Positions 1-32,000 of a DNA stretch of 32,000 nt are shown piece after piece. How positions within the stretch are numbered: the first letter of the stretch is position 1; each line of letters opens with the position of its first letter. The notes beneath the pieces were generated by a model. It worked only from the letters and a program-made list of their open reading frames with translations, was not told where the DNA came from and did not search any database. The position numbers were made by a program, and so were the translations under genes. The DNA is taken from NCBI GenBank assembly GCA_003144275.1, contig NJBF01000036.1, positions 1 through 32,000 on the forward strand, read 5' to 3'. Source of the DNA: Candidatus Heimdallarchaeota archaeon B3_Heim (lineage in GTDB: Archaea; Asgardarchaeota; Heimdallarchaeia; Hodarchaeales; Hodarchaeaceae).

Positions 1-46
1 TCTTTCCCTCATTTTTACCTTCTTTTATCTTTCCCTCCAGTGTCAT
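1..46 (-). CDS. 5' end of a gene running off the left edge; possibly CTP-dependent riboflavin kinase (RibK/DUF120)-like
   Basis: ATG at 46 reads MTLEGKIKEGKNEGK to the edge with no stop. This resembles the GxVxxGxGEG N-terminal motif of archaeal riboflavin kinases, but only 15 codons are visible. Confidence 0.3.
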   Translation of the reverse strand, partial: MTLEGKIKEGKNEGK

Positions 47-337
47 TCACTTTCTTTTAACGATTATAATGCTTTTTTAGCAATTTTCCTCCCCATAGCT
101 TAGTTACAACAATTTAGACGAAATCTCATATCGTTAAACTTCATAGAAACGAATTTGAAACTTTCCTCCTCTCAAAGTATATGAAATACTCTGATTCTAG
201 TCTGTAAACCAAGGTAAAAGCATATTGTACTTGTGATGACCACTCAATCCTGTAGGAAAATTTTAATAGCTGACTTTCAAAATTAAGAAGGTTCATTTTA
301 GAATTATGTAAATGGAACATTAAAGGAGGAAATTTAT

Positions 338-730
338 TTGTTGTTTAAAGAAAAAATTCAATCTATTAAGCTAAAATACGTTTTACTTTTTCATACCGTT
401 GTAGCTCTCTCTTTTGGGATTTCTTTTATCTTCTTTCCCGAAATTTTACTTCCTATGTTAACTATTTCGGTCGAAACGGGATCTCTTTACGGTTTTCGTC
501 TCTTCGGGAGTGTGGTCCTCGGTGTTGCACTTCTTGCATTTTGTATTCGCAATGAAGAACCATCATCAGCTCGACAATCTGTCTTATTGTTCTTTGTCTT
601 TGGGTTTTTTATCATGACTATCATACATTTCTTATATGCAGATTTGACTAATCTTATGAATTGGAGTATAATTATCATGCATTTGGGATTTGTCTTAGTC
701 TATGGATATTTCTTCTATCGGAATCGGTAA
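338..730 (+). CDS. Hypothetical integral membrane protein (about 4 TM segments)
   Basis: TTG start 8 nt after AGGAGG; four hydrophobic stretches; no family recognised. Confidence 0.75.
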   Translation: MLFKEKIQSIKLKYVLLFHTVVALSFGISFIFFPEILLPMLTISVETGSLYGFRLFGSVVLGVALLAFCIRNEEPSSARQSVLLFFVFGFFIMTIIHFLYADLTNLMNWSIIIMHLGFVLVYGYFFYRNR

Positions 731-735
731 AAGGA

Positions 736-2028
736 TTATTGTAACTCCATAAGTCTCTTTTTGGCTTCATCAAGCAGTGTTTCGACCTGTCTGCTTGATG
801 ACCCTGTCCCGAGTACAGATATTTTACCGTCAGAAATAGGCCCAACATTGAAGGGTAAAATGACGCCTGTGGTCTGTTCACCATCGTAAAGAAGTGCATC
901 CCAAACCCGTTCAAGATCAGCAAATGCTAAACCTTTTCGAGGCATATGCATATTTTCAGACCTGGCAGCATCTATTCTTCCATTTCGATTCTCCAGACGA
1001 GTTACAAGTTCCCATGGGTACATCGATCCAGTAACACGAGGATTACATTCAGCAGCAAAAAATCCGTCTTTTGTTTCAATATAGTCTAGACCAAAGGGCC
1101 CTATGTACCCTTCACTGACAAAATGCTGTGCAACTTTATAGGAAAGCCTTTTCACTTCCTGTTCATCAAAATAAAACGGAAACTCATTTCCCATATGGGA
1201 AGTTTCCTCATCTAGTATCTGGTTTGAGGTCTTAAGATGTAAAATTTTCTTATTTTTTGATATAAACCAAACTGAGGAGGGATTCGATTGTGTCTCATAA
1301 AAAGGTTCCACCATATACCGATCACCAGGTTGGCTATGATGAATAAGTTCCTTCAAAAGAGGTGAAGTCAGATCTTCAATAACATAGGTAGTTGATGCAG
1401 ACGCTCCATATTCCCCTCTAAGAATGACTTTTCCTGTCTCTAGCAGTTCTCTTCTAACAACTTCAACTAATGCTATTAAACACTGTTCACTTTTTGAATT
1501 AACCGTAAAGATTACTTCATCAATGACGGGAACACCAATTTTCCGACAAGCGTTTTTAAAATTGATTTTACTGTCAAATTTTCTTACTACATGAGGAAAG
1601 GAATACATTTCCAGATCTAAATATGTAGAAACTTGTTGCTCTAGGAGTCCTCCGAAATATGGACTCAGAACTGCTTTTTTTTGTCGATTTCCTAAATGCG
1701 ATCGAATAGTGTATTTTGTCCCATTTTTCAAGATTCGTTCAGGCAACGTTTCTTTTGGATTACCATCTAAGACAATAATTCGGTTTGTTCCGAGATTTAC
1801 GCTTTGGAGCCACTTCAAATATGATTTCTCAGGATGTGTTTTTGTAAGAATCACATCGTTGGGTCTAGCTATCGATATAGCACGATCATACCTCTCAATC
1901 CCTTCTACTTGGGTTATAATCTTTGAGAAATTCGGTAAAGTATTGATTTCGTGAAGAAATACCACTGGAGAACCTAACTGGTCAACGAAGGATCCGCAAT
2001 CCTCAAAAGAATTGTTGTCTTCACTCAA
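736..2028 (-). CDS. ATP-grasp ligase with N-terminal pre-ATP-grasp domain (PGM1-like amino acid/peptide ligase)
   Basis: FDSKINFKNACRKIGVP, VILRGEYGASAS, YMVEPF and GPFGLDYI...AAECNPRVTGS match ATP-grasp motifs. The TTG start overlaps the TGA of the upstream radical SAM gene (TTGA). Confidence 0.8.
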   Translation of the reverse strand: MSEDNNSFEDCGSFVDQLGSPVVFLHEINTLPNFSKIITQVEGIERYDRAISIARPNDVILTKTHPEKSYLKWLQSVNLGTNRIIVLDGNPKETLPERILKNGTKYTIRSHLGNRQKKAVLSPYFGGLLEQQVSTYLDLEMYSFPHVVRKFDSKINFKNACRKIGVPVIDEVIFTVNSKSEQCLIALVEVVRRELLETGKVILRGEYGASASTTYVIEDLTSPLLKELIHHSQPGDRYMVEPFYETQSNPSSVWFISKNKKILHLKTSNQILDEETSHMGNEFPFYFDEQEVKRLSYKVAQHFVSEGYIGPFGLDYIETKDGFFAAECNPRVTGSMYPWELVTRLENRNGRIDAARSENMHMPRKGLAFADLERVWDALLYDGEQTTGVILPFNVGPISDGKISVLGTGSSSRQVETLLDEAKKRLMELQ

Positions 2029-3548
2029 CTAGTTACCCCCGTTTCGAAGGAATGGTACAAATGAGTCAATTGCTCCACTTTATGTTGATCTTGTAAGAAG
2101 TCAGATGCAGTTTGCTCAAAAAACCATGAAGTAAGGTCTTGGATGGATTTCCCATCCAGAACGTCAAGTTGATCTTTGAGAAATGTCTGAAACTGGATAT
2201 AATAATCTACGAGCCGTAATCCTTGACCATTTTGGTGCTGAAATAGATCAAAAAAACTCTGCTTTAAATTCGATGTCCTATGAAGCAAATAAATTAAGAA
2301 AGCTAGCTCTTTTGCTTGGTTATATTCGAATTGAGGAAAGCTCTCATTTGAAATTAATTTATGAGGAGGCTCCTCCATATATTCAATACCATATTCACTC
2401 GGATTCTTATATAAGTCACTCCCAGGTAGACACAGTAATTCGTGGAAATAGATTCCTTCTGGTTTCAATTTTAGTACAAAATCAACACTATCAATGAATT
2501 GTGAGTAATTGTCCCCAGGTAATCCAATAATTAAACTAAACCAAAATTCAACAGCTTTATTCTGTTGCCTTATCAATTTAATGTTTTTTCGATAAAGCTC
2601 TGCATTAAACTTTCTCTTTATCCGACTAAGTACTTCAGGCGCGGTTGATTGCACCCCAAATGCGAATTCTTCATTGTTCAGCTGGCTAATCAGTTCAACT
2701 ATTCGCTCATTGGTTAAGTATTCGGGACTCACTTCAAATGTAACAGGTTTTTTATGTTTATTAGCTTCTATTAAAAAGTTCAATAACTCTAAGGATCTTT
2801 CTTTTCGTAAAAATGGATTGGAATCCGTGATATAGACCGTTCTGACCTTAGGATGGTTGAATAAAAATTCGAAAGCTGGTTTTATTTTTTCTAGACTGAA
2901 ATATTTCATCTTTCTTTCTCCCCAAGTACAGTAAGCACACGAAAATGGACATCCTCTAGAAGTTTCAATCGCGGCCCTAACAGGTGTTTTACTGTTCTCT
3001 AAATAGTTTCGATAATCTTGACTTTCATATGGTAAAACGAGATCATCAAGATTCTTCATTTGAGCTTCTGGATTGCTTAAAACCATTCCATTTTTTCGAT
3101 ATATTAGACCTGGAACCGTGCTTAAGTCCTTAGTTGTTAAAAACGATTTGAATGCATATTCTCCTTCCCCGTTGAACACAAAATCAACAAAATCATATTT
3201 CACTAGAATCTGTTCAGCTAAACCACTTGCTTCGGGTCCTCCTAAGACGATAATTCTTTTCGGATTCGTTTCTTTCAATTTTCCAGCGAGAACAAGAATT
3301 TTCTCAAAATTCCAAACATAGGCTGTAAACCCGTATATCTGTTCATTACCAGTCTCTAAGTCCTGAAAAATATCCTCGTTCGAAGTATTAATATCATATT
3401 GGGAAATATGTACCGAAAATTTCTTTGAAATCTCAGGATCCTTAAGGATATAACTTTTAATACTAACAGGGGCAAGAGATAGATCTCGACCTGGAAAGCT
3501 TATTGAAACAAGCTTGATTGATGTAATTTGGCTATCGTTGAATTTCAT
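2025..3548 (-). CDS. Cobalamin-binding radical SAM protein (class B methyltransferase-like)
   Basis: N-terminal B12-binding domain (GFTAYVWN, VLGGPEAS, NGEGE); ETSRGCPFSCAYC gives CxxxCxxC; downstream FGVQS and IIGLPGD motifs. Confidence 0.92.
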   Translation of the reverse strand: MKFNDSQITSIKLVSISFPGRDLSLAPVSIKSYILKDPEISKKFSVHISQYDINTSNEDIFQDLETGNEQIYGFTAYVWNFEKILVLAGKLKETNPKRIIVLGGPEASGLAEQILVKYDFVDFVFNGEGEYAFKSFLTTKDLSTVPGLIYRKNGMVLSNPEAQMKNLDDLVLPYESQDYRNYLENSKTPVRAAIETSRGCPFSCAYCTWGERKMKYFSLEKIKPAFEFLFNHPKVRTVYITDSNPFLRKERSLELLNFLIEANKHKKPVTFEVSPEYLTNERIVELISQLNNEEFAFGVQSTAPEVLSRIKRKFNAELYRKNIKLIRQQNKAVEFWFSLIIGLPGDNYSQFIDSVDFVLKLKPEGIYFHELLCLPGSDLYKNPSEYGIEYMEEPPHKLISNESFPQFEYNQAKELAFLIYLLHRTSNLKQSFFDLFQHQNGQGLRLVDYYIQFQTFLKDQLDVLDGKSIQDLTSWFFEQTASDFLQDQHKVEQLTHLYHSFETGVTS

Positions 3549-3936
3549 AAGTCCTCATGATAATGCACCTCTGGTAAGTAAAAATTATAAAAACTGGAGT
3601 ATCTCCACGTTCTAGGAACTAATTTACTAAAAGAGACGGAGTATTTTCTAGATTTGAAGGCGGTTTGACTGTGAAAAATTAATTTCTTGATCCCTTCTTG
3701 TCATTTTTAACTCCAAACGTCCCCTTTCTTTCAGAGTATTTAAACCTTTTTTTATTTACACTCGCTCTTTTTTATCAGATTCAGAATTCACTACCAAGTT
3801 TATCAGACTGGATTGTTGATGATAACCGTTTTTTTTCACCCACGCTTCAGAACTGCTAACGAACAGAAAATGTGACCAACTAGTATCTTTTTTCTGTTTC
3901 TGGAAAAAGAAAAAAGCAAGGAGGTGGGTAAAAACC

Positions 3937-4680
3937 CTATCTTCTTTTATGGTAAACGAGTGCGAGACTAAATAGACTAATCAGCAGAAAAATTCCTTGA
4001 AATCCTGGGGTACTATCCGTAATGGTAGTAGAGGGATTCTCTTGAGTAGTAGTTTTAGTCTGTTGAGGCGTACCGATAGTTATAATTGATGATCCTCTAG
4101 CTCCACCATGGTATTCACTGAAACTGTCTGATGCACCATAAGCCCAAATGATATCAATTTCACCTTCAACGGGGATATTTTTATCATAATTTTCGTCACC
4201 AGTTGAAAGGAGACGAGTGAATTCTATGCTAGTGCTTGTTGCATTTTCTATCCCATTATAAGAAAGAATGTCATCAGTTCCTCCAAGATCGGTATCAAGT
4301 GGATGATTACCCCCCGTTGGATTGAGGGAAAAAGCATCGATAATTACTACGGTCCCATTTGCCTCTACCCACGCATATATTATGTCGGCGTCTTGCATTT
4401 GGGTTGTTGGATCAAAACCGATTGCAACCCATCCTGTGGTTTGTGCTACAATTCCAATTGAAATACTTGTGGCATCTATGAGCTCCCAAGAGAGTTCAAA
4501 TGCTCCACTACCAAAAGATTTTGACGAATTATATTCTCCGGAATTAATGATTCCATCGATTACTGGAGCTTGCAGTACTTCAAAGTTAATTTCTTGTGCA
4601 CTCGCTATTTGAGTTCCAGCAATGAGAAGACTGAAAAATATGAATATAGAAGTAATTTCGATATGTTTTTTTTGTAACAT
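3937..4680 (-). CDS. Exported DOMON-domain protein with Thr-rich linker and PGF-CTERM-like membrane anchor
   Basis: GWVAIGF..TTQMQDADII, EFTRLL.TGD and WAYG..EYHG motifs; signal peptide; C-terminus TPGFQGIFLLISLFSLALVYHKRR. Start set at ATG 4680, which follows GGTGA (ORF track begins at 4737). Confidence 0.88.
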   Translation of the reverse strand: MLQKKHIEITSIFIFFSLLIAGTQIASAQEINFEVLQAPVIDGIINSGEYNSSKSFGSGAFELSWELIDATSISIGIVAQTTGWVAIGFDPTTQMQDADIIYAWVEANGTVVIIDAFSLNPTGGNHPLDTDLGGTDDILSYNGIENATSTSIEFTRLLSTGDENYDKNIPVEGEIDIIWAYGASDSFSEYHGGARGSSIITIGTPQQTKTTTQENPSTTITDSTPGFQGIFLLISLFSLALVYHKRR

Positions 4681-4749
4681 GAAGTTCACCAATTTAGCGT
4701 ATGATACGGAACACTTAGAAGCAAATTTTAAAGACAATTTCCAATGAAT

Positions 4750-4764
4750 CTCGAAAATTTCGAG
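4750..4764. promoter_or_regulatory. Perfect inverted repeat, candidate operator
   Basis: CTCGAAA-A-TTTCGAG in the TSUP-DOMON intergenic gap, upstream of the DOMON start. Confidence 0.4.
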
Positions 4765-4856
4765 AATCGAAGCACTAATTAATGGGGATTGAAGCGAAAA
4801 ATGATTCCAAAGGAAAGACTAGCATTTCAGAGGCATCGATGAAGGTAAAGGTTCAG

Positions 4857-5735
4857 CTAAAATATTCCTAACCCTTTCAACATCATTATCAAACCAAATA
4901 AAATGAATATTGCAATCATTAATTTATCAGATGTTTCGGAACTAACACGCGTTGCTATTCGTGGTCCTATTTGCCCACCAATTAATACTCCAGGGATAGT
5001 GAATATAACCAACTCCCAAGGAACAGATTCTATTCCAACTAATAACGTATCAGCTAAAGTGGCAATAAGAACTGTAATCGTGACAACAAATACTGATGTA
5101 CCAGCAGCTATTTTCATAGGTAAGCCACACCGTACACGAAGAGTAGTGATTGCCGACTCTCCTATTCCAAAACTAATAAATCCAGCAGCAAAACCACCTA
5201 TACCATTTAATAATCTTCCCTGCCGAGCATTACATACTTTGTACTCATATTTGTTATTTTCACTATCTAAAATAACCCTACTGGGATCAGATGATTTTGA
5301 AACAGGTGAACCATGTTTTTCCTTCCTTTTATTAATTATTATATAAATTGTTAAAATCCAAAGTCCTAACCCAAAAAGAAGACTCAAGACTTCATTTAAG
5401 TCAAAATCTTCGATTACACGTTTGGCTACCACTCCGACAATTCCTGCAGGGATTGAAATGGCTAAGATTGTCATACCAGTCTTGAAGTCAATCAATTTTC
5501 TTCTAGAATATCCAAACAATCCACTAGCAAAACCAAACACTTCAGTTAATAACGCAGCCCCAAATGCATCAGCTGGAGAAAGAATGGGAACCCCTATAAT
5601 AGGAAAAAGGATAATGAATATAGGAGAAAAGAACAGTGCACCACCAATTCCAAGGGTCATTGCAATGGACGCAACTATTATCGCAATAGGAAACATGAAC
5701 CAATATACTAATAGATCTATCATTTCTTTAGCCAC
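4857..5735 (-). CDS. TSUP (TauE/SafE) family sulfite/organosulfur exporter
   Basis: GIGGALFFSP, FASGLFGYSRRKLIDFK, GIGES, AAGTS and GVLIGGQIG motifs; many TM helices. Confidence 0.9.
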   Translation of the reverse strand: MAKEMIDLLVYWFMFPIAIIVASIAMTLGIGGALFFSPIFIILFPIIGVPILSPADAFGAALLTEVFGFASGLFGYSRRKLIDFKTGMTILAISIPAGIVGVVAKRVIEDFDLNEVLSLLFGLGLWILTIYIIINKRKEKHGSPVSKSSDPSRVILDSENNKYEYKVCNARQGRLLNGIGGFAAGFISFGIGESAITTLRVRCGLPMKIAAGTSVFVVTITVLIATLADTLLVGIESVPWELVIFTIPGVLIGGQIGPRIATRVSSETSDKLMIAIFILFGLIMMLKGLGIF

Positions 5736-5751
5736 TCTAAGTGAAGATGTT

Positions 5752-7167
5752 TTATATTGGGGGTGTATACTGGTTAACAGGCTTTAACCGTGCGAACGCC
5801 CTTTCCACTACTTGGCTTAGCGAGGGGTGGATATGCATTCCATTCAATATTGGAGAAAATGTTCTCTCTTTTGTATACAGTTGAGTAATAATCTCTTGTA
5901 TTAAGATACTTGCATAAGGCCCAATTATATGAGCGCCTAAAATTTTGGCCGTGTCTTTTTCGGTAATTACTTTCACAAAGAAATCTTTCGATTCCATAGC
6001 CCGTCCATACCCAGTATTTTCATATCGGATACTCCCAATCAATATGTTCTCTTCTCCATATTGCTCTACTGCTTCTTTTTGGCGTAATCCAACAGCAGCA
6101 ATTTCTGGGTAAGTAAAAATCGCATGAGGAATTGCATGATAATCAACTTTTTCATGTTTATTTAGGAAAGCATTCTTATAGACAATTTCAGTCTCATAAT
6201 TGGCTTTGTGTTTAAGTAAGAATTTTCCATTTGCATCTCCAAACGCATAAATATTCTTTTGAGAGGTCTCTAAATATTCATCAACTAAAATCCATCCTCT
6301 CTTATCTGTCTCAACTCCAGACTTTTCTGTCTGAAGGAGATAAGAGTTCGATCGTCTTCCAGTCGCAATTATTACTTCGTCTCCTGTATAAGACTTAGTT
6401 TCTCCTGATGCACGGTTTTTAACTATTAATTGCTTACCATCTGCAGTTGCTTTGGCTTTTGTTACTTCTGAATTTGTGATAATGGTAAGATAATTAGATA
6501 ATATTTTTCGAGCTAATTTTGATACTTCGGGCTCTTCCTGAGGAAGGAATTGAGGGTTTCTACCAATAATAATGACCTCTGAACCCATTGCTGAATAGAA
6601 ATGCCCAAGTTCAGCAGCAATATACCCACCTCCTACAATTAAAATTTTTCTAGGAAGCTCTGGAAGAGAATTTTCTAGGAAGATAGTCTTGCTTGTATGA
6701 TACTCTATTGAATCTATATCAACAATTGGGGGAATTGAGATATCACTTCCTAGACATAATAGAATTTTATCCCCTTTAATTATTTCATTGTTAATTTTGA
6801 TTGTATATTTGTCTATAAAAGCTCCTACACCACGATAGTAGTCCACTTGGCTGGCATTGTTAAATTTTGATTTAGTTTTTTGAATATTAGATTGAATCTC
6901 TTTCTGTACTTTACCCATTATTGTCTTATAATCAATACTTTCAATGTTAACAGTAATTCCATGTTTTTTTGCATGTTCAATATTTCTAATTACTATTCCA
7001 GGATAAATCAAGCGTTTAGAGGGAATACACCCTCTTATCAAGCAGACTCCACCTGGTTCATCTTTATCGATCATAGCAATTCTTATTTCAGGATTCTTAT
7101 TGATCAGGCGATCAATAATTCTCTTTGCGGATCCTGATCCGATCATAATAACATCATAGTTCTTCAT
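5752..7167 (-). CDS. Class I pyridine nucleotide-disulfide oxidoreductase, probably NADPH-dependent (glutathione/mycothione reductase-like rather than true E3)
   Basis: GGVCLIRGCIPSK redox disulfide; GGGYIAAE...IIGRN dinucleotide site; IYAFGD; C-terminal HPSLSQ. Confidence 0.85.
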   Translation of the reverse strand: MKNYDVIMIGSGSAKRIIDRLINKNPEIRIAMIDKDEPGGVCLIRGCIPSKRLIYPGIVIRNIEHAKKHGITVNIESIDYKTIMGKVQKEIQSNIQKTKSKFNNASQVDYYRGVGAFIDKYTIKINNEIIKGDKILLCLGSDISIPPIVDIDSIEYHTSKTIFLENSLPELPRKILIVGGGYIAAELGHFYSAMGSEVIIIGRNPQFLPQEEPEVSKLARKILSNYLTIITNSEVTKAKATADGKQLIVKNRASGETKSYTGDEVIIATGRRSNSYLLQTEKSGVETDKRGWILVDEYLETSQKNIYAFGDANGKFLLKHKANYETEIVYKNAFLNKHEKVDYHAIPHAIFTYPEIAAVGLRQKEAVEQYGEENILIGSIRYENTGYGRAMESKDFFVKVITEKDTAKILGAHIIGPYASILIQEIITQLYTKERTFSPILNGMHIHPSLSQVVERAFARLKPVNQYTPPI

Positions 7168-7218
7168 TAGGGGTACCTTCTCTTTTCACAACTGAAATGG
7201 ATTCATGATGGATTTTGT

Positions 7219-8154
7219 TTATAATGGAGCTAAACGACTAGTTTTTCGCTCATTAGATATGTAATCTGACTTTCCAAAAGGATGTCCCCCAAAACCATGT
7301 CTCATCATTGCTATGGCTCTATAAGTATCACTATCGCTCATCTCTCTTGCTCTCATTAATTCTGTAATTGAAATACTTATGACTGGAGTAGGGATTTCTT
7401 TATTGATCGCATCTTGTACCAGCCAATTAACTTCCCCAGTGTCTTCAATATAACTCTCTATGTCGCTCAATTTTTTTTCACGAAGACCTTTTTCCATCAG
7501 TTCAACCAACCAACTTCTAATAACAGACCCGTTTGACCAATTGAGAAATATCTTTTGTAGATCCAATTTAAATCCACTCGCTGTTAGTAATGAGACTCCT
7601 TCGCCAATAGCTTGAAGCATACCAAATTCTATTCCATTATGAACAAGTTTAACAAAATGTCCTGTTCCTGGAGCTCCTGTGTGGACATAACCATTTTCTA
7701 CAGCCAATTTTTTTAATATAGGTTCAGCAATCTGCACACCCTCCTTTTTACCTCCCACCATGAAGCATGCTCCATAACGAGCACCTTCCCAACCACCACT
7801 AGTCCCAGTGTCACAAAAATAAATGCCTTTGGCCTCAAGTTCACTTTCTCTTCGGATTGAATCCTGATAAAATGAGTTACCTCCATCTAATATTACATCA
7901 CCTTCCTCTAAAAATGGAGTTATTTCGGAGATCACCTGATCAATGATTTTCCCTGCAGGTAACGATAGATATACCACGCGCGGTTTGCTTAGCTCATTAA
8001 ACAGACTTTTGTAATCTAAGAAAACATGAACACCATATTTTTCGAGCTCTGGTTTTTGACTTCTTGCTTTCCCGTAAACCGTTATCCCTTTATCTACAGC
8101 TTGTTGTGCAAGATTTCCACCCATTTTGCCTAATCCAATAATTATTAGTTCCAC
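7219..8154 (-). CDS. gnd: 6-phosphogluconate dehydrogenase (decarboxylating), short YqeC/GntZ type
   Basis: IIGLGKMG, DGGNSFY, DTGTSGG, GTGHFVKLVHNGIEFG and MRHGFGGH. GTG 8154 lies 5 nt after AGGTGA (track start 8163). Confidence 0.92.
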   Translation of the reverse strand: MELIIIGLGKMGGNLAQQAVDKGITVYGKARSQKPELEKYGVHVFLDYKSLFNELSKPRVVYLSLPAGKIIDQVISEITPFLEEGDVILDGGNSFYQDSIRRESELEAKGIYFCDTGTSGGWEGARYGACFMVGGKKEGVQIAEPILKKLAVENGYVHTGAPGTGHFVKLVHNGIEFGMLQAIGEGVSLLTASGFKLDLQKIFLNWSNGSVIRSWLVELMEKGLREKKLSDIESYIEDTGEVNWLVQDAINKEIPTPVISISITELMRAREMSDSDTYRAIAMMRHGFGGHPFGKSDYISNERKTSRLAPL

Positions 8155-8193
8155 TATAATCACCTAATCGTTTGTTATATTTTGATTAACACA

Positions 8194-8814
8194 TTACTTA
8201 TCTTTAATTAAAACAGCTCTAGTAGGTGCTCCCTCACTGCCTATCATTTTTAGAGGAAAACCAATAAAGGTATATATCCCTGGAGTTACATGAGTTAATA
8301 CGAGTCCTTCATAAATAATAGTTCGGTTAGAAAGTAATAACTTGTGTGTATTTGTACTACCGATACTAAGATAATCAATCCCAATAGTTTTAACTTTTGA
8401 ATTAATCAAGAATTTTGCAGCCTCTAATGAAAGAGAAACAAAATCTTCTCTATAGTCACCCTTGATTATATTAGAATTCTTAGTTTTAAAAAGAATAATT
8501 GATTCTGGGTCAAATTCTTGCGTTTTTAGATGCTTCTCTGTTATTTCATTCCCAAATTCAATAGATGTCAAATCTAGGACTTGAGACCGTCCATAGAATC
8601 TTGTTAGTGGGATATCGGTAATGCTTTCTCCTTTGTTCAAAAAATGCAAAGGACTATCAAGATGACTCCCAGTATGGACTCCCATTTGTACTTCTGAGAG
8701 GTTCAAACTATCTCCTTTTGAGATGTCTAGCACAGAAGTCAGTTTAAATTGAGGGTCACCTGGATAAACTATCATATTTTGTTCCATTGCAAGAGAAATA
8801 TCAATGATTTTCAT
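8194..8814 (-). CDS. Cyclase family (kynurenine formamidase-like) metal hydrolase
   Basis: VYPGDP, HTGSHLDSPLHF, IGIDYLSI, H..LL, EGL and GAPTRAV motifs. Confidence 0.88.
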   Translation of the reverse strand: MKIIDISLAMEQNMIVYPGDPQFKLTSVLDISKGDSLNLSEVQMGVHTGSHLDSPLHFLNKGESITDIPLTRFYGRSQVLDLTSIEFGNEITEKHLKTQEFDPESIILFKTKNSNIIKGDYREDFVSLSLEAAKFLINSKVKTIGIDYLSIGSTNTHKLLLSNRTIIYEGLVLTHVTPGIYTFIGFPLKMIGSEGAPTRAVLIKDK

Positions 8815-8881
8815 TGGTCCACCTTAGAGATATTTTTGATTCATATTGGGCTTGAATTGAATACATTCTTATTCATATCAA

Positions 8882-8913
8882 CGAAATTTTCGAAATATCA
8901 GAAATCTTTTCGA
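8882..8913. promoter_or_regulatory. Candidate operator in the divergent cyclase/gdh promoter region
   Basis: CGAAA-T-TTTCG palindrome at 8882-8892, with a degenerate second copy (GAAATCTTTTCGA) at 8901-8913. Confidence 0.3.
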
Positions 8914-9027
8914 TTTTATTACGATTAGGTATTTCTTAATATACTCAATTGGAGTTTTAAATGCCTTAAGAAGTCTAAAATGCATGACGAAAAATATTTC
9001 ACGTCAAGAACGTGGAGGATGTTTATA

Positions 9028-10146
9028 GTGAAAGCAATAGCTGTTATACCAAAAAAGAAAGGGAGTTTACAATTAATTGACCAAGATAAACCATCTATCG
9101 ATCAAATACAAGATCATCGAGGAGTATTAATTAGAGTACTACAATGTGGGGTAGATGGGACAGACAAGGAGATCGTTGAGGCTAACTACGGAAATCCCCC
9201 TTTAGGAGATGATCATTTAATTTTAGGTCACGAATGCCTTGGAATTGTGGAAAAAGTAGACCAAAATGTGACTGAACTTAATCCCGGTGACTTTGTTGTC
9301 CCCACTGTCAGGAGAGCGTGTGGAAATACTATTTATGATACAATTGGCACTTCTGACGTGACTACTGCTGACACTTACTGCGAACACGGTATCAATTTAC
9401 TTCATGGATTTTTAACAGAATATTTCATCGATCAACCAGAAAATTTAGTGCGAATTCCAAGTAATCTCAAAGAAGTGGCTGTGCTTCTTGAACCAACAAG
9501 TATTGTTGAAAAAGGTATTATGCACGCTGTTGAGATCCAACGCCGATTGAAAATCTGGAGACCTAAACGAGCTGCTGTTCTTGGAGCTGGGCCAATTGGG
9601 ATATTAGCAGCACTAATGTTGAGGTTAAGAGGAATTGAAACTTACGTTATTTCTCGTACTCAAGCTCCCTATTTAAATTCTGATTTAGTAGAGGAAATTG
9701 AGGCCAAGTATATTAGCACAAAAGATATTTCTTTTAAAGATGCAGCAGACAAATTTGGCCCCTTTGACATAATTTTTGAAGCAACTGGTTTTTCACCACT
9801 AGTTTTTGAAGCTATGGAACTTTTAGGCAAGAATGGGATCCTTATACTTTCTAGTATTACTGCTAATGATCGAAAAGTTGAAATTTCTGCTGATAAAATC
9901 AATTTAGACTTCGTTTTAGGTAATAAGGTTTGTTTTGGAACAGTAAATGCTAACAGGGAACATTTTGAACAAGGAGTCAGGGATTTATCCCAAGCCCTCC
10001 TTCAATATCCAAACTGGCTTTCAAAACTTCTTACTCATCCAATTAAGGGATTAGATCAATATGAAGGATTAGTAAAAACTCTTTGTGGCCCTTCAAAGGG
10101 AGTCATTAAATTATTTTGTGAGGTTAGCCCTTTTCCTGAACAGTAG
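9028..10146 (+). CDS. gdh: Zinc-dependent (MDR) glucose 1-dehydrogenase
   Basis: GVDGTD, LILGHE, VLLEPTS, VLGAGPIG, FEATG and GTVNANREHF. GTG 9028 is 9 nt after GGAGG (track start 8980). Confidence 0.88.
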   Translation: MKAIAVIPKKKGSLQLIDQDKPSIDQIQDHRGVLIRVLQCGVDGTDKEIVEANYGNPPLGDDHLILGHECLGIVEKVDQNVTELNPGDFVVPTVRRACGNTIYDTIGTSDVTTADTYCEHGINLLHGFLTEYFIDQPENLVRIPSNLKEVAVLLEPTSIVEKGIMHAVEIQRRLKIWRPKRAAVLGAGPIGILAALMLRLRGIETYVISRTQAPYLNSDLVEEIEAKYISTKDISFKDAADKFGPFDIIFEATGFSPLVFEAMELLGKNGILILSSITANDRKVEISADKINLDFVLGNKVCFGTVNANREHFEQGVRDLSQALLQYPNWLSKLLTHPIKGLDQYEGLVKTLCGPSKGVIKLFCEVSPFPEQ

Positions 10147-10157
10147 TGGTGAGCTCG

Positions 10158-12833
10158 ATGTCAAATCATATTTTAAAAACTGAAGAGGGAAAACGTCTAC
10201 TGGAAGATCGTGATAAACAAAAACACTGGAAACGTTGGGGACCATATCTCAGTGAACGCCAGTGGGGAACCGTTAGAGAAGATTATAGTTCTGACGGAGA
10301 TGCGTGGGGTTCTTTTCCTTTTGACCATGCACAATCTAGAGCTTATCGTTGGGGAGAAGATGGACTTGGTGGAATTAGCGACAATCACCAGCGCTTATGT
10401 TTTGCCCTAGCTCTTTGGAATGGAAAAGATTCATTACTTAAAGAAAGATTATTTGGCTTAACTAATCCTCAAGGTAATCATGGTGAGGATGTGAAGGAAT
10501 ATTACTTCTATTTAGACTCTTCTCCCACCCACTCTTATATGAAATTCCTCTATAAATATCCTCAATTAAAATTTCCATACGAACAACTCGTGTCTGAAAA
10601 TCAAAAACGTTCGCGTTCAGATCCAGAGTATGAACTTCTTGACACGGTTTTATTTGATGAGAACAAATATTTTGATGTTACAGTGGAATATGCGAAATCA
10701 AATCCTGAGGATATTCTGATCAAAATTACTATTATCAACCAGGGACCTAAAGAGGCAGAAATATTCCTTTTACCCTCATTATGGTTTCGTAATACATGGT
10801 CTTGGAATGAAACAGATGAGAAGCCATCTTTAATTCAGAAGAACAGGGCCAATTCTATCTCAGAAGTTGAGGTATCTCATCCTAGCTTAGGAAGACGCTG
10901 GTTTTATAGTGAAAATCCAGAAAATCTTTTATTTACGGAAAATGAGACAAATTTTCAACGTTTATACGGAATTAATAATAATTCTCTTTATACAAAAGAC
11001 GGCATAAATGACTATATTGTCAACAGTCATCAAGAAGCCATTAATCCTGAAAAACGGGGAACCAAACTCGCAGTTCTTTATAAACATACTATAAAATCGA
11101 AATCTAACTTTGTTGTTCGTTTAAGATTGACTAATCAACTCTTAGACCTTTCAGACCCTACCTCAGTTTTTGGTCATGGTTTTGAAGAGATTTTTGAACA
11201 ACGTATGCGAGAAACTGATGATTATTATAATAGTTTTATTCCCACCTCATCAGATGAAGATCTGAAGAATATCCAACGACAGGCATTCGCAGGAATGTTA
11301 TGGACCAAACAATATTATCATTATATTGTCCAAACATGGTTAAAAGGGGATAAAGATTCAAAACCTCCACCAGAACGATTTCATGGCCGAAATTCAGATT
11401 GGGTTCATCTCTATACAGATGATATATTATCTATGCCTGATAAATGGGAATATCCTTGGTTTGCTAGTTGGGATACTGCTTTTCACTTGATTCCTTTAGT
11501 TATGGTTGATCCAGAATTTGCCAAAAAGCAATTACTTCTCTTAACGAGAGAATGGTATATGCATCCCAATGGTCAAATTCCTGCTTATGAATGGAATTTT
11601 GAGGATGTTAATCCGCCTGTACATGCGTGGGCAGCATGGAGAATATTCAGAATAGAAACTGAAATGTATGGTAAAAAAGACCGCATTTTCCTTGAACGAG
11701 TATTTCAAAAATTGTTGCTTAATTTCACGTGGTGGGTCAACAAGAAAGATAGAGATGGGAAAAGTGTGTTTCAAGGTGGATTTTTAGGATTAGACAATAT
11801 TGGTGTTTTTGACCGTAGTGGACGACATTTAGAAGAAGATATTCCCTATTCTTCACTTGATCAGGCAGATGGAACCGCTTGGATGGGTATGTATTGTCTT
11901 AACATGCTTAGAATTTCATTAGAATTAGCTCAGGAAAACCAAGCCTACGAGGACATCGCGAGCAAATTCTTTGAGCATTTCTTGTACATTGCTAATGCGA
12001 TGAATGATGTTGGGTTATGGGATGAAGAGGATGGGTTTTACTACGATACTATCCATTTTCCAAATCAGGAGCATCAGTCATTAAAAGTTCGGTCAATGGT
12101 AGGCTTAATTCCTCTTTTTGCTGTAGAATCAATTGACCGATCGCTCATTGAAAACCTTCCTGATTTCAAAAGAAGAATGGAATGGTTTATTGAAAATCGA
12201 CCCGATTTAGCTAAGAACGTTATCTGCCAATCTGGTGAATCAAAGCAGCATATCTTTTCACTCGTTAAAAAGGATCAATTAACACGTATTTTAAAGAGAT
12301 TACTTGAACAAAATGAATTTCTCAGTCAATATGGTATCCGTGCACTTTCAAAGTATCATCAAGAGTCACCTTATGTCTTTCAAGTGGGAAATCATAGTCA
12401 TAGCGTTTTCTATGAACCTGGTGAATCCAATAGTAGCATGTTTGGTGGAAATTCGAATTGGAGGGGGCCGATATGGTTTCCTGTGAATTTTCTTATTATT
12501 GAGTCTCTAAAAAAGTTCTCACACTACTTCAGAGACAGTATGAAAGTGGAATGCCCCACAGATTCAGGTAATTTCTTAACACTAAGGGAAGTCTCCCTAC
12601 AGATTTCCAGTAGACTTAGCAATATTTTTAAAAGAAATAATTCTGGAAAGCGACCTGTTTATGGTCAAACAGATAAATTTCAGCTTGATTCAGCGTGGAG
12701 GAATTTAATCTTATTCTATGAATATTTTCATGGTGAAGATGGTTCTGGCATAGGTGCAAGTCATCAGACGGGATGGACAGGCCTTATAGCCATTCTAATT
12801 CAACAACTTAGTGAAAATGAGTTAAAGATGTAG
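10158..12833 (+). CDS. MGH1-like/GH63-type alpha-glucosidase
   Basis: WKRWGPYLSERQWGTVREDYS, SMPDKWEYPWFASWDTAFH, NWRGPIWFP, FYEYFHGE and GASHQTGWT. ATG 10158 follows GGTGAG. Confidence 0.9.
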   Translation: MSNHILKTEEGKRLLEDRDKQKHWKRWGPYLSERQWGTVREDYSSDGDAWGSFPFDHAQSRAYRWGEDGLGGISDNHQRLCFALALWNGKDSLLKERLFGLTNPQGNHGEDVKEYYFYLDSSPTHSYMKFLYKYPQLKFPYEQLVSENQKRSRSDPEYELLDTVLFDENKYFDVTVEYAKSNPEDILIKITIINQGPKEAEIFLLPSLWFRNTWSWNETDEKPSLIQKNRANSISEVEVSHPSLGRRWFYSENPENLLFTENETNFQRLYGINNNSLYTKDGINDYIVNSHQEAINPEKRGTKLAVLYKHTIKSKSNFVVRLRLTNQLLDLSDPTSVFGHGFEEIFEQRMRETDDYYNSFIPTSSDEDLKNIQRQAFAGMLWTKQYYHYIVQTWLKGDKDSKPPPERFHGRNSDWVHLYTDDILSMPDKWEYPWFASWDTAFHLIPLVMVDPEFAKKQLLLLTREWYMHPNGQIPAYEWNFEDVNPPVHAWAAWRIFRIETEMYGKKDRIFLERVFQKLLLNFTWWVNKKDRDGKSVFQGGFLGLDNIGVFDRSGRHLEEDIPYSSLDQADGTAWMGMYCLNMLRISLELAQENQAYEDIASKFFEHFLYIANAMNDVGLWDEEDGFYYDTIHFPNQEHQSLKVRSMVGLIPLFAVESIDRSLIENLPDFKRRMEWFIENRPDLAKNVICQSGESKQHIFSLVKKDQLTRILKRLLEQNEFLSQYGIRALSKYHQESPYVFQVGNHSHSVFYEPGESNSSMFGGNSNWRGPIWFPVNFLIIESLKKFSHYFRDSMKVECPTDSGNFLTLREVSLQISSRLSNIFKRNNSGKRPVYGQTDKFQLDSAWRNLILFYEYFHGEDGSGIGASHQTGWTGLIAILIQQLSENELKM

Positions 12834-12884
12834 GTGGAAATCCAATAGATTTGTTAGGAGGTTTTACCAATCGAACTTAACCAA

Positions 12885-14348
12885 TTGTATGAAATTAATA
12901 CACGAGTTTGGCTATATTCACTTCAAAAAAAACTCAACAAAGATTTAACTCTGATGACTATCCCAGACGAACTTTGGACAAGTATTATTGAAAAGGGGTT
13001 CGATTGGATTTGGCTTATGGGAGTTTGGGAACATTCATCCCTTCCCCAAGAGGAATTAGCAAAACACCCCGGATTAACCAAAGAAATAAGCAATTCACTA
13101 CCCAATTGGAATCCTGTAGATGTGATTGGCTCACCGTATTCAATTATCAAATATGAATTAAATCCACAATTAGGCCTCCCTGGAGATTTAAAGTCCCTTA
13201 AACAGAAATTGAATGATTTGGGTGCAAAGTTAATGCTTGATTTTGTCCCCAATCACTTTGGGAGTGCTTCAGAATTAGTTTTAACGAATCCAGAATATTT
13301 TATCTCAACAGACAATAGGCCACATTATCAATCACTATTTAAACAGGTAGAAACAGAGAAAGGAATACAATGGATAGCTTATGGGAAAGACCCTTACTTT
13401 CCTCCATGGACTGATACGTTTCAGCTCAACTATTTCAATGAAAATACACGTGAGTACATGATCACAGTATTAAATAAAGTTGTTAGTGAGTGTGATGGTG
13501 TGCGATGCGATATGGCTATGCTCTGTCTCAACGATATTATACAACAGACGTGGGGATTTTATCTTGAACAAAAGAGGCATTTTGACACCCTTTCTTCAGA
13601 ATTTTGGCCTGATGCAATAAAGACTATAAAATCTAATTTTCCTGAAATTCGTTTTCTTGCTGAAGTTTATTGGAATCTTGGTTGGAAATTACAGCAAATG
13701 GGGTTTGATTATACTTATGATAAAGACCTTTATGACCTATTAGAGAATGGATCAACGGAAAAAATCCAAACGCATCTTTCCGCTGATAAATCTTATCTCA
13801 TGAAAAATATGAGATTTATCGAGAATCATGATGAAAGACGAGCTCACAACGTTTTCGGACATGAAAAATCAATTGCTGCAGCAATCATTATGGGCACCGT
13901 GCCTGGGTTGAGTTTATACCATCAAGGTCAGCTGGAAGGTGAAAAAATCAAAATTCCAGTGCAATTGAGACAAAAACAATCAGAAAAATCTGATCCTTTG
14001 ATTCAAGAAGCTTATGATCGAATTTTGGAATTTACAAATCAAATCAAGTCTCATGATTACCAGTGGGCATTATTGTCTACCTCAAACTCTAATATCTTAG
14101 CTTGGAAATGGCATGCCCCCAATTCAACCAAATCGTTTCTTGTCGTGGTTAACTACGCATCCTTTCAATCTCAAGGAAATGTTTTCCTTCCACTCCATAG
14201 TGAATTCAGTAATATTGAGCAATTCGACCTTTATGATATTTTCAATGAGAAAAAATACTCCAGAAAAGGAGCCGATCTAAAGGAATATGGCCTTTTTGTA
14301 GATCTTCAACCTTTTCAAAATCATCTTTTTATTGTCGAACCCAATTAG
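12885..14348 (+). CDS. GH13 alpha-amylase family glycosidase
   Basis: YEINTRVW, GSPYS, LMLDFVPNH, DGVRCDMA (nucleophile), FLAEVYW (acid/base) and FIENHDE. The true start may be ATC at 12870 (see findings). Confidence 0.9.
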   Translation: MYEINTRVWLYSLQKKLNKDLTLMTIPDELWTSIIEKGFDWIWLMGVWEHSSLPQEELAKHPGLTKEISNSLPNWNPVDVIGSPYSIIKYELNPQLGLPGDLKSLKQKLNDLGAKLMLDFVPNHFGSASELVLTNPEYFISTDNRPHYQSLFKQVETEKGIQWIAYGKDPYFPPWTDTFQLNYFNENTREYMITVLNKVVSECDGVRCDMAMLCLNDIIQQTWGFYLEQKRHFDTLSSEFWPDAIKTIKSNFPEIRFLAEVYWNLGWKLQQMGFDYTYDKDLYDLLENGSTEKIQTHLSADKSYLMKNMRFIENHDERRAHNVFGHEKSIAAAIIMGTVPGLSLYHQGQLEGEKIKIPVQLRQKQSEKSDPLIQEAYDRILEFTNQIKSHDYQWALLSTSNSNILAWKWHAPNSTKSFLVVVNYASFQSQGNVFLPLHSEFSNIEQFDLYDIFNEKKYSRKGADLKEYGLFVDLQPFQNHLFIVEPN

Positions 14349-14350
14349 TA

Positions 14351-15064
14351 TCAATCAGCCCACGCTAGATGAAGATTTAGTGCTATGAGAGCTATTAATG
14401 CAATTATTACCTGCGTATGAATCCCTCTGGCGATACGTCTAGCTTTTTTCATCAAAGGGGCCTTTCTCCACCAATTTACCCTTATTAATATTCCTGCAAT
14501 TGCTAAATATGTTCCATAAGATATAGCAATCCACGCGAAAAAGAAATTTGGGCCACTGTGATCTTCAAATAGACTAATCAAATGAATAATCACCAACCCA
14601 CAGAGTATAAGACACCCAATGCAATGTACATTTAATAAAAACCTACGAATCGTGAAGTATATGGAAAGACTCGTTTTTTTTGAGTTGTATATCGTTAATT
14701 TTTCATCTCCTCCCTCCATCGTTCTATTTTTCTGATATTGATGGTAGCGAACTATCGGTTTTTCTAACGAATAGACTAGTAGATCTTTAAGGTAGATCCA
14801 CAATACAAATGGTACAATTAATGACCCTGCAAATGAATTTGCTGTATTTCCGAATGACTTTCCAAGATCTTTCTCAGTTTCCAAAGAAATATCTAGATTC
14901 GTTTTGAGTAGGATGGCGATTAAGGCAAATATCATTACCAATGAAAGAGAGAAGAGGAGCGTTTTTGGATATTTAATCTGCTTCCTTATTGCTCTGCTTA
15001 GAGTCTTTTTAATTATTCCGTTAAGTTGTCCATTCACCCAAAATCCATCCTTGATCAACTGCAA
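14351..15064 (-). CDS. Membrane protein with paired transmembrane histidines (possible ferric reductase-like/cytochrome b heme-binding domain)
   Basis: About five hydrophobic helices; H-x13-H (HCIGCLILCGLVIIH) and H-x15-H (HTQVIIALIALIALNLH). Start uncertain (TTG 15064 or 15058). Confidence 0.6.
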   Translation of the reverse strand: MQLIKDGFWVNGQLNGIIKKTLSRAIRKQIKYPKTLLFSLSLVMIFALIAILLKTNLDISLETEKDLGKSFGNTANSFAGSLIVPFVLWIYLKDLLVYSLEKPIVRYHQYQKNRTMEGGDEKLTIYNSKKTSLSIYFTIRRFLLNVHCIGCLILCGLVIIHLISLFEDHSGPNFFFAWIAISYGTYLAIAGILIRVNWWRKAPLMKKARRIARGIHTQVIIALIALIALNLHLAWAD

Positions 15065-15251
15065 TAGATATCGGCCATTTTATTATTTCCTCTAATTGTT
15101 CATTTTGTATTAAATGTCTCTCTGACATCTAAATTACTTCTTTGTTCTTTTGTTTATGCACCTCCGAATTCCATAACAATGAACGATATCCAAAAGTGTG
15201 AGGGTACTTTATCTCTGGTGTAAATAGAGCACTTTTTAATAAATTCGTCAG

Positions 15252-15797
15252 ATGAATTCAATTATGTCACAAAATGAATCAAAACAGTGGTTATTACCTA
15301 AACGGGCATTTGATGATTGTTTTGGTTGTGCTCCGCACAATACGAAAGGACTGAAGCTTCAATTTTGGTATACAGAAAAAGGGTGTATTAGTTACCATAG
15401 TATACCTAAAGAGTATTGTGGATTTACGGGATTGGTTCATGGAGGCATAATCGCTACACTTCTAGATGAAGTAGCTGCCTGGACCATAATAGCACACCTA
15501 TTTCGAATAGGTATTACTGTCCAAATAACGGTAAAGTATCTGAAACCCATCCCGACAGAAGAAGAGTTAATAATTCAAGCGGAGATTCTAGAGCATAACG
15601 GGGAAAACGTCACAGTTCTTGCGAGAATCCAGTCTAAAAAAGGACTAATTCTTGCAGAAGCTCAAAGTAAATGGTTGATTCCGAGTAACACGCTCCTAGA
15701 AAAAATCACAGGTTTAAACTCTCAAGAACTAAATCATTTACTAAAGGAAACGATTGAGCCAATTCAAAAAAAGCAATTAACACATCAGAATGAATAG
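15252..15797 (+). CDS. PaaI-family (hotdog fold) thioesterase
   Basis: CFGCAPHN..GL, GLVHGGIIATLLDE and YLKPIP motifs. Confidence 0.9.
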   Translation: MNSIMSQNESKQWLLPKRAFDDCFGCAPHNTKGLKLQFWYTEKGCISYHSIPKEYCGFTGLVHGGIIATLLDEVAAWTIIAHLFRIGITVQITVKYLKPIPTEEELIIQAEILEHNGENVTVLARIQSKKGLILAEAQSKWLIPSNTLLEKITGLNSQELNHLLKETIEPIQKKQLTHQNE

Positions 15798-15978
15798 CAA
15801 TTTGCTCTATAGCAAGAAAGACATAGTTTCTACTAATTTAAATGAAAGATAATGACACTAGTTCGAAATAAACCAAATTATCACCTGGAAGATCCAATAT
15901 GGAAAGATCCAATACCTCCTCCTGAGAATTTACCTCAGATTTTGCTTCGATGCTTGATCTCATTGCGTTAAATAGCCT

Positions 15979-16195
15979 AGGTATGACTAGATTTGTCAGA
16001 CAACTCTTGAAAAGAGTTCTGGACAGGATGAGTCACACATCCGCTATCCGGCAGATTAGCACCACTAAAAGGGTTACTATTCATTGGGACTACTTGAAGC
16101 GTCCTTACTGCTGATATCCCCAGCGCTAATACCTCTCACGTCTAAAGGGTCATTCTTCTCTTGCCTTTGACGGGTAACTCGTCTCACGTAGTTAC
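15979..16195. ncRNA. Candidate structured non-coding RNA, family unassigned
   Basis: No long ORF; higher GC than the flanks; about eight back-to-back hairpins; long-range AGGTAT (15979-84)/ATACCT (16129-34) closing helix. Strand not resolved. Confidence 0.4.
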
Positions 16196-16453
16196 AAGTG
16201 AATAAGACCCAAGAAGTTAGGAATTTTTCTTTTCATCACCTCGCTTGGAAGAGGTTATGGAGGGAGGCTTTTTATGAATGTAAGAGAGAGGGAGAGGTTA
16301 GCGAATACGAGGAATCTCGCTTTGTCGGACAAAAATGATCATGGAGTAAGGAAGAAAAAAATGTACCGGTTAACGAACTATGACTAAAATGCCTCTTAAA
16401 GTACCTTACTTCTAACCTTAATCATATGAATAATCGTTAAGAGACGAATAAAA

Positions 16454-16924
16454 ATGCCAAAAAAGAAAAGGGGAAGAAAGGCAGCAGTCCCAAAAAAAAC
16501 AACTGCTGAAAAAACAGTAAAGACGATGCCATTATCAAAGATTTATGATTCAACTTCCATCTACACAACCCATCCCATTAGGAATTACGAGATTTCAAAG
16601 AAGTTTTATGAAGATATTTTAGAGTTACCAGTTAATCTGGAAATTCCTATGGCGGGATGGTACGAATTCCAATTACCTGTAAAAGGCGCAATGTTAGGTT
16701 TAAGTCAATATCGGGAAGAATCGGGTGAATTCAAACCTGCGAACTCGTTGAATATATCTATTTCTGATGTAGAAAAGGCCAAAGCCTCACTTGAATCAAA
16801 AGGAGTATCAACTTCTGATATTATTGACTATCCTGGTATGGTTTCAATGATTTCCTTCGAAGACCCTGATAAGAATAACATCTTTCTTATTGGTCCTCCC
16901 AGAGTAAAGAACAGTGAGAAATAA
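16454..16924 (+). CDS. VOC (glyoxalase/bleomycin resistance) family protein with basic N-terminal extension
   Basis: SKKFYEDILEL, WYEF, LNISISDVEKAKASLESKGV and SFEDPDKNNIFL motifs; extra N-terminus MPKKKRGRKAAVPKK. Confidence 0.85.
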   Translation: MPKKKRGRKAAVPKKTTAEKTVKTMPLSKIYDSTSIYTTHPIRNYEISKKFYEDILELPVNLEIPMAGWYEFQLPVKGAMLGLSQYREESGEFKPANSLNISISDVEKAKASLESKGVSTSDIIDYPGMVSMISFEDPDKNNIFLIGPPRVKNSEK

Positions 16925-17041
16925 ACATTCTCATTTCTCCTTCTGAATAAATTGTTCCATTCATGGATATTCCCCCGAGTCTACCTGAATATCTATATTT
17001 ATGAAATCTCTCAAAAAATGAATACTCAGAGGTAATTCGTT

Positions 17042-18076
17042 GTGAATCTATCAGTTTCAGGTCATTCACCTTCAAAAACGGATCTAGAGTTGGAAATTGA
17101 ACGTCTGTACGAGAAGATGAAAATATTACACTGGACAAAAGAGGATTGCGAGTTAATAGCGCCTCTTACTTGGGAAATTAATCATTTGAAGAAAGAGAAA
17201 GATGCTGTAATACTAGCTCATTCTTACCAGCTGCCTCAGATCATTTTTGGGGTGGCCGACTATGTGGGTGATAGTTACAGCCTCAGTCGTCAAGCTATGG
17301 ATGTTCAAGCAGACACCATCGTATTTTGCGGAGTGGAATTTATGGCAGAGACAGCTAAAATTCTTAATCCCGAGAAAAGAGTCTTACTACCGTCACTAAA
17401 AGCTGGATGTTCTTTAGCAGAAGGGATTTCAGTTGAAGATGTTAAGAATCTTCGAAACGAATATCCAGGGGTTCCCATTGCCTGCTATGTTAATACTTCC
17501 GCAGCAGTAAAAGCTGAATGTGATGTCTGTGTTACGAGCTCGAATGCGATTGAGATCATCAAAAAATTAGATTCTGATAAGGTCATTTTTGTGCCTGATA
17601 GACATATGATGAAAAACCTAGGACCATTAACAGGTAAAGATATCATCGGATGGGACGCTGAATGTATTGTACACGATCAATTTACTGGAGAACAGGTTCA
17701 ACAACTACGTTCAGAAAATGCTGGGATTAAAATTCTGGCTCACACTGAATGCGATCCTTCAGTTGTCCTTGAAGCTGACTACGTGGGTGGTACTAGTGGT
17801 ATGATTAAGTATGTCAGAACTTCAAATGAGGATAGCTACGCTTTAATCACAGAATGTGGATTATCCGATCGATTGAAGGTAGAATTCCCGAATAAAACAA
17901 TTTTAGGAAGCTGTGTGCTGTGTCCATATATGAAAGCGATAAATTTAGAGAATACGTTAGAAGTTCTTCGTTCTCCCCAACCTGAACAGATAATCGAAAT
18001 TCCTCTTGATATCGCATCACGCGCAAAAGCTTCTCTCAAAAAAATGTTTGAAATGACTTCAAGTCCTAGAAGTTAA
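17042..18076 (+). CDS. nadA: Quinolinate synthase A
   Basis: ILAHSYQ, ADYVGDS, FCGVEFMAETAKILNP, AGCSLA, YVNTSAAVKA, CIVH and CPYMK. GTG start follows GAGGT. Confidence 0.96.
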   Translation: MNLSVSGHSPSKTDLELEIERLYEKMKILHWTKEDCELIAPLTWEINHLKKEKDAVILAHSYQLPQIIFGVADYVGDSYSLSRQAMDVQADTIVFCGVEFMAETAKILNPEKRVLLPSLKAGCSLAEGISVEDVKNLRNEYPGVPIACYVNTSAAVKAECDVCVTSSNAIEIIKKLDSDKVIFVPDRHMMKNLGPLTGKDIIGWDAECIVHDQFTGEQVQQLRSENAGIKILAHTECDPSVVLEADYVGGTSGMIKYVRTSNEDSYALITECGLSDRLKVEFPNKTILGSCVLCPYMKAINLENTLEVLRSPQPEQIIEIPLDIASRAKASLKKMFEMTSSPRS

Positions 18077-18289
18077 GTAGGTAAAGACATTCCTTTTCAG
18101 GACTATTCTAACCTACAAATTAGTTTTAAGTGGGTATAACGGGAGGAATATCTCTACCGCTTATTAGAGCAAGCGAAAATCGGTTTTTATTTTCTCGATA
18201 CAAAAAAAGGAGGAAGAGGGTAGTTCTGGTTTTGATTTGCTTCATAAAGGCTAATAGCTAAGAAAATTAACTACAAGCTTAGATAATTT

Positions 18290-18745
18290 CTAAGAATCTA
18301 ATTCTGACTCAAGTATAGTTTTCAGATTATCTAGTTCTTTTTTCATTTGCTTATTCATTTGGCGTCGGAGTAAGGGCTTAAGAAGAATGAACGTGATTGA
18401 GGTGAGAATGTGATCAGAACCTGCATTAATATTATTAGTAATTGCAGTTTGGCCATCTACATCTTTTAGATCAAGCAAGTTTTCAAAAGGAAAGGGACCG
18501 TATGTAGATTTTACTCCAAATTGATATGGAGGGGAAAAATTAACAACTTCATATCCTATCTCATGGGTTTTTCCCGAATACATATAATTTCCCTCAAATA
18601 TCGATCCTATCCCCACAGATTCCTCTGAAATAAGTTTTGTTTCACTTGCACCATCTACCCAGCGGTCATTATTTTGAACATCAGTTATAAAAGAAAAAAC
18701 TTTTTCTATTGGTCTATTAATCATTATTGTTGCGGTTCCTTTCAT
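18290..18745 (-). CDS. SRPBCC/START-like (polyketide cyclase) family protein
   Basis: INRPIEKVFSFITD...W, VGIGS.F and QMKKELDNLKTILE patterns. ATG 18745 follows AGGTGG (track start 18754). Confidence 0.85.
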   Translation of the reverse strand: MKGTATIMINRPIEKVFSFITDVQNNDRWVDGASETKLISEESVGIGSIFEGNYMYSGKTHEIGYEVVNFSPPYQFGVKSTYGPFPFENLLDLKDVDGQTAITNNINAGSDHILTSITFILLKPLLRRQMNKQMKKELDNLKTILESELDS

Positions 18746-18935
18746 GAATACCACCTAATAAGTAAATTTGATCTTTATCATCCAATAGACAGTTTCTTAC
18801 AAAACTAATTTCAGTCTAGTCTTACGTTTATCGTCACAAGACATATTCAAGGAATTTTTCAAAAAAACACTGAAAATATGGAGTGAAAGGCCATTCTTCA
18901 CCCGAATATCTTTATTTTTTCAATCTTAATCGAGA

Positions 18936-19847
18936 TCATCTTTTGGTTGTTTTTTTATACAAATCGGCTAGTTCATCTATATCAAATTCTTCTAGAACTT
19001 CCTTCTGTTCACTTAGAGAACCAGTTTCATCCTTATCTAAAATGGCTCGTAATTTTTCATATTTGGTGCCTTTAATCAGATCTGGGTTTCGTAATTTTTC
19101 TCGTCCTTTGTCAGTAATTTTCCAGACTTGCTTAAAATCATCATATTCCAACTCACCTTTCGAACGTAATTTGCGAAGTAAACCCAAAATTTTATCCCGA
19201 TTGTATTCTACTTGGCCTGTGCGTGATATTATCTCAAGTTGACCTAAAATTGCTAATAATGGTAAGCCTAATTTCTTTTCTACAAGTATATCGAAGATAT
19301 ATATAGAAAGAAGCCTTGAAACACGGTCTTCAAGAGGAAATTTATCTCCTGTCAAGCATTCCTGAATCCACGTGAGTACTTGTTCGAAAGATTTGGGAAT
19401 TTTCCCTGTAGTGGAGAAAACACGATGTGGGAGATCATATCTATTTAACAGATCTAATTGATCAATAATCACTGAAGGATGAGTTCTTGCGATATCTACT
19501 TTGTTAAAAACAATAGCTAAAGGCTTACCTAACATCAGAGGATCGTTTAAAATTCTAAGGAATTCTCTCCGGACTTCAGGAAAACTTCCTTCTTCACTAC
19601 CATCAATAACAAATATACTCGCATCTACATGCTCCAAATATTCCTCAACGAACCTCCGTACCTCTTTTCTACCCCCAACCTCGATTATAGTAAAATTGGT
19701 TTTCCCATTGAGTATGATATCATAAGATTGATGAGCTGTTGATGGTATTCCTGGTTTAAACTCACTTTTTTGATAGGAATTTATGAGAGTAGATTTTCCG
19801 CTCCTTTCTAGCCCATATAAAAGTACCTGAATTGTATTCTTCAACAC
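18936..19847 (-). CDS. Arf-like small GTPase fused to a C-terminal winged-helix domain
   Basis: G1 GLERSGKST, G3 EVGGR, IFVIDGS, G4 NKVD; C-terminal LLRKLRSKGELEY...WKITDKGREKL pattern typical of a winged-helix wing. Confidence 0.85.
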   Translation of the reverse strand: MLKNTIQVLLYGLERSGKSTLINSYQKSEFKPGIPSTAHQSYDIILNGKTNFTIIEVGGRKEVRRFVEEYLEHVDASIFVIDGSEEGSFPEVRREFLRILNDPLMLGKPLAIVFNKVDIARTHPSVIIDQLDLLNRYDLPHRVFSTTGKIPKSFEQVLTWIQECLTGDKFPLEDRVSRLLSIYIFDILVEKKLGLPLLAILGQLEIISRTGQVEYNRDKILGLLRKLRSKGELEYDDFKQVWKITDKGREKLRNPDLIKGTKYEKLRAILDKDETGSLSEQKEVLEEFDIDELADLYKKTTKR

Positions 19848-19862
19848 TGTTCACTTATCATC

Positions 19863-20177
19863 TCATTCTATTCGTTCAATTTTAAAATATACTGGTCGAA
19901 ACCAATCGGTACAACCAACGATGTTACTATTTTCATCCACCATATGAGGAATATTTCCTCCATAAGCAAGCGTTAAAAGATCATGTCTTAAATCTGCCCA
20001 CGCCCATTCGCAAAAACCCTCTGGAGGTTTATATCGACTCTCTTTCGTAACTTTAAACTCTTGTCCATCCTTAAACCGTTCACAGGGTCTTATGTCATGA
20101 TATTTGTCCTTTACATACTCCTTTATTATATCACTATTAACAGTTCTTTTAATTACAGTTATTTTACAGTCATACAC
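19863..20177 (-). CDS. TIGR04076-family small Cys-containing protein
   Basis: CKITVIK, PCERFKDGQEF, PEGFCEWAW and CTDWFRPVYFKIERIE. Confidence 0.85.
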   Translation of the reverse strand: MYDCKITVIKRTVNSDIIKEYVKDKYHDIRPCERFKDGQEFKVTKESRYKPPEGFCEWAWADLRHDLLTLAYGGNIPHMVDENSNIVGCTDWFRPVYFKIERIE

Positions 20178-20340
20178 GCTCTTTTCACCAATAACAAATG
20201 AAAGTTTGTTTATACATTTAAAGAAGAATTTTGAAATAACAACTAGGTCAATCGTAAATAGCTCTTATAAAATCTACTCGATATAATCTCTATCGAGGAA
20301 AGTCAATAAACATTCTAAGAAGTAACTTGAGGAAATAAAA

Positions 20341-20733
20341 ATGAGCATTATTACATTAATTTCTGCATTTATAGCGATTCTAATCTTTATAGGCCTTAGT
20401 ATTTTTCAATTCTTACTTGTTCTAGGAAAACCATATGGAAAAGCAGCCTATGGAGGGAAATATGAGGTTCTACCAAACAATATGAGAATTTTAAGCGGAT
20501 TAGCTACCATCATATTCGTGATTGCATCATTTTTCGTAGCCGTTCGGGCTGAAATTCTTCTTAATTTTCCCTTTCCTGATTTAGCAAATTTTGGCGTATG
20601 GGTATTTGCATTTTATTTAGCTCTCAACACTGTAGCGAATTTCTTGTCTCAGAGTAAAATAGAAAAGCAAATTATGACTCCAATATCTTTGACAGCATGT
20701 ATCTGTCTTTTCTTAGTTGCTTTTAATCTCTGA
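20341..20733 (+). CDS. Conserved hypothetical membrane protein
   Basis: Four TM segments; QFLLVLGKPYGKAAYGG..VLP..MRI motif recognisable from a widespread uncharacterised family. Confidence 0.75.
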   Translation: MSIITLISAFIAILIFIGLSIFQFLLVLGKPYGKAAYGGKYEVLPNNMRILSGLATIIFVIASFFVAVRAEILLNFPFPDLANFGVWVFAFYLALNTVANFLSQSKIEKQIMTPISLTACICLFLVAFNL

Positions 20734-20912
20734 AAATCTGTAAACGGAATTGTGAAGAAGAATAGCCAGATTTATCAGACTTAAAAACTGATGAACGCTC
20801 AGAATTAATTGGGAGTAATTAACCGTCAGAAATACATAGAATCTATTTTCGTCGGTAAAGGAGAGTTAATCTAATGAAGACCACTTATCTTCTGGTTTAT
20901 TTATTCTATGAG

Positions 20913-21455
20913 CTAAGAATGGATTGTTGAAAGCTTAAGAAGAAGTTCATCCGCACTTGTTAATTTTGCAAAGTAACCATCGAGAATACTGTTGTGATGA
21001 TCAATTATCTGGGATGCTGAAAGATTTTTAGAAGACCATGTGCTGTGACAGTCTTTTACAAGCGTCACATTATATCCCAAACTAAATGCTCGTCTTATAG
21101 TCGTATCAATGCAATATTCTGTTTGAAGTCCAAGTACAATAACTTCTTTCGTGCTCATTGATTTTAATAATTTGTCTAAGTTTGTTTTATGGAAAGAATC
21201 AGGTGTAGTCTTCTGAAGAATGGATTCCTTCATTTGAGGTTTGATCTTTGGATGAATTTCCCACCCTTCAGATCCAGGTTCATCTGGATCATCTTTTCCA
21301 CCCATATTTTGAATGTAAATCACTTTACAATTTGCTTTTCTAGCTTCATACAGAATTTTTTTAGTATTTTCTAGTAAGAGGTCACCTTGAAATATTGGAG
21401 CTGATTCAACGAAGTTTCCAACCTGTAAATCAAGAATTAGCAACGCTATAGTCAT
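20913..21455 (-). CDS. Isochorismatase/cysteine hydrolase family protein
   Basis: ALLILDLQ, KTTPDSF and GLQTEYCIDTT give an Asp-Lys-Cys triad. Confidence 0.92.
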   Translation of the reverse strand: MTIALLILDLQVGNFVESAPIFQGDLLLENTKKILYEARKANCKVIYIQNMGGKDDPDEPGSEGWEIHPKIKPQMKESILQKTTPDSFHKTNLDKLLKSMSTKEVIVLGLQTEYCIDTTIRRAFSLGYNVTLVKDCHSTWSSKNLSASQIIDHHNSILDGYFAKLTSADELLLKLSTIHS

Positions 21456-21545
21456 TATACACCATCTTTTCCTGAGGTCAATTAAATTGTATTTTACGAT
21501 TAGATAATAAGAAGTACTTTATTCTGGAGATTCATAGGTCGGTCT

Positions 21546-21962
21546 ATGGCGGAATTAAAAACTAAAAAAAATGATCAAAATGTTGAAGAATTCCTGAATT
21601 CTGTCACTGATCCAAAAAAACGTGCTGATTCTTTTGAAGTCTTAAAACTAATGAAAGATGTCACAAAGGAAGAGCCCTGTATGTGGGGAAATAGTATTGT
21701 TGGTTTTGGAGATTATCATTATAAATATAAGAGCGGTCGGGAAGGTGATTGGTTCTTGATTGGATTTTCACCTCGCAAGCAGTATCTCACACTGTATATC
21801 GTGGCAGGTTTTGATCATTATGAAGATTTATTGGCAAAACTCGGAAAATACAAAACAGGAAAATCTTGTTTGTATCTCAAAAGACTTTCTGATGTGAATA
21901 GTGATATTCTAAAAACGTTAGCCAGTGAATCAGTGAAGTTTGTGAAAAATCGAGCTGATTAA
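21546..21962 (+). CDS. DUF1801 (YdhG-like) protein
   Basis: MAELKT, WGNSIVGFG.YHYKYKSGREGDW, GFSPRK and GKSCLY. Confidence 0.9.
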   Translation: MAELKTKKNDQNVEEFLNSVTDPKKRADSFEVLKLMKDVTKEEPCMWGNSIVGFGDYHYKYKSGREGDWFLIGFSPRKQYLTLYIVAGFDHYEDLLAKLGKYKTGKSCLYLKRLSDVNSDILKTLASESVKFVKNRAD

Positions 21963-22130
21963 AGTTTCCATTTGGTTTAAAAGCCTTAAAAGAGAAACCC
22001 TCTAAATTTACTCATTTTTGGTTGACTCATGATTGGCCAAATTCTTTACCCATTTGGACAATTAGCCATCGCATTATCAACTATAATATTACCGATATAG
22101 TAACAATTCCTCCCCTAAAATTAATCGATA

Positions 22131-22955
22131 CTAAAATGGCCGAGGGGGTAATTCATCCTTTATTCCCTCATAAAGCTGCGAATTGATTTTGTTTAACAAT
22201 GCCTCCAGGTAAGGTTTAATGTCATTATTGTAGAAAAATCGACACATCAATAGAAAATCTGTATTTTTCCCAATTCGCTTTATTATCCATCCCTCTCTAT
22301 CCATTTCTTCTGATTCATCAGTTTCAATCCTTATTGCCTCTAACCATAAGTCCTTTTCTGATGGAATAATTGGTATAAATGATTGAAATATTGCTCGTTC
22401 ATTTGGATCATTTGAACCAAAGTTCCTGATTATTCCTTCATCTAAATCGGCAATATACAGACTTAGGAACCGCATACCCATCATATTTTTTGCTTCAAAC
22501 CGATTAATTTCAGTAGTAATGTGTTTAGAGAGATGAGAGGGAAAATGTTGTGAAAATTGTATAATTTCTTTTATTCGGGTTTGTTCCGACAAAGGTATGA
22601 CATTTAGTCTTGAAAAATTGGAGTCTACAATTGATGAGAGAAAGACGTTCAAATTTCTATCGATAGCTTCGATTTTGGCTTTTGTATACCCCACATTATC
22701 AAAAATATCCTGTAATACAATATAGGCTATTGGTATAGTGTTTTCTTCTTTCGGATTGTACATTACTAATTGAAAATTAGCTAAATGAACACTACGTAAT
22801 TTACCTTCTCCTGCGAATTCTCTAGAGAAAGCAGTTAACGCACTCACCAAAGGCCAGAGGAGAGTAGGGTCCACTTTTAAATCAATATCATCATTCAAGA
22901 AAATTTCGTGTCCAATTCCAGTCTCAATGTTACAAATAGCAAAAAGATGAATCAT
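22131..22955 (-). CDS. Longin-like domain protein (Asgard type) with second alpha/beta domain
   Basis: N-terminal pattern VDPTLL..LVSALTAFSRE...LRSV.L..FQLV...IVLQDIFD resembles longin folds; recognised by pattern only. Confidence 0.6.
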   Translation of the reverse strand: MIHLFAICNIETGIGHEIFLNDDIDLKVDPTLLWPLVSALTAFSREFAGEGKLRSVHLANFQLVMYNPKEENTIPIAYIVLQDIFDNVGYTKAKIEAIDRNLNVFLSSIVDSNFSRLNVIPLSEQTRIKEIIQFSQHFPSHLSKHITTEINRFEAKNMMGMRFLSLYIADLDEGIIRNFGSNDPNERAIFQSFIPIIPSEKDLWLEAIRIETDESEEMDREGWIIKRIGKNTDFLLMCRFFYNNDIKPYLEALLNKINSQLYEGIKDELPPRPF

Positions 22956-23048
22956 TTTAGATGTTCACAACCCACACCTCGCTCCTTAACTTCTGCTGTT
23001 TAAATTATTAGCCCAAATTTTTGTCATAATCAACAGCTTTATTAGTTT

Positions 23049-23087
23049 GATATAGAACATTCCTATATCGTATTATCTTATATCGTA
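23049..23087. promoter_or_regulatory. Candidate MarR operator array
   Basis: GATATAG-N7-CTATATC perfect inverted repeat (23049-23069), plus direct repeat TATATCGTA at 23064 and 23079, immediately before ATG 23093. Confidence 0.5.
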
Positions 23088-23092
23088 CAAAT

Positions 23093-23572
23093 ATGAAAAA
23101 TCGATCCACGATGAATGAACAAGAAATGAAAGACTTTAGTATTAAATTAATGCGAGAAGCTAATGTTACGTGCTTCACAACTGTGGACGTAACTGGATAT
23201 CCTCATACGAGAGCAATATTCAATCTCAGAAATATAAAACAGTTCCCCACACTCGCTAAGATATTTGAAAATCAAAAGGAGGATCTTCTGATCTATATTT
23301 CCACAAATACATCATCTACCAAAGTGAAACATATCCGTACTAATACTGCGGTATCTCTCTGTTTTACAGACCCTGAAGATTTTAGAGGATTAACACTTGG
23401 TGGGGATATTGAAATTGTGACAGATGAGACGATAAAGAAGGAACTTTGGCTTGATTGGTGGGATAAGTATTACCCAAAAGGGATTGAAGATGAAGATTAT
23501 ACCATTCTCATGTTACAACCAAAAACCGTCGAGGTTTGGTATAAGGGTAAATTTAAATTTCAGTTTACGTGA
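23093..23572 (+). CDS. Pyridoxamine 5'-phosphate oxidase-like FMN-binding protein (general stress protein 26 type)
   Basis: TVDVTGYPHTRA, STNTSSTKVKHI..N..VSL and W..YYPKGIEDEDY. Confidence 0.88.
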   Translation: MKNRSTMNEQEMKDFSIKLMREANVTCFTTVDVTGYPHTRAIFNLRNIKQFPTLAKIFENQKEDLLIYISTNTSSTKVKHIRTNTAVSLCFTDPEDFRGLTLGGDIEIVTDETIKKELWLDWWDKYYPKGIEDEDYTILMLQPKTVEVWYKGKFKFQFT

Positions 23573-24036
23573 GTTTTATGAGTTCTATGAAAGAGCAAAG
23601 AGCAGCTGGTTACTTGATTGCAAAAATACATCAAAGAAGTGGACGTATCTTTGCGAAGAAGCTCAAAAAATACGATATTCATGACATTAATCCTGCTCAA
23701 GGAAGGATTCTATTTACTCTGTGGCAAAAGGATGGATTGTCCATTATAGAACTTTCTAAAGAAACAGGACTTAGTAAATCAACTTTAACTCCGATGTTGG
23801 ATCGTTTAGAAAAATCTGGACTCATTAAAAGAGTTCACTCTACAGAAGATAGAAGGAAGATTCTAGTCTTCATTACTGAGAAAAACAAAAGACTTCAATC
23901 AAATTATGTTTCAGTATCGAAAAAGATGACTGAAATTTTTTATAAGAATTTTACAAATGAAGAGAGAGATCAGTTTGAAATATATTTACGACGACTGCAT
24001 AACAATCTTCTAGAGGAAGAAACTCAGAAGTTATGA
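23569..24036 (+). CDS. MarR family transcriptional regulator
   Basis: INPAQGRILFTLWQKDG, LSKSTLTPMLDRLEKSGLIKR and EDRRKILV. Start overlaps the upstream stop (GTGA); may begin at a downstream ATG. Confidence 0.92.
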   Translation: MSFMSSMKEQRAAGYLIAKIHQRSGRIFAKKLKKYDIHDINPAQGRILFTLWQKDGLSIIELSKETGLSKSTLTPMLDRLEKSGLIKRVHSTEDRRKILVFITEKNKRLQSNYVSVSKKMTEIFYKNFTNEERDQFEIYLRRLHNNLLEEETQKL

Positions 24037-24165
24037 GTCGCAGATCCACATTTGGCACAGTACCGCTCGTTAAATTCAATAATAGCTCCATAAGGCGAAC
24101 AAAATTGATCTTCCTCAAAGGAAAATGAACAGACAATCGATCTAAATTACCTGGATAGTGAAAAT

Positions 24166-24726
24166 TTGATCTGGGCAAAATATCTTGATAGTAGGAATGA
24201 AATTAGGATTCTAGGTATAATTGAAGAACGATTACAGAGAAAAATTCCACTTCTTGATTCTCAAGTGAAATGGAATGATTTTGGAGTGTTTCTTCACAAC
24301 AAAGCCATTACTGGTTTCGGATTCTATTCTCAACAATTAAACGTTCTTCCAAACGAAATATGGGCCCTGAAGAACTTAGAAGTCCTTAATTTCGTGAATT
24401 GTGGATTGAATGAATTGTCCACAAAGATCGGATCTTTAATTTCATTAAAAGAACTCTATATTGGAGGAAATCAGCTTACAGTGATACCAAAATCAATTGA
24501 AACGTTAAATAATCTCCAGATTCTTTATATACTTGAAGATAACCTTTTTTCAATCCCTGAAGTAATTGGGAATCTCAGAAACTTGAACGAACTTGTTCTC
24601 TCCAGTAAATTTGTTAAAAAGCTTCCTCATTCAATAATTCAGTTAACCAGCAACACATGTAGTGTTTACTTAAATAACCAAGAAGTAATGATACCTGATT
24701 CGACTGATAAGAAAAGAAATCATTGA
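24166..24726 (+). CDS. Leucine-rich repeat protein (5' end uncertain)
   Basis: About five 23-residue LxxLPxxIxxLxxLxxLxLxxN-type repeats. Confidence 0.8.
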   Translation: MIWAKYLDSRNEIRILGIIEERLQRKIPLLDSQVKWNDFGVFLHNKAITGFGFYSQQLNVLPNEIWALKNLEVLNFVNCGLNELSTKIGSLISLKELYIGGNQLTVIPKSIETLNNLQILYILEDNLFSIPEVIGNLRNLNELVLSSKFVKKLPHSIIQLTSNTCSVYLNNQEVMIPDSTDKKRNH

Positions 24727-24783
24727 ATCGATAAAAAGAGAAAGAACTTTTCAAAATAAGTGTATAAATAGGGTGAAATGTAG

Positions 24784-25332
24784 GTGATTATTAGTCAAAA
24801 GAATCAGGTGATTCTTCGCCATGCCAAAGAGAAAGATTTTCCCCAAATCGATGAACTCACGATTATTTGTTACTCTGCTATTTATGAGAGCTTTGTAGAA
24901 ATGGTGGGAAAGGAAATTTATAAAGAAATGTATCATAAGCCGGATTTACCCTGGCCTAACAGCAAAACGATACAGAATCACAATTTATTCGCAGAGCATC
25001 CTGATTGGTTATGGGTTTTGGAAGAACAGGATATAATTTTCGGATTTGTATCCTTCAAGCTTAAGCCTGAGAAGAATTATGGAATTTTTGATAATAATGG
25101 AGTCCTACCTGCTTATGCAGGTAAAGGATGGGGGAAATTTATGTATCGACAGGTTTTAAAATTTTTTAGATCAACTGGCCTTAGATTTGCATTAGTAGAA
25201 ACTGGTCTAGATGATGCTCATATTCCAGCTCGTCGAGCTTACGAAGGAGTGGGATTTGATCATCAGGATCTCATTACCATGTATTATCAGGACTTAGATA
25301 AAAATAATCCTGGTTCTGAAATACAAGATTGA
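24784..25332 (+). CDS. GNAT family N-acetyltransferase
   Basis: LRHAKEKD, VLPAYAGKGWG acetyl-CoA motif and ARRAYEGVGF. GTG start 6 nt after GGTGA. Confidence 0.9.
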   Translation: MIISQKNQVILRHAKEKDFPQIDELTIICYSAIYESFVEMVGKEIYKEMYHKPDLPWPNSKTIQNHNLFAEHPDWLWVLEEQDIIFGFVSFKLKPEKNYGIFDNNGVLPAYAGKGWGKFMYRQVLKFFRSTGLRFALVETGLDDAHIPARRAYEGVGFDHQDLITMYYQDLDKNNPGSEIQD

Positions 25333-25345
25333 ATTTGGTGTACAG

Positions 25346-25819
25346 CTAGTAGGAATAGCTTATTTCCACTAATTCATTTCCACCTTCAATTCGTAATCGA
25401 ATGGTTGCTGAGTTCTCTCTATATAATTCCTTATACCGTTCTTTCAGTGGTGACAAATTAAAAACGAAAAGCTTTGTGAAAAATGCAGTACACATATCAT
25501 CATTTGCTTCATGACTAAAGAGGAGCGGTGTTTGGACTGGATAGGACTCTAACCACGTATCAGAAGCGATTAAACGAAAGATATGTTCTTCACATCCACC
25601 ACCATATGACCCATTAATTACTAACTTATTTCCTATGATGGAAACATCATTTATCAAAATATTATCTTGAGGAGCAGAGAGATACAAGGAGTTACTTACT
25701 ATTATATCCTCACTTTCAAGAAATAATATTGGGTTTATAATGAAAGCTCCAACAACAATCAATCCCAGGAGGCCAACAGTTATAATTGAACTTAGTACAA
25801 TTTTCAGTGATAAAAACAT
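25346..25819 (-). CDS. Membrane-anchored protein with YGGGC...H...ESYPVQ...H...DMC domain (NigD C-terminal-like, tentative)
   Basis: N-terminal TM segment; two cysteines in a motif recalled from bacterial exported proteins. Confidence 0.6.
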   Translation of the reverse strand: MFLSLKIVLSSIITVGLLGLIVVGAFIINPILFLESEDIIVSNSLYLSAPQDNILINDVSIIGNKLVINGSYGGGCEEHIFRLIASDTWLESYPVQTPLLFSHEANDDMCTAFFTKLFVFNLSPLKERYKELYRENSATIRLRIEGGNELVEISYSY

Positions 25820-25897
25820 AGAATCACCAATCTTTTTTCATTGATATTCTTCTTCATGACCATTTACCAATGAAACGATAAGTGCTTACTTGTGTGT

Positions 25898-25915
25898 GAA
25901 TAAACACCTTTATTC
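25898..25915. other. Perfect 7-bp hairpin/inverted repeat (terminator or operator candidate)
   Basis: GAATAAA-CACC-TTTATTC between the pgi stop and the next start. Confidence 0.3.
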
Positions 25916-25947
25916 GTCTTTCACCACACTTTGACTAAAAGTGAGCT

Positions 25948-27081
25948 TTATTTCATCTTTTTATATATCTGTGAGGCTCTGTCTTTGTAGTGTTGTACTG
26001 CAGGTTGATCAAAGGGATTAGATCCCTTTAATTGACATAAACGAATCGTTACCGCCTGAAGAAAGCCTACACATTGAGCTGTTTCTGCTATCGTATCTTT
26101 TTCAAGTTCTATTTGAAAAACTGGACCTGGAAAGGTATCCGCTACAGCCCGAGAAGTAAGGTTCAAATGTTGACCAGCTGTCCCTTTAATTCCAGGAACC
26201 AATTTTCTTAAATTTTTTGGATAATCTTCTTCAGCAAGATCATTAATATAGTTATTACATAAGATACTTACAAGAAAAGAGTCATTAACGCCACCATACC
26301 ATCGTTGAAGATCGGAATGTGCACTACGAGGCATTATATGCAAAGATGTGTCAAGAGTATCAATCGAAGTTTTTGGTACAGATTCATTTAGGAGTTGTGT
26401 AAATAATATCCCTAATCCTTCAGTGAAATGGCCAGAGGGAAGAATTTTTGCCTTACTTATCCCCGATTGTTCCAGATTCCAAAATTTTATAGCTGTTTGT
26501 TCTGCTAAGGACCCTTTCTTAAAAAACTGTTTATAACTCTTTTTTAAATTAGATAAAAATTCTTCTGGATCAAGACCCATGGCAATCATTGGTACAATAC
26601 CAAGTTCGTTTTGAATAGCAAAGCGTCCAGAAATATCATGTGTTACAGAGACTATAGACCATCCGAACTGGTTCGCTACTTCTAATAATGCCCCACCATT
26701 CGTTACAACGAGAGATTCGTAATCTAAAAGATAGGGGATAAAACTAAGCACTTCATTTGTAGTTCCCGAGCGAGAGCAGTATATAACCCGGGTATTTTTC
26801 TTATCAGACTCTAGAAATGTTTTCAAAATGTAAGGATCAGGGACTTCCAAGTGAGTCGTTGGAACTGCAGCGTGTGCTTTGAACACTAAAGGTTGTACCT
26901 GAGATCCTCCGATACCAACGATTCCTAAATGCGAATAGTCACCCAAGACATTAGGAATTTTCTTTTTCAATTGTTTGGCTCGTGAGATAAATTCATCCAT
27001 TTTCTTGACAAAATCAGGAATAAGAAAGGAATCCATCTCATGGGGAAGTTCTGCAACCTTCTCTGGTATGGTGATTTTCAT
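25948..27081 (-). CDS. pgi: Glucose-6-phosphate isomerase (short, divergent bacterial-type Pgi)
   Basis: VGIGGS, SRSGTTNE, SGRF, QLLNES (Glu), HSDLQ (His) and NPFDQPAVQHYK (Lys). Confidence 0.82.
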   Translation of the reverse strand: MKITIPEKVAELPHEMDSFLIPDFVKKMDEFISRAKQLKKKIPNVLGDYSHLGIVGIGGSQVQPLVFKAHAAVPTTHLEVPDPYILKTFLESDKKNTRVIYCSRSGTTNEVLSFIPYLLDYESLVVTNGGALLEVANQFGWSIVSVTHDISGRFAIQNELGIVPMIAMGLDPEEFLSNLKKSYKQFFKKGSLAEQTAIKFWNLEQSGISKAKILPSGHFTEGLGILFTQLLNESVPKTSIDTLDTSLHIMPRSAHSDLQRWYGGVNDSFLVSILCNNYINDLAEEDYPKNLRKLVPGIKGTAGQHLNLTSRAVADTFPGPVFQIELEKDTIAETAQCVGFLQAVTIRLCQLKGSNPFDQPAVQHYKDRASQIYKKMK

Positions 27082-27178
27082 GATTATTCACTTTAATTCT
27101 TTGAAGAGAAATTAGTGATTTTATCATTTTGCCTAATATAAGAGTCAATTCGTAATGAAGTGAAAATCTAGAATTTTT

Positions 27179-27736
27179 TTATTGAGGAATTTGCCTTCTT
27201 TTAATTAATTCTTTCACTATAATAACAACAGAGACCATTGAAATACCTATAATCGTTATAATTAGTAATAATTTGATTAAATCCTCGGTAGGATCAATGA
27301 AAGATGATTCATATGAATAACCTGCATTTTTCCAGGCATTAAACCCTTCTAGCATATTATAAACCAAAGTATAGTTTAAATCTATCAATGAATTTGATGC
27401 AATCACCGATCTTGATCCTGACCTACAATACACCAGAAGGGGTTGAGTTTTATTTTCTGGGAGTTTGTTTTGTCTAAAAGCTATTTCCTCATGCGGGATT
27501 AAGTGAGCATAAGTTATATGACCAATTGCATATTCTTCTTTAGTTCGCACATCCAAGATATATAGACTACTCATATTATCTATTAAATTGTAGGCTTCAG
27601 AAACCGAGATATCATTGTAGCTATTGATTGTCTTGGCCTGAGTTTCCAATTCATTAGCCGATGAATATGGGGAAATGAGAAGGAGTATCACGAGCGAACA
27701 AAGGGATGATTTTTTTTGCGATTTTTTCACACTCAT
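27179..27736 (-). CDS. Exported, C-terminally anchored rhodanese-domain protein
   Basis: Signal-like N-terminus, LDVRTKEEY..GHI, active-site loop CRSGSR, NMLEGFNAW, C-terminal TM helix plus KRR. Confidence 0.88.
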   Translation of the reverse strand: MSVKKSQKKSSLCSLVILLLISPYSSANELETQAKTINSYNDISVSEAYNLIDNMSSLYILDVRTKEEYAIGHITYAHLIPHEEIAFRQNKLPENKTQPLLVYCRSGSRSVIASNSLIDLNYTLVYNMLEGFNAWKNAGYSYESSFIDPTEDLIKLLLIITIIGISMVSVVIIVKELIKRRQIPQ

Positions 27737-27818
27737 TAGTACTCAAAAATCAAGTCTGAATTATTAAACAAGACGAAACATCAGACATTTAATATGAATA
27801 AATAGATTTTTCCTTATG

Positions 27819-28124
27819 CTATCCATCTAAATTTAATTTTATAGCATCTTCAGGACAAATCTCTACACATCGATTGCAATTATAACATTCCCCTTTTTTA
27901 CTATTAGATGCTGCTTCTTGAGTTGGACAAATTTTTTCACAAAGTCCACACTCGGTACAATCTTCAGTCCGTTGATATGTGTTCTTAGCAAATCGACTTA
28001 AAAGATCTGACCCTGCTCCAAATGGGTCTTTAAAAGTGTTGAATAGTCCTGCTGGAAATGTTACCGCTTCATCGTAAAAAAAAAAGCAATCCCAGTGAGA
28101 AATAAGTCTAAAAGAAAAACTAGA
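27819..28124 (-). pseudogene. Start-less remnant of a 4Fe-4S-binding (NapH/MauN-like) protein, absent from the ORF track
   Basis: Open frame encodes PFGAGSDLLSRF...CTECGLCEKICP...CYNCNRCVEICPEDAI. There is no ATG/GTG/TTG in frame; a T10 run lies at 28076-28085. Confidence 0.8.
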
Positions 28125-28127
28125 TTA

Positions 28128-28880
28128 TTAGCTACTAGATTGATATCTGTGACGCCAAATTCCGAAGCTTTGGAACAGAAAACATGCCAATAGACTATAG
28201 ACAACTAGTTTCTGCATGCTTACTCTTATCAACAGGTCTTCATAAGTCACTATCTTGGGAATCAGAAAAAACAACCCGCCATAAGCTAGAACTATCAATA
28301 TAAGTATTAGATATGTGATGGTATATACTTTTGAAAATTTCTGATCTCTTATTGTCAGTATAAGTAATATGCCTAATACTATTGAGACAAGTGTGAATCC
28401 AGTCACCACTAATGAATCGTGAATAATTGTTACTAAGTTTGCGGGGGTGAAAGCAATCCCGATAAAAGCAATTGCTGCAACAGTCCCAATTTTTGCCACT
28501 ATCTTACTCAATTTTTGCTCTTCTTCTGTAGAATTAAAAATTTCTGGAATAAATCGAAAGTAGCTAAGAAAGGTAAGCCCCAATCCCACAAGAGCTACAA
28601 TAAACAAGATTACAGATATTAAATTCCCCTTCCCTGAGTACGCCACAGTCCTACCTAAATCACTAAAGAAATTAGTAAAAAAACTATATCCCTGAGCTGT
28701 TTCATCAATTCTTGTACCACCTGTATAGAAAATCATGGCTATAAAGGTTAAAATAATAAATTGAAGCGTTCCTATAAACACTAGGGGAAGCGTATGTTCT
28801 TTTTTGAGATACAACTTTCTACCTCTTGTGTAGCGTTTGCCTAAAGTCTTTTTTATATAATTGGAATGGGTAAACACCAA
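28128..28880 (-). CDS. Hypothetical polytopic membrane protein (DUF998-like)
   Basis: About six TM segments; GYSFFTNFFSDLG motif and a TM His (IIHD). Confidence 0.72.
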   Translation of the reverse strand: MVFTHSNYIKKTLGKRYTRGRKLYLKKEHTLPLVFIGTLQFIILTFIAMIFYTGGTRIDETAQGYSFFTNFFSDLGRTVAYSGKGNLISVILFIVALVGLGLTFLSYFRFIPEIFNSTEEEQKLSKIVAKIGTVAAIAFIGIAFTPANLVTIIHDSLVVTGFTLVSIVLGILLILTIRDQKFSKVYTITYLILILIVLAYGGLFFLIPKIVTYEDLLIRVSMQKLVVYSLLACFLFQSFGIWRHRYQSSS

Positions 28881-28947
28881 CAGATTAAATTGTATATTAC
28901 TATCTCACATATTCTCCAAGACAACCTAGCTCTAAAATCTTACTGAA

Positions 28948-29766
28948 ATGTACTCTAATAGAAATTATGGAAATTTACTAATGGTTGGTAGATGGTTAGA
29001 AACTGATTTCATTGATACTCATTATAATCTCGCTTTAGAGCAAGCAATTCTATATCTTCAGCCTCACAATGAATTTTCTGCAACAGTTAGGTTCTGGACT
29101 AATCCAAAAGCTGTTATTCTGGGACGAAGTCAACAGATTGAGGAGGAAATAAACATTGCATATTGCTCGGAGAACAATATTATAACTGGGCGACGTATTT
29201 CTGGAGGAGGTACTGTTTTCCTTGATTCAGGTACTCTAAACATATCCATTTTCCTCCCAAGAAGACTATTATTTCCTAGGGCCCGACATACCAGATCTAT
29301 ATCGAAATATTTTTCGGAACGTATTGTTGAGTGTCTAGAAGCTGAATTGGGTATAAATAAATTTGTTATTTACCAAGATACGTCAATTCTGTTCAATCAA
29401 AAGAAAATATCAGGTTCAGCAGGATATTTCCGTAGTTCTTGGTTCCTACACCACTTAACTCTTCTCCTTCAGACGAATTTATCTCATTTGGATCAGGCTC
29501 TTCTGGCAGGAAAAGAACAATATAGCAGTAAGAGACCTAGTAGTTTTTTCCCTACGGCGAATTTACCTCCTTTGTCAAAAACTAAATTGATAAAGAGATT
29601 TATCAAACAGTTAGAGGAAGAATTCTCTCATGCTTTTAATAAATACCCGATTACTGAGTCAGAAAAAAATCTAGCAAGACGTTTGACAAATAAAATGTAT
29701 TCGCAGAGCTCATGGATTTGGGACAAAAAAAGGGGATTGATAGAACAGGAATTTTCTTCTTCGTAA
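28948..29766 (+). CDS. lplA: Lipoate-protein ligase A, catalytic domain only
   Basis: NLALEQA, RFW.N...ILGRSQ, RRISGGGTVF.D.G.LN and KKISGSA. Confidence 0.9.
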   Translation: MYSNRNYGNLLMVGRWLETDFIDTHYNLALEQAILYLQPHNEFSATVRFWTNPKAVILGRSQQIEEEINIAYCSENNIITGRRISGGGTVFLDSGTLNISIFLPRRLLFPRARHTRSISKYFSERIVECLEAELGINKFVIYQDTSILFNQKKISGSAGYFRSSWFLHHLTLLLQTNLSHLDQALLAGKEQYSSKRPSSFFPTANLPPLSKTKLIKRFIKQLEEEFSHAFNKYPITESEKNLARRLTNKMYSQSSWIWDKKRGLIEQEFSSS

Positions 29767-29774
29767 TTTACATC

Positions 29775-31202
29775 TCATTTTTTCGCTTTAACAAGTGTCA
29801 CTTGATGAATGGCCTTATTAAGAGCCGCATCAGCAGCTTCCATAATCATTTCAGGTAACGTAGGATGAGGATGAACGGTAAGGCTTAAATCTTCAACGGT
29901 TGCACCCATTTCAAGAGCTAATGCGACTTCAGAAATGAGATCTGACGCATCAGGGCCAATGATTTGAACTCCTAATAATTGATTTGTGGTTTTATCAGCA
30001 ATCACTTTAACATAACCATCTTCAGCTAAGTGTGTCATCGCTCTTGCTGATGTTCCAAAAGCGGCTCTACCTGTAATAACATCAAAACCAGCTTGTTTGG
30101 CTTGTGTTTCAGATAATCCTGCGTACGATACTTCAGGTTCTGTAAAAATTGCTATAGGTATTGTCTGAAAATCACTTTCAGAGGGTAAGCCAGCAATAAC
30201 TTCAGCAGCGACGATTCCTTGTTTTGTAGCACGATGAGCTAAAAATGGGGGACCTGTACAATCACCAACGGCATACACTCCTGAGGTAGAAGTTTGTTGT
30301 TTTTCATTGACGATTAGATAACCCTTCTCATCTAATTGAATATTGAGTACTGAAAGATCAAGATCTTCAGTTTGAGCCTTTTTACCTATTGCAAGAAGTA
30401 TTTTATCTGCAGATAATTCTTGAGCTCCTTTCTTTGTTTTGATCTTGATATTAATTTTACCATTCTTCTTAACTGTATAATCTGTCGCCACAGTTGAAGT
30501 ATAAATTGTGATCCCAAGCTGTTTTGCCTTCATACCTAACAAACGTTTGATAGGAGTATCGACTCCAGGCAGAATTTCAGGAAGCAATTCAATAATACTC
30601 ACAGAAGTTCCAAGTTTAGCAAACAACGTTCCTAATTCGATACCGATCACTCCTCCACCTATAATAGCTAATTCTTGAGGAACCTCCTTAAGTGATAATA
30701 ATCCCTTGGCACTCAAGATTGCCTGTTCATCTATTTTAAATTTTGGGAGCGAGATAAACGCCGATCCAGTAGCAAGTATTGCATCTTTGTATTTTATACA
30801 GATTTGAGATTCATCTTCTAGTATAACCTTTACTATTCCAGGTGTTTCGAAATGTGCAGTCCCTTTAATAGTAGTTACACCATTCCCCTTTAACAATTGT
30901 TTGATTCCTTTTATCAGCTTATTTTGAATTCCCATTTTCCATTCTTGGAGAATTGAAAAATCTAATTTCGCTCCTTCTACAGTGATACCCATTTTCGGGG
31001 CATCATGGCTGATTTTGTGAAAGAACGAAGCAGCCGAAATTAATGCTTTACTTGGAATACAGCCCCAATTCAAACATTCTCCACCAATGAACCCTTTTTC
31101 AACAAGAATAACCTTCATCCCCATTTGGGCAGCACGAATGGCTGCTGGATACCCTCCTGGGCCCGCACCAATGACTAAAACCTCTGTTTCCTTAGTTTCC
31201 AT
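29775..31202 (-). CDS. lpdA: Dihydrolipoyl dehydrogenase (E3)
   Basis: IGAGPGGY, GGECLNWGCIPSK, GGGVIG.E...IIE (NAD type) and HPHPTLPE. Start directly abuts the E2 stop. Confidence 0.95.
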   Translation of the reverse strand: METKETEVLVIGAGPGGYPAAIRAAQMGMKVILVEKGFIGGECLNWGCIPSKALISAASFFHKISHDAPKMGITVEGAKLDFSILQEWKMGIQNKLIKGIKQLLKGNGVTTIKGTAHFETPGIVKVILEDESQICIKYKDAILATGSAFISLPKFKIDEQAILSAKGLLSLKEVPQELAIIGGGVIGIELGTLFAKLGTSVSIIELLPEILPGVDTPIKRLLGMKAKQLGITIYTSTVATDYTVKKNGKINIKIKTKKGAQELSADKILLAIGKKAQTEDLDLSVLNIQLDEKGYLIVNEKQQTSTSGVYAVGDCTGPPFLAHRATKQGIVAAEVIAGLPSESDFQTIPIAIFTEPEVSYAGLSETQAKQAGFDVITGRAAFGTSARAMTHLAEDGYVKVIADKTTNQLLGVQIIGPDASDLISEVALALEMGATVEDLSLTVHPHPTLPEMIMEAADAALNKAIHQVTLVKAKK

Positions 31203-32000
31203 TTAAAATTCCTCATTAAGTAATAATAACGCTGGATTTTCCATATATCTAGTTAATTCATTTGTAAACATCGCTCCAACCGCCCCGTCAATTACTCTAT
31301 GATCAATGGTTAAAGAAAGCATCATTACACGACGAATAGCGATTTCTGGGCTTCCATTTTGTTCAATCACAACTGGTCGTAGCTTACTACGCATTAAACC
31401 AAGAATTGCTACTTCAGGCCATTTAATAATTGGTGTAGCTGCAAAACCACCGATATTCCCGATAGATGTAACAGTAAATGTCCCTCCAGTCACTTCTTCA
31501 AGAGTTAATACCCCCTGACGTGCCTTTTCTGCCAGTTCCACGATTTCTTGGGATATTTCCCAGAAACTTTTTTGATCTGCATTTTTAATAACAGGCACTA
31601 CCAACCCATCATCAGTACTTACGGCAATTCCAATGTTAATCGATCCTTTCAGAATTATCTCCCTTTGCTCGTCATCTAGTGAAGAGTTAAAAAATGGGAA
31701 CTTGCGCAATGCGGGAATTAAGCATTTGATAACCAACGGAATGTAACTCAATTTAACCCCGTATTTTTCTCCAAGAGGCTTGGCTTCTTGACGTATCGCT
31801 TCCAACGCCGTTATATCGACTTCTTCAAAATATGTATAATGAGCTGCGGTATCCTTAGATTTTCGCATTGCTTTCGATATGTTTCGACGCAATCCTCGTA
31901 ATGGAATTCTTTGGTCCTCTTTAGATACATGAAGACTTTTAGTCTTCGATGATGGTATACCAGATGAATTTTTATCGACATAAGAATTAAAATTCTCTCT
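31203..32000 (-). CDS. 2-oxoacid dehydrogenase E2 (dihydrolipoamide acyltransferase), C-terminal part; truncated by the window edge
   Basis: Frame is open from 32000. Motifs IPLRGLRR, NIGIAV.T..GL.VPV, GGTFT.TSIG and DHRVIDGA. Substrate specificity cannot be determined. Confidence 0.93.
   Translation of the reverse strand, partial: RENFNSYVDKNSSGIPSSKTKSLHVSKEDQRIPLRGLRRNISKAMRKSKDTAAHYTYFEEVDITALEAIRQEAKPLGEKYGVKLSYIPLVIKCLIPALRKFPFFNSSLDDEQREIILKGSINIGIAVSTDDGLVVPVIKNADQKSFWEISQEIVELAEKARQGVLTLEEVTGGTFTVTSIGNIGGFAATPIIKWPEVAILGLMRSKLRPVVIEQNGSPEIAIRRVMMLSLTIDHRVIDGAVGAMFTNELTRYMENPALLLLNEEF

What the first reader, a model, noticed from the sequence alone, without database searches (positions are those of the whole stretch)
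736..3548. Coupled B12-radical SAM + PGM1-like ATP-grasp pair: candidate unknown biosynthetic system in an archaeon
Seen: the two genes overlap in a TTGA start/stop junction, so they are probably translationally coupled. Known: cobalamin-dependent radical SAM enzymes methylate unactivated C or P atoms, and pre-ATP-grasp/ATP-grasp enzymes of the PGM1 type ligate unusual acids to amino acids or peptides. Inference: a two-step modify-then-ligate pathway making a modified peptide, cofactor or small metabolite. I do not recognise this pair from characterised archaeal pathways. It is the best candidate here for an undescribed system.
Basis: partly seen in the sequence, partly recalled or inferred. 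Interest (0 to 1): 0.72.

Follow-up and report, generated by a model that had tools for sequence, protein, structure and literature searches.

The report
Isoleucine-controlled radical SAM plus ligase operon
A cobalamin-type radical SAM enzyme and an amino-acid/peptide ligase form a tightly coupled, uncharacterised two-gene operon in Asgard archaea and a few bacteria. Short leader reading frames built around isoleucine codons precede it, which suggests an undescribed way of supplying isoleucine.

Summary
Window 2025-3548 (-) encodes a B12-binding radical SAM protein. Window 736-2028 (-) encodes a PGM1/BesA/LdmS-like ATP-grasp ligase whose TTG start overlaps the upstream TGA stop.

- **Conservation.** The pair recurs with a stop/start overlap or a gap of at most 2 nt in 12 loci: Hodarchaeales, Heimdall- and Thorarchaeota, Planctomycetes and CSSED10-310. 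The flanking genes differ between loci.
- **Distribution.** It is patchy, found in 9 of 301 Asgard genomes searched. Neither protein reaches any curated family cut-off.
- **New finding: leader reading frames.** Bacterial loci, and some Asgard loci, carry isoleucine-rich leader peptides. The bacterial ones sit behind sigma-70-like promoters and are followed by two terminators, like a classical ilv/thr-type attenuator. The window and 12 other Hod/Thor loci instead carry two tiny upstream ORFs (uORFs), M-x-R-R-D-x-[Q/E]-I and M-R-x-x-[Q/E]-I, each behind a Shine-Dalgarno-like (SD) site. The Ile codon is invariant.
- **Host metabolism.** The host genome (94% complete) shows no IlvC or IlvD.

Best reading (about 0.4): the operon is switched on by isoleucine shortage. 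The radical SAM enzyme C-methylates an amino acid, most simply valine to isoleucine, on a handle made by the ligase. Rivals are a specialised methylated dipeptide, or a tiny ribosomal-peptide system. Nothing was shown biochemically.

The parts
3737..3744 (-). TATA-like box (TTTAAATA), 40 nt upstream of the uORF1 start; candidate archaeal promoter of the operon
   Evidence: Read directly from the sequence. An equivalent TTTAAAT/TTTATAA/TTTATAT box sits at the same distance in L010, L003, L011, L001, L013 and L014. No transcription data.
3648..3704 (-). uORF1: an 18-codon mini-ORF beginning M-T-R-R-D-Q-E-I, with GGAG 9-12 nt before the ATG
   Evidence: All 13 Hod/Thor loci have a start codon (ATG or GTG), then x-R-R-D-x-[Q/E]-I in frame, then a variable tail of 1-10 codons. 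Only synonymous changes occur at Asp (GAT/GAC) and Ile (ATT/ATC).
3585..3607 (-). Terminator-like element between uORF1 and uORF2: a 5-bp hairpin (TGGAG-ATA-CTCCA) followed by GTTTTTATAA
   Evidence: 1 site found against 0.2 expected in shuffles. Function not shown. The whole-leader fold is no more stable than shuffled sequence (z = -0.35).
3532..3558 (-). uORF2: an 8-codon mini-ORF beginning M-R-T-Y-E-I, behind GAGGTG; it overlaps the rSAM start codon out of frame
   Evidence: A second mini-ORF, M-R-[D/T/S]-x-[Q/E]-I, lies 135-155 nt after the uORF1 start in all 13 loci.
2025..3548 (-). Cobalamin-type (class B) radical SAM enzyme, 507 aa (P0001)
   Evidence: Pfam B12-binding and Radical_SAM. 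CxxxCxxC at C200/C204/C207 is invariant in alignment A4. The AF2 model has pLDDT 91. Best folds are TokK and CysS, E about 1e-28, TM 0.76-0.81. Sequence matches in PDB: TokK 1e-28, CysS 5e-27.
2025..2028 (-). TTGA start/stop overlap between the two genes
   Evidence: The overlap or near-abutment is conserved in 12 loci.
736..2028 (-). PGM1/BesA/LdmS-like ATP-grasp ligase with an N-terminal pre-ATP-grasp domain, 430 aa (P0002)
   Evidence: Pfam ATP-grasp_3. K154, E241, D315, E327, N329 and R331 are invariant or nearly so. The AF2 model has pLDDT 92.9. Best folds: 8ynd ATP-grasp peptide ligase, BesA, PGM1, LdmS. A profile search of PDB finds the same four.

Best explanation
This is an operon induced by isoleucine shortage. 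One transcript starts at a TATA-like box and carries two mini-ORFs, each holding a conserved Ile codon. In other lineages the leader is instead a peptide with runs of Ile codons followed by terminators. The transcript then encodes the radical SAM enzyme and the ligase, which are translationally coupled.

Proposed chemistry, all inferred:
1. The ATP-grasp ligase activates a carboxylate as an acyl phosphate and joins it to the amino group of an amino acid. This gives a dipeptide-like or gamma-glutamyl-like handle, as BesA, BtrJ and LysX do.
2. The cobalamin radical SAM enzyme transfers a methyl group to an unactivated sp3 carbon of the bound amino acid. The simplest case converts a gamma-methyl of valine to ethyl, which gives the sec-butyl side chain of isoleucine. 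Its nearest solved relatives, TokK and CysS, carry out exactly this kind of methyl-to-ethyl and isopropyl/sec-butyl extension.
3. A general peptidase would release isoleucine.

Shown: the gene pair, its coupling and conservation, the enzyme classes, the intact active-site motifs, and the Ile-codon leaders. Inferred: control by Ile-tRNA charging, the substrate, the order of the two reactions, and the product.
For: **1. Coupled, conserved pair with changing flanks.**. In an all-against-all comparison of 11 loci, only these two genes recur.

**2. Bacterial leaders look like attenuators.**
- L007 353-433, L081, L093/L094 and L006 2501-2581 encode 26- to 35-codon peptides with 3-5 consecutive or clustered Ile codons of mixed type (ATT/ATA/ATC).
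- L006 and L093 have a TTGACA-N17/18-TATACT promoter.
- Each locus has two GC-rich hairpins with T-runs before the rSAM gene. In L006, 5 terminator-like sites were found against 0.6 expected.
- The 3' end of the leader ORF (GGAGGCAGCGG) is complementary to the 5' arm of the first terminator.
- The L006 leader gives a full-length but sub-threshold match to Rfam Thr_leader (33.9 bits, E = 0.008).

**3. Archaeal loci without the RRD motif also have Ile-rich leaders.** These are L008/L015, L084 and L089 (which ends A-A-I-I-I-G), plus the unpaired rSAM locus L082, whose taxon is unknown. Across all fetched loci, only 27 of 17,754 small ORFs have at least 5 Ile in 7 residues, and about 8 of those are these leaders.

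**4. The 13 Hod/Thor leaders keep one invariant Ile codon** at the end of the conserved part of each uORF, with ATT/ATC variation.

**5. Canonical branched-chain synthesis was not found.** The window's genome (94% complete) has no IlvC or IlvD, while all 14 control genomes score over the cut-off. Of the other pair-bearing Asgard genomes, IlvC was not found in 5 of the 8 tested, and IlvD in 4 of the 5 tested. A product feeding the IlvC/IlvD route is therefore unlikely.

**6. Nearest solved relatives of the rSAM** are TokK and CysS. The CysS entries hold 3-methoxy and 3-ethoxy substrates, consistent with stepwise C-methylation of a tethered small molecule.

**7. The ligase** falls with amino-acid/peptide ligases that install handles or make dipeptides.

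**8. Cobalamin use is plausible.** The genome holds 9 B12-binding domains.
Against: - No enzyme assay, metabolite or expression data exist.
- No hydrolase to release the product travels with the pair.
- In the window itself each uORF has a single conserved Ile codon, not a run. The nucleotide core AGAAGGGAT is invariant even at third positions. RNAalifold finds only a weak structure with almost no covariation, and the leader fold is no better than shuffled sequence. Isoleucine sensing by the type found in the window is therefore a weaker inference than for the poly-Ile leaders.
- Lack of IlvC does not separate genomes with and without the pair inside the genus: 4 of 5 with the pair lack it, against 13 of 17 without.
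- Orthologues of the ligase at 34-44% identity stand without the rSAM in DPANN-like and other archaea, so the ligase reaction does not need the methylase.
- The bacterial partner ligases are only 23% identical and sit on a long separate branch.
- Conversion of valine to isoleucine by methylation has no precedent in the papers searched.
Confidence: 0.4

Rival explanations
1. The pair makes a specialised small metabolite: a C-methylated dipeptide or pseudopeptide (antimetabolite, osmolyte or signal) built from common amino acids. Under this reading the Ile-codon leaders report general amino-acid starvation, or the pathway uses isoleucine or makes an isoleucine analogue rather than supplying isoleucine.
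For: - The ligase's closest folds and profiles are natural-product and dipeptide ligases: 8ynd, BesA, PGM1 and LdmS.
- The rSAM's closest relatives are antibiotic-tailoring methylases, and its best NCBIfam hit is the KedN5 family.
- Distribution is patchy and accessory: 9 of 301 Asgard genomes and 5 of 21 in the genus, with unrelated flanks.
- A relative fused to an AsnB-like amidotransferase exists (P0254).
Against: - No transporter, resistance gene or further tailoring gene travels with the pair.
- To my knowledge, leader peptides with runs of one codon followed by terminators control supply of that amino acid (biosynthesis, its tRNA synthetase), not secondary metabolism.
- Ile-codon leaders recur in at least three or four unrelated leader designs.
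Confidence: 0.3
2. A minimal ribosomal-peptide (RiPP-like) system. The two mini-ORF peptides (core R-R-D-x-Q-I and R-D-x-Q-I) are the substrates. The rSAM methylates a residue, and the PGM1-like ligase acylates the peptide's N-terminus or a side chain.
For: - PGM1 joins an acid to ribosomally made short peptides (established knowledge; summarised in PMC8939145).
- Many class B rSAMs methylate peptides, and the RiPP methylase model TIGR03975 scores 91 bits.
- Two related mini-ORFs with SD sites lie directly upstream as first cistrons.
- The two copies co-vary: Cys/Cys in most Thor loci, Tyr/Tyr in L088, Glu/Glu in the window and L010.
- Residue 2 of uORF1 is Thr, Ser or Val in 12 of 13 loci (Gln in L083), and those three would allow removal of the initiator Met.
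Against: - The peptides are 6-18 residues with no leader or follower long enough for recognition.
- No RRE domain, protease or exporter was found.
- The conserved part is followed by tails that vary in length and sequence even between close relatives.
- Bacterial and several Asgard loci with orthologous enzymes have no such peptide, but have Ile-run leaders with terminators instead. An enzyme pair conserved at 38% identity would not be expected to change its substrate peptide completely.
Confidence: 0.12
3. The pair modifies a macromolecule or cofactor encoded elsewhere, such as a protein terminus, a tRNA-linked amino acid, a lipid head group or a coenzyme tail. The ligase would add an amino acid and the rSAM would methylate it.
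For: - ATP-grasp ligases such as RimK, LysX, CofF and MptN do this (established knowledge).
- MgmA, the methyl-coenzyme M reductase glutamine methylase, is the second tier of fold matches.
- One unpaired orthologue of the ligase lies next to riboflavin genes.
Against: - The sporadic distribution argues against a housekeeping target.
- No target gene co-occurs with the pair.
- The ligase's nearest relatives are small-molecule and peptide ligases rather than RimK/LysX types.
Confidence: 0.08

Closest known systems
TokK/ThnK (carbapenem) and CysS (cystobactamid): cobalamin-dependent radical SAM C-methylases
   Same: N-terminal B12-binding Rossmann domain plus a radical SAM barrel with CxxxCxxC. 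These are the best sequence matches (E 1e-28 and 5e-27) and fold matches (TM 0.76-0.81). They extend a methyl group stepwise to ethyl, isopropyl or sec-butyl on a tethered small molecule, which is the chemistry needed to turn a valine side chain into an isoleucine side chain.
   Different: Only 20-22% identical. The window protein is 507 aa against 645-681 aa, with a different, shorter helical C-terminal part. There is no carrier protein or pantetheine-linked pathway nearby. It sits in a two-gene operon, not a large antibiotic cluster.
PGM1 (pheganomycin), the Streptomyces ATP-grasp peptide ligase 8ynd, BesA (L-propargylglycine--L-glutamate ligase) and LdmS (L-Asp--L-Met ligase)
   Same: Pre-ATP-grasp plus ATP-grasp architecture. 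Foldseek E 4e-22 to 1e-17 with TM 0.63-0.75. Profile hits E 4e-14 to 4e-9. The ATP and Mg ligand residues are conserved.
   Different: 13-16% identity. No PGM1_C domain was detected. The LdmS equivalog scores 28.8 bits against a cut-off of 475. The substrates are unknown.
ilv/thr-type leader-peptide transcription attenuators of bacteria
   Same: In L006, L007, L081 and L093: a promoter, a short ORF with clustered Ile codons, a segment complementary to the terminator's 5' arm, and hairpin plus T-run terminators directly before the operon. L006 gives a full-length sub-threshold match to Rfam Thr_leader.
   Different: They control a radical SAM/ligase pair instead of ilv or thr genes and are below the Rfam cut-off. 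The archaeal version in the window has two mini-ORFs with a single conserved Ile codon each and a conserved R-R-D-x-Q context. That resembles short arrest or leader peptides such as ErmCL or the MAGDIS uORF (recalled from memory, not tested).
Handle-based amino-acid pathways: LysW/LysX (archaeal lysine/arginine synthesis), BtrJ (butirosin), BesA (beta-ethynylserine)
   Same: The logic is the same: an ATP-grasp ligase masks or tethers the amino group so that a second enzyme can work on the side chain. BtrJ-family clusters are among the Atlas look-alikes.
   Different: No carrier protein and no releasing hydrolase lie in the cassette. The resemblance is in logic only, and membership was not tested.
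PylB/PylC (pyrrolysine) and EpmB/EpmA (EF-P beta-lysylation)
   Same: In both, a radical SAM enzyme makes an unusual amino acid and a ligase attaches it.
   Different: PylB and EpmB are not cobalamin-domain enzymes, PylC is a D-Ala-D-Ala-ligase-type ATP-grasp, and EpmA is a LysRS paralogue. No sequence relation was found here.

Membership tests
Class B (cobalamin-dependent) radical SAM methyltransferases | N-terminal B12-binding Rossmann domain | tested here: met
   PF02310 scores 46.1 bits against a cut-off of 32.1, residues 47-135. The fold superposes on TokK and CysS.
Class B (cobalamin-dependent) radical SAM methyltransferases | CxxxCxxC motif for the [4Fe-4S] cluster that cleaves SAM | tested here: met
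   C200, C204 and C207 are invariant in 18 sequences. PF04055 scores 78.4 bits.
Class B (cobalamin-dependent) radical SAM methyltransferases | Methyl transfer via methylcobalamin to a substrate radical | not testable with these tools
   Some members of the class do other chemistry (OxsB, BchE, AprD4), so methylation is inferred only from the nearest relatives.
KedN5 family (NCBIfam NF033712) | Score over the curated cut-off | tested here: not met
   140.1 bits against a cut-off of 700.
PGM1-like pre-ATP-grasp/ATP-grasp ligases | ATP-grasp domain with the Lys, Glu and E-x-N-x-R ATP/Mg ligands | tested here: met
   PF02655 scores 30.6 bits against 23.2. K154, E241, D315, E327, N329 and R331 are conserved.
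PGM1-like pre-ATP-grasp/ATP-grasp ligases | N-terminal pre-ATP-grasp domain (PF18604) | tested here: inconclusive
   18.4 bits against a cut-off of 27.5 for the window protein, and 21.6 bits in the genome search. Relatives P0182 and P0191 exceed it at 42 bits. The model aligns over its whole length with PGM1 and 8ynd.
PGM1-like pre-ATP-grasp/ATP-grasp ligases | PGM1_C C-terminal domain (PF18105) | tested here: not met
   No Pfam hit at E <= 0.01. The domain is seen only in some actinobacterial look-alike clusters.
LdmS, L-aspartate--L-methionine ligase (NF047900) | Score over the curated cut-off | tested here: not met
   28.8 bits against a cut-off of 475.
RiPP biosynthetic cluster | Precursor peptide gene next to the modifying enzymes | tested here: inconclusive
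   Two conserved mini-ORFs lie upstream in 13 loci. They are absent from bacterial and several Asgard loci that hold orthologous enzymes.
RiPP biosynthetic cluster | Recognition domain (RRE), leader protease or exporter | tested here: not met
   No such Pfam domain in either protein. No recurrent third gene.
Leader-peptide transcription attenuator | Short ORF with a cluster of codons for the regulating amino acid | tested here: met
   Met in L006, L007, L081, L093/L094, L082, L008, L084 and L089. In the window itself there is only one invariant Ile codon per uORF, so for the window this feature is inconclusive.
Leader-peptide transcription attenuator | Terminator, plus alternative pairing with the end of the leader ORF | tested here: met
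   Met for the bacterial loci: two hairpin plus T-run sites and an 8-11 nt complement between the leader's 3' end and the terminator's 5' arm, read from the sequences. The window has one weak hairpin plus T5 site. The switch itself was not tested.
Rfam Thr_leader (RF00506) | Score over the gathering threshold | tested here: not met
   L006 2520-2640 scores 33.9 bits against 55, E = 0.008. Nothing was found in the window.

The most novel reading that the evidence does not exclude
Isoleucine is made by cobalamin-dependent radical methylation. A TokK/CysS-like enzyme extends the valine side chain, or builds the sec-butyl group stepwise from a smaller amino acid, on a handle installed by a PGM1-like ligase. 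This would give archaea and bacteria that lack the IlvC/IlvD route a two-gene way to make isoleucine. The operon would be switched on by ribosomes pausing at Ile codons in leader reading frames. If so, these would be, to my knowledge, among the first leader-peptide or arrest-peptide controls proposed in Asgard archaea.
Probability: 0.3. Interest if true: 0.92.

Novelty: new variant of a known kind. Interest (0 to 1): 0.78.

Why it matters
**A possible new route to a proteinogenic amino acid.** Every described route to isoleucine passes through 2-oxobutyrate and the shared IlvBN/IlvC/IlvD/IlvE enzymes. A two-gene route that methylates an existing amino acid would be new chemistry for primary metabolism. 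It would change how auxotrophy is inferred from genomes of uncultured Asgard archaea, and it would give class B radical SAM enzymes a role outside natural-product tailoring and cofactor or protein modification.

**Possible translation-sensing control in Asgard archaea.** The conserved mini-ORFs, M-x-R-R-D-x-[Q/E]-I and M-R-x-x-[Q/E]-I, are a candidate case of control by the translating ribosome in the archaeal lineage closest to eukaryotes.

**Still useful if the isoleucine reading is wrong.** The pair remains a clean, compact, cross-domain orphan enzyme system that could be tested directly by expression.

Tried and rejected
- **Complex prediction.** Complex prediction on the two proteins, with alignments A4 and A3, returned no verdict (score 0.00, controls not run). 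It says nothing either way.
- **Fused forms.** A search for longer proteins found none (weak evidence). Two longer relatives from the representative search are not rSAM fusions: P0254 has an AsnB-like N-terminus, and P0240 has an N-terminus with no Pfam hit.
- **Downstream small genes.** The convergent small ORF after the ligase (window 338-730 and its counterparts in L001 and L003) is not homologous between loci.
- **A recurrent third gene.** None was found among 11 loci. Flanks are shared only with a near-identical genome (L009).
- **Known RNA families.** Rfam finds nothing credible in window 1-5000.
- **RNA structure of the Hod/Thor leader.** RNAalifold gives -1.86 kcal/mol with one compensatory pair. 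The single-sequence fold has z = -0.35. I do not claim a structured RNA.
- **A 44- to 49-codon ORF between uORF2 and the rSAM in Thor loci.** Its frame is broken or absent in L086, L087, L088 and L091, so I reject it as a consistent gene.
- **Alanine to 2-aminobutyrate to 2-oxobutyrate as the product route.** I consider this unlikely, because most genomes carrying the pair show no IlvC or IlvD.
- **Anticorrelation of the pair with IlvC inside the genus.** It does not discriminate.
- **ArsL-like CCAEP-tail rSAM plus ligase pairs noted earlier in this scan.** The window protein ends ...E-T-G-V-T-S with no Cys-Cys tail, and no ArsL-type family appears among the 25 best NCBIfam hits shown, out of 40. 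It is a different family.
- **Literature.** Searches for this pair, for PDB entry 8ynd, and for valine methylation to isoleucine found nothing relevant.


Full report
**1. The observation**

Window 2025-3548 (-) is a 507-aa ORF (P0001) and window 736-2028 (-) is a 430-aa ORF (P0002). The second starts at a TTG whose last two bases, with the next two, form the TGA stop of the first (agTTGAgt). A G-rich SD-like stretch lies 9-13 nt upstream.

Pfam assigns B12-binding and Radical_SAM to P0001, and ATP-grasp_3 to P0002, all above their cut-offs. The pre-ATP-grasp domain of P0002 is below its cut-off at 18.4 against 27.5 bits. The window is AT-rich (about 36% GC). The named relatives of both proteins show it comes from a Hodarchaeales/Heimdall-group Asgard archaeon.

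**2. The pair is a conserved unit**

- Homologues of the ligase at 43% identity or more are, where a source names them, all Asgard: Hodarchaeales, Heimdall- and Thorarchaeota.
- The rSAM orthogroup runs from 97% to about 49% identity in Asgard. A sister group at 38-40% follows, whose named members are bacterial (Planctomycetes, candidate division CSSED10-310). Below that, scores drop sharply to generic B12-rSAM proteins at about 30%.
- In every Asgard locus that includes upstream DNA, the rSAM lies directly before the ligase (L001-L004, L008-L015).
- The same holds in L006, L007, L081 and L093/L094 of the sister group. One locus of unknown taxon, L082, has the rSAM without a ligase on a short contig.
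- Flanking genes differ between lineages. In an all-against-all comparison of 11 loci, the only protein families shared by three or more loci are these two.
- In 12 loci the stop and start overlap (ATGA, TTGA, TAATG) or lie 1-2 nt apart.
- The cassette is sporadic. It occurs in 9 of 301 Asgard genomes searched, 3 of 90 high-quality ones, and 5 of 21 in the window's genus. It is an accessory cassette, not a housekeeping one.

**3. The two enzymes**

*Radical SAM enzyme (P0001).*
- It has the CxxxCxxC motif (C200/C204/C207, invariant in alignment A4) behind an N-terminal Rossmann domain.
- All NCBIfam hits are far below their cut-offs. The best is KedN5, at 140 against 700 bits.
- The nearest solved proteins by sequence are TokK (1e-28) and CysS (5e-27).
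- An AF2 model (pLDDT 91) superposes best on the same two (TM 0.76-0.81). MgmA, AprD4, OxsB and TsrM follow.
- TokK and CysS are cobalamin-dependent C-methylases that extend alkyl groups stepwise on tethered small molecules. The CysS entries hold 3-methoxy and 3-ethoxy substrates.

*Ligase (P0002).*
- It keeps the ATP-grasp ligands K154, E241, D315, E327, N329 and R331.
- Its model (pLDDT 92.9) matches a Streptomyces ATP-grasp peptide ligase (8ynd), BesA, PGM1 and LdmS over the whole length.
- A profile search of PDB sequences finds the same four.
- Atlas look-alikes are PGM1-, BtrJ- and LdmS-type clusters.
- It is therefore a carboxylate-amine ligase of the amino-acid/peptide type, but a member of no characterised orthologous group.

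*Relatives of the ligase without the rSAM.* Archaeal orthologues at 34-44% identity stand alone: L005 next to riboflavin genes, L077 and L079. In two Woesearchaeota they follow a DAO-family flavoenzyme. In a maximum-likelihood tree these unpaired proteins fall inside the same well-supported archaeal clade as the paired Asgard ones. The bacterial partners sit on a long separate branch and are only 23% identical. One rSAM orthogroup therefore travels with two very divergent PGM1-like ligases. This strengthens the functional link between the two enzyme types, and it shows that the ligase reaction can exist without the methylase.

**4. The leader region: the main new result**

A search for small conserved ORFs around the pair found a conserved peptide start upstream of the rSAM in Hod and Thor loci that share nothing else outside the two genes.

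*Type A leaders (window and 12 other loci).*
- All 13 loci of this type carry two mini-ORFs on the operon strand.
- uORF1 is M-x-R-R-D-x-[Q/E]-I followed by 1-10 variable codons. It lies behind GGAG and about 40 nt after a TATA-like box.
- uORF2 is M-R-[D/T/S]-x-[Q/E]-I followed by a short variable tail. It lies behind GAGGTG or GGAGGT and starts 135-155 nt after uORF1.
- In the window these are 3648-3704 (-) and 3532-3558 (-). uORF2 overlaps the rSAM start codon out of frame.
- At the conserved Asp and Ile codons only synonymous changes occur (GAT/GAC, ATT/ATC), and the start varies between ATG and GTG.
- The two copies co-vary: Cys/Cys, Tyr/Tyr in L088, Glu/Glu in the window and L010.
- Against a purely peptide-level reading, the core AGAAGGGAT is invariant at third positions. 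It can pair with a pyrimidine stretch after the uORF1 stop, but the consensus structure is weak and has almost no covariation.

*Type B leaders (no RRD motif).*
- Loci without this motif have a leader ORF rich in isoleucine instead.
- In the bacterial loci the leader has a sigma-70-like promoter (TTGACA-N18-TATACT, 11 of 12 matches in L006; the same hexamers in L093).
- The leader peptide has 26-35 codons, with 3-5 adjacent or clustered Ile codons using ATT, ATA and ATC.
- Its 3' segment (GGAGGCAGCGG) is complementary to the 5' arm of the first of two GC-rich hairpin plus T-run terminators that precede the rSAM start.
- This is the anatomy of an ilv/thr-type attenuator. The L006 leader gives a full-length but sub-threshold match to Rfam Thr_leader.
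- Asgard loci L008/L015 (12 Ile in 22 codons), L084 and L089 (a GC-rich lineage, leader ending A-A-I-I-I-G), and the unpaired rSAM locus L082, have the same kind of leader. L012 is ambiguous because its Ile run is a pure ATT repeat.
- Among 17,754 small ORFs in all 94 fetched loci, only 27 have at least 5 Ile in 7 residues, and about 8 of those are these leaders.
- Some leaders are clearly homologous to each other (L007/L081/L093; L008/L084). Still, at least three or four unrelated designs converge on Ile codons, and the type A mini-ORFs share the invariant Ile codon.

**5. What it most likely does**

To my knowledge, leader peptides with runs of one codon followed by terminators switch operons on when the cognate charged tRNA is scarce, and they control the supply of that amino acid. 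I therefore read the operon as induced by isoleucine shortage.

*Host metabolism.* The window's genome (94% complete) shows no IlvC or IlvD, while all 14 control genomes score over the cut-off. Of the other pair-bearing Asgard genomes, IlvC was not found in 5 of the 8 tested, and IlvD in 4 of the 5 tested. A product that feeds the canonical pathway, such as 2-oxobutyrate, would be of little use there. A reaction that creates the isoleucine skeleton directly from an imported amino acid would be useful.

*Chemistry.* Methylating a gamma-methyl of valine gives isoleucine. Extension of methyl to ethyl or sec-butyl is what TokK and CysS do. The ligase would supply a dipeptide-like or gamma-glutamyl-like handle, as BesA, BtrJ and LysX do. 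This fits the fact that the nearest rSAM relatives act on tethered rather than free substrates. A general peptidase would then release the product.

*Order of the two reactions.* The existence of stand-alone orthologous ligases suggests that the ligase uses ordinary amino acids and that methylation follows ligation. The opposite order (as in PylB/PylC or EpmB/EpmA) is not excluded.

*Cofactor supply.* The genome encodes nine B12-binding domains but no CobS was found. It probably imports cobamides.

Only the genes, their coupling, the enzyme classes and the leader anatomy are shown. Regulation by isoleucine, the substrate, the order and the product are all inferred. I put the isoleucine-supply reading at about 0.4, and the specific valine-to-isoleucine reaction at about 0.3.

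**6. Rivals**

- **(a) A specialised methylated dipeptide or pseudopeptide (0.3).** This fits the natural-product relatives and the patchy distribution. It does not explain the Ile-codon attenuators or the absence of export and resistance genes.
- **(b) A minimal ribosomal-peptide system in which the mini-ORF peptides are the substrates (0.12).** It is attractive because PGM1 uses ribosomal peptides and because the two copies co-vary. But orthologous enzyme pairs in bacteria and other Asgard lineages lack these peptides, and the peptides have no recognition part.
- **(c) Modification of a macromolecule or cofactor encoded elsewhere (0.08).**

**7. Comparison with what is known, and novelty**

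Both enzymes are new members of known superfamilies and fail every curated family cut-off that was tested. From memory, not verified here, the actinomycete clusters for pheganomycin and resorcinomycin combine a PGM1-type ligase with a radical SAM methylase. A review confirms a radical SAM gene in the pheganomycin cluster (PMC8939145). Those are large clusters with polyketide-type genes.

A free-standing two-gene operon shared by Asgard archaea and bacteria, under Ile-codon leaders, was not found in the literature searched.

An earlier first-reader note of this scan, on another genome (e1-2792589), describes a repeated motif encoding related peptides directly upstream of an ATP-grasp plus B12-rSAM pair. 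It may be the same kind of leader, but I could not inspect it. Other rSAM-plus-ligase pairs noted in the scan (ArsL-like, with a CCAEP tail) belong to a different family.

I rate the finding a new variant of a known kind, with a real chance of a categorically new amino-acid pathway.

Noticed in passing
L019 4676-7332 and L020 4549-7266: In two Woesearchaeota, the orthologue of the ligase (36-38% identity) follows a DAO-family FAD oxidoreductase instead of a radical SAM gene, downstream of a NOG1-type GTPase. This may be a different two-enzyme module built on the same ligase.
   Followed up: partly
P0254 (1103 aa) and P0240 (896 aa), from the representative search: P0254 fuses an AsnB-like glutamine amidotransferase/asparagine synthetase to a PGM1-like pre-ATP-grasp/ATP-grasp ligase. 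This is reminiscent of the AsnO/Ngg pair that makes the dipeptide osmolyte NAGGN (recalled from memory). P0240 has a 460-aa N-terminus with no Pfam hit.
   Followed up: partly
whole genome G000: The genome (94% complete) shows no IlvC, IlvD or CobS, but it has nine B12-binding domains and three threonine-dehydratase-like genes. It is probably auxotrophic for branched-chain amino acids and dependent on imported cobamides. IlvC-like genes occur in only 5 of 22 genomes of the genus.
   Followed up: partly
L001 6362-6496, L013, L014, L085 (between uORF2 and the rSAM start): Thor-type leaders have an extra 165-209 nt segment that reads as a 37- to 49-codon ORF ending ...F-Q-E-x-W in some loci. The frame is broken or absent in L086, L087, L088 and L091, while the nucleotides near the rSAM start stay conserved. 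This is more likely leader RNA than a gene.
   Followed up: partly
window 3937-4737 (-): A DOMON-domain protein with a signal-like N-terminus and a C-terminal hydrophobic tail. The tail gives a sub-threshold match to the Heimdall-CTERM sorting domain (17.9 against 24 bits).
   Followed up: no
window 3532-3558 (-): In the window, L010 and L083, uORF2 overlaps the rSAM start codon in another frame. The conserved Ile codon lies just after that start codon. A ribosome pausing there would sit on the rSAM start, so the mechanism in these loci (occlusion, reinitiation or a frame change) is unclear.
   Followed up: no
L007 3748-8312 and L081 5240-6720: In the Planctomycetes-type loci, carA and carB (carbamoyl-phosphate synthase) follow the ligase on the same strand after about 90-115 nt. 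It is not known whether they belong to the same transcript.
   Followed up: no

Follow-up and report, generated by a model that had tools for sequence, protein, structure and literature searches.

The omega RNA of ISDra2 overlaps tnpB at its 3' end and lies directly against the guide. Its scaffold measures 116 nt and has four stems, the nucleotides just upstream of the guide form a pseudoknot, and a more 5' part is dispensable (PMC10097598). Gene-less PATE-like elements of Geobacillus often encode omega RNAs and need TnpB in trans (Meers et al. 2023, 10.1101/2023.03.14.532601), and standalone mobilised omega RNAs working in trans have been summarised by Altae-Tran et al. 2023 (PMC10691335). 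The PATEs of Haloquadratum are transposase-free elements that arose by core deletion of IS605-type transposons (PMC3119063). IS607 elements are described as having no terminal inverted repeats, a GG core and a serine TnpA (Zedaveinyte et al., 10.1101/2023.11.20.567912). Some TnpBs are accompanied by Cas1 or by IS630-type DDE genes, with Cas1 variants known from Asgard archaea too, and TnpB clades with a rearranged RuvC-II are thought to stay active (PMC10691335).

The window analysed here is a stretch of 32,000 nt from Candidatus Heimdallarchaeota archaeon B3_Heim (contig NJBF01000036.1, positions 1 to 32,000). An earlier note, made from the letters of the window, had singled out a multi-hairpin element at 15922-16195 and offered it as an orphan mobile-element RNA, a riboswitch-like leader or a new class of non-coding RNA. 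The true unit is 15983-16343, with its sense on the minus strand, and it is very probably a recently transposed copy of a 361-bp non-autonomous mini-transposon derived from a tnpB-only insertion sequence. The first of the three suggestions was thus essentially right: the stretch carries the guide-RNA scaffold region of a TnpB transposon, on a gene-less mini-element. Guide-RNA-only mini-elements of TnpB have already been published, so that the element is of a known kind and not a new RNA class, and the candidate can be removed as such from the annotation. It adds an Asgard-archaeal (Hodarchaeota-type) case of guide-RNA-only mini-transposons, with TnpB probably borrowed in trans. Like the standalone omega RNAs and PATE-like elements it is short, gene-less and multi-copy, keeps its ends and scaffold, and occurs alongside full-length tnpB. 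PATE-like elements have subterminal hairpins and no inverted repeats, whereas this element has a 22-bp imperfect inverted repeat and CATG at both junctions; it also keeps the tnpB upstream region and a 47-nt coding-derived stem-loop, and Y1 TnpA was not found in the genome. The Haloquadratum PATEs are an archaeal precedent for numerous deletion derivatives of the tnpB type, but they were defined by the absence of inverted terminal repeats and their guide-RNA content was unrecognised then (PMC3119063). The features of the locus are collected in Table 1.

Table 1. Features of the mini-transposon and its insertion site, in window positions. Pairing is the percentage of paired positions in alignment A1 (42 copies folded as a consensus) against its shuffles, with the number of 500 shuffles that reach the observed value; because the copies are related, the shuffle controls overstate significance.
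Feature	Positions	Strand	Pairing, observed vs shuffles	Remarks
Whole mini-transposon	15983..16343	(-)		sense = tnpB sense; sharp-ended dispersed repeat; 361 bp
Left end, 22-bp terminal inverted repeat CATGATCATTTTTGTCCGACAA	16322..16343	(-)		0 mismatches to family consensus; palindrome TTGTC-CG-GACAA inside
Retained tnpB upstream region	16233..16282	(-)		A1 columns near-invariant; A/T-rich box ~16266-16282; GAGGTGA and ATG at 16233-16244
47-nt stem-loop module (LVTTSDGLLVKG)	16156..16202	(-)		outer helix and inner GACG/CGUC hairpin; RuvC-I coding origin
Outer helix of 47-nt module	16156-16202		97.6% vs 94.5%; 0/500	4 pairs change on both sides
Variable linker	16098..16155	(-)		poorly conserved across A1; replaces ~440 nt of tnpB in long elements
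Predicted omega-RNA scaffold	15983..16097	(-)		matches 3' 115 nt of full-length tnpB elements; TnpB C-terminal remnant
Variable hairpin	16054-16082		93.9% vs 75.5%; 0/500	6/6 pairs change on both sides
GGAUG/CAUCC	16026-16042		99.0% vs 99.0%	invariant, no two-sided change
GUGACU with AGUCAU	16031-16036 with 15983-15988		98.8% vs 98.8%	invariant, no two-sided change
Terminal hairpin	16003-16017		95.5% vs 70.7%; 0/500	
Right end, inverted-repeat partner ending ...TTGTCTGACAAATCTAGTCAT	15983..16004	(-)		reverse complement = left end at 17/22 positions
Predicted guide, flank beside right end ACCUAGGCUAUUUAACGCAAU	15962..15982	(-)		first base uncertain by 1-4 nt
MFS remnant, first 12 codons (MLDLIALNSLGM)	15950..15985	(+)		91.6% DNA identity to related genome L029 up to 15985
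MFS scrap, 28 nt, codons around VDHGISKKK	16336..16363	(+)		overlaps left-end terminus by 8 nt

The genome was searched with the 656-nt gap between the two neighbouring genes as query. Query positions 186-546, which correspond to window 15983-16343, proved to be a dispersed repeat with sharp ends. A profile search yielded 24 full or near-full copies in the genome, together with fragments truncated where a contig stops. Compared with the window copy, 5-7 copies were 98-100% identical, about 10 were about 78% identical, and the rest went down to 67-75%. Full-length copies were also present in 4 of 21 genomes of the same genus, and all 20 copies fetched matched the model end to end; no match to the element was obtained in 19 genomes searched from other families of the class. 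Alignment A1 comprises 42 full-length copies from five genomes. At 68-100% identity, they all share the same 361-bp architecture and the same deletion junctions. The mini-element looks as if nothing in it were protein-coding, since the short open reading frame after the ATG differs between subfamilies. Metagenome contigs from four marine-sediment sequencing runs, placed on 15700-16600, covered only 15983-16343 and left the flanks (15700-15982 and 16344-16600) bare. Their loose ends begin exactly at 15983 and 16343, which independently confirms the boundaries of the element. The conserved modules at 16010-16070 and 16134-16195 were found at high summed depth in the marine-sediment contigs, the window flanks never, and relatives of the element appear to be common in these samples.

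The insertion site explains what the earlier note had described as a 650-nt gap of a gene-dense genome, a packing of stems in which it took as a sign of function. In a related genome (L029) the thioesterase gene orthologous to window 15252-15797 is followed by an intact 400-aa MFS_1 transporter gene, and the element is absent from this site. In the window, the first 12 codons of the transporter run directly into the right end of the element, and a second scrap of the gene lies at the left end. Between the two remnants 131 nt have been lost, and so has the remainder of the gene. The gap is therefore an insertion in a transporter gene that has since been largely deleted, and should be annotated as a gene destroyed by a mobile element. 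Both native break points in the transporter gene are CATG sites. The second reads CATGATCA and so resembles the left terminus, suggesting that an adjacent deletion ran through the terminal sequence; either of the two junctions may be the original insertion site. A second case of mobility was seen on contig C88, where the 3' part of a tnpB gene harbours a nested copy; homologues without the interruption have a single CAT-type site there and no length change. Recent activity is thus documented by copies 98-100% identical, by a relative in which the site is empty and by the nesting of one copy in a tnpB gene. Two arms listed in the earlier note, CTGAG/CTCAG (15922-15938) and AGGTAT, cannot belong to the repeat, as they fall in the remnant coding sequence beyond the element boundary or straddle that boundary.

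The sense strand of the window copy is opposite to that of both flanking genes (16454-16924 and 15252-15797), and the flanks of the other copies are unrelated, with both orientations relative to host genes represented. These observations bear on the possibility of a stand-alone new structured RNA, or of a riboswitch-like leader acting on a neighbouring gene. The many local stems would fit such an RNA, and so would the outcome of the Rfam search, which over the whole window returned nothing at gathering thresholds and, at E<=10 over 15700-16550, nothing beyond chance-level matches, so that no catalogued family is involved. Against it stand some 25 copies with unrelated flanks in both orientations, the derivation from tnpB elements, the absence from the orthologous site and the sense strand opposite to both neighbours, and we regard it as highly improbable. 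A riboswitch-like leader does not fit copies that lie beside unrelated genes in either orientation. Of the likenesses named in the earlier note, omega RNA pointed in the right direction, as the element derives from a tnpB transposon, but none of the Rfam matches at E<=10 was to HEARO or group I families. A group I intron or IStron was also considered and rejected, as there was no model match, copies occur in both orientations relative to host genes, and the boundaries cannot be placed within the duplicated CATG so that a U precedes the 5' splice site and the terminal base is also G.

The mini-transposon is best understood by comparison with longer elements of the same genome. At some loci only the first 115 nt matched, followed by a piece of 36-53 nt about 620 nt further on. 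These loci contain an open reading frame of 420-440 aa on the strand opposite to the window plus strand, which scores as an RNA-guided endonuclease TnpB (NF040570, E=4e-66; PF07282, PF01385). TnpB genes number about 16 in the genome, and six or more full-length ones belong to this subfamily. Over the left end, an internal stretch of about 50 nt and the last 115 nt or so, the mini-element runs colinear with the 1.4-kb parent, and it would have originated from a 1.4-kb tnpB-only element by two internal deletions of about 600 and about 440 nt. It has kept the left end with about 110 nt 5' of tnpB, including a Shine-Dalgarno-like GAGGTGA and an ATG; after the first deletion, a piece of about 50 nt from the RuvC-I coding region; and after the second, where a variable linker has taken the place of the lost DNA, the last 115 nt or so of tnpB and the right end. 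The linker holds the subfamily-specific stems GCTG/CAGC and CCTTT-GACG. The A/T-rich box in the retained upstream region is a candidate archaeal TATA box, with a putative promoter role. On the window minus strand the C-terminal remnant of TnpB is still readable, and the element contains frame-broken pieces of TnpB coding sequence. Such frame-broken coding pieces would also be expected of a tnpB pseudogene fragment decaying at random and without selected function. Chance decay could not reproduce the 361-bp architecture and junctions shared by all copies of A1 in five genomes, the ends are intact and the conserved blocks are far better preserved than the linkers, so this explanation can hardly be credited. 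The peaks of synonymous-site conservation in full-length tnpB coincide exactly with the two retained pieces.

In the tnpB sense every copy starts with CATGATCATTTTTGTCCGACAA and finishes with TTGTCTGACAAATNTAGTCAT, usually followed by G. The left end matches that of the full-length elements, where it precedes tnpB by about 110-135 nt. The window copy has A at 15982 after the right end, where most copies have G and thereby complete a CATG. CATG is present at both junctions in 35-40 of the 42 copies, and the sequence beyond is not conserved; the empty-site comparisons are compatible with either a target duplication or a copy of CATG borne by the element. The consensus fold contained no conserved left-end hairpin. 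These ends differ from those of the IS200/IS605 family, which has subterminal imperfect palindromes without terminal inverted repeats and needs Y1 TnpA. A likeness to IS607 may lie in the same short core at the left flank and the right end, which makes the boundary ambiguous, and in the lack of a clear variable target duplication; short inverted motifs within both ends and the existence of tnpB-only derivatives are shared with it. IS607 differs in that the ends here are inverted repeats with CATG, and in that no serine TnpA lies beside any tnpB, the one resolvase gene being unrelated.

Searches for a mobilising enzyme were made in the genome assembly, which is 94% complete. Y1 TnpA (PF01797) was not found there, although control genomes gave matches, and neither were Cas1 nor IS630-type DDE transposase genes. 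A single resolvase gene (PF00239, contig C2) adjoins none of the 22 TnpB matches. The sites in the genome that resemble the repeat ends all belong to one of three classes, namely mini copies, tnpB-only elements and solo ends. The element also differs from classical DDE miniature elements, as no cognate autonomous element with the same inverted repeats and a DDE transposase was found in this genome. A 2.6-kb stretch on contig C8 between two end-like sites was considered as a transposase carrier and discarded, since it encodes an 840-aa membrane protein. The protein (C8:61897-64531) has a HExxH peptidase-like motif (HELAH, read by eye), and its gene is followed by a solo end-like site, while a 33-bp end fusion lies exactly where the gene begins, an arrangement that looks like two independent footprints around a host gene. 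Three such 33-bp solo sites were seen, all with unrelated flanks (C35:1462-1494, C50:11147-11179 and C8:64499-64531). In these sites the left end is fused to the right end via a TTGTC-N-GACAA palindrome (CATGATCAAATTTGTCTGACAAWTTTAGTCATG-like), and they could be footprints of excision or recombination, or minimal elements.

The last 115 nt of the mini-element match the last 115 nt of the full-length elements, lie on the tnpB strand and end at the right end, and it is here that we place the predicted omega-RNA scaffold. The flank beside it is the predicted guide portion of a read-through RNA, as it directly adjoins the scaffold in the manner of the guide in TnpB systems already characterised (PMC10097598). 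The likeness to ISDra2 lies in a scaffold of about 115 nt of the same position and size that overlaps tnpB at its 3' end and adjoins the guide, with a guide-proximal pseudoknot, here predicted only, and a dispensable-looking variable hairpin in mid-scaffold. The differences are that neither sequence nor Rfam similarity between the two is detectable, and that the pseudoknot partner lies about 50 nt upstream compared with about 100 nt in ISDra2.

All nine stems listed in the earlier note are present, each at its listed position, and so are the 8-nt direct repeat TCTCACGT at 16134 and 16182 and the AGGTAT/ATACCT pair at 15979 and 16129. Folding of the single sequence gave little. For 15922-16195 the minimum free energy did not go beyond that of dinucleotide shuffles (z = -0.71 on the plus and -1.53 on the minus strand), the outcome which the earlier note had named as counting against a functional RNA. 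The best sub-region, 15983-16105, reached z = -1.74 (minus) and -1.00 (plus), and 16145-16205 with the 47-nt module gave -0.55 (minus) and -1.45 (plus). The case therefore rests on comparison with related sequences. For this, the copies of A1 were folded as a consensus, and pair counts were repeated with shuffle (500) and slide controls.

As shown in Table 1, three structures covary among the copies: the terminal hairpin, in which one pair is A-U in 22 and C-G in 17 copies, the variable hairpin and, within the 47-nt module, the outer helix. Of the listed stems, AACTCTT/AAGAGTT (16002-16018) stood as conserved structure with strong covariation in the 42 copies. GGATG/CATCC is conserved as well, with no variation and hence no covariation. 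The others did not hold: CGTC-AAAGG/CCTTT-GACG, GGAC/GTCC, GCTG/CAGC and the TCTCACGT repeat are confined to one subfamily, and in GTAACT/AGTTAC one-sided changes go uncompensated and the positions are better read as the loop of GACG/CGUC. GGAUG/CAUCC, together with pairing of its loop GUGACU to the 3'-terminal AGUCAU, could form an H-type pseudoknot next to the guide; covariation is uninformative on the pseudoknot helices because they never vary. With respect to strand, the consensus fold reached -27.0 kcal/mol in the tnpB sense vs. -19.3 on the opposite strand, with a covariation term of 3.6 vs. 1.1, and G-U cells outnumbered A-C cells by 144 to 14. The strand evidence favours the tnpB sense, that is, the minus strand of the window. 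Among RNA libraries there was one match, a 151-nt contig from a poly(A) metatranscriptome covering 16035-16185, which could be DNA carry-over or stem from a different copy, and from which strand, ends and expression are not readable.

A plain miniature inverted-repeat element would account for part of these data. Its conserved blocks and hairpins would be DNA signals for a transposase or recombinase, and there would be no functional RNA. The imperfect inverted-repeat ends of 22 bp, CATG at both junctions and the occurrence of the 33-bp end fusions as solo sites are in keeping with this explanation, the covariation of the hairpins is equally expected for DNA hairpins at a transposon end, and the support from RNA libraries amounts to the one strandless contig. 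On the other hand, a tenfold excess of G-U over A-C and a stronger fold in the tnpB sense are unexpected for a site in double-stranded DNA, conservation extends far past the termini, and conservation is highest in exactly that part which serves as omega-RNA scaffold in TnpB systems already characterised (PMC10097598). We consider the purely DNA-based explanation unlikely and retain the guide-RNA mini-transposon as the preferred reading.

The 47-nt module from the RuvC-I coding region is nearly invariant in the 42 mini copies. When 13 full-length tnpB genes with 69-100% protein identity were compared, identity at third codon positions was 0.90 over nucleotides 636-665 of the reading frame, which correspond to the module, vs. 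an average of about 0.5; over the last 85 nt of tnpB, which correspond to the scaffold, it was 0.8-0.88. In the long genes the module reads CTCGTAACTACGTCAGACGGNTTACTCGTCAAAGGCGGGG, and only a loop position varies. The outer helix is CUUGU/GCAAG or CUCGU/GCGAG in the mini copies and CUCGU/GCGGG in the long ones, a coordinated change. In a 57%-identical TnpB (L071, G010:C12, 2101-2133) the inner hairpin shows the compensatory change GACG/CGTC to GATG/CATC; of the two codons altered, one is changed synonymously and the other from Val to Ile. The TnpB loci of the genus with 36-45% identity lack the module. Judged by the coordinated and compensatory changes, the synonymous constraint and the absence from distant TnpBs, the module is a selected nucleic-acid element specific to this TnpB family, acting either as RNA or as DNA. 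A long-range pairing of ACUAC in the module with GUAGU in the 3' scaffold was rejected, as it comprises 5 bp only and its one-sided changes are uncompensated.

Inverted ends, the lack of a recognisable transposase and a 47-nt module that is also under synonymous-site constraint in full-length tnpB are the unusual features of this element. Conceivably, they may mark a TnpB transposon of a distinct type, one that has inverted-repeat ends, inserts around CATG, lacks a known transposase and depends for its propagation on an undescribed cis-acting stem-loop of 47 nt; we put this forward tentatively. If so, the stem-loop could be a second domain of the omega RNA, could serve in processing or autoregulation, or could be the site at which a mobilising enzyme recombines the DNA. 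With its inverted ends, CATG at both junctions, no recognisable transposase and a coding-embedded stem-loop under nucleotide-level selection, the element offers a test bed for the movement and RNA build of transposase-less TnpB elements.

For the guide-RNA mini-transposon we infer transcription, processing, TnpB binding and cleavage along the following lines. Transcription would proceed from the retained tnpB upstream region through the scaffold into flanking DNA. The resulting omega RNA would have the adjacent host sequence as its guide, and TnpB supplied by intact full-length copies, of which the genome has six or more at other loci, would bind it in trans. TnpB would then cut the matching empty site, consisting of the CATG-type motif and flank, whereby the element would be retained or re-copied. 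A transposase or recombinase, none identified in this assembly, would move the element into CATG sites. The TnpB of the family (L025:557-1828, minus strand, and other full-length copies) has Gly at the position aligned with the canonical RuvC-II Glu and NADYN as its RuvC-III motif, further differences from ISDra2; in the RuvC-II alignment to Cas12f, VIGYN stands opposite MEDL. The family thus resembles the clades with a rearranged RuvC-II, and its nuclease activity is assumed from published modelling (PMC10691335).

At 6-7 right ends out of about 36, the ATG of a long downstream open reading frame of 118-500 aa comes from the terminal CATG (C86:22166, C67:12463, C76:27831, C44:7890, C61:12382 and C30:79468). 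Some of these reading frames have N-termini that by eye resemble genuine gene starts. The element is thus often placed exactly at a start codon and in the same orientation, so that the predicted guide would consist of the first codons of the gene. Chance expectation for this placement is below 5%, a rough estimate not computed from annotation, and the excess may result from survivorship of harmless insertions. A second TnpB family, 23-28% identical to the first, has about 7 copies in the genome (C48, C63, C82:50842, C61:21737, C96:23843 and C38:58146), and it outscores the first against the guided_TnpB model.

Follow-up and report, generated by a model that had tools for sequence, protein, structure and literature searches.

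An atypical Arf-like GTPase with a predicted winged helix in a Hodarchaeales-type family of Asgard archaea

The window (the whole 32,000-nucleotide stretch of DNA that was analysed) carries a gene for an Arf-type G domain that is followed by a predicted winged helix and an acidic helical tail, and in which the glutamine-bearing switch II motif of Arf proteins is replaced by EVGGR. The reading that best accommodates the evidence, at a probability of about 0.45, is that of a soluble, slowly hydrolysing, homodimeric and atypical Arf-like switch with a docking tail, and not a classical transcription factor. The positions of the gene and its features are collected in Table 1.

Table 1. Coordinates of the winged-helix GTPase gene and its features in the window
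Feature	Residues	Position	Strand	Remarks and basis
Whole CDS	303 aa + stop	18936..19847	(-)	GTG start; reading frame intact
TATA-like box GTATATTTTAAAA		19880..19892	(-)	33-45 nt upstream of the start, within the 3' end of the upstream gene
Shine-Dalgarno-like AAGTGA		19851..19856	(-)	4-9 nt upstream of the GTG; inferred
Arf-family G domain	1-167	19347..19847	(-)	Pfam, Foldseek, VIA
G1 / P-loop GLERSGKST	12-20	19788..19814	(-)	S16, G17, K18 and T20 invariant
G2 / switch I threonine	T37	19737..19739	(-)	Invariant, 27/27
G3 / switch II start EVGGR	56-60	19668..19682	(-)	Replaces DxxGQ; alignments
G4 NKVD	115-118	19494..19505	(-)	Family pattern [N/H/S]KxD
G5 region FSTT	144-147	19407..19418	(-)	Also within the predicted dimer contact
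PadR-like winged helix	175-245	19113..19325	(-)	H1 175-189, H2 197-208, H3 217-229, hairpin 233-244
Three short conserved helices after the wing	246-271	19035..19112	(-)	G248, L257 and E264 invariant
Variable linker	272-283	18999..19034	(-)	Length differs across the family (alignment gaps)
Conserved acidic amphipathic helix VLEEFDIDELADLY	284-297	18957..18998	(-)	Family consensus VLDEFDLDELAELY
Basic C-terminal end KKTTKR		18939..18956	(-)	Mean charge +3.5; relatives reach KKTTDRKRKI

The protein's N-terminal portion had been described, from the sequence alone, as an Arf-like core, and profile and structure comparisons bear this out. The Pfam Arf profile (PF00025) matches residues 4-163 with E=3.1e-21 and 76.1 bits (cut-off 22.3). 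The other profiles give 30.5 bits for Ras, 28.1 for Roc (cut-off 27), 18.7 for SRPRB and 18.1 for Gtr1_RagA (cut-off 22); Roc lies just above its cut-off but far under the Arf score, and Gtr1_RagA is below threshold. Arf-family members make up the top 40+ Foldseek matches of the G domain throughout, the E-values for Arl13B, Arl3 and Arf1 lying between 1e-14 and 1e-11. By VIA the domain is closest to Arf6 (Z 25.1, rmsd 1.6, 163 aligned), with Arl13B at Z 22.9 and Sar1 at Z 22.5, whereas Rab, Ras and Rho reach at most Z 19.2. These alignments end at about residue 170, and no solved chain spanning both domains is among the VIA matches listed. Arf proteins typically have a G1 motif of the form GL[D/E]xxGK[ST]T and two adjacent glycines in G3, and both are present here, as GLERSGKST and EVGGR. 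With G1, the G2 threonine, G4 and G5 in place, all of the nucleotide-binding elements are kept at the level of sequence.

Within the Arf family, the nearest sequences outside the group of winged-helix GTPases include eukaryotic Arl3-type proteins, at 66-69 bits, and the Arf paralogues of the same genome score 47-49 bits against the G domain. In a quick IQ-TREE analysis of 40 G domains, which contained no labelled references, the winged-helix GTPases form a clade with 100% support, whose stem measures 1.6 changes per column; the backbone is poorly resolved, and the clade adjoins unlabelled, partly eukaryotic Arl-like sequences (SH-aLRT 85-90). Five other Arf-type genes are encoded in the genome.

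A departure from the Arf pattern lies at the start of switch II. The canonical DxxGQ motif, with its Mg-linked aspartate and catalytic glutamine (histidine in Sar1 and SR-beta), is absent, and the EVGGR that the original prediction had placed there is retained almost without exception: E56, V57, G58 and G59 occur without change in all 27 family members, and R60 is found in 26, the remaining one having cysteine. Because it is kept in this way, EVGGR is a fixed feature, attributable neither to sequencing error nor to chance. Its aligned counterparts are DLGGG in Arl13B, DVGAQ in a G-alpha chain, and DLGGQ, DLGGH and DIGGQ in the Arf paralogues of the genome. Ras carrying the Q61R substitution is hydrolysis-defective. 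Arl13B, in which the catalytic glutamine is absent, has very low intrinsic GTPase activity (PMC4868535). Since both precedents point the same way, slow hydrolysis is favoured over the built-in arginine finger of the original prediction, which is unsupported, and slow GTP hydrolysis is, by analogy, the best reading of the motif. Conceivably, an arginine at the glutamine position might aid catalysis instead of abolishing hydrolysis.

The N terminus also differs from that of the canonical Arf protein, in which an amphipathic helix, often myristoylated at Gly2, couples GTP to the membrane. In the AF2 model strand 1 begins at residue 5, and because only 4 residues precede it, no amphipathic helix is possible; Gly2 is likewise absent, so that the original description of this end of the protein holds on both counts. 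The homologues begin at the same place in the 27-member alignment, and the canonical Arf paralogues of the genome carry 13-25 additional N-terminal residues.

Downstream of the G domain, the AF2 models place the order H1-strand-H2-H3-hairpin in residues 175-245 with pLDDT 83-95, and structure prediction and fold search thus put a winged helix directly after the Arf core, where one had been proposed. By VIA, its closest matches are AphA (Z 12.2, rmsd 3.0, 78 aligned), Rv0047c (Z 11.9), BC1756 (Z 11.3), Rv1176c (Z 11.3), VanR (Z 11.0) and B. subtilis PadR on DNA (Z 10.0). Foldseek gives PadR, LmrR and RosR at a probability of 0.99-1.0 with E 0.03, and the atlas matches are PadR, IclR and HTH_45. 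The WHB domains of cullin and APC2 match as well (3rtr_A, Z 10.3, rmsd 2.7, 75 aligned; 4yii_A, Z 9.7, rmsd 1.6, 70 aligned). In the Pfam comparison, none of the 27 C-terminal domains matches PadR (PF03551) even at E<=1, and only weak matches to Mrr_N, ANAPC2 and HTH_45 were returned, ANAPC2 being matched by two family members with a best E of 5.8e-5. The mean net charge of the winged helix is about 0, with no net positive charge. Basic residues are kept in helix 3 and the wing region (R217, K219, R225, K226 and K247), and conservation peaks in helix 2 and in the loop between H2 and H3, the exposed helix 3 face being less conserved.

The C-terminal domain has no further carrier in the genome by hmmsearch at E<=10, and a word-index search with it returned only shortened members of the same GTPase family. 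Small stand-alone winged-helix proteins of about 85-100 aa that belong to no Pfam family, encoded in other genomes of the Heimdallarchaeia class, do match it (hhalign probability 97.5%, E 7.5e-12, 81 columns), in a comparison that is partly circular, since this profile had already served to select the proteins by HMM search. They differ in having neither GTPase nor acidic tail, and their identity to the C-terminal domain is only 23%; no such stand-alone open reading frame of at least 80 aa was detected in the genome of the window.

Modelling of two copies suggests that the winged helix probably pairs protein chains and is not primarily a DNA reader. The homodimer prediction scored 0.60, against 0.00 for the best of 3 controls; of 30 proteins solved as one-chain pairs, 20 reach this mark, as does 1 of 23 that were solved as single chains, counts that hold only roughly here because a custom alignment was supplied as input. 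Two of the three runs passed and one gave 0.00, with contacts agreeing to at least 29% and a partner pLDDT of at least 69. The symmetric interface comprises residues 179-190, 198-212, 215 and 217 together with residues 114, 117, 123-134 and 142-145 of the partner. In the predicted dimer, helix 2 of the winged helix sits on the dyad together with the start of helix 3 (contacts 198:198, 215:215 and 217:205/206) and clamps the G4/G5/alpha-4 region of the other chain. The switch regions and the P-loop lie outside the interface, which means that the predicted dimer is not of the G-interface type. Interface columns have a mean identity of 0.795 versus 0.676 elsewhere (permutation p about 0.004; burial not controlled), an excess that buried core residues could partly explain, and near-invariant interface residues are L198, L201, G202, Q203, G211, Q212, R217, P124, L134 and F144.

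This arrangement bears on the roles first proposed for the C-terminal domain, a nucleotide-gated DNA-binding module or an ESCRT-II-like winged-helix scaffold. Because the N-termini of both recognition helices meet at the dyad of the predicted dimer, PadR-type binding in two successive major grooves was judged incompatible with it. The proposal of DNA binding fares poorly, the charge being about 0 and the most conserved surface of the winged helix being the predicted dimer interface. The idea of a scaffold divides: as a general protein-protein module it is favoured by the evidence, but its ESCRT-II-like form is unsupported, since there is a single winged helix and not a tandem. The fold matches listed, headed by PadR/MarR-type regulators, include no ESCRT-II chain.

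The C-terminal end of the protein follows a linker in which confidence drops (AF2 pLDDT 61 for residues 271-280). The acidic helical tail of the original prediction is found again in VLEEFDIDELADLY, which is helical, conserved family-wide and of net charge about -6 (family mean -5.7). A regular-expression scan for the tail motif found it in no other protein among the open reading frames of at least 80 aa in the genome.

The gene is single-copy in its genome and narrowly distributed. At E<=1e-30, 18 of the 20 genomes from one Hodarchaeales-type family carry it and none of the 281 from 29 further Asgard families does, in keeping with the Asgard setting that the original prediction had assumed; a survey of the domain architecture thus confines the fusion to a single Asgard family among the genomes searched. 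There are 62 homologues of the 303-aa protein, full-length or partial, with 47-100% identity. An exhaustive sequence search gave only three 50%-identity clusters below 1e-30, the following match being already at 1e-23. The next-best sequence matches were considered as relatives of the same architecture and rejected; each consists of two Arf domains in tandem, and this duplication inflates the score. In the literature searched, no account of an Asgard GTPase joined to a winged helix or wHTH came to light, and searches by accession and motif did not find the family in the accessible part of the supplementary table of Vargova et al.

No neighbouring genes are common to the window and three distant orthologous loci, and in the absence of a conserved gene neighbourhood the context suggests no pathway. 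A 104-aa gene tightly abuts the GTPase gene on its upstream side in the window. This adjacency is limited to close relatives (at least 79% identity) and is absent in G127 and G208; an operon with the 104-aa gene was rejected, as neighbours are not shared across orthologous loci. The GTATATTTTAAAA box is a candidate promoter of the GTPase gene itself, and AT-rich boxes at about -25 to -45 are also found in orthologues with free upstream regions. The GTG start, at 19847, is directly followed by TTG, an alternative start. A crude visual comparison of the 130 nt upstream of 9 orthologues revealed no shared palindrome as a candidate autoregulatory operator, and tRNA and Rfam scans of the window were both empty.

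In the favoured reading, the protein would bind GTP and GDP and would have lost the canonical glutamine-dependent hydrolysis step, which should leave either a long-lived GTP form or a need for a partner in hydrolysis, as for Arl13B. Helix 2 of the winged helix would form a two-fold axis and extend to the partner's G4/G5 loops and helix alpha-4, leaving both switch regions free in a fixed dimer, and the tethered acidic helix with its basic end could serve as a docking motif for a partner. The protein would then probably act as a dimeric adaptor or regulator gated by nucleotide, and not as a membrane-inserting Arf or a classical repressor. Counting against this reading, the top structural matches of the C-terminal domain are all DNA-binding regulators, and the basic residues of helix 3 and the wing region are retained.

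These same two observations lend weight to a GTP-gated DNA-binding regulator, in which a PadR-like winged-helix dimer would read DNA and either the nucleotide state or the acidic tail, as a DNA mimic, would switch binding. The best fold matches are wHTH transcription factors from AphA downward, the pattern of H1-H3 and wing (..LLRKLRSKGELEY....WKITDKGREKL) resembles that of PadR, and the predicted dimer is something that such regulators need. The reading is nevertheless unlikely: the winged helix has no net charge to speak of and no Pfam PadR match in any member, its conservation peaks away from the exposed face of helix 3, the upstream regions of the 9 orthologues share no palindrome on crude visual inspection, and the predicted dimer joins the recognition helices at the dyad instead of setting them about 34 A apart. 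ESCRT and ubiquitin systems are encoded by Asgard archaea, and the WHB and ANAPC2 matches could point to an ESCRT-II-like or cullin-WHB-like scaffold through which the GTPase would be connected with machinery for membrane remodelling or of the ubiquitin type. This is very improbable, for Z values near 10 are common for so small a fold, PadR-type matches score higher, the one winged helix is followed by short helices and not by a second copy as in the ESCRT-II tandem pair, and the surroundings of the gene in five loci contain neither ESCRT nor ubiquitin genes.

The remaining readings turn on the G domain. Catalytic arginines acting in cis or in trans are a feature of G-alpha, hGBP1 and MnmE-type GTPases, and with this precedent R60 might act in cis as an arginine finger, with the option of being completed by the other subunit, in a fast, self-activating GTPase that is activated by dimerisation. 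The near-invariance of R60, its position next to the gamma-phosphate and the predicted dimer are consistent with such a mechanism, but the predicted interface excludes the switch regions and P-loop, the equivalent change in Ras abolishes hydrolysis, one member has cysteine at position 60, and no water-positioning residue stands in for the glutamine; it is quite improbable. A GTP-locked dimer that, through its switches and perhaps its tail, acts as an exchange factor or scaffold for a co-encoded ArfR, in the manner of Arl13B, is distinctly unlikely, and is compatible with the favoured reading of a dimeric, slowly hydrolysing switch. Arl13B is the best PDB sequence match (E 1.6e-16, 63.6 bits; others at most 55 bits) and the best Foldseek match, its switch II sequence GGGKNIRGVWKKYLAEVHA is close to GGRKEVRRFVEEYLEHVDA in the winged-helix GTPase, and the Arl3-type matches outscore the Arf paralogues of the genome, whose five other Arf-type genes are candidate clients. 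Arl13B itself is a very slow GTPase and serves Arl3 as its GEF (PMC4868535). Conversely, Arf6 outscores Arl13B by VIA, orthology to Arl13B is at most putative, the family standing on a very long stem in a poorly resolved quick tree, and the C-terminal extension is a winged helix and not a coiled coil.

Several known systems share features with the protein. Rag/Gtr and Roco (Roc-COR) proteins likewise join a G domain permanently to a non-G domain that holds the dimer, as is predicted here; the dimerising domain is roadblock in Rag and COR in Roco, where the present protein has a winged helix, and its homodimer mediated by the C-terminal domain is seen in silico only (0.60 vs 0.00). PadR regulators (AphA 1YG2, Rv0047c 8JXK, BC1756 6JYI, LmrR 3F8F and B. 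subtilis PadR 5X11) share the winged-helix topology and a helix after the wing. Unlike these regulators, the GTPase-fused winged helix has neither a Pfam PadR match nor net positive charge, and its dimer is predicted to form via helix 2 and not via N- and C-terminal helices. Arl13B (PDB 4M9Q, 5DI3; Gotthardt et al. 2015, PMC4868535) is similar in its G domain, in lacking the switch II glutamine and a classical myristoylated N-terminal helix, and in that its G domain is followed by a functional C-terminal extension, through which, together with the G domain itself, it acts on another GTPase by way of a C-terminal helix (PMC4868535). It differs in having glycine at the glutamine position, which is arginine here, and in keeping the aspartate of DxxG, which is glutamate here; its extension consists of a coiled coil and a proline-rich region instead of a winged helix and acidic tail, and it is a eukaryotic, ciliary protein with only 26-28% identity to the winged-helix GTPase. 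The Asgard ArfR proteins (HodArfR1, 8OUK/8OUL; GerdArfR1, 8OUM) and AArfs (PMC11914678) have the Arf-type fold and come from the same organism group, GerdArfR1 standing at Foldseek rank 23 (E 4e-12) and HodArfR1 at a VIA Z of 17.2 against the G domain. ArfR proteins are about 180 aa long, with a catalytic glutamine and an N-terminal amphipathic helix that is required for membrane binding (Vargova et al., bioRxiv 10.1101/2024.02.28.582541), whereas the winged-helix GTPase has neither and adds about 135 aa.

Arf-family GTPases are key eukaryotic signature proteins, cited for the beginnings of membrane trafficking in Asgard archaea, and the Hodarchaeales-type lineage is often placed closest to eukaryotes. 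Published work has dealt with the canonical, membrane-binding ArfR and AArf proteins, and the winged-helix GTPase is a different Arf derivative in that lineage. It is maintained under strong purifying selection, in its G domain it most resembles the Arl13B/Arl3-type proteins of eukaryotes, and the models indicate a protein that is probably soluble and dimeric, with an extra domain and without the catalytic glutamine. Being small and soluble, it is expected to be easy to express. As a long shot, it could form the upper tier of a two-tier cascade like that from Arl13B to Arl3, already present in the nearest archaeal relatives of eukaryotes, in which a hydrolysis-deficient GTPase dimerised by its winged helix activates or scaffolds a canonical ArfR and the acidic tail brings in the client or an additional factor. 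Alternatively, a small GTPase might here be coupled straight to a DNA-binding winged helix for the first time. If the protein does regulate GTPases, or couples a GTP switch to other machinery, it would reflect an early wiring of GTPase networks before eukaryogenesis.

In the GTPase, an Arf-family-derived G domain is fused to a winged helix resembling that of PadR and to a tethered tail, acidic with a basic end. It lacks two features that define Arf proteins, an N-terminal helix and a DxxGQ motif with Gln. Its gene, single-copy in the window's genome, lies exactly where the original prediction had placed it.

Residues 4-163 match Pfam Arf at 76.1 bits (cut-off 22.3), far above the rival families Ras (30.5 bits) and Roc (28.1 bits). 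The AlphaFold2 model, built from the family alignment, is confident (pLDDT 84.7, pTM 0.80). For its G domain, Foldseek ranks Arl13B first (1.5e-14), followed by Arl3, Arf1, Arl8, Arl6 and the Asgard GerdArfR1, and VIA-align returns Arf6 (Z 25.1, rmsd 1.6, 163 aligned), Arl13B (Z 22.9), Sar1 (Z 22.5) and SR-beta (Z 19.7), with Rab, Ras and Rho at 19.2 or lower; the solved structures closest to the modelled domain are thus Arf-family members. None of the VIA-align matches listed contains both domains in one solved chain. EVGGR (residues 56-60) is aligned opposite DLGGG in Arl13B, DVGAQ in a G-alpha chain, and DLGGQ, DLGGH and DIGGQ in Arf paralogues of the window's genome. Among 27 aligned family members, E56, V57, G58 and G59 never vary and R60 occurs in 26, so that both catalytic G3 positions are altered in a fixed way. 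The nucleotide-binding machinery is conserved, given that S16, G17, K18 and T20 of the P-loop, Thr37 of switch I and K116 of G4 are invariant and D118 (G4) and S145 (G5) are conserved in at least 90% of these members. Strand 1 of the model starts at residue 5, and the N-terminal helix is therefore absent; canonical Arf paralogues of the same genome have 13-25 additional residues there. Both the Arf-like core with EVGGR and the missing amphipathic helix had been anticipated from the sequence.

The nearest solved protein by sequence is Chlamydomonas Arl13B (63.6 bits), followed in the PDB by Arl3 and other Arf-family chains (at most 55-56 bits) and Arf1 (about 47). The best non-family sequences overall reach 66-69 bits, among them Arl3-named proteins as well as proteins of the eukaryotes Barthelona and Colpodella, and Arf paralogues of the window's genome 47-49 bits. 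In a quick tree, whose reference sequences carry no labels and whose backbone is poorly resolved, the family is a clade with 100% support and a very long stem beside the 66-69-bit sequences; the tree therefore assigns it to no eukaryotic subfamily. Arl13B, which lacks the catalytic Gln, hydrolyzes GTP very slowly and serves as the exchange factor of Arl3 through its G domain and C-terminal helix (PMC4868535); it is a useful functional analog. Published Asgard ArfR/AArf proteins are about 180 residues long, have the catalytic Gln and bind membranes through an N-terminal helix (10.1101/2024.02.28.582541; PMC11914678), whereas the 303-residue GTPase has neither feature. Three further long Arf-family proteins of the window's genome (L005-L007, 310-345 residues) have a normal DLGGQ or DLGGH, an N-terminal helix in two of the three, and a C-terminal domain of about 130 residues unrelated to the winged helix. 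That of L005 bears a weak resemblance to the MP1/LAMTOR3 family of roadblock fold (MAPKK1_Int, E 0.004), and the SR-beta profile scores L005 and L006 well (49-52 bits); the three are possible Arf/SR-beta-like fusions to roadblock/longin-type domains.

Coordinates of the GTPase gene, its domain elements and associated loci
Feature	Position	Strand	Remark
GTPase ORF, 303 aa	window 18936-19847	-	GTG start at 19847; second codon TTG
Shine-Dalgarno-like AAGTGA	4-9 nt upstream of GTG	-	
TATA-like GTATATTTTAAAA	33-45 nt upstream of GTPase start	-	within 3' end of preceding gene
104-aa Cys-containing protein	window 19863-20177	-	stops 15 nt ahead of GTPase start; no Pfam match
130-aa ORF	window 20341-20733	+	no Pfam match; sequence resembles multi-pass membrane protein
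274-aa ORF	window 22131-22955	-	no Pfam match
H1	residues 175-189		model of C-terminal 136 residues
H2	residues 197-208		model of C-terminal 136 residues
H3	residues 217-229		model of C-terminal 136 residues
Hairpin	residues 233-244		model of C-terminal 136 residues
Small stand-alone winged-helix ORFs	L017:181-429, L018:151-456, L019:149-424, L020:172-420		other Heimdallarchaeia-class genomes
L005	G000:C4:13059-14012		window's genome
L006	G000:C96:102491-103426		window's genome
L007	G000:C27:23434-24468		window's genome

The C-terminal 136 residues, modeled separately (pLDDT 80.9), form a classical winged helix; beyond the hairpin lie three short helices and then, after a variable linker, a terminal helix. 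Modeling and fold search thus bear out the predicted winged helix, with PadR-type Z-scores of 11.3-12.2: the top VIA-align matches are PadR-family regulators, namely AphA (12.2, rmsd 3.0, 78 aligned), Rv0047c (11.9), BC1756 (11.3) and Rv1176c (11.3), and MarR types and cullin/APC2 WHB domains come next near 10. Foldseek probabilities are 0.99-1.0, yet E is only 0.03; matching ESM Atlas clusters are PadR, IclR and HTH_45, and Pfam PadR matches no family member at E<=1. The acidic helical tail also holds, as the terminal helix of the model and a mean net charge of -5.7, compared with about 0 for the winged-helix segments and +3.5 for the extreme end. In another genome with an orthologue, a 55-residue ORF (L021:168-335, G280:C56) about 4.4 kb from that orthologue terminates in QEEILEEFDLEKLVELYKKKSDKKRDY, the family's acidic-basic tail alone, the rest of the protein being absent; this ORF could be left over from a duplication of the 3' end, or could carry the motif independently as a small protein.

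A profile HMM of the C-terminal domain finds no second match in the window's genome and weak ones (E 1e-4 to 1e-3 per genome) in other Heimdallarchaeia-class families, as stand-alone ORFs of about 83-102 residues for which Pfam has no family. Profile-profile comparison (hhalign) gives 97.5% probability over 81 columns, a partly circular result because these sequences were selected with the same profile. They are candidate sources of the fused domain.

A word-index search yielded 62 homologues of about 300 residues (47-100% identity), annotated at most as 'ADP-ribosylation factor-like protein'. Among 1.84 billion representatives searched exhaustively, only three 50%-identity clusters fall below 1e-30; the next match stands at 1e-23, and these next-best sequences, being tandem Arf-Arf proteins, were set aside. 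NCBI organism labels on the homologues are inconsistent (Hodarchaeota, Heimdallarchaeota, Promethearchaeota, Thorarchaeota and Hermodarchaeota, mixed even inside one 90%-identity cluster), so the lineage distribution was taken from a genome-based tally. The tally covers 301 Asgard genomes sampled on the basis of GTDB: 18 of the 20 from the window's own family carry one copy each, and at E<=1e-30 no copy was found in the 281 from 29 other Asgard families; several carriers are closed or nearly closed. The surrounding window genes (NadA, an SRPBCC protein, isochorismatase, DUF1801) are unrelated, and neighbors differ at each distant orthologous locus compared. The adjacent 104-residue protein belongs to a family that is multi-copy in relatives (up to six copies in genome G208), and its gene is linked to that of the GTPase in close relatives only. 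In the closed genome CP070760.1 (3.16 Mb), the orthologue is preceded, no more than 3 kb upstream, by another two genes of the Arf family (L001:3184-5086; one of 300 residues with Arf and Gtr1_RagA matches, the other of 179), a small cluster of GTPase genes with no counterpart seen in the window.

The GTPase is predicted to form a homodimer (score 0.60; best of three controls 0.00). Of 30 proteins solved as one-chain pairs, 20 reached this mark, as did 1 of 23 solved single chains; these counts calibrate only roughly because a custom alignment was the input. Two of three runs passed, with contact agreement of at least 29% and partner pLDDT of at least 69. The predicted interface is symmetric, setting helix 2 against helix 2 (198:198, 201:202) and Tyr215 against Tyr215, with R217 contacting 205/206. 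H1, H2 and the H2-H3 loop pack on partner residues 114, 117, 123-134 and 142-145, that is, the G4 and G5 loops and helix alpha-4 adjoining the guanine base, leaving the switch regions and P-loop outside. Conservation is 0.795 at interface residues and 0.676 elsewhere (permutation p about 0.004, uncorrected for burial); the interface takes in the otherwise puzzling near-invariant winged-helix motifs LGQL, TGQ and RD, along with P124, L134 and F144 of the G domain.

This geometry bears on the originally proposed DNA binding. A GTP-gated DNA binder would suit the PadR-family regulators that head the fold matches, but both recognition-helix starts lie on the predicted dyad, which would make PadR-style binding impossible, and the winged-helix charge is near zero; the evidence therefore leans against a DNA-reading role, which appears unlikely. 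Less probable again is a role like that of Arl13B, activating canonical ArfR proteins, albeit one compatible with the dimer, and slightly behind it comes a self-activating GTPase that would use R60. An ESCRT-II-like or cullin-like scaffold seems very improbable.

No paper describing an Arf-like GTPase joined to a winged helix was found in the literature. The family is real, conserved and lineage-specific, and the best-supported mechanism, given a probability of roughly 0.45, is a soluble homodimer in which winged helices would bridge the two subunits, GTP hydrolysis would be slow, and the free switch regions, together with the tail, would engage partners.
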